From contig NW_027367729.1 of the NCBI RefSeq assembly GCF_046119375.1, positions 1-55,419 on the forward strand: 55,419 bases of DNA, written 5' to 3'. Numbering within the stretch: the first letter of the stretch is position 1; each line of letters starts with the position of its first letter. The translations under genes and the position numbers were made by a program. This DNA comes from Phyllobates terribilis. Taxonomy: Eukaryota. The notes beneath the pieces were generated by a model. That model ran no database searches and had not been told where the DNA came from. It saw only the letters and a program-made list of their open reading frames with translations. Positions 1 through 55,419 of this stretch are shown piece by piece.

Positions 1-10298: not shown

Positions 10299-12830
10299 TG
10301 GTCGTTAGCATTGTTCATAGACGAAATCGCCATGCTTTGGAGTGTATTAGTGTATTCCGGACCTCACGAGTAAAATGTGTTAAACATGAGGAATACAAAC
10401 ATTTAGGTGAAGACCGAAGAGGAAACGACCAAAGGACAAAGCAAGTCGCGCACGCGAGAAAAAGTGATGAGATGTTGAGCTGAGTTCAGATGGCTCGTTC
10501 TCACTGATCCGATCTTCTATTGAGGTGATTCCAATTCGAGGAGTTAGATATTGAAATCTAATTGAAGCCCTCAAAATATGAGCTCAATCGTAGTTGTGAG
10601 TCAAAAGTGATGACGATTTTACGGATGTCTCTGTTTTGTAGAAACTAGGACGCAACCGCGCCCAGATAGGCGCGACCGCGCCCTGCTCACTGGGGAGGAC
10701 GCGATCGCGCCCTTAGAAGCGCAATCTCGTCGCCGTGGATTTTCAACCGCGAAATACTCTTCTCTTGCGGGATTGTTTTGGGCCTTTTTACCTAATTTCA
10801 CTTGGGCTTCAGGCTTGGGACTCCTTTAGGTTGTTTTTAGGGTTTCTCTCCTCTATAAATAAGGAGGAGAGCTTGCCTCTTTCACATGCTTAGTTCTAGG
10901 TTTAATTAGATAGTTTTAGGGAGATTATGTTGTTCTTCCAGGTGAAGCCTACGGATGGGCTGGTTTGTAGACTTTCTCCCTTGGTTCTAATAAAGAATAT
11001 ATCTCTTGAATTGTTTTAATCTCTTGCTTGTATTGTAAATTTATTGTGATTTGTTTATCTAGATTGACAACCTAGGTCTATAGATCTATTTCATATAGTT
11101 AGGTCCTGCTTTATCCTAATTGGAGAACTGTAGGAAATAACACGTTACCAAAGTTGAAAATACGTGTTTTGATCAGCTATTGTTCTCTGTCACTAAGGTT
11201 CATTAAGCCTTAGTTGCGCTTAACAAGGATTCAATTGCACTTTGAATGCTTGGCTTGCGCTTAACCTATGATGAACTATTAGTAATGAATTTACTAAAGT
11301 CCTTAAGTGCGGAAGAGGTTAGACAGACAATAAAGCGCACTTTAAGTTGTTAAAGCGCACCTATATTTGCACACACAAGAATTTCCAAACGGTGAGAACC
11401 CTAAGTCACTATCTGACTCGGGATAAAACTCACCACTACACTTGTATTGATTAAGAAGTGATTACAATCTCTCGCTTCAACACAAGAAGCTCACTCGTAA
11501 GCACTCTCTCAACAATACTCTCAGTTCAGCTCTGAAGAACAAAGGCACTCTCAACACTCTCTGATTACAAACGAAATATCTCTTAAGCTCTCTCTAGCTT
11601 CCTATATTCTCTACGTTTGCAATTCCTAGAGTGAATGAAATAGTACTCATTTATACACAAGTCTTAAGCTATACCTATAACTCAATTGTGTAACAAACAA
11701 AGACTAAACACAATGCCACCTCATCAATCTGTGTGCCTTGATCACTTCACCAGAATTAATCAACGGCTTGGAGTGAATTGGTTTTGTTCTTCATGTGTTG
11801 ATCCACGCCACATAAGCAATCCGTGTGCTTCAAGCTCTAACAAACTCTTGCCACACTGGCGATCCCTGGAGTAGCGTCCCAAAGAGTGTGAAGTTCTTCT
11901 CGCACCTTCCTGTGCACGCAACTTGCACTCTCCCGCTTTACCAGCCTTCGAAGCATGTAGATTTGTTCTCCTGCGCTCTGGCGCACCCTAAGCTTCAGTG
12001 GAACCTCGTGGTCAACTTTCTTCAACTTCATTCAAGCGCGTCTCTACGCCCTCGAAGCTCGATCACTCTTACTTCTTGGTCTTGAATGGATTTATTAAAC
12101 ACCGTTTGCGAAACTTACTTTCTCCGATTGGTGTTAAGCGCGACTGTGACCAGTCAAGCGCATCTCTAAGTGACTTAAGCGCATCCTTACAAATATGGCA
12201 ATGACCTGGAAGGCTTAAAAACACTAAAAGATCAAACATATTAGTTTGTTATCATCAAAACAAAGAGAAATAGATTAAGCTTTAACAAGATGATTAAAGC
12301 TCAACTAACAAGAACCTTGCCTACTTAATGGCACAAATCACTACTTGAACTAGTTGGGCTTGTGGGGATGTGGAGATTAATGAGGTGTTGCACCAAGGGC
12401 ATTGCACTTTCCTATCTATTCATGAACTCTATGTTGCCTAGGAGATAGTCTTGATAGTTTCAGGGCTAGATTTGTAGGTGTAAGGGCGTTATGACTAGTT
12501 GACTTAATTAGCCAATAAGGAACATGGATTAGGACAATCAGAATATATTAATTAATGGAATGAACCCGATTAGAAAATAGGAAGTCAATGATCAAACCAG
12601 CCATTCTGTAGTGCGAATCCGCGCTGAATAAGGTATTTTCTCAATTACTCTCCTCAATTGAATCATAGACTAGCATCAATCCAAATTCCTCATTTTTCTA
12701 TCTTTAATAAAGTTGACCTTATTAAATACATAATAATTGATAACTTGACTCTCTGTGGGATCGACCCTTGCTTACCACTCTACTTGTAGAGAAGTTAGTG
12801 AGGTTTATAAATGAATATCTTGACTCTACA
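10299..12830 (+). mobile_element. Ty3/Gypsy (Athila-like) solo LTR inserted in the gag of element A
   Basis: TG...CA ends and TSD AATGG/AACGG (one CpG-type change). It has a TATAAATA box near 10853 and the terminal GGGATCGACCCTTGCTTACCAC...GGTTTATAAAT motif. Removing it restores the gag frame. Confidence 0.8.
11269..12287 (-). mobile_element. Sirevirus-type solo LTR nested in the Gypsy solo LTR
   Basis: Shares AGTGCGGAA, GGTGAGAACCCTAA, ATAAACTCACCAC and the terminal GTTTGTTATCATCAAAAC...TTAACA with the element C LTR. No clean TSD was found, so the left end is uncertain by a few bp. Confidence 0.78.
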
Positions 12831-14670
12831 AACGGCGCTCGTCATCGATCCTTTGGCCTTTAGGTGAAGAGGCATGCTCTAAGTGAGAAGGATCATTCAA
12901 GCTACTCACTTCACACGTAGTGCGAGTGGGTGACCTGTATGGCTTATTACTTAGTGCTTGCTTCTTCTTGCAAGAGTGTATAGTGTAACCATTGTTACCA
13001 CAAAATCTGCACCATTCATTGTACTTCACATAACCATATTTGTCATTTCCAAGTCTAAAGGGCTTCCTACCCTTAATCTTGGGATCTAGTATGTTTTTTG
13101 CGTTCCCTTGGACTTGGCTCGCATATATCTTATGAGTCTTTTCCCCATGAAACCAGTAATTGTTATCCCCTAATGGTTGTTCAAGTGCTTTAACCTTTTT
13201 CTCTAAGAATGCATTCTTGCTTCTACAGATTTGAATGACCTTGTCTAAGGTTTCAACTTTTTCACTTAATTCTCTGTTGAGCTTTTCGTTAGCGCTCGAG
13301 CACTTAGAGGAATCTAGGTCATATCCTAATCTAGGTCTAGCCTTTACAAAGACAGTTTGGTTCACCGTTTTCTCATTGATGGATTCTGTTAATTTGGTGA
13401 TCTTCGCAAGAATTATCCCTAAGTCACTTTCTACCTTAGACTCCAAATCCTTTGACGCCCCCCCTTGAGGTTGCTTACCCTTGCAGCCCTCATAGGATTT
13501 CGTTATCAGACTCAGTTCTCTAGATTTTACTAAGGCCTTTTCTTTATTAGCTAACCTAGTGGACAAGTCTAGACATTCGCTACGTAGTTCAGTGACTTCC
13601 TCTTCGTATTCAGTAATTTGAGATTCTAAAGCTTCAGTATCTTCTAACAACCCTTTAATCATATTAATAAGGTCTTTTTTTTTCAAGCACGTTTAAACGA
13701 TTAGGAAATGTGTCAAGAGATTTTATCTTAGAGGCAAGGGCCTCTGCATTGGCCATGAGACATTGGCCTTGGAATCCTTCATGAAGGTCAACTTCATCAT
13801 CTTCTTCTCCCCATGTTGAGAATAACGCCTTCTTTTCGGTGGCTTCTACTTTTGTATTGGTGCACATCTTAGCAAGATGCCCCTTCTCCTGGCAATTATA
13901 GCACGTGTACTCCTTGAGATCACGCTTAGCCAAAGATGATGACTCTCCTGGTCCAACTCTCTTCTTAAACCACTTCTTTACCATCTTTGTCATGAGAGCG
14001 ACTTCTGTATCATCTTCCTCATCCTCTTCACCATCATTGATGTCCATCTTCTCAAGCACCTTTGTGAGCTTTAGTGCTATTCCAGTAGCTTCTTTTACTT
14101 TTAAGGCCCTTCAGTGGATCATCGTTCTCTTGATCAAAGAACTTGCCAAATATGTCAACTACTGGAAGCTTCTTGCAATATGGAGACATGAGCTCGATTC
14201 GTCGAGTGAGCTCGAATTTATCGCTCACAACGTAGATGACGGCCAGTGTCTGCACTGAAGGAGGAATGGTTACGCTAGAGGCAGTCAATTTGTTGATCAG
14301 AATTGTGAAGCGCGACTGGAAGGTTGACAAGCTTTCACCAGGAAGTTGTTTGAAAGACTGAAACTCCATTTGAAGCGTGAACTTCCTGGTATCCTTCTGG
14401 TCTTCGCTTCCTCTATGTATGGAGATGATAGCTTCCCACATATCTTTGGTCGTTTGTATGCCAATGACTTTGTCAATGTCCGTGCGAGTGAGTCCACGCA
14501 GAATCAGTTGTCGAGCTTTTGAGTTCTTCTCCATCTTGGGTTTGAATGAACGTCGTGTGCACTCCCAACCACCAATCAAGTTCTCCTTCTCGAAGCTGGT
14601 GAGGCTTGTTAAGGGACATGCCGAGGTTGAATTCCGAGTTCTTTATTGTCGTATTGAAATTGGATCCTGA

Positions 14671-14680
14671 TCTGATACCA
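14671..14680 (-). promoter_or_regulatory. Primer binding site (tRNA-iMet) of element A
   Basis: TGGTATCAGA lies 2 nt from the LTR end on the element strand. Confidence 0.92.
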
Positions 14681-14682
14681 AT

Positions 14683-15482
14683 TGTGGATCGTGAAGATCT
14701 TAGCCTTAACTAAAGATTGAAACTTTTATGCAGGAAAGTAAAGCTAAGAACAAGTAGACAATAATTCCCAAACGATTGTTGATTTGATTTCTCGTAGGGC
14801 TTACAACTATTAGGCGAACACACAGTTCTCAGTTTCTTTCTAAACTCTCCTAATTATTACCTATGTCCTAAATCAAGATGAACTCTCTCTCTCTGCGTGT
14901 TCAACAGCAACGTTTAATGGAAATGTCCTACACTATTTATACTATTGCATAATCACCGAGAACTAATTACCGAAAAGCATGATAATAATAATAAATAAAC
15001 TACTAAATCTAAAATAGGCGAGTATAATAACAAACTTGCTTCAACAAACAAGATCTCGAATCTGATTGATCTTTGTGAATCAAATCTTTCCTTTTATAGC
15101 GCCTTAAGAGATATCCTTCCTTTTATACGCGCTCGGTCCCGTTCAGTGTACTCGATTCCCTTGAGCACGTCCTCCTTGTATAATGCTCTGCTTCTCTAAT
15201 GCTCGATTCCTCACTCTTCTTACTCAGTTCCCTTCAGTAGCACTCGGTTCCCTTAATCATGGTTAAGCGTGTTAAGTGCTATCCTTCTAGCTGGACTCAC
15301 TCTTGTATCTTTACTTCAGCTCGTTGCTTTCCAAGCATAAACCACCTAATTAACACGAAGGACTATTGCTTTCCTGCGATATCTCACTCAATACACATAT
15401 TAGTACAAAAGACTATTTGTTATCATTAAAACTGAGACATTATTAGTTGTATGAACTAAGAGGTTAGTTCATATAACCATAA
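14683..15482 (-). repeat. 5' LTR of element A (800 bp)
   Basis: Homologous to 3005-4070. The terminus is mutated (ACCATAA vs ACCAACA) and is followed by TSD CTAAT. Confidence 0.93.
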
Positions 15483-15489
15483 CTAATTA

Positions 15490-15602
15490 CGCCAAATATG
15501 CGTTAGCTTGGTGGTTGGAGGCGAGTCCCTCTACCATCTTTGTTTAGGTTCAAACCTGGGACTTTAGAAGGGGTCTCCGGTATTAGCCTAAAAATAAATA
15601 AA
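15490..15602 (+). mobile_element. tRNA-derived SINE (about 113 bp)
   Basis: A box TAGCTTGGTGG (15504-15514), B box GGTTCAAACC (15547-15556) and an A-rich tail. The 14-bp TSD TTGAAAACTAATTA is at 15603-15616, and its left copy is split by element A. Confidence 0.82.
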
Positions 15603-15617
15603 TTGAAAACTAATTAA

Positions 15618-15819
15618 GGGTCCGTTCGTCCAAACAAAATTACCAATTATAATGAGGTTTTTTAAAATAAATACTTTTAAATTTTTGAAATACGTGTCAA
15701 AAAAGTTGAAGAAACATATAAAATAATATCGTTATAATATATATTAGCTGAACAACATTATTCTAAAAAACTCTATTATAATAGATAATGACATTATAAT
15801 GAATGTAAACGAACAGACT
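15618..15819. mobile_element. Tourist-like MITE
   Basis: Imperfect TIRs GGGTCCGTTCG / CGAACAGACT, flanked by TAA, with an AT-rich 200-bp interior. Confidence 0.6.
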
Positions 15820-15957
15820 TAAATATATTACCATTTTTGAAACCACTTCAGAAAACTTGGTAGTGGAAGAAAAGTGGCAGACCAGTGACAAAAATAAAAG
15901 ATCCAGTGTGTAAAACCCTAAACGCATTCCCCACCTTAGCCACCAAAATCGACAGAA

Positions 15958-18292
15958 ATGGAGAACGAACAGCTCTCCCCTGACGACAAGATGAAGTCCC
16001 TCGCCATTGATGAAACCCCATCTGCTTCCCCCGCCGAGTATGTCTCTCGTTCTTCTCTTTCAGTAACGTTTTGTTTCGAGTTTGATGTTTTTTATGGGTG
16101 TTGATTAGGATGAATGCTGAGGAGAAGTACCGGATTGTAAGGAGTATCGGAGAAGAGTGCATCCAGGAGGATGAATTGCGGAATTTGCTTGCCAAGAAGC
16201 CCGAACCTATTTGCTATGACGGGTTTGAACCCTCGGGTCGGATGCATATTGCTCAGGTTTCTTCCTCTACCTTGTTTCGAGAGTCGAATTTGATGTCTAG
16301 TTACGCTGAATCAGAATTTGAAGATATCACCATTATTGCCTTACTGCTATAATATGGTTGATTTGCAATTAGCAATCTGCTTTATTCAAAATTTAGGAAG
16401 ACCAATATTGTACTTAGTTCTGCTATCCACACTTCGAAACCTCAAAAAGCATTGATCATGCCATTTTTTAATTAAATCAACAGATTTTTAGTGCTTTTGG
16501 TGTAAGGGGTTGAATCTTACTATCAACATAGAAGTGCATTGTAAGTGATATTATGGGATTTTCAATATGACAGACAGATTATGAGCTTAGTTCAACTTCA
16601 TCGGTGGTAGGTGAGATCCAATGTGATGCTTGACAAAATGCCACCTTCTTTCTAATCTAGGTTGAATTTGATCACTTGAATCGTGGATATGTATTACATA
16701 ATGGGTCGGATTTGTGTGTCTGTACTCTGTAGTACTTGCTGTAAACCTTCAGAGTAGAGTTCTTTTAGCTTGATGCATTACTGCTTGTTGTTTATATTGC
16801 ACAGGGTGTTCTGAAGGCCATCAATGTGAACAAGCTAACTTCTGCTGGTTGCAGAGTTAAGATCTGGATTGCTGATTGGTTTGCACAGCTAAATGGGAAA
16901 ATGGGTGGTGATCTGAAGAAAATTGAGGTGGTGGGTCAATACTTCATTGAGATATGGAAATCTGTAGGAATGGACCTCGATGGAGGTAAAGTAGAGTTTT
17001 TGTGGTCCTCTAAAGAGATCAACTCCCGGGCACATGAGTACTGGCCTCTTGTTATGGACATTGCTAGGAAGAATAAATTACCAAGAATATTGAGGTTAGA
17101 ATCTCATTATTTCTCTTGTAGATTCCTTCTCCCCTTTCATCTGAGATTTTTATTCTGTATCCTGTTTGTAGATGTTGTCAAATCATGGGACGTAATGAGC
17201 AAGATGAGTTGACTGCAGCTCAAATTTTCTACCCATGTATGCAGTGTGCTGATATCTTTTTCCTGAAGGTACCTCTTACTTCATATATACTATGTTAAAA
17301 GTTCAAATCTTGGAGGATGGAAAAATGATTATTTATTAATATTAACAGGCAGATATCTGCCAATTGGGGATGGATCAACGTAAAGTGAATGTTCTCGCAA
17401 GAGAGTACTGTGATGACATCAAGAGGAAAAATAAGCCTATCATCTTGTCTCATCGTATGCATTCTTTATCTCATAGTTCCTCTTTACACATATCACATAT
17501 ATCATTTTTATTGATAAATCTGGTTTACTGTTGTGGTTTGTAGATATGCTTCCTGGTTTACAGCAAGGGCAAGAGAAGATGTCAAAAAGTGATCCATCCT
17601 CTTCTATATACATGGAAGATGAGGAGGTAAGAGATTTTGAATTAACAAAATCTTTCGTGAGTGATTTTTAATCTTCAATCTTTTCTCTTTTTTTTTTCCT
17701 TCAGGCTGAAGTGAATGTGAAAATAAAGAAAGCTTACTGCCCACCAAAGGTAGTTGAAGGAAACCCGTGCATGGAGTATATCAAATACCTTGTATTACCT
17801 TGGACCAACGAATTCAAAGTGGAACGAAGCCCAGATAATGGTGGAGACAAGTAAGGATTTACAAGAATTTATAAAGCTTGACCTGACATTTACCTTTGTA
17901 CTGCATACTAAATCTATTTTCTGTCCCAGAGTTTACACAAATTTTGAAGAACTGGTTGCTGATTATGAAAGTGGAGCTCTGCATCCAGGAGATCTTAAAC
18001 CTGCTTTATCCAAAACGATAAATAAGATATTGCAGGTAGGTTGAATACTAACTCCTTCTGGATTTCTTTTTTTCTTGTTCTGGTGAGCTTATATTATGTT
18101 CTTCTTATGTAGCCTGTGAGGAATCACTTTGCCAACGACAGCAAGGCCAAAGATCTACTCAAACGGGTCAAGGTATCAACCATTCACCTTCTATCTTACA
18201 TGAATGTTTCGTTTGTGCAATTACATCTCTTTTTGCTATTAAACTTGACCTATTTAATCAATGGTTTTCAGGCATACAGAGTCACCAAGTAG
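15958..18292 (+). CDS. TyrRS: Cytosolic tyrosyl-tRNA synthetase; exons 15958-16037, 16109-16256, 16805-17094, 17172-17268, 17349-17454, 17544-17626, 17705-17850, 17930-18035, 18113-18172, 18272-18292
   Basis: All nine introns are GT-AG with compatible phases. Motifs: CYDGFEPSGRMHIAQG (HIGH-like), ADWFAQLN, YPCMQCADIFFL, LGMDQRKVN, KMSKSDP and LHPGDLKPAL. Confidence 0.96.
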
Positions 18293-19294
18293 ATTGGAGC
18301 TTCTCCTGTTCTGGAAATCAGTTACTTCTGCAGGGTTACTTGATTAAAGGAAGCAGAACTTGCTATTAAGCATTGCATTTGTTAAGAACTCGTACTAAAT
18401 GGCATTGTTATTGGTCCTTTTTGGTTAAGGTTAAGACTATATTAGCTTTAAATTTCAGTTTCCAGTTTTAGATCTTACGCATCAGAATAACTAAATGTTG
18501 TTACTTATTTGGGAGCAGTATAAGACTTCTAGGTCGCTTACCAGTCAATACTTATAAACACACCGGATATAATATCATACTTATAATCACATTCATATGT
18601 TAATATCCCTATCTATCTCATGTTTGTGATTACTCCTATATCCATTATTTCATATCTTTGATATCCATATTAGACTGTCATATCTTATGTCTGACCTTAA
18701 TAACATCATCTGATCAATTTGGGTTGTGTAAGTACCTTTTTTCTTCTTTTTTTTCTTTCTAAATGCACATTAAAAAAGGCGTGCCAGTCTTGTAAAATCA
18801 TGTATACTGGCACGCCGCTTAAATTTAAACAAACACACCCTGGCGGCTGGCTAGCACGTCTAATTTTGGCATGCTAATAGTTTTGCTTTCTCCAAATTAT
18901 TTTTCCTTCCCACTTTATCCCAAACATATCCATCTTGTGCGTGCTATACGTACACATGCAAATTGAGCATGCCAAAAGGATTGCATTTAAAAAAAAAAAA
19001 TTGGATTACATTTAGCCATTTGCTAAATTTATACTTCAAATAGTCTCATATCTCGTATCCTTTGACAGTACATTTATTGTGTTATATGATTACTCTGAGC
19101 CAAGCCTGTCTGGTTCGATGAATGTGACAAAGATGAAGCATTTACCCACACAAAGGGAAATCATGATTAACTTATATCATAAGATCAAATCTGGAGGATA
19201 ATAAGAGAGCTGTGGATCAGCAAAAATTGGATCAAACTAGACTAAGACAGCAACAACCAAGTAACTTGCTGCGAATAGTACTGACAGAGTGTTC

Positions 19295-21707
19295 TTATTC
19301 CCATCAATCGTCGCAGGGGGCTTCGATGTGATATCTTGGACGACTCGGTTTATACCTCTAACGCTGTTACATATCTTTCGCGCCACATCATCCAAGAACT
19401 TGTGCTCGAAGTAGTACCTAAAACATGTACATAGGGTTTGGATATACAAAAGATGAAAACCATTCAACAAAGATATGAAATGTAAGTGATTTAGAGATTT
19501 ACCAATCTGCTGTCATTCCATCTTGACTTGTAATAGCCCTAAGAGCAACAGCTCGTCCATATGTTCTTTGATCACCTTGAACCCCAACGGTGTTACCAGG
19601 AAGCAAAACCACGAATGCTTGCCATATAATGTCATAAAGCCCAGCATCCTTAATTGACTGAATAAAGATCTCATCAGCCTGCCAAAAGAAGGAGATTAAC
19701 CCATAAACTTAACGGTTACTTAGGGTTAGATCCTAATCCATTACACTTACCAGACGAAGTAGCTCCAGTCCATTGCCCTCAGTTACATCACCTAAGATAC
19801 GAACTGCAAGACCAGGTCCTGGAAAAGGATGTCTCTTTAGAAATCCTACTGGTACATTCAAAATCTTACCCAATGCTCTGACCTACAATACACACCATCT
19901 GCAAGTCTTAGATACAATTTTTGAAATAGAATCTTAAACATGATATAGGTTTCAGACCTCATCCTTAAATAGAAGTTTCAAGGGTTCAATGAGCTTCAAT
20001 TTCATGTCCTTGGGAAGGCCTCCGACGTGTGGTGGCTCTTGATTGTGTGGGAATGGTTTCTTCCACTCCCAGGAGGTGGACATGATTCAATAACATCGGG
20101 GTATAAAGTTCCTTGCACCAAATAAAGGGGCTTTTCCCTAATTTCTTCTCTAAATCGTGGGCGAATTGGTCAAAGATATTAATGAACTCCCTTCCGATGA
20201 TTTTCCTTTTCTTTTCAGGATCTGTTACGCCCTTGAGCTCACTGAGAAACCTCTCAGTAGCATCAACACAGGTCACGGGCAAATGAAGATCTTTTTCAAA
20301 TGTGTCCATAACACGCTCTTGCTCCTTGTACCTAAACAATGCATGAAAGTTACGAGGAAATCACCACTTAGAAATATATAATGAAGGGAAAAACTGACCT
20401 TAGTAAACCATTGTCAACAAATATACAGTGAAGTCTATCTCCAATAGCGTTGTGAACGAGAGTTGCAGCAACTGTGGAATCTACACCACCGGATAAAGCA
20501 CAGATAACATGATCATCAGGGCCAACAGTGCTCTTGATAGACTTAAGCTCTTCGTTCATTACATCTTCCATTTTCCAGTCAGCATGCACTCCGCATATAT
20601 CAAAGAGGAAATAACGGAGTGTGTCCATCCCTTGTGGTGAATGTGTAACCTGTATAAGATTTCATAGCTCCATTAGACTAAGCAAGAGCAGAGTTCATCA
20701 ATACATATAAGCATCTTCTATCAAAATATAAAAAATTGGCATTGCTTCAGCACATTAACGAATGTACTTATGTCGGCATTGCTTCAATATATGTGAAGTC
20801 ATGTTAACATTCAATTTCCCCTCTGCTTTTTTGTGGGTTTGGTTGAATCCTAAATGCTTTTCAATGATAAACAAATAAATGAGATGCAGGAAATAGCCAA
20901 CAGCCCTACCAAAAGTGTTTTATACTACTAGTAAGATAAGTATAAATGGATTCATAAATTTGTGTACAGTATTTTTTCAGGGCCATACCATCAGCAAAAA
21001 ATGTCAGACCTTTAAAAAAGAAGTATTATCAAAAGGGACAAAGTTTACTAAGAACATGACAATAAGAATCTGCAAACAAGCACTGGACCAAAGCAAAAAC
21101 ATAACAACAACCCAATAAAGTAAGCACGTAAATTTGGAAACGTTTCAGCGGTACCTCAGGGTGATATTGAAGCCCAAAGAACTTCCTTTCACGATCTTCA
21201 ACGGCAGCAATGGCCCCTTGCTGGCTACGAGCCACCACCTCAAACCCCTCGGGAAGACGGGCAGCCTCATCACCATGGCTCATCCAAACAACCTGCTTAT
21301 CACCAACACACTTATTCCCGAACAATCCATCAGCCACCGCCTTCTCCACTTCAATCTCCATCCTCCCATACTCATGTTTCTCCCCCACCGTAACAACTCC
21401 ACCCAGCTTCTGCACAATCAACTGCAATCCATAGCAGACACCAAGTACAAAGACGCCATTACGACGAACGTAATCAACGAATCCGTCGGCGAAGGAAGGA
21501 GCATCAGGAGCGTGAACAGAGTGAGGGCCTCCAGAAAGGATGATGACGCGCGGGGAGAGGTCAGTGATGGCGGGAGAGAGGAGAAGTACCGGAGATGCAG
21601 AGGGAGAAAACGGAAAGGGAACGGATTCGTCTGGTAATGAGGTGCGTGTATTGCGAGCCGAAGTCGAGGATGAGGACGAGATCGGACTTCACATCTTGTG
21701 CGTCCAT
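19295..21707 (-). CDS. GMPS: GMP synthase (glutamine-hydrolysing); exons 21707-21155, 20649-20399, 20331-19958, 19882-19751, 19678-19503, 19417-19295; four 1-bp frameshifts in this sequence
   Basis: Motifs: [65 protein letters not shown] and KPPATIEWE. Splice sites are intact. Indels lie near 21572, 20133, 20028 and 19304, so this could be a pseudogene or assembly error. Confidence 0.93.
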
Positions 21708-23453
21708 GGCGGATTGCCGGCGGAGGATTATCGGAGATAGGAATTAAGGGTTTTAGGGATGGGAGGCGGGAGAGAAAGGAAAGGGGATTAGGGTTTTTAT
21801 CAGTGTTTGGCGGGAATGGAAACGGCAAGCCGCATGTGGCCCAATTAGCGGGTCCCACTGCGTTTACACTTGTGACTGACCTCATTTTTGTTTTTCTAAT
21901 AAACAATAATCTCCTTTTTTTGTTATAGAAGGTCAATAAAATAATCCTCATTGACTAGGATAAAATCCCGCATTATTCTGTCTAATAATGTTTACAAATT
22001 TAGAAAAAAAACTATGGAGTAAATACTGGAAATTTCTAGTCTTTCTCGCAAAGTATATCAGGTACATTATGAATGTCTGTAAAATATATCAAATAGTCTA
22101 AATCTATTTTCTGACTTCATTCGAGGCCAGGATATCCACATCTTTATTATTTTCTCTGAAGCAGTGGAAGGCTTTTACTTCTTTGAATTATGTGATATCT
22201 GTTTCCAACTCCTTTATAATGTTTTTAATTCCACTCCAATTGAAGGTCTCTTGTACAGAAATTAAACAATTGAATGGAAGGATATACAAGTTATAGTAAA
22301 ATAAGGATTATAGATGCATCAAACCGAAAATCATCAAAAGCCCTTTGACAAATTGTGGATTTGGGTTTAAGAAAATTATAGGGTTTACTAGATGTAAGCC
22401 AAATATATGGTAGAACTGTAAAATTGGAAGGAGTTTGTTTGATTATATTTAAAGAAGGGGTTGAACAACCCAGAAGTTGAGAAATTGAAGGGTTTCTTGC
22501 GAAATCGTAGTATGTTCTTCATACTATAAGTTTGATTTCACCTATCTGAATTGTCCTAAAAATACTAAACTCATCTTCCATCTATATGTTCTCCATTTAA
22601 GATTATCTCACTGCATGTATTTATTGCAACTAATCATTTATTGTATCCGACATTCTATCTTTCTGAGTTGTGTTAATGGTATTAAGATGCACCCTGAGAT
22701 CATCAAATTCAATTCCACCGGAATTTCCGTCCTATTATAATCTTGGTAGTTAAGATAAAATCAGATGCATACCCATTTGTTTGGTTAATTTCACCGTTTG
22801 CTGCAAGATGTTGATGAATTTCCCCCTTTGCTGTAAATTGGGGTTAGTGGTGATGAATTCCTGTTGAATCTGTTCTTCTGTTCGTATATCAATTTATTTT
22901 GTCTGTTGTTTCCATCAGTTACATCCAACTAATATTTCTATTATTATTTATGTTCATAAAATTTCAACTGCGAATCTGAGCTGCGTGAGATGGTGGTGGA
23001 GTCGATCTGTTTTTCGCAGCTACATGGCCAATCAATCCGGTTGGAGGCCGTTCATCAATGTTTCTGACGGAGGCCTTGTCGTCGGCTTCTTCTTCGGTGG
23101 GCAAACGTCATGTCATCATTCTCTGAACAATCCTGTTCCATGCTCCATTCAACCGGTCCAATGCATGAGAATCAACAGTTGTAACCTCTTCTGTGCTACG
23201 CACGTGGCTCCAACTTCTAAACATTTGTCCTTTATGTTGCTTTTTATTTCAGCACATCTGTTTTTTATCTATATATTATCTCTACTAAATTCCATATACT
23301 AAAATCTTTATTATTATGTCAAATCTGTTATATCAAATCCCTTATAAATCCATTATTAGTTAGAATTGATACCTTTTGGTATCCTTCAAATTGTGTCGCT
23401 AGACACCTTTTGGTTCATGAATCACAAAAATTTATTATATGAATATACCATAT

Positions 23454-24041
23454 TGGAATTGCAAAGGGACACGGAGAAATGATTTTTGGACAGAAATATC
23501 ATTTTTGAAAGAAAAAAAAAAACGCAATAGATATATTATATTTAGTAGAAACGAAATCTAACAATATCCCACGTAATAAATTTCTCCATAAATTAGGATT
23601 TAAAAACATACATTTTAGTCAGCTATAGGATCTAAAGGAGGACTTTGGATTCTATTTTCCAATTCAATACAAGTAAAATTCTTTTCCATATTATATTAAA
23701 AAAATAACATTATTATTATCAAATATAAAAATTCTACTACATAATTTTAATATATTTTATTTATGCTCTTTCTAATGAAAATATAAGCTAGAGTTCTGGC
23801 ATAAATTTACTTCTAAAATTTTGAAGTATAATCGACCTTTTTATTATTATTGATGATTTTAACGAGATTCTTTCTCGTGTAGATAAATGGGGTGGCATCC
23901 CTCCTAATCCAAACAGATTTGGTAGACTTAAAAATCTTTCTAATCAATTTGGTCTTTTAACAACACCGTACAAAGGATTCCCTTTTACCTGGAAAAAATC
24001 TATTAACTTTACAAATACAATTTTAGAAAGACTTAATAGAC
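23454..24041 (+). mobile_element. Degenerate L1 LINE apurinic endonuclease remnant
   Basis: Ordered motifs WNCKG, DILYLVETK, GSKGGLWIL, DDFNEILSRVDKWGG, GFPFTW and ILERLNR. It is cut at 24042 by element B. Confidence 0.8.
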
Positions 24042-24969
24042 TGTAGGATCGTTGATCTTTGCTTAAGTCGCGACTAGAGCGACCTTGTGGTCTCAAGTTA
24101 ACTTTGTTGATCGTAAGGATCTTTAATGTGCGGAAATAAACTTGAAGACACAATGTTCTGCAAACAAACTCGTATATTGCTTATCAATCCTAGTTACAGT
24201 CTAGTTTCATACACAATAAAACTTCTAAGTAAGCTAGATCTCTAAAGCACCTATACTACTCTCTCTCTCACGTTCACAAAGGCCTGGTTTCGCCTCTCTT
24301 CGTCAACACATGACGAAAATGCTATCTCTAATATATATAGACCATCTAACATCAGGTCTATAGAATCTACTCCTAAATCGAATCTCAACTGAATTGCAAC
24401 AAATAAATCTTCTAGTTATAGAAGATATAAAATAAAGAAGAAAATAAAACATATACTAAAAGATAATGTTTGTGCTAGATACTCATATCATTCCGTATCT
24501 AAGCAAATCTACTAAAACGTGAGAGACACGCTCTAGTCTCTTCCGATATTCTAAGTGCCGAAGGCAATGCGCTTTTCGTCTTATAGTCTTGAGGTCGCTT
24601 TGATGGTATATCGTCTGCAGCGACCTTCCAATGGCTTTCGCGACTATCTTCTATGTTTGGCACTAGTGTTCGTCGTTGATAAGTCTTTACAGCTTAGACT
24701 TTACAACATCTTATGTTAGGCAGATACTTGTCTGTGATTGTCGCGACCTTCTCTGTCATGGAAGCGACTTTTGGTATATAGTCGCGACCTCTGATTCATG
24801 CATAGCGACCTGCTCCTGATCATCGCGACTTGCTTTCCATGCTCTGGTCCACTCTATACGCTTCCTAAGTACCTGTACTGAGTAAACTCAATGTAGATGT
24901 TAAAAGCAAGTGTTTGTTATCATTAAAACTAGAGAAACTGAGGTAAAGCAATACTTGCTTGACCTAACA
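24042..24969 (-). repeat. 3' LTR of element B (928 bp)
   Basis: Runs TGTAGGATCG...CCTAACA and is followed by ATTTCCCCCTTTTT. Confidence 0.92.
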
Positions 24970-25419
24970 ATTTCCCCCTTTTTAATGATGACAAACTATA
25001 TAAGACATGGCATATATTTAAGGCAGCATGTTTAAAAGACTATTGAATCTTCTAATGTATGAACTTGTTTAGAGAAGCAGTGATAAGTAACACTTTACCT
25101 TGAGCAAGTCTCGCTTTGTGTTTCCATAGGTCGCTTCTTATGGTAATAGTTTCCCCTGACTTAAACAACCGGTATGCGAGGTCTATTCCCCCTTTTGACA
25201 TCATTGAAAAAGTCATGCATATATATGATTAGGGAACTAAGGCGGCTATCATGATCTACTCTCTAGAGGAATGATTGATAAGATACCTAAGCGAAAGGAA
25301 CTAAGTTATAACTAGGCAAGATAATAGAGCAAGTAGAGAAAAACGAGCAAAGCATACTTTTATATTCATTTCGACTACGCACCCAAAAAGCTACTGGCTA
25401 GATTAACCTAAGGAAGAGA

Positions 25420-27408
25420 CTAAAAAGGACTCGGAACATGAAAAAGAAAAAGACAACTAAGTTGCTTCTTCGTCAACAGGATCAGCGTGCTCCGAGGCTG
25501 TCGCGACCTGTTGTTGCTCTGGAGCTGTAGTCGCTGGTGCCTCTTGTGTTGGAGGCACATCCCCCGTTGCCTTGGCCGCTTCCTCCTCTTCCCGAGCTCG
25601 CTCCTCCTCCAGATACTGGTGGTACTCCGCCCATGCCTTTTCATAGGCTTGGCTTTGCTCAGTATGGAAGGAACTGGAATAGCACTGGATCTGGGTCGCG
25701 ACCAGCGACCAGGCAAGCTAGCTGGGTGCACCTACTCTTGATCAGTTTATGAGTCGCGCACACATTTTTGTTGATTGTAAGCAGCGCGTCCAGAATGTTC
25801 TCATTTGACTGCAGCAGTTTCTTGTTTGTGACCTGCTGCTGGAGGAAAGCGGCGAGCAGATCGCGTGCGAGGGGCAGCTCAGAGCTTGGCAGGGGGTAGG
25901 CAGAGACGTCTTCAGCGACCTCATCCATTTTACCTTTTCCCTCGCTGGAAGTCGCTTTGAACTTCACTGGGGAAGGAGCTGGTGTAGCTTTTTCTGGATC
26001 GTGAAGGTCGCGAAGGCGGCGAATGCGCTGCTCAGTCAGTATGTGGGTGCAACGTCGCTCATCCACAGGTCAATACAGTCCCAAACGCACCATAATCTTC
26101 TTAATGATGTGAGGGTAGGGAAGCGGGAAGTGCGTGGAATTTACCGTATTGATGATGTTCTGCATGATGATTTTAGGAGTATCAATAGGCAGACCATCAG
26201 CGACCGTCTTGAGGATGCCAGCCTCCCCATTCGTGATTTTGCAGGGCACGTCGGGGCGAGGGACGATATTCTTTCTTATCACCAGATGTACGAGCTTCAG
26301 CGGCCAGTGCAGATAGCTGTTGTGGAGTGGTCGCTTGTTGTCACCTGGAATGAACACCTTGTTTTTGAAGGTGACGAGGCCCCCTTGAGGTGGATTCTTC
26401 TTTTGCAGGGTCGCGTACCTGTCACCACCTGTGGGAAGCCCGAGCAGCTCACCAATCAGCCGAGGATTGATGGAGAATGTTTCGTCGTCGTGGCAGAGCA
26501 AGCAGGTGAGCTCATTGACGATTTTATCTGGGTCATTTGGAGACGCGACTGGCACCGCGACTGCAAGGTGGCGATAGAAGGCGCGAATCTGATCCGGGGT
26601 CGTAGTCAAACGGACTAGACTCCATGTTGAGCCAGTCGTGCTGTCGCAGAAGCTCAATGGCGTGCGTGAGATTGTACGCCTCAGCTAGATCTAGCAGCTC
26701 TTGCTCGACCAGGAGTAGCGGCTCAATGATTGGTCTGCCTCTGTATTTACTCTCGCCAACTTGAAGGGGCTCATCGCCGGCGTATGGCTGGGGAAACTTG
26801 AAGGGTTTAAGGTAAGTGGTGGTGGAGGTGGATTTTGGTGGTGCTGCGGTGATGGCCATGGGGGAAGAAGCTTTTGGAGGTGCTGGGGAGCGTCGAGTGG
26901 TTTTGCAAGGACACTTGTGCAGTGCCGACCCTTCAGGGGATTGTTTCTGAGGTCGCTTCCTCAGACCCATGCGCTTGGTTGCGCTAGTTGTGGCGTCTCC
27001 AGAGGCCTGGATGGTTAGGGTGGGTGGTACGTCTTCCTCAGGGGAGTGGCGTTTAGAGGGGGTGTGATCGGGTGTGCTGACAGAGTCGCTGGATAAGGAG
27101 GGACTGGGTGTGTGTTTGGAAGGTGTTCGTTCAGCCGATGAGACAGGGATAATCTCATCTTCCTTCTGTGATGGTGTGTTTTCTTCAGAGAGAGGAGGAA
27201 GGGGGTTGTGAAGTGGTGTTTGTGGAGGTACCTTTACAGAAGAGCCGGCACCTTCAGCAGAGGAGGTCATAGGCACCGGAGGCTTGCTCTGGGGTGTTGT
27301 AGCGGCAGAGAGAGCTGAAGTTGGAGCGCCACCGAGGAGAAGCCTCTTTTGTTCCTCAGAAAGAGTACCTATGAGAGTTTGGAGGGCAAGAAATTGTGAG
27401 GGATCCAT
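25420..27408 (-). pseudogene. Extra ('env-like') ORF of element B, frameshifted
   Basis: ORFs 26533-27408, 26070-26657, 25659-26066 and 25420-25731 join into an S/T/P-rich region, a conserved core (IIEPLL, QIRAFY, LVHLVIRKNIVPR, PLPYPHII), a coiled coil and a hydrophobic tail. Confidence 0.8.
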
Positions 27409-28576
27409 TTCGGTGTGGAGTAGTGGTAGTGTTTAGGTAAAAGTTTGGGATTTGAGAGTAGCGACTAAGATTGAGAGAGTGGAGAGCAAGAAAATTTTGG
27501 CAGCGATATGAGAGAAGGTAGTGAAAGGGTATTATGTAGGTGAATGGGTCAGGAATTTATAGGGTTTGGATAGTCGGTGGTCGCTAACGGCTACTTTTCT
27601 TTAGTGGGAGGTAACGGCTATATTTCTTCAGCGAGCGGTAACGGCTACTTTTCGTGATTTTCAATGTGCGGCGCTGCAGACCTAGCCGTTGAGCTGATTA
27701 TTGTCAAGCGCTTCAGTTTAATTTTCTTACCGTTGAAGCTTGCTCATCGTTGAAGATATGCCAGGTATGGTCGCTATGGTAGCCACTGAAATATGGTGCG
27801 CGATACCCTTGTAGCGACGAAGCGACCTCTAAAGAGCACAAGCGATATCACAACATACCCAAAACACGCGTACCTGTTTAAGAATTAGCAACATAGAGGT
27901 CCTAATCTATTCACTCTCAGTCCTAGGTGGGGTAGACACATGCATACATTTAAAATTGAAGGACAAAAACACATAGAATAGTACATATGCATATGCAATT
28001 TGAAAATTAGGGTAGGACTTTAATATCAAGTGGATATTCCCAGTTGTGAGCTATGAGGGTCATAGGGAACGTTACACAAGATTAGGCTAGGGACACTTTA
28101 TAATCACATATCATATCTCGTTGGGCTTTGTAATGGGCTAAGAAGCGATCAATGTGATTATGTTCATAGGATTTCAAAGAAGAGCATGCAGGTCCATAAT
28201 TTCTAGCAAGATCTATTAAGTCGCGTAGATTCACCTAATTATTTCACAAAGGCATCAACCAGAGCATGCGAGAGACTAAAGCTAATGCTAAAGTTTGCCA
28301 GTCATTTCAAGCGAGTCCTAAGTTCCCAATATCAATATATAAGCAGATAGTTCTAGTCAGAGTAGAGGGAACTTACAGACGTAGGTCGCTTAAGTGAAGG
28401 GGATCATTCCCAGAAGGAGCCTTAGATTGACAAATTGATCCTTGTTCAAGGCTTTGGTGAAGATATCCGTCACTTGCTCTTCAGTTCTACAATGAGTTAA
28501 TTCAATATTTCTTGAAGCCTGTCATGTGGCAAGAGCAGCCATTGTCTAACTACCGTCGTTCCTTAGCACTTCCAAC

Positions 28577-30756
28577 CTACGCAAGAAAAATTCAAACTTT
28601 TGGTACCCAGTGAAGCTCAGCTTGACTGGGTGAATAGTATCGTGGCTCCTTTGGAGCGTGTCCCATCAGCATGAATGATATTGAAGGTCATGGGAGCAGT
28701 TTCATAGGATTCATTATGATTAGAGTTGATCCTAGCGTTCTGTTTTATCTTTGATCCTAGCGTTCTAGGTTTAGCATGTTGATTTGCTTGAGTTTGATAT
28801 GTCTGATGAATGTTCTGATGTCGCTGGTGATAATTATCATATCGCTTGGTATGATTTGAAGGTCGCTGGTGTTGGTACTGAGGTCGCGATGATTCATGTT
28901 CATGAGCAACATCTTTGCAAGGAGAAACATAAGGCTTGTTGTCACGAGCCTGTTTCTTCTTACAGTTATAGATTGTATGACCATTGAAACCACAGTATCT
29001 ACACCAGTCGTAATAGATCACTCGCCCATATTTTCCACGTCCTGGTCTAAAGGGCTTTGCATTTTTGGTGCACCCCTTGACCTCGTGAGTCCTTGGGCTT
29101 GTGATACATACATGGCATTAGCTTTTCCCCATGATACCATTTTGACTTATGTTGGGGTTTTCCAAGACTTTCACTTTGTCTTCTAAGAACTCATTCTTGC
29201 TTTTACAAGTTTGAAGAGCCTTATCCAACACGTCAGCCTTTTCAGCGAGTTCCTTGGCTAATTTCTCATGCATGGATGAGGATTTAACATTATCATCAGA
29301 TTCATAGCCAAGCCCTCTCGCTTTAACAAACACTGTTTGATTAATTGATCGCTTTTCAATTAGGGATGCGATACCAGCGACATCAAGGATGACCCTTTTT
29401 ATTAGGTCATTAGTTTCAAGTAGGCTTTCGCTTGCCATAGAAACATGAGTGGGCGCTTGTGTAGACGCTTTAGTAAGCGCTTTACCTTTGCATCCCAAAC
29501 ACTCCTTGGTTAACAAGGTTGTTTCTTTAGCCTTTTGAAAGTCTATCTCTTTATTTGCTAGCCTAGTAGATAAATCTAAACATTCAGCATGAAGATCTTC
29601 TATTTCCTTTTCATAGCTATCATTTTCAGTTTGTAGTCGCTCGCTCTCTTCTATTATTCCTAGAATTATATTGATTAAATCAGGTTTATCAAGCATGTGA
29701 ATCTTTTAGTGAAGCTATTAGGAAGAGAGATTGATACCTCGGGAGTCTTCAGAACTTTGTTCTCCAGCCATTAGACATAAGCCTGTGAACCCTTCATGTA
29801 AGTCTGCATCATCATCATCATCTCCCCATGCAGAAGTGGTCACAAGTGCCTTCTTTTCAAATTGCTCAACCTTTGGCTTGGTGCAGTCTCTTGCTAGATG
29901 CCCCTTTTGCTGGCAATTGTAGCAGGTGTAGCTGTTGAGGTCGCGTTGGGGGTCAGATGAGGAGGGTAAGGTTCCTTTCTCGTTTTTTTAAGAATCGCTT
30001 GACCATCTTGGTCATTAAGACTACGTCTTTATCATCATCTTCTTCTTCGTCTTGGTTCTCCATCCTGTCTAGAGCTTTTGACAACTTCAAGTGACTTGTT
30101 TTGTGTCGCTTCCTCTTGTCAAAGATCTCAGCTTGTCGCCTTGTTCTTGATCATAGAACTTCCCAAAGATCTTGGCTACTGGAAGAGCTTTGGGTTTCTT
30201 CAGACATTAAGGCTATACTCCTAGCCATTTCAAATTTGTCGCTCATAGCATGTATGACAACGAGTGTCTTCTAATACTCTGGGATGATGTGACCAGCAAT
30301 GGTTAGCTTATCTGTGAGCACGAAGAATCGCGACTGGCAATCAAGGACGCTTTCATTCTCAAGTTGTCTGAAGGCATGAAACTCGCGTTGTAACACGAAT
30401 TCCTGTTGTGCTTCATGTCTTCACTTCCTCTATGAATGAATATGATTGTATCCCAGATTTCCTTGACAGTAGGGAGACTTTTTACCTTGTCAACATCATG
30501 GCGTTGTAGGCCGACGAAGATCATCTGGCGAGCTTTGGCATTTAACTTTGATTTTCCTGTAGTAGGCAGCGTCCATCGCGCTTCTGGTGATATCTTCAGG
30601 GACTTCTTCATCTCCTAATTCGATGACGTTCCAACATTGAGCGTCCATCTGCTTGATCCAAGTCTTGTGCATTTCGATCCACCAGTCGAGTTCTCCTTCC
30701 TTTAGTAGAGGTGGCTTGTTGAGAGTTTGTCTGTGAGTTGGAGTTGAGGAAGACAT
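28577..30756 (-). pseudogene. Extended gag of element B, frameshifted
   Basis: LNKPPLLKEGELDWW, EIWDTIIFIHRGSED, knuckle CYNCQQKGHLARDC, CLMA, coiled coil, second knuckle CRYCGFNGHTIYNC, and ELHWVPKV*. Confidence 0.88.
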
Positions 30757-30792
30757 GGTGGATTACAGAATGGTTCCTGCTCTGATACCAAT

Positions 30793-31556
30793 TGTAGGAT
30801 CGTTGATCTTTGCTTAAGTCGCGACCTTGTGGTCTCAAGTTAACTTTGTTGATCGTAAGGATCTTTAATGTGCGGAAATAAACTTGAAGACACAATGTTC
30901 TGCAAACAAACTCGTATATTGCTTTCCAATCCTAGTTACAGTTCTAGTTTCATACACAAGAACTTCTAAGCAAGCTAGGTCTATGAAGCAACTATACTAA
31001 CCTCTCTTTCACGTCACAAATGCCTGGTTTCGCCTCTCTTCGTCAACACATGACGAAATGCTATCTCTAATATATATAGACCATCTAACATCTGGTCTAT
31101 CGAATCTACTAACTAATGAAAGATAAAATCTAAATCATAACAACTAAATCTTCTAGTTATAGAAGATAGATACTCAACTTAAAAGATAAAATAATGCTAA
31201 AAGATAATGTTTGGCTAGATACTTGTATCACATCGTATCTAAATGAATCTGATAGAACGTGAGAGACACGCTCTAACATCTTCATATCTTCTAAGTGCCG
31301 AAGGCAATTCGCTTCGTCGTATAGTCTTGAGGTCGCTTTGATGGTATATCGTCTGCAGCGACCTTCCAATGGCTTTCGCGAGTATCTTCTATACTTGGCA
31401 CTAGTGTTCGTCGTTGATAAGTCTTTACAATTTAGACTTTACAACATCTTATGTTAGACAGATACTTGTTTGTGATTGTCGCGACCTTCTCTGTCATGGA
31501 AGAGACCTTGTTTGTGATAAGTCTTTACAGTTTAGACTTTACAACATCTTATGTTA
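30793..31556 (-). repeat. 5' LTR of element B, truncated and fused to an A-family LTR
   Basis: Homologous to the first ~700 bp of the 24042-24969 LTR. A short duplication at 31503-31556 precedes the switch. Confidence 0.88.
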
Positions 31557-32096
31557 TACTATGGCATAATCGTTGGGAACTAGTTACCTAAAAGCATAAA
31601 GATAATAACAAATAAAGTACTAAATCTAAACTAGCCGAGTATAATGAAAAACTTGCTTCAACAGTTAAGATCTCGAATCTGGTAAATCTCAAGCGAATCA
31701 AATCTTTCCTTCTATAGCTCTTGAAAGATTTCTTTCCATATATACGCGCTCGCTCCCCTTGAGTGTATTTGGTCCCCTTGAGCGCGTTTCTCCTTGTATA
31801 GCGCGTTACTTCTGCAGCTCGATTCTTCACTCTTGTGTTCGTTCCCCTCCAACGTCACTCGGTTCCCTTGCTCCTAGTTAAGCGCCTTGAACGCTATTCT
31901 TCTCACTGGACTTTCTCTTGTATCCCCACTTCAGCTCGTTGCTTTTCATGCTTAAACCTCCTAAATAACTCAAAGGCCTATCGATTTCTTGTGATATCTC
32001 ACTCAATACACATATTAGTTCATAAGGCAGTATGTATCATTAAAACCGAGGCATTATCAGTTACAAGAACTAAGGGACTAGTTCATATAACCAACA
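31557..32096 (-). repeat. Partial A-family LTR inserted in the protease region of element C
   Basis: TACTATGGCATAATC...GTTCATATAACCAACA matches about 14940-15482. The flank AAGCT continues into the element C protease sequence. Confidence 0.88.
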
Positions 32097-33789
32097 AAGC
32101 TACACTTAAGAGGTTAAACTTAAGATTGTCAACAAGGTTAACATTACGAACCTGGATAGCGTTAGTGAGATGAACAGTTCCGTTGGCCTTGATCTTACCT
32201 CATATTTTGTCACCAAAAGAAAAATTACCTCCATCTTTAGCTTGAAGTGAGAGTAGAAGAGAGGGATTACTTGTCATGTGACAAGAGCATCCGTTGTCAA
32301 TATACCACTTACTCATCGCTTCATTCTCAATATTGATCTTTGTGCCTTGAATTTCAGTTGCCATTAAGCAAGACGAGTTAGAGTTTGAGCTTGAGCTTGA
32401 GCTTGAATCTGGACTGGGAACACCTTTGACCTTAGTACAAAGTTTTACCGGTTGTTCGTCTTCCTTGAAATTGCCTTGTTCTTTGAAGTACTTCCTGAGT
32501 AACCTGATCATAGTAGCAATTTCTTTGTCCTTCATGATTCAAACTATAGAGAGAGTAAGAATCTTTGCAAGAACAACCTGAGCTCTGATACCAATTGTAG
32601 AATTGAGTTTCTTGGTTCACTTGAGTGTATAAGAGTTGAAACAAAGTAAACACAAGTAAAGCTAGTCTAATCTCAAAGATTAACTCTAATAGCTATATAA
32701 GCTAAAGAGCTAGTAGTGCGGAAGTTGAGATTAGCTACAATTTTAAGCTTAGTAAAATGATTTAAAAAGCTCGGCTCATGCAAAGATTTTTCCAAGGTGA
32801 GAACCCTAATATTCTAATAAGCTCAGGATAAAACTCACCACTGAACTTGTATTACTCCAGAGCAATTACACACTTAAGCTACTCCTAGCTCAAGTAACTC
32901 TCTCTCACAACACAAGTTGCGTTCAGCTCATACAAGTAATCTCTCTCAATCAAGCTCCTAAGTGATTTAGATAGTAGCTCTCTTCACATCGACTTAAGCT
33001 CAATATAGCTTTCTCTCTAGCTCTCTCTTAGGCTTATTCACTTTTCTCTAGCTTGTGAAGCTCTAAACTCGTTAGCTAAGCTCTTACTCGTGCCTAACAT
33101 CACTCCTATGCATGCCTTATATAGTAATTCTAACTTACTACCCTGAAGCTAGCAATTCTATATCTTGCGACATTGAAGACAACCACCTCAGCGATCCATG
33201 TGATCATATTCGCTCCGGAAATGCATCTACGACCTTTATCGCTTCGTGCTTCTTTGCTTGATCTTATCAGCTCATCCACGTTGGCAATCCTCACCTTCAG
33301 CGCGTGATTTGTCCAGATTGGCGATTCCCGTACATCCAATATCCAAAAGTATAAACCCTAACAAACTCCTTGTTGTTTCAATTTCCCTTAATCTATAGCT
33401 TCAACGACCTTCTTTTCACTTGACCAAATCTTTTATGCACTTGTGCAGGATTCCACTCCTAGACTCTCGCTGTTTGCTCTATTACTTGTATCTTCTCTCT
33501 TTTTTCTGAAGCGCGATCCACTAGCTTTACAACGACTCTCACTTGCTTAAAGCTAGTCCTTCCGTCTTCTTATTTCTTCTCTGCAAGTCTTATTCTATCT
33601 TGGCGAGATTCAACTTTTCCCGCTAGACCTTAAGCTAGTCTCATTATGGACTCAGCTAGTCCGCTTGTGCCAAAGCTACACTTATAACTCTTCGAGCTAT
33701 ACCTGTCTAGCTTAGAATACACAAAGGACATCAAATACTTAAGTTTGTTATATTCAAAATAAACATAATAATTTAGCTAACTAGTTACA
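32097..33789 (-). mobile_element. Element C: copia 5' LTR (32596-about 33789), PBS and a short gag-protease remnant
   Basis: PBS TGGTATCAGAGC (32582-32593) and ORF 32200-32535 ending ...CLMATEIQGTKINIENEAMSKWYIDNGCSCHMTS, followed by ...NLKFNLLSVA. Confidence 0.85.
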
Positions 33790-34379
33790 CACTCTAACTC
33801 AAACCAGCACTATATGATTTTAGAGTACTAGTAATTGTGTAACTTCCTTCTACCTTGCAGCATTTCATTCCAGGCTATAGTCTATTGGAAAACTTCCTGT
33901 TTACTGAATTTTTTGATGTTTCCCAATAATTACTTCTGAATTCTGATTCCATGTACCATCAAAATGTATCAATGCAAATTATATACTAATACTACTTACT
34001 TTACATCTACTACTGGTTTTGCAGGACAATTTTTGTCCAGATTGTGGTGTTCCGGGCGCCTAACATGTTGTTTACCACACATCTATGCAACCAGATTTAG
34101 CTGATTTGTAACCTTTTGCATCATTCAATTTTCTCTTATATTTTTTTAATTTTATAATTTTCGGGTTTCTTAAACTAACATAGCTGCCATTACTATCAGA
34201 CCCAACACCAAAAGGAAATCAGTCAATAAGTACATTATGAATATGCACTTGGATAATAGTTTTTGATCCTATTAGCCAATCAACATAAAACATAATAGAA
34301 AACCAGTTGTAAGTTTAAACTTTTCATGACTCCTATTACCAACCAACATACAATACTATATAAAACAGTTTAATGGATC

Positions 34380-34925
34380 ATAAGTTTTATATTTTAGGTC
34401 CATGAATTTATATTAAAAGTTCATGTCTTTTTAAGCTCATTTTTAGCGCCCATAATATTTTTTCATGTTAACTTATTTTCTATAGTAAGTTCATGATTTG
34501 TGTGTTATAGATTCACTAACCTATTTACTAATTTATGAGATTTTGCACATCTATAAGAACTTTTTATTGTAAGTCACGAGTTTTATATTTTAGGTTTATC
34601 AATTTATATCAAAGGTTCATAAATTTTATATTGAAGGTTCTTTAACTTTAGTGGTTCACTAGAAAGACTCGTGAATTTTCTTTTGGTGTCTACGATTTTT
34701 TTTCTTTCAAATCATGAAATTTTTATATAGTAAGTTAATGAGTTTTCTCTTGTAGGCTCACTCGCTTATTTACAAATTTATGAGATATTTCAAATCTGTA
34801 CAACTTTTTGTAGTAAGTCACGAGTTTTATATTTTAGGTTCATGAGTTTTTATCAAAAATTCATAAATTTTATATTAAAAGTTCATAAATTTTATATCGA
34901 AGGTTCTTTAATTTAGAGGTTCGCG
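34380..34925. repeat. Degenerate AT-rich tandem repeat, units about 195-245 bp
   Basis: (A/G)AGTTTTATATTTTAGG recurs near 34382, 34578 and 34821, with the flanking blocks also repeated. Confidence 0.65.
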
Positions 34926-35700
34926 TGTGGATCGTGTGACTTCGAGTACCTTAATCTAACTAAAGATTATATCTTTCGTGCGGAATAAGATTAAGAACTA
35001 TATGAATAATAATTACCAAAACGATTTCCTTTATTAATTCTACTAGGGCTTACAATTTCAAGGCGAACACACAGTTCTTAGTTCGTCTCTAAACTCTCCT
35101 AGATATTGCGTAAACCTTAAATAAATAAATTAACCTCTTAGCACGACAACCTTTTCTAGAACGATAATCTAATCTATTTATACTAAAGGCATAATTGTCG
35201 GAAACTAATCTACGAAAATCTAGGCTAGTTACTCCCTTCTATTGTTTAGACCTTTATTCACTCAGTTCTTGCACTCCAATATTCGGTTCCCTACTTCATG
35301 TACTCAGTTCCCTTTATTCTGGTGAAGCGCTTTGAGCGCTATGCTTCTTGATTGACTTGCTTCAACTTCCAATCTTAAGCCCATTGATTCCTCTACTTTA
35401 ATCACCTATTTTGCTCGAAGGCCTATTGCTATCCTGCAATAACTCACTCAATGTAGATATTAGTATATAAAGATGTTTGTTATCATTAAAACTGAGAGAT
35501 TATAAGTTATAGATACTAGTAGCTAGTTCCTATAACCAACAATTTCCCCATTTTAATGATGCAAATATAGAATTCTGGCATAGATATAAAAGTTTAGCCA
35601 TAAGAAACTGAGAAAGAAATAGTTTCGGTTCCCCCTTAACCAATGAACAAGTAGCACTTATTGCCCTTTGAGCTTATCACGAGAGTTAGTTCCCCCATTA
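34926..35700 (-). mobile_element. Element D: A-related 3' LTR (34926-35541) plus truncated multi-PPT region
   Basis: TGTGGATCGTG...TATAACCAACA, then ATTTCCCCATTTTAATGATG and further TTCCCCC motifs as in 4071-4260. Confidence 0.85.
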
Positions 35701-37048
35701 CTAGAAAACAACTTTTTAGCCCGGGCGTATAAGGGCATAGAGCCCGGATATACCCAAAATGGTCCGGGCTTCAGGTCTTTGGGCTAAAAGGTATAGAGGC
35801 CGGAGTTACTTTCACACACTTCCGGGATCTATAGTTAAATTAGTGCACGGATAAGATAGGCTTTTAGCCCAGCCCTCTCTTATTCACTATCCGGGCTGTA
35901 TACTCTTATCTAGAAAAACAGATTCTTACCCAATATATACTAATTCATTTTCATGTATACATCAGCATTAATAATCTAAAATTTCAACACTGTATAGCAC
36001 ACATTAATAATCTGAAATTTATATTAATAGTTTAAATATCATACACCAACATTTTAACATCCAACACACAATATAATTGTTCACTTAATTTTACTAAAAG
36101 TTTATAGTAATCAACTTGCAACTAATAAACCAAAACAGTAAGTGCTTCATAGTCCTAATTGATTAACTATCTTCCTGCAAATGAATTTCAATACTATTTC
36201 ATAGTCCCAACTCCACCTTCATAAGATAAATAGTTCTTGACATGGCATCCTACAAATGAAAATAAACATATATTAGACAATCAATATAGAATTTTTCCAA
36301 CAATAAAGGTAGTAAAATAGGTGAAGACTATTACATAACTACACAAGACTGAAAAAATAATCAAACCAGTCCCGTCGAATTTGCATCAAGATCATTGTTA
36401 CACTAGGTAATCTTGTCACCATACCACTAAAAAATATAATAATGTAATTAATATAACTACATCTTAAATAGAAAAAGATTATTAAGTATTATAAGAGACT
36501 TACATTAATCGGTATTATTGAAGAGTTTTTCTTATGAAGTACAAGGTTTTCATGAACTTTAAAACATATTATCCACAATTAGTAATATTTTTCTGCCGAG
36601 GACAGTGCAAGTCATGACATAAATAATTATGTAAACTAAATAACGTGCCACAAAGTGTCTCTCTAATACTAATATAACTAAAGTAATTAACTTCACCTCA
36701 ATAACATGCCACAAAGTGTTCTTTGTGGTATTTTTTTGCTCAATTTAAATAAAAAAAGAAGCCTTGAAGCACATAGATATCTATCTTCCAATTGAAATCC
36801 AAAAAATTGCTATACTTTTCTTATGCTTATTTCTTCATCCTTTATTGATAATTTTTTCTCTATCATTTAATCATGTAGAACCAGAAACGTCAATAAATAT
36901 TGACAGTAAAGCATGAGGCAGGATCACATCAGCAAAACAAACATGTCAGTGATTAATTCACGTCAACCTTTCCATTCATACCTTTAAACCTACATTTCTT
37001 GTTTGTAATATTTCATATACCAGCAAGACCATAAATAAATGTTTTATA

Positions 37049-37348
37049 CTCCCTCCGTCCCATTCAAAGATCCCGTTTGATATTTTCTAAACAATTTAAG
37101 AAATTGTGAAGAAGAAATTAAATAGGAGAGAGAAAAGTGAAAATTGTAATTATTAGAGAAGAGAGATAGAGAGAAGAAAAAAATGGAGTAATTTAATGAA
37201 GAGAGATGATGTGTAAAAGTGTGTTGGGATATGTAAAAGTGTATTGGAAAAGTAAATTTTGGGTTTAAAAAAATTCTAAAAATGGCAAATGGGACTTATA
37301 TTTTAGAACGCCGGATTAGAAAAGTGGGATCTTTAGAAACAGAGGGAG
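37049..37348. mobile_element. Stowaway MITE (300 bp)
   Basis: TA|CTCCCTCCGTCCC...AACAGAGGGAG|TA gives canonical TIRs and a TA target duplication. Confidence 0.92.
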
Positions 37349-37526
37349 TACTAATCAGATACCCATAATTATATATCCTAGCCGCACCAACAAACTCTTA
37401 AGCTACAAATTCCTTTTTAGACTTGATTATGAAAACAAAGTTTACTTTACTTGTCAGAAGTTTAAAAACAACTCTACAACTTCATGTAGAATCAATAATA
37501 GTACTTACCAAGCAATAATAGTACTT

Positions 37527-37798
37527 ACCAAGCCAACGTCAGTATTCTGACATCTGTATAGTCTACCTAAATATATGAGCATAGTTTCTCAACTCCATTT
37601 GGGTTGTTTTATCATGCAAGAGGCAAGAGTAACAAAATGCAGATGTATAAGAAAATTTAATCACCAAGCCAACGTCAGTATTCTGACATCTGTATAGTCT
37701 ACCTAAATATATGAGCATAGTTTCTCAATTCCATTTGGGTTGTTTTATCATGCAAGAGGCAAGAGTAACAAAATGTAGATGTATAAGAAAATTTAATC
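37527..37798. repeat. Near-perfect 136-bp tandem duplication, preceded by a 20-bp duplication (37494-37533)
   Basis: ACCAAGCCAACGTCAGTATTC...AAATTTAATC occurs twice with only about 2 substitutions. Confidence 0.93.
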
Positions 37799-39254
37799 AT
37801 CAAGCTACTCAATTTATGTTCAAATTTCATACAAAGTTAAACACCCTAACCAATGCTACTGTAGAGCATTTATGATTTCCTAGCATCACTGAAGCAAACT
37901 TGCTAGTATTGAGTCCAAACTAGAAGAAGAAAAAAAGAAACTTGAGGATGACAGGGCTGTTTGCTATAGACAGAAGCTGGAAAATGGGTATAACTGAGCT
38001 ACTGAAATCAGCCGAGGATGAAATGACATTACAGAACGAGGTTTAAACAAATGCGAAGTGAAGCAAAAGATGATTACAATAGAAGGTGAAAGTTTGAAAT
38101 CAAGGCTATGAAGGTTGAGAGTAAGCCACTAATACTACTGTGAATCCGTGCGGTTGCTTCCGGCTCATTGCTTTCTTTACATCCCTCTAAAGGATTTAAA
38201 CAAACTACAAATCTCCCGGTGAAAGATACTAAAAATAGAAAATCAGTGTTACCAGTTTTACTCGATAGAATCCAGTTTAGTGAGTAATTTGACATACCAA
38301 TCACTCTTAGTTCCTTACAAATTTCTTTTAAGCTGTTCAACGTGGACCTCCAAATTATAATATTATAATAAATACCATCCTCCTATATACAAACACACAA
38401 TATTATAATAAACATACGTGGACCTCCAAATTGAACGGAAATAAATATAACAAAAAAGAGGTCTTCAGGGGTATTGAGATCTAGCACATGGATAAAACAT
38501 GTTATAGAGCAGTAGCATGTGATAGTAAGAATAGCAAATGGTTCATGCCAAGGAATGCCTTTTACATTAACTCTTAATTCACTATTAAACAGAGTAGTTT
38601 AACTAATCATGGTTCATCAAGGTGAGAAACAAAATTGATAGGTGAAAAATGTAACATTGAAATGGCGGTATCCAGGAATAATCTCCAGTTATCTCCTTTT
38701 AGGCAATTTGTTCTGTTTGAAAATACTCCCTGATTACTCTCTTCAGATACTTTAGTTGCATACCTATAGACAATATTGGATGATAAGATTAATTATTGTT
38801 ACATCTGCAGAATACGATCACATTCATCAAAAATTCATACACCAAGGAACCTTGAGATATGGAAAATTCCTTGTACACCAAAACACAACAATTCATCAGA
38901 TAAATCAAACTTTTAAACTATTGGACATAAAAGTTAAGGTCTTACATTCTGCAAGAGTGGATCTTCTAGCCAAAATTTGCCAATGGTAAGCACAAACTGT
39001 GCAGCATAGTTTCTAACCACAATCTCCAACTTCATCAGATAGGAAATACTCCAGTCAGGACCTCACTAAGGATCTCAGAGTAAGAATTTTTAGTCAAGAA
39101 CCCTTTTTAATATAATCCTAAGTTCTGCAATTGTGGATATGTTTAATTTTCTGAACTTTGATAGCTAACAACTTGCATTACTACAAGGGCAAATCTAGAA
39201 TCGAGATTTATAATCATTATACCCCCAAATTGTAAGAGAAGGAATGAAGTAAAA

Positions 39255-40017
39255 CTTGCTCTTCAATTGAGCAGTTCTCCCCACTCCACGGCAGAACCGG
39301 CGGAATGGAATGGCCTGCTTGTGAACCAGAACATCCTCCAAATACCTCTTAGCCTTCACTAACCAAACCAGGAGAAGAGGAAAAACAGAACAAAAAAATT
39401 GAACAAAAAAAGGCATCTTTCTGATGGAGAAAGCTATTTCCCTTGTTTTCTGTTTGTTACAATACGCATGAGCATTCATGAAAAGAAAGGAAAACAGAAC
39501 AAAAAAATTGAAAGCACCAACAAGACCCTAACCAAACCAATTACACTTGATGGAGAAATAGGGCAACTGTGCAGTCCATCACACGAGAGTAATTCTCAAC
39601 ATATTTAGGTTGGAATTAAGCAGAGCGCTAAGAATTAGAGAATGTATCATCCACTTGAATAAGCCAGCAAACTAAATTGATCAAACAATCATTGAATCAT
39701 GTTCAACAATCCAAGCTTAAAATTGCTAGTCGAAAGGCTACATCTGTTCACTATTTGTTGCAATGTTGAAATTATGGTTAAGAGATATAGAGGAAGGCAA
39801 GAGAACAAACCTTGAAATGGCATCTAAGATCAGATCCAAGAGACTTGCTAGATGTTGATAACAAATAAGAATTAGGGATACAGGAAACGTAGTGCAAATG
39901 TACCATAGCACCTGAAAGCCATGATATTGTTATCGAACAAAGGCTATAAATTTGGTAAATCGAAGAGATGGACGTACACTTGGTGGCATTATTAGGTTCC
40001 TAAGCGTAATCAACCAT
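39255..40017 (-). pseudogene. RPL17: Truncated, intron-containing RPL17 (uL22) pseudogene; exons 40017-39978, about 39851-39811, 39449-39255
   Basis: MVDYA*EPNNATK|gt, KSLGSDLRCHFK|gt and ag|[13 protein letters not shown][insert][32 protein letters not shown] match the plant RPL17 N-terminal half and its intron positions. Confidence 0.9.
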
Positions 40018-40469
40018 CTCCCCCCTCCAGTGCTAAAACCTTCTCTCTTCTTGTGACGACCAAAAAGTGCTTAATTTTCCCCAAATTTAGGAGAAGTGGA
40101 GTATGTACAGATTAGAGCAGCCATTGGTTGATGGAAGGGTCGCTGAGGAGACCACCGGTGGATGGATGATGATCGGAACATAAGAAGTTGGAATGGTGAT
40201 GTTGATTTAGGTCTCGGGACGGGTAGGTTGAAGACAAAATGTTAGAATAACATTTATTTATTTTTAAGAAAATAAATAGAAATAGGGCTCGGACACGAGA
40301 GATATGGGCTGCTAAATTGGTATAACATTTTAGACGGGAACTTTAGAGCCCGGATTTGAGCAAAAATAATACGTCCAGGCTTAAAAATAGTTCGCTTGAA
40401 AAAAGAATCGGGATTTCAGCCCGGACGTTAACTAAATGATTAGAGCCCGGTCTTTGCCCCTCCACTGCC

Positions 40470-41145
40470 CCTACAAAACATATTTAATATTGAAACAATC
40501 ATAATTTTATTTATTAAACTTAACTTATCATAATCAATATTGTGGTTTATTATACATACCTGCACATGAGGCTCTTCCTCAACTGCATCTTCTTCCATAG
40601 GCCCCCATGCGCCTCTTCGTAAACTGGTTCATACCCAAAGGCGGAATTCAGCTTGATGGCGTTCATAGTCACCACCATAATACGTTTGCAACCCACCACC
40701 GTAATGGTAGTATGTCCCACCGCCTTGGTGGTATTCGGACCCACCACCCATATGTTGCTCACCGTAGTACTCTAGCAACATCTGATGGGTAGACGACGCA
40801 TCTCCCATGTATTCATAGCCCCTACACCTGAGACGGAATGCCGTGGGCCGGATTCCACCGGGTTTATAGGATACGGGTACGGAGGGTCTTCTAAGTGGCA
40901 AGGTCTCCCCTCACCCGAGACAGAATGTCTCGATGGCGTGTACGTAGCAGAGGCGGCGCTCGCTTCTGCCCCCGCTTCTTCTTCGGGGAAACTCTACTTC
41001 CCAACTCAACTTTGGCTCTGGCTTCCTCCTCCGCAGCCAAGCGCACAGCCTCTTCAGCATCTCTCACGACATCCCTTTTGCGGTGTCGTGCCGATCTCGA
41101 CCCCATAGCGCCTCCGACCTTCTCCGCCATCTTCTTGATGCGGTC
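40470..41145 (-). pseudogene. ORF-X: unknown spliced, degenerate coding region (basic/charged part, then Gly/Tyr/His-rich part)
   Basis: Acceptor TACAG| at 41146, exon 41145-40560 with a frameshift, donor CAG|GTATGT at 40559 and acceptor TTGTAG| at 40471. No family recognised. Confidence 0.5.
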
Positions 41146-41744
41146 CTGTAGACACAATATTACACATGTAAATGACTTTTAAATAAATTAATCATACATT
41201 TACATCTATTAACTACAAAACTTCATTACAATCACCCCAATGCTGCAATTATCTTCACAAACTGGTCGTGACAGGCATGACAGGCACGCTCGTGACAAGT
41301 GAGTTGCACAAAGCTCGTCATGACCCAGGGAGGCAGTGCTATCCTGGTTTTCAATGGATACACTGCCTATCGAAGCTCAAATGGCAGCCATATTCAACTA
41401 CGTAACAACTATACTGTCAAAAACTGTTTTTCATTCCTTTTCTACTAATTCAACATTCAAAACTACCTGAATACTAAATCCAACTACCAAACTCATTACT
41501 ATGATAATTTTGAACCTAAACCGTAGTAAACCACTTATACAACTAAAATCACCATAAATATCAATATTTCAACCATAGAATGTAATTAAATCAAATTATT
41601 TTACCTAAATACCTACAAATTCTACAAAAAATTACAACAATTCATACATAATACTTATACAACCAAATATCTACTAAATCAATGCTACAACTACAATCTC
41701 CATAAAAAACAATTTTTAACCATAGAATGTAATTAAATCAAGTT

Positions 41745-42808
41745 TCTCAAGGAAGGAAAACGATAAGGGTAGGTGGAGCGATATGCATGCGGCTGTTTTT
41801 TTTAGAATAATAGCAGACACGCAGAAGAGGAATAGTTATGCTACCACAGTGCTGTGGAATGTTGTTGCTCGTTCTTTTCATGAACAGACTGGTATATAAA
41901 TGACTATACAAAAATTGAAGACAAACATAACCACCTTAAGGGATTATGGTCAGCATGGTACAATTTGAGGTTCCATGTAACTGGTGTTGGGTGGGATGAG
42001 GAGAACTTCAAGGTCGCAGCTACAGAAGAGTGGTGGGAAAGGAACAAAAAGGTACAAACAATGTCTTATAAACTTATTGCTTAAACTCGTACAAGTTGAT
42101 TGTATACTTGTACTAAACATCTTAATGTTGATATTGTAGGAGAAATTTCACCAGTTCAAGAGGAACCCTCCGTCGAAGGAGATGAGCGACTTGTGGGATG
42201 AGTGCTTCACTAGCAGTACATCAACTGGGAAATATGCAGTTGCTCCTTCTGGCGACAACATGGATATTCCTATTGACGAAGGGAGGATAGAAGATGAGAG
42301 CAACGTCGGGAATGAAAGTGACTTTGATCTTGGGGGTGAGGATGATGAAAGAACTACACCCCTAGACGGCACTCAAGAGCCTCCCGCCCCTGACCCCCCT
42401 TTGTCTCAGCACAACGCTAACAACATGGCTTACTCCCCCGCCGTTTCTGGTCTTGGAGTATACAAGATGAAGAGGAAGGAAACTCCGGGGGGTAAGGCCT
42501 TTGAGAGATGTTGTGAAGCTATTAGCACTCCAAGCGCTTCATATGGGAGGAGTTGTGACGCCATTAGTAGTTCAGTTGGGGTAGCCTCTAAGGATGAGCA
42601 GAACGCTAACTATCGTGATGCTGTTGAACATCTCAACTTCCTTGTTTCTATTGACCTAATTGCTGCCAGGTCTAAGCTTTGGTGTTATGCTATGACAGAA
42701 CTGCGTAAGGAGGACCGTCGTGACATCTTTGTTATGTGTCATACCGATGAAGAAAAGGTTGCATGGTTAGAGCACGAGTATCAAATGTGCTTAGCCAGGC
42801 TTAGCTAA
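41745..42808 (+). pseudogene. PIF/Harbinger Myb/SANT-like DNA-binding ORF, 5'-truncated, one in-frame stop; exons about 41745-42051 and 42140-42808
   Basis: KGRWSDMHAAVF...QKLKTKHNHLK...VTGVGWDEENFKVAATEEWW, an acidic linker and a C-terminal EEKVAWL motif. It lies next to a Harbinger transposase. Confidence 0.88.
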
Positions 42809-42930
42809 ATAGGAGAAGGAATTGGGATGGGCTAGGTAGCAACTGTTATGTGACTTGATGTATTGTAGATAAACTTGTGTTTATTTATGGTTGTTGCAAG
42901 ACTTTTTATGACATTGATGTTTGTGGTGAA

Positions 42931-43069
42931 CTAAATTATCTATGTTTTGATGTTTTGGACAATACTTGTGTTTATGATCATGTTGTTCTAAATTATCTAT
43001 GTTTTGTTGTTTTGGACAATACTTGTGTTTATGATCATGTTGTTCTAAATAATCTATGTTTTGTTGTTT
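42931..43069. repeat. 57-bp tandem repeat, about 2.4 copies
   Basis: Units start CTAAAT(T/A)ATCTATG at 42931, 42988 and 43045. Confidence 0.9.
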
Positions 43070-43084
43070 CAAGATTTTCGAGAT

Positions 43085-44495
43085 ATGCAAGAGTATGATG
43101 ATGGAGAGACAAATGTTTCAAAACAGCAGTTACTTCAGTTCATGGAGCTTGGGCAACAGTACTTTGCCTTGGCTATTCAGCATCTGAGTGCGTCACACCA
43201 TTATATGAGGTATGTGCATAAGTATGAATGGCACAATTCTTCTCTTAGTGGGCAACAATACATGTTAGAGTGCCTTAAATTGGAGTCCGATGCGCGCTGC
43301 ATTAATCAATTTAGAATGGAGAAACATGTGTTGCTTACATTAGTGTACAAGTTGGAGAATAATTACGGCTTAACTCCTTCCAAGAACATGACTACACTAG
43401 AGAAAGTTGGTATATTCTTGTACACGCTAGCACGCTCGGGATCGAACAGGGACGTAGCTGATCGTTTCAACAGATCTGGTGATACCATTAGTAGAGCCTT
43501 TCATCAGGTACTTGATGCGTTTGTGTCGAGACACACTCGATACAATGTGTTTGCCAAATGACTTCTCGAGCCGCGTGGCAGGTCGTTTGCTGATGTGCCA
43601 CACAAAATACATTCTGAAGATCGATATTCACCGTTCAAGGTAACACTAAATATCCCATTGAAGTTCCTATTTGAGCCAAAAACAACACACATTTTGTACT
43701 AGTATTTTGATGTGTGTGTGGCATAACAGGGAGCCATAGGTTGCATCGATGGGGTGCACATTGCTAACGTCATCCCGTTGGAGGATCAGGGTCCTTATTT
43801 CGGTAGGAAGAAGTTCACGTCATTCAATGTGATGGCAGTTTGTGACTTCGACATGTACTTCACATTCATCTTGGTTGGTTCGGAAGGAAGTGCCCACGAT
43901 GCTAAGGTCTTTGATCATGCTGTTAAGACAGAAGCACTCAACTTCCTGCATCCTCCCGAAGGTACATCAATTTATGATTCCATTATTACTTATTTCATGA
44001 CGCCACTTCTATTACTAAAGTAATTCATTATGTGTTTAAGGGAGGTACTACTTGTGCGATAAGGGATACGCGGATAAGAAAGGTTATCTGATCCCGTATT
44101 CCAAAGTGAATTATCATAGATCACAATTTGGTAGTACTCCTCCCCAGAACAAAAGAGAGAAACTTCACTCTTCGTTGAGGACGACCATCAAAAAGATGTT
44201 TTTGGCGTTCTTAAGAAGAGATGGAAGATCGTTGCCGGATGTTTGCCAAGCTACCCCGTTGAGACTCAAGTGGACATCATTATAGGCTTGCTTTGCCTTG
44301 CATAACTTCATTCTAGCACACAAGCGGCATGACACAGTGGAGGAAGAAGTGGACGATGCTCCGTTAAAGTACAAATTTGACGCTAACGATGAAGAGCCTC
44401 TCGATCCCGTTGACAGAATGGGAAGTATGCGTGACCGCCTGGCTGCTACTATTTGGGCAAACAAGAGAGCATGGTTGAGGAGCCGAGACATTTGA
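43085..44495 (+). pseudogene. PIF/Harbinger DDE transposase (HARBI1/ALP1-like), defective, two introns
   Basis: CINQFRME, EKVGIFLYTLA, RFNRSGDTISRAF, AIGCIDGVHI, FNVMAVCDFD, GSAHDAKV, YYLCDKGY and ACFALHNFI, with stops and frameshifts. Confidence 0.93.
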
Positions 44496-44929
44496 TGGGG
44501 TGTTGAGCATTTTGTTTGTATTATGCGTGTATGAACATGAAACTTGTATGTGTTTTGGGTGCTTGAACTATTTTTAAGTATTGTGCTGTTTGAACATGAA
44601 ACTTGTGTGTGTTTTGGGTACTTGGACTATTTTTATGTATTGTGCGTGTTTCCCAAATAGTCTTGATTTTACTTGTATAAGAGGAAATAACAAGGTTAGT
44701 AAGAAAATTAGTACCAAAGTTGTAAGAGGAAATAAGAAGGTTGGTTTTAGGACTCCAAGTTGGTTATGGAGTTCTTTGGTGCATAAGAGGCTCATCTTGT
44801 CAATCTATTTATAGCAAAAACAAGATTAGAGCTAGGACCCGCAAATATGATTGTCTTTGGATACCACAAACCTTCTTCGAACATAAAACCCGTGTTCGAT
44901 ACAGAAACATACTTAACTAAATGCTTAAA

Positions 44930-45574
44930 TTACATGTCCAAAGCTTCCCTTACGCGTGCTTTTAAACTATAAAACTCGGCTTTGACATCTTCGTTCTCGG
45001 ACTCCAAGAACGCAACCACGCTCTTAAGGACTTCGTTCTCTAGCTTGAGATCTTTGTCCTTGTCATCACCTTCCAAGGCCGATATCTTGTCATTAAGCCG
45101 TTTGATCTCGGCATTGAGCTCGTCCACCTCCTCCGTCTTCTCGACTTTCAAGTCCATTATAACCTTCTTAAGCTCTATGACCTTGTTTTCCATGTTTTCG
45201 GCACGTTTGTTGTGGATCTCGAGATGATGAATCTGACATTGTAATTCATCAATCTTCTCTCTGAAACATGCGAGTCTCGGGAGCAAGGGGTCGCATATCT
45301 GAAATACCGTATTTGTCATACAAATCCTCCTCCTCCTACACGGGAAAGCCAAATATATCATTATATGTATCAAGTATCAAAATGAAGAACAAACGACAAG
45401 ATATTGGCTTACAAGGCTTGCTACGTCGTCGGACGAGGACACATCAGTAGAGTGTGGGATACACATCCCATAGTAAGCTTGACCATGGTTGCACAACCAC
45501 TCCTTAGTTCTGAGTGCGTCGTGCAAGGCTTCTATATCCCCCGAACGAATCCTGTCACTTTCAGCAGAATTCAT
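44930..45574 (-). pseudogene. ORF-Y: unknown two-exon protein with a Cys/His motif and a long coiled coil; one frameshift
   Basis: Exon 45574-45413 (WLCNHGQAYYGMCIPH), donor CTT|GTAAG, acceptor GTAG| at 45336, then a heptad-rich region of about 105 aa ending at the stop at 44930. Confidence 0.6.
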
Positions 45575-46319
45575 ATTCTACCTGCTATTATGAAAAATGA
45601 CTGAAAATTAATCCCAACTTTCCACTTATAGACTATCTACAGAAATGGTCCAAACAATTTCTTCTAGTCTAGCTAAAATCTTGGTTGATTTGATAACAAC
45701 ACAACACCTATTAATTGAGATCGTATAAACGAAATCAATTATTATATCCAACTATGAATAAATTTAGAGTAAACATCATCGAATTTAAGCAAAATTTCAA
45801 CAGAAAATTTTCTTTGGACCATTTTTGGTTGATAAAGTTGAATGGTGACGTTGTTTGCAGGATTCTAGCAACCCAACACTGCTAAAAAACACTACTACTT
45901 CCTAGTCTTCACGACCAACAGTTCAAACAAAAGCTGGAAACGACAATTCTCATTCTCAGACAAACAAAAAGACAGCTGTGCTCTGAAACAAGAGCTAAAA
46001 AGCTATGTCAAGATCTTCACAAAGGATGGAGGTGAAAAAGAAAGCATCAATTCTGTAATGGTGAACCGCAATCACCATGATTCAGATGAGTACAGTTTCT
46101 GTGTTCCTTCTGGAAAAATCCATACTAATCTTTCATCTGACAAAAAACCAAATTGAAAACAAAAAACAAGTTTATAATTTAAAACAAAATTGAGCTATAG
46201 TTGAGTAAATTTAAGAGCCTCAGGAACCATCATCGGCTTTTTTGTGCTGAGCCTATATCCGCAAAGTGGAGGGCTAAAAGTTCAAAACTCCATGCCAGCT
46301 ACCACTTTGCGGAGAAAGC

Positions 46320-47215
46320 TTCAAAGCACACAAAATGCAACACATGGAAATATGTGCTCAATGCACTTCACCATACAACAGTTCACTGTTGTGACTCAAC
46401 AATTGCAAGGCAACACATGGAAATAAGTGCTCAATGCACTTCAACAATGTAAGTGCTCAGCACAGCTTCAAAGCACTACCAAAATGCAGTTCATCACTGC
46501 CATAAGTGATCAATGCAATTCAACACTGCACACAACAGTTCATCACTGTCATTATAAGTGCTCAATACACCTTCAAAGCACAATTAATGGCAACAAATGC
46601 CACCTCAGTTAGTGACAACACTGTGCAACAAATTATGTGCACAGTTCACTCCACATTTCAGTCCACAAGGCCAAGCTAAAGCCATCCATCAAAGCTGACT
46701 TATAACAATAATCAGTAGCCTGTACAAGCACCAGAAAACAGCATCACACTTCAGGTTGTGTTACTGAGATACAGTACAATCAAAGTTCAGTACAATCATG
46801 CACATAAAGAAATGGTAATCAAATGTTCAGGTTCTCTTGTTGTCAGCTATATAGCTTAGAAATCAAATTGATGAGATGAAAGAACTATGTTACTAGGCCT
46901 CAAACTTCAGGTTTTATCCCTGAGTTTGTAATCAAAGTTCAGGTCCAGTTACCTCCATCCAGTCACCTCTCAATCCAAATCACCTCAACAGGAATTACTC
47001 AATCCAAATTACCTCAATCTAGTTACCTAAATACAAATCAAGCAATCCTTACAAATGGTAAACAAACTCAGAAATGGTAAACAAATCAGCTTAAGGGCTT
47101 CGAATTTAGGGCTTCGATTATGATTTAGGGCTTCGATTGTGATTTAGAGCTTCGATTGCATCGATTAAGGTCTTCGAATCTAGGGCTTCGTTTGATTCGA
47201 TCTAGGGCTTCAAGC
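46320..47215. repeat. Clusters of short degenerate repeats (GTGCTCAATGCACTTCA, TTACCTCAATCCAAAT, TTAGGGCTTCGA)
   Basis: Several copies of each motif at 46320-46620, 46945-47030 and 47090-47215. Confidence 0.7.
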
Positions 47216-47949
47216 AGAAATCAACCATTTCAATGGAAACAACGACGAGTTTAGAGGAGATTCACGTTACCTGGCGCTGCGAATAGGTCGTGTTCTTCCC
47301 TGGCGCTGCGAAGAGCTTGTGTTCTACCCAAGGGCAACTTCGATAGAAGAAGTTCAACCACAACAATTGAAATTGAAAAACCCACAAATCTCGGTTGAAG
47401 ATTAGGGATTGAAATCGATTGAAAACAACCTCAATTCAACTGATTTCAATCGATTGAAATGAAGAGTACACCGAACGCGAGTTTTTCAATCGCTTCAATA
47501 CCCCTCCCGAACGCAGCCTAAATCTTCCAACAATTCAACCAAAAAACTTATAGAACCAAAGATATACTAAATCACTAATACAACTCAAATATTCCAATAT
47601 TTCAAGATTTCAACCATAAAATGCATATATATCACATTATTTTAACTAAATAACTTCAATAACTACTAAATCACCCAACAATTATGCAAAACTAGTTATA
47701 AATCTAAATATTAATCAAATATCATATATAATGCTAGAAAATCAGTAACTAATCATATTAACTTCAATTAGGATGTTTAGGATCGAAGAACAACCAATCG
47801 AGAAGCCTAACAAGCCCCGTAATCAACTCAAACCAAGCAAAAATTGATTCGGAAAGGAGTATTTGCGCAGAGGAGTTTTGTGGAGGCGGAACGAAAGAGA
47901 TAATGAGGTTTAGGGCCGATTTTTTGCTTTTATAAGCCTAAAAGCGCGC

Positions 47950-48071
47950 CTCGTCACGAATGCGTTGACAAATGACTCTTGGGGAGCTCGTGATGAGGAG
48001 CTTTCCCAGGCGCGTCACGAGCGTCTAAATTTTACTCGTGACGAGTGTCTTTGTGGATACTCGTGACAAAC
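47950..48071. repeat. TCGTGAC/GTCACGA cluster ending in CAAACACGGAC, the probable right end of a DNA transposon
   Basis: Four exact motif copies plus one variant. The reverse complement GTCCGTGTTTG resembles PIF/Tourist TIRs, but no clean TAA/TTA TSD follows. Confidence 0.5.
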
Positions 48072-48344
48072 ACGGACACAATGGTTACTAAAAAAATTAA
48101 TACAAAACATAGCAATCATCTATACAAAATGAGACTAATGATCAAAATTCTTTATGAATTTCTTCGGGGGAAAAAATTTCACTCATGAACTACTTCTGTT
48201 AAAGAAAACAAGAGAGGCTGTTAATTGCAATTTGTTAGAGAAGTTGTAAAACATACAAAAGGAGGATATTTTTTGTCTTCGAAATTGGGTTTACAAAACC
48301 CCCTCTGATATTTCCCCCCTTTCTGCAACTCCTCCTAACCAGCC

Positions 48345-48514
48345 ATTCGAATCGCAGCATAGCCATTAACCACTTCGGCTATCTCCTCCATTTCCTATCC
48401 TGCGATTCGAATCGCAGCATAGCCATTAGCCACTTCGGCTATCTCCTCCATTTCCTACCCTGCCGATTCGAATCGCAGCATAGCCATTAGCCACTTCGGC
48501 TATCTCCTCCATTT
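48345..48514. repeat. 60-bp tandem repeat, about 2.8 copies, upstream of the PPR gene
   Basis: ATTCGAATCGCAGCATAGCCATTA(A/G)CCACTTCGGCTATCTCCTCCATTT at 48345, 48405 and 48466. Confidence 0.93.
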
Positions 48515-49538
48515 TTCTTTTGGATGCTTGGTTGCAAATCAAGACTCCTTATCTGAATCCTTCCTTCTTCTCCGAGACTACCGCGCAGTCATTGCTCGAC
48601 GCCGCCCGCAGCCACTGCTCCCCTAATCTCCCGCCCGTGTTTTCCGATTCTCCAACATGCAGTACACCACTCCGTCGAGGTCTTACCTATTCTTTTCTAG
48701 TGCTGTTTCCACTTCCAATGATTACATTTCGAAATGTTTCTCTGATGTGGCAGTATATTATGATAATTTGTCTTCTTCACTTATGTAATTGCGAGGAAGA
48801 ACAGTTCTGGAATTCAAAATCTGAACTCTCTTCTATGCTTTACAGGTAAGCTAAGACCACGTAGTAATCACTTCTTCTCATGGAATTGTAAAGATCAAGG
48901 ATGACAATACGACCTGTACGTGTGTACAGTTTATGTGGGAGGAGAAAGGAAAATAATGAAAAAGAAGAAGGTCTATCATCGAAGGTGAAGTTCTATTGCT
49001 CTACCGTTTGGTTGTACATTCTTGTTCGATATGGTGTATGATTGACCAATTGATTATCTTCTGAACTTTGATAATTTTATTTTCTGTTTGGGTTGAACTT
49101 TCTGAATAGTTGTTTTGCTCATGGTTTCTCTTCAAGCAATTTAGTACATAGCTTGCATACACTCTTCTACATGCATTGATTATTGAAGTATGGCTTCTCT
49201 CGTCACTTATAACTCGTAAGAAATAAGTAATTAGTGTACAGATTTGGAGTTTGAACCTTTCCATAGAGCAGAATTGACAAGTGTGTTTTCTATGCCAGAA
49301 TATGTCACTCTATATCAATTTAATAGGAAAATACTTGTTCTGCAAATAATGTGAAACATATGAACTTTGTACCATTTTCTTACGCGTTAAGTTCAGATAA
49401 GTTTATTATTTTGAAACACTAGCAATCATCCCAATGACTTAAACTTGGATCTTTTTCTCTTCCTATACTTGGGCTTAGCAGGGAATTTCATTGGTCTGTG
49501 ATGTGTTTGTTTGCTGCAGTACTTTTTTATGCATATAG

Positions 49539-51470
49539 GTGAAATATTTATGTGTATTGAAATGTCAAAATCAGGTCCTGTTGGAAAGTGGTAGGAAGCG
49601 AATGAAGGTTATCTCATCACAGGATGTTATGAGGATACTGAAGTCAATTTCAGACCCAAATGATGCTTTTGAACATTTCCAGTCAGTTGGAAAGATGTCT
49701 GATGTATTTCACACCACAGAAACTTGCAATTATATGCTTGAAGTCTTGAGGGCAGAAAGAAAGACCACCGACATGGCATTTGTGTTTGATCTGATGCAAA
49801 AGAAAATGATCAACAGGAATTTAACCACTTACTTGACTATTTTCAAAGCATTTGATGTGAAGGGTGGTATACGTCAGGCTGTATTGGGACTCGAAAGAAT
49901 GAGGAGTAATGGACTTGTGTTGAACGCTTATTCCTACAATGGCTTAATACATTTGCTTATTCAATCTGGATTTTACTGTGAGGCTTTGGATGTATATAGA
50001 AGGATGATCTCTGAAGGGCATAGCCCGGTCTCAAGACCTATTCAGTACTTATGGTTGCATTAGGGAAGAGAAGGGATACTGAAACTGTAATGGATTTGTT
50101 AGAAGAGATGGAAAGTCTGGGGTTGAATCCAAATGTTTGTACATTCAACATTTGTATCAGAGTTCTTGGTAGGGCTGGGAAGATCGATAAGGCATATGAG
50201 ATCTTAAAAAGAATGGATGCTGAGGGTTGTGGGCCTGACGTGGTTACATACACAACTCTAATAGATGCATTATGTAGATCTGGAAACCTCACTGATGCTA
50301 AATCCTTGTTTATAAAGATGAAGTCCACAAGCCAAAAGCCTGATAGAGTAACATATAGTACCTTGATGGCTAAATTCAGTGACCATGGGGACTTGGAAAA
50401 TGTGAGGGAGCTTTGTACTGAAATGGAAGCTGACGGATATAATGCTGATGTTGTTACTTGCACAATACTGATTGGTGCTTTATGCAAATCTGGGAAAGTT
50501 GATGAAGCATTTGAGCAGCTAGAAACCATGCAGAAGCGAGATATTATGCCCGATCTTCATACTTACAACTCCATTATAGGTGGGCTTCTCAGAGTGAATC
50601 GATTAACCGATGCATTAGCTCTGTTCGACAGTTTACCTTCTGTTGGGATTCAACCTACAGCTTACAGCTACAGTCTGTTCATAGACTATTATGGAAAGTG
50701 TGGAGCATCGAGTAAAGCTCTTGATATGTTTGAGAGGATGAAAAGAAAAGGAATTGTTCCTAATGCTATCACACATAATATAGTCATATCTGGGCTTGTG
50801 AATTCGGGCCGTTTGGACGAAGCTGTAGATATGTATTATAATCTTGTGAGTCGCGACTTTTCTCCGGACTGTTTTACGTACGGGCCTCTGATAGATGGGC
50901 TTGCTAAATCCGGAAGATTGGAGGAAGCGAAGATGTTCTTCGATGAGATGTGTGATTATGGATGCGAACGCAACGCTGCTATATATAGCATCCTTATTAA
51001 TGGATTTGGTAAATCAGGCGACGTCGAAAGCGCTGCTGATTTGTTTAAGGAGATGATTAGGGAGGGAATAAGGCCGGATATTAAATCTTACTCGATTTTA
51101 GTTGATTGTTTGTGTATGGCTGGGAAGGTTGATGATGCTTGGCGTTACTTTCAGGAGATTGAATCTAAAGGCCTTGATCGTAATTTGTTTTGTTATAATC
51201 TTATGATTGATGGGTTTACGCTTGATTTGTATACGTATAATGCTATGATACTTCATTGGGGAACGTTGGGATGATTGAAGAAGCGAGTAAATTGTATGAA
51301 GAGATGGAGTTAAAGGGTCTTAAGCCTAATGTGTTTACGTACAATGCTTTGATTCGTGCTTATGGGGTTTCTAGGAATCGGAGCAAGCGTATGTTGTGTA
51401 TCAGAGAATGATTATGGGTGGATGCATACCTAATGCTGTAACGTTTCAGCATCTTCCTAATCAGTTTTAG
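49539..51470 (+). CDS. PGR3: PGR3-like chloroplast P-class PPR gene with two in-frame internal deletions and three 1-bp frameshifts; N-terminal exon(s) unresolved
   Basis: [67 protein letters not shown] and the terminal LPN match Arabidopsis PGR3 (At4g31850) as I recall it. May be a pseudogene. Confidence 0.88.
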
Positions 51471-51609
51471 AATCTTCCGAAAGAAAGGTTGCTTCTTCAT
51501 CCGCTTCTGTTATACATACATATGTGAATTTGAACCTCTAATCTTATTGCATATCAGAAAATCCGTGCTTTTAACAAAGTGTGCTGACATATCATATGTA
51601 ATAATTAAG

Positions 51610-52458
51610 GTCATCTTTTGCTGCTGTGGTTGCTAAAGTTGCTTCACCTTTCTTTTCAACCGTTGCATTATCAGTTTTTCTTCTGGTTTCACTCTAATGT
51701 TTGGTTCGTGACTTGTTTCCTGTGATTGCACTAATAAAGAATCAACAAACAGTTATCATCAAACTACCACTGGCGCTATGGTTAAATAAGGATGAATAGG
51801 ACCTTTGCAGGTTCTGCAGGGGCCTCCTCCATCTTCAAGGTGTCTTTACTGCTTGTTTTGCCTTCTCAAATTATGCTTAAACCATGGGCCAAACTGTCAG
51901 AAGTAAAGCTAGTTAGCTTGTTCAAGTACGTTGTATCTCTAATGTAGTAACACTGATATAGACTTGAATACAATTTACCTATCTGGTGAGATGATGAGTT
52001 TCCCATTCCTGTACTCATGTTTTTTGTTCATCAGATGATAAGAAATCGTAGACACCACAATCTCTTCTATGTAATTGCTGAGGATTGATGTGTCTGAGAC
52101 ACAAATAGAACCAAGATCATCACATTCAACATAGTTAGATGCAAGTGGTTTCTGTTATCTGGATGCTGGATCATCTTCATATCCTCCTCCAGCTGAGATT
52201 TCCAGCTAACCAGATGAGTCTCTTCTTCAGTGGGCTTGATTTCGATGTTATAGGGGAATAGATCAAATATTTTATCATCCAATTCTCCACATTCCCTATC
52301 TGGATCAGTTATGAGTGAGCCTAAAATCAACACTGGCCCTGACAGTCTCTTTATCATCTTGAGCAACAAGTTGTACACCCTTTGAGATTTAGAGAGGAGC
52401 TTGTCGACATCTCTAGGTACAAAGTGATAGGATATGTTTTCGACACAGTCAATAAAAC
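51610..52458 (-). pseudogene. Fragment of an AAA-ATPase gene (At1g64110/At4g28000-like); exons 52458-51979, 51893-51803 and a remnant
   Basis: LSGPVLILGS, LFPYNIEIKP, LVSWKSQLEEDMKMIQ, ECDDLGSIC, NYIEEIVVSTISYHLM and SLAHGLSI. Frameshifts and a stop are present, and no Walker motifs are seen. Confidence 0.85.
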
Positions 52459-53204
52459 CTGCCAAATAAGTAAGCAATAGCTTTTATAGATCACATCTTA
52501 ATACTATATTCTGGATTACAGACAACATGCAAAGAGAAAATCCGTGCTTGATAACTTGTTGCGACTGTGAAGTCTGATTATTAGTTGGGTAATAATTAAG
52601 GTAATGTTCTTACTTGAATTTGGTATTCACAACATGGTCATGTTTTGGTAATATGAAATGAAATCATCTGCAACTCAAAGTGCAGTTATACTCACAAAAG
52701 CTCTCACTGCTGATGTCTTCCAGTGACAAGCTTCTGGCACTAAGATAAGATTTGTAACTACTGTTTTTTTTAATCCTTGCGTAATTTAGAACTGGACAAT
52801 CTTTTGCTACCTCATCAATCATATTCAGTATATATGTATCGTCATCATTGCCTCTGAATATGTACACAAGTGTTGAGAGCGTCACAAGTTCATCTTTCCA
52901 AGGTTTTTAGTGTGCAGATTTATGAACATTGAGCTGAATTTGTGAGAGATTATGGTCAGATGGCTTCCTTGAAATAAAAATTCAATGTTTTTAAGCAGTT
53001 TCTTTTTGAACAAATGTTTTTAAGCAGTTTTATTTTGCTGCAATGCAGTGTTATTAATTCATTTGTGGGCATAGACTATTTTGTGAATTTATAATTTTTT
53101 CTTGTAATGGGTTATCCCATATTTATCCAAATTGTGGGATACACTCAGAGTATGTATAATGCATCGATTCAACTCGGGTAGGAAAATCATTACTTATCAG
53201 ATTC

Positions 53205-53610
53205 GGCCAGACTCGTTAAAACTCGTAGACTCGGAATAGACTCGTACGAGTCTATTAATTGTACAATTTTATTAATTTCAGCCTAATTTTTGTATTTTTT
53301 GAAGGAGGCTCATATTTGGATCTAAAAACCTAGCTCTTATCTCAACAAGCCTTGTGAATTAAAAAAATTAACTAAAACAATAAACAAAACTAAATGAATT
53401 ACTACACTTACTTATTTGGTAAATAAACATTAAGTTTTATTAACAAAATTAGCCTAGGGGGGTTTTACAAATTTCATAGAAATATTAAATTAATTTCTTT
53501 AAGTATTTATTATATATTTTCTTAATTTAAGTTTATATTATATATATATATATTATATTTATTAAATTTTATTATTTTAGTAAACTCTTACAAGTTAACG
53601 AGTTATGGTC
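53205..53610. mobile_element. Possible hAT-type MITE remnant
   Basis: Clustered ACTCG/CGAGT repeats (GACTCGTACGAGTC palindrome) at the left and AACGAGT at the right of an AT-rich core. TIR and TSD are not resolved. Confidence 0.35.
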
Positions 53611-54049
53611 CTTCAGGTAGTTTTCACTAAAAAAGTCTTTACTTTGCCTTTGAAAACCGTTCATTTCTTATACTTTGCTACTAGGCTTATGGAAGATTCG
53701 TTTACGTGGGCCATCTAGAAAAAGTTTGAACCTTTCAACTCTAGCACATGACATGTTGAAAAATCTTAAACATACTCGTGTCCAAGCTTACAATCAAAAG
53801 GCCATCATGTTCAAAGAAAAAGAGAAAGTGAATCAAATAAAATTAAATTTAGATAAGAAAAAATATAATTAGATTCTTTTGATTAAAAAGTATAAAACTA
53901 AATATTTTAAATATAAGACCGTTTTAAATTTGGGATATTTCAAATACATAACAGTATGATTCCGATGAGAGTGGATGTTAGAAATAAAATGCTTTAGGTG
54001 TCGGATTTACTAAAACAAGTCGTTCGGATTAAAACCTGAAAATAGATTA

Positions 54050-55419
54050 TGCGTATAATGTAGTAGAGTTATTGTACATACAAAAGCAAAAGTGCTCGTA
54101 AGAGGTATGCATGTGCATGTCGTTGTGTATAAAATAAGAATCTGTCATCTTGGGTTTATAATCACGAACCCTTCCCTTATCAGGGAACGAGGGCTTTCCA
54201 CCCCCATGGTTGAGGGCGATCCCACTTAAGCCATTGGGATTCCTCTTTCCTCCTTGCAAGACGACCTCCTCCGCATATATCTGGTAAAAAATAAGACCAT
54301 GCACCGCGAAATATGTCGTCGTACGCTGTCTGTATAAACCAAGTTTAAATTTCCCCTCAACCAAGTTGTTCATCAACACATACTTGACCATCTTGGTCTG
54401 TAGATTTCGAATCTGGGCAGTTGCACTTGTAAAATGCGTAAGAAGTCAAATAGCGGCTCATCCATCCCCTGCAAGGTCGCGATCAAATCCCGGACTTCCT
54501 TCTGCCTTCTCCAGCATTGCCAAAGTGGGGCTGGAACTTTTCGGTGAACTCCTTAAACGATCCAACCAAACCCGTCTCTTGCCCAAGAGAGTGCCACACC
54601 CTTTAAAGTCGAAGTGAACGCGCAACAGAGCAACGCATTGTCAAACACTTTTAAGCTCATGTGAACCATAAACTCTTGAACGTGCACGTCGGGATCCTGG
54701 GTGCCATCATACGCCTCCATCAACCAGTTGTTGAACACCCTTTGGGATAACATCATCACACACATCCCGTGAAAAGATCAAAATATTGTGCAACCCTTTG
54801 AAAGGGCTCTTGAAGTCTACCGCAGTCTTAGCCACTTTCTCTTTTCTCCTGGAACTGGTTGTCGAGGTCTCCATAGAGCTTGACACAGAACTTGCACAGG
54901 AAAAACGATTCCTCGAAGGGCCCTCACCTAAACCTCTAGGATAGGAAAACTGACCCCCATATCCCGTTGGATGCGAGTATGCGGAGGCGGCATGAACTGG
55001 TGATAAACAGACGGGTTTGGTGGATACGACGTCCATTGACGGAACGCCGAAGCAGGGACTGCATCACCACGGGCCCGCGTCGGTGGGAGGCCAAGCATCA
55101 GGGATGTACTATGGTTGAGGATCTACACCAGGGGGTCCCCACCCTTCTTTGAAAAACGGGTCATGAGGGAAATAACCAGGTTCTAGAGGAACGTAGTTGT
55201 CGTCTTGTGGGGCGTGCTCAGGCTCTCGAAGAGGGTATCCAGACCACGAGTCTTCACGAGAATCCATTTATTTGATTGAAAGAGCTAAGATAAGGATACT
55301 AAATTGAACAAAACCTCTCAAAATGAGATGGTTCCCACATACGACGCCAATGAAGACATTCAAAAATGAATTCAAAAACAAGGGAAAATCACTGGTATAT
55401 TGATCGCAATTAATACATC
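54050..55419 (-). mobile_element. Collapsed Ty3/Gypsy Tat/Retand-type element: LTR end (55351 onward), PBS and gag remnant
   Basis: PBS TGGCGTCGTATGTGGGAA (55332-55349) resembles the tRNA-Lys(UUU) type, next to ...TGTCTTCA. Gag motif YDGTQDPDVHV...ALLCCAFTSTLKGVALSW is present. Confidence 0.8.

Follow-up and report, generated by a model that had tools for sequence, protein, structure and literature searches.

We identified a shortened copy of the plant gene PGR3 at 49539-51470 on the + strand of a 55,419-nucleotide stretch of DNA (hereafter the window; contig NW_027367729.1 of the Phyllobates terribilis assembly GCF_046119375.1). A deletion of 1128 nt, in frame and in register, has removed eleven central motifs from its PPR array, and a second deletion of 66 nt has broken one of the remaining motifs. 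The copy is probably a recently disabled, drifting allele or homeologous copy of PGR3, that is, a young unprocessed pseudogene. This reading follows from its near-neutral amino-acid changes together with an array to which neither a start codon nor a transit peptide is joined, and we infer that the short copy has lost its function.

A PGR3 orthologue on a probable plant contig

P-class PPR sequence was found on the + strand at 49539-51470, where it is read in four successive frames. Three main pieces lie at 49539-50060, 50051-51271 and 51256-51408, and a fourth, at 51375-51470, carries the C-terminus. The frames follow the order 0>2>1>0 (start coordinate modulo 3), with one shift for each of three single-base deficits. 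As the initial annotation had stated, nonsense substitutions are absent: none of the pieces contains an in-frame stop, and the last frame closes with a TAG at 51468-51470. Pfam assigned PPR_2 to 11 stretches of the 407-aa piece (E=3.4e-122), and the 35-aa motif layout is kept throughout the PPR tract.

Full-length PGR3 references were rebuilt from genomic loci, those of Salix and Pistacia being themselves frame-broken. At both loci all five window pieces were matched, in order. Window positions 49554-50027 aligned with residues 84-237 of the first Pistacia open reading frame (ORF) at 60% identity, positions 50024-50764 with residues 240-486 of the same ORF at 66%, and positions 50765-51253 with residues 311-493 of the second ORF at 59%, with the gap allowed for; the last two window pieces aligned with the C-terminus of the PGR3 loci. 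A Lycium protein of 942 aa, named 'At4g31850, chloroplastic' by NCBI, shares 61-65% identity in the N block, and At4g31850 is PGR3 (PMC5897788). The collinear locus matches and the Lycium protein thus bear out the identity that had been proposed for this gene. Judged by sequence similarity, the window frame is the PGR3 (At4g31850) orthologue, a nuclear gene of a eudicot plant, with the eudicot origin taken from the best PGR3 similarities of the window. The contig is probably plant DNA that lies within, or was filed with, an animal assembly.

The full PGR3 array comprises 28 motifs, both as published (PMC6212717) and by our own count. In the window, the pre-PPR segment and motifs 1-3 occupy 49539..50021 (+, frame 0, first in-frame ATG at 49602; 60% identity to Pistacia) and motifs 4-10 occupy 50024..50763 (+, frame 2; 66% to Pistacia residues 240-486). 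Motifs 22-25 and the first 13 residues of motif 26 follow at 50765..51217 (+; 59% to Pistacia), and motifs 27-28 and the C-terminus lie at 51218..51470 (+), with single-base deficits behind 51255 and 51378. The retained array therefore consists of motifs 1-10 and 22-28 of 28, of which 16 are intact and one is broken.

With PGR3 (At4g31850; maize Zm-PGR3) the window copy shares its P-class type, collinear N and C blocks at 59-66% identity and the C-terminal '...QLPNQ' end. Unlike the full 27-28-motif array, it lacks motifs 11-21 and part of motif 26, and its array is not connected to any recognisable coding sequence for a transit peptide. Most of its retained motifs agree with the orthologue consensus in their RNA code, although approximately 8 RNA-code residues depart from it, and the copy is evolving at an omega of ~0.7-0.8.

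No second PGR3 copy was found in the window. Word-index protein searches, which were dominated by generic PPR words, returned only fragments of full-length orthologues and no near-identical short PGR3, while a HMMER search of representatives was swamped by PPR paralogues and yielded one poor PGR3 model, from Withania. On look-up, the 407-aa ORF was absent from public gene calls.

Comparison with contigs from four runs

The locus was compared with contigs from four runs, X1-X4; such contigs drop rare variants. X2 comes from another study than X1 and carries another organism label, and X4 has a different organism label. X4 represents a relative that is ~6-7% diverged, and its 4620-nt contig follows the window collinearly over 48876-51594. 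Divergence between the window and X4 is no lower in the coding part (6.0-7.3%) than in the flanks (5.4-6.9%), which speaks for decay. At an upstream indel site (49092..49093, +) the window is without 31 nt of X1 and X2, which the loose ends of X3 match, and for X4 the figure is 23 nt. A loose-end sequence at 50676 had no match anywhere in the window.

Single-base deficits recur along the window

The three single-base deficits in the coding sequence fall in short homopolymers, behind 50021 (A), 51255 (T) and 51378 (C). An extra base was found at all three sites in four of four runs. At the first site (50021..50022, +) the extra A is recorded at 4.87/4.87 in X1, 8.96/8.96 in X2, 12.2/12.2 in X3 and 13.9/13.9 in X4. 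Restoring the bases gives back the conserved readings KPSLKTY, LILxLG and NPEQAY. All four runs also have an extra base at the non-coding positions 48525, 48889 and 51674.

Frame breaks of the same polarity affect the GMP synthase (GMPS) gene, which lies on the minus strand at 19.2-21.7 kb and has at least four of them in contiguous conserved exons. There, positions 1-23 and 82-179 of the GATase profile are in different frames with intron room absent, and the matches to residues 265-327, 333-359 and 360-384 of E. coli GuaA fall in three frames within ~350 nt. Taken together, 10 of 10 events share one polarity, the base being missing from the window. The simplest reading is that the assembly loses single bases approximately once per 400-600 nt, and the three 1-bp frameshifts most likely arose during assembly, not in the plant. 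A likeness to the GMPS breaks had led the initial annotation to suspect as much, and both the extra bases in the four runs and the GMPS breaks themselves point the same way. At 51255 in X2 and at 51378 in X3, the extra base is present in only about half of the depth, and the contigs covering the 50021 site do not include the window's own haplotype. Should the frameshifts be real in this haplotype, the pseudogene reading would be strengthened, not weakened. For users of the assembly the result is a caution: single bases have been dropped, and its frameshifts should therefore not be read as biology.

Eleven central motifs are deleted in frame and in register

At the deletion junction (50763..50765, +), where motifs 11-21 are gone, the X4 contig carries 1129 letters between 50763 and 50765, a net window loss of 1128 nt or 376 codons. 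The Pistacia stretch skipped at the junction spans ~387 residues, which form eleven motifs of 34-37 aa. The break lies inside the Asn codon of the motif-end 'PN', and because it sits in a motif-end Pro-Asn on both sides, the 35-aa register is kept and no chimeric motif was created. Contigs from two runs bridge the junction without the insert, namely record 6 of X1 (50732-50907, 1 mismatch) and record 11 of X2 (50714-50935, 2 mismatches). Since X4 carries the segment in a collinear locus and two studies bridge the junction, the large deletion is real DNA, in frame and in register. The initial annotation had described a central loss of this kind, of about ten motifs (about 11-20). Its frame and register are borne out by the X4 contig, and the count is corrected to eleven motifs, 11-21 of 28.

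Could the central motifs and the 22-aa segment nevertheless be present in the plant, with the repeat array collapsed during assembly? PPR arrays are repetitive, the assembly is error-prone, as its single-base deficits attest, and contigs with the 66-nt segment occur in the same sample. Against a collapse, independent short contigs in X1 and X2 bridge the junction, and the PPR motifs here share no long exact repeats able to collapse, the longest direct repeats in 48000-52500 being imperfect and shorter than 26 nt. Moreover, the window-like contigs of X1 and X2 at 51242 are distinct from those with the 66-nt segment. An assembly artefact is thus highly improbable, and we rejected the collapsed-assembly reading, which the initial annotation had itself raised as a refutation, on the ground that the junction is bridged in two studies.

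In X1, a piece with relative-like letters begins exactly at 50765, as the X4 piece does and as a full-length form would be predicted to do. Among metagenome contigs, an exact-pattern scan for the junction and a nearby invariant 26-mer gave 0 matches.

A second deletion breaks motif 26

A deletion of 66 nt (22 aa) is bounded by a 6-nt direct repeat, of which the window retains one copy, GGGTTT at 51212..51217 (+). On the X4 contig, the pieces corresponding to 50765-51217 and 51212-51594 overlap in window coordinates and are separated by ~66 extra nt, and in X1, X2 and X3 the loose ends of contigs extend into the missing segment from both sides. Both observations uphold the second in-frame loss of ~22 aa that had been proposed. 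The missing 66-nt segment encodes the '...RVDEAL..LF.ELKTR' part, which is found at the same place in orthologues. This loss is in frame but out of PPR register, as it takes 22 residues out of the interior of motif 26.

All aligned pieces of contigs with A at 51242 begin at 51212, and contigs with the window's G at 51242 were also found in X1 and X2. Given the presence of both types of contig and of the loose ends, deleted and undeleted 66-nt forms probably coexist in those samples.

A second version of the locus in the same runs

X1-X3 contain a second, more conserved version of the locus, which retains the 66-nt segment and the conserved residues and is free of frameshifts. Its full-length central region is not directly seen in the X1-X3 contigs; from the pieces that are, we infer an intact full-length partner in the same samples. 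This sister version also has a few unusual residues, among them G>E and D>N where a motif ends in 'GCGPD'. The junction-bridging contig of X2 is window-like, and the N-terminal region of X2 is represented by one version, without the window's private changes. This pattern is consistent with an order of events in which the deletion came first and the window haplotype then gained its changes.

No transit peptide is joined to the array

The 5' region at 49190..49538 (+), which corresponds to the place of the transit peptide in orthologues, is interrupted by numerous stops, whichever of the three frames is read. Orthologues can be aligned only from about 49539-49554 onwards, directly after an in-frame TAG (49536-49538). 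The first in-frame ATG, at 49602, would yield a protein without a transit peptide. Whereas PGR3 of Salix and Pistacia has its transit peptide in the same ORF, the window copy has none joined. A possible relic start, MASLVTYNS, lies at 49190-49216, and a splice from the ATG at 49190 to 49539 was considered and rejected, as the frame is not kept. The conserved N-terminal 'NWKKHKKKQVGFCGF'-type block of eudicot PGR3 was found nowhere in the window, and a search of the whole window for an upstream transit-peptide exon gave nothing convincing.

Compared with X4, the 5' stretch has many indels that are not multiples of three, and it therefore behaves as non-coding DNA. The same 5' architecture is found in contigs with undeleted forms. 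Because undeleted forms share it, the missing transit peptide may be encoded in an upstream exon that escaped recognition, rather than reflect a lesion.

In Salix, Pistacia and a metagenome plant contig, Cu_bind_like and Sas10/Utp3 genes lie upstream of PGR3. Using tblastx, we found no match between these PGR3 flanks and the window; the neighbours in Withania also differ. The 9 kb upstream in the window are filled with transposons.

Amino-acid changes accumulate near the neutral rate

Comparing the window with the sister versions and the relative, we counted 27 nonsynonymous and 9 synonymous differences, an omega of ~0.79 (1475 N and 391 S sites); these counts cover the 36 coding differences among 42 displayed, of 294 in total. 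Counting only changes assigned to the window's own branch, at sites where the relative and the other runs share a letter that the window lacks, gave a ratio of 18:7 and an omega of ~0.68. An omega of 0.3 or less was rejected both overall (p=0.006) and on the own branch (p=0.04). The relaxed selection suggested by the initial annotation fits this pattern of substitution, with omega at about 0.7-0.8.

Of 130 columns that are invariant in eight orthologues, 12 are changed in the window. Several of the 12 changes (S>G, Y>C, V>T and N>D) occur in this haplotype alone, the runs having the conserved residue at these columns. In a leave-one-out comparison at invariant columns, the window excess of 9.2% is within the range of phylogenetically isolated orthologues, so that taken alone this excess is only suggestive.

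The RNA-code residues (positions 5 and 35) are off the orthologue consensus in motifs 3, 5, 8, 10, 22, 24 and 25. Several of these changes are confined to the haplotype, the conserved residues being kept by the sister versions in the same runs. RNA-code positions account for three or four of the ~18 private nonsynonymous changes, slightly above expectation but not significantly so.

Indels give a different view of the same history. The coding part has two indel events relative to X4, both multiples of three, against ~12 expected from the flanks (P=6e-4), which have at least 8 events in 1.4 kb. This deficit of frame-breaking indels indicates that the frame was maintained for most of the time since the window and X4 split and that relaxation is recent. 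An old pseudogene common to the relative was rejected on the same strong deficit. On the short private branch, ~2 indels would be expected, and the chance of both being in frame is ~1/9.

A probable young pseudogene and its alternatives

We propose that a 1128-nt microhomology-type deletion joined the 'CCN AAT' (Pro-Asn) that closes motif 10 to its equivalent at the end of motif 21, and that a 66-nt deletion, likewise of microhomology type, occurred between two GGGTTT repeats. The two deletions would have cut the 28-motif array to 16 intact motifs and one broken motif. The haplotype would then have gained amino-acid changes at a nearly neutral pace, some of them at residues that determine which RNA base is bound. 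The same plant samples contain a better-conserved version of the locus, which could compensate for the loss and may explain why it was tolerated.

Several features would suit a working short PGR3, a 17-motif protein that is expressed, imported via an unrecognised N-terminal exon or presequence and directed to a set of plastid RNAs that has changed or shrunk, with the altered code residues as adaptations. The frame survives both deletions, and the large one is exactly in register. Nonsense substitutions are absent, the frameshifts being probable errors, and there are fewer frame-breaking indels than the flanks would predict. Of the ~18 private nonsynonymous changes, three or four affect the few RNA-code positions, and the junction form is found in two studies. 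We nonetheless consider such a protein unlikely. Omega stands at ~0.7-0.8, and residues that are otherwise invariant have changed; motif 26 is interrupted out of register by the loss of 22 aa; the array has neither a start codon nor a transit peptide joined to it; and the same runs also contain a version that is more conserved. Among the listed runs with the stretch, none is on record as RNA. Published data on PGR3, a protein that binds the petL 5' UTR and the rpl14-rps8 spacer and stabilises or activates these RNAs, argue in the same direction. Stabilisation of petL RNA needs the N-terminal 16 motifs, according to the summary of Fujii et al. 2013 given in PMC8191804, and the RNA-code-predicted matches fall in the central segment of both known PGR3 binding sites (PMC6212717). 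Motifs 11-16, reported in that summary as needed for petL, and the centre of the array, with its code matches to both sites, are missing from the window copy. It is very unlikely that a short allele segregates in expressed form, is imported via an unrecognised exon and serves a new or narrower set of RNAs, with motifs 3, 5, 8 and 22 retuned after the deletion by private changes at their RNA-code residues. The natural PPR re-engineering with a new target code that the initial annotation had envisaged is thus not supported, as there is no transit peptide, motif 26 is broken and motifs 11-16 are gone; omega of ~0.8 and the haplotype-private nature of the RNA-code changes also speak against it.

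The window copy could instead be the sole PGR3 gene of its species, decaying species-wide after, for example, plastid ndh loss or reduced photosynthesis. The relaxed substitution pattern would agree with this, as would the unusual G>E and D>N in 'GCGPD' of the X1-X3 sister version and the fact that the full-length central region is not directly seen in X1-X3. However, that sister version retains conserved residues and the 66-nt segment, and the relative X4 retains the whole array at the same locus. Furthermore, ndh loss alone should not free PGR3, because the protein also serves rpl14-rps8, plastid ribosome accumulation and petL (PMC6212717). Species-wide decay of a sole copy is therefore quite unlikely, and a disabled allele or homeologous copy beside a better-conserved version is the reading that we favour.

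Relation to other PPR loci and engineered PGR3

Unprocessed pseudogenes and degenerate alleles of PPR genes are common in plant genomes. Like them, the window copy occupies the same locus, with the same flanks, as the full-length form of the relative, and has microhomology-flanked deletions and near-neutral substitution; unlike them, it is without a confirmed stop or frameshift, and both of its deletions keep the frame. As found, it probably represents ordinary gene decay in a plant contig.

We know of no test of a fusion between the first ten and the last seven PGR3 motifs, which is the arrangement in the window. Engineered truncations and point mutants of PGR3, and designer PPRs that replace PGR3 at petL, are likewise PGR3-derived and have fewer motifs, and they offer a measure of the function that an array of reduced length can retain. 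In those truncations the N-terminal 16 motifs suffice for petL stabilisation, as given in the summary account (PMC8191804), whereas the window combines the first 10 with the last 7.

A naturally occurring, exactly in-register deletion of 11 motifs in the longest well-studied P-class PPR protein is of modest value in itself. The allele could help to establish what portion of the PGR3 array petL, rpl14-rps8 and ndhG require for their expression, and if the short form were expressed with a retuned code, it would show in nature how a long PPR array can be shortened and recoded. The deletion also suggests that microhomology at the conserved Pro-Asn ends of motifs can remove whole PPR units and leave the register intact.

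Plant origin of the contig

The window is, from its gene and element content, plant DNA, with PGR3, a GMP synthase of plant type, and Sirevirus and Harbinger elements as the basis; the last two are calls made in the initial annotation from the sequence alone. Among the sequencing runs listed under the organism label A, the stretch is present in one sample only, and almost nothing of its word content occurs in the remaining listed runs. The contig has probably entered an animal assembly as plant contamination or through a mix-in of plant material.

Frame breaks in GMP synthase and in PGR3 loci of other plants

The GMP synthase gene (19240-21707, minus strand) has its conserved exons interrupted by at least four single-base deficits. 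Its GATase domain is spread over three frames, as is its ATP-pyrophosphatase part. These breaks fit an assembly losing single bases rather than a pseudogene. Frame breaks also split PGR3 in the public loci of Salix suchowensis (5001-8340) and Pistacia atlantica (4962-8350), which are divided into two to four open reading frames and have been annotated as truncated or intron-containing genes of 417 and 837 amino acids, rather than ~1,100. On an environmental plant contig, metagenome scaffold BAND20-1...scaffold_744 (4942-8355), a Cu_bind_like gene is followed by PGR3, and this gene order matches the Salix and Pistacia neighbourhood.

Sequence flanking PGR3 in the window

Comparison with contigs from four sequencing runs (X1-X4, of which X4 is from a relative diverged by ~6-7%) shows that the region upstream of PGR3 changes by indels, as in non-coding DNA. 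The window lacks a segment at 49092-49093 that is 31 nt long in X1 and X2 and 23 nt long in X4, and loose ends in X3 agree with the 31-nt segment of X1 and X2. Closer to the gene, an 83-nt stretch with ends CA..TG (49423-49505) is represented by 7 nt in X4. Directly upstream of the unique PGR3 flank lie three 60-nt tandem units (48333-48513), which are 83-93% alike and have inverted repeats inside; read depth is higher leftward of ~48880, which marks this region as repeat or transposon DNA. On the other side of PGR3, ~600 nt past its stop codon and on the opposite strand, an exon-like open reading frame (52067-52477, minus strand) is probably part of a spliced neighbouring gene.

A possible further form of the PGR3 locus

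Contigs from X1 and X2 track PGR3 as far as 50676 and then switch to unrelated sequence (CGAATTTTTGTAAGTG...), which has no match anywhere in the window. This break may represent a third form of the locus, produced by an insertion or rearrangement within motif 10, the last PPR motif before the 1,128-nt deletion junction.
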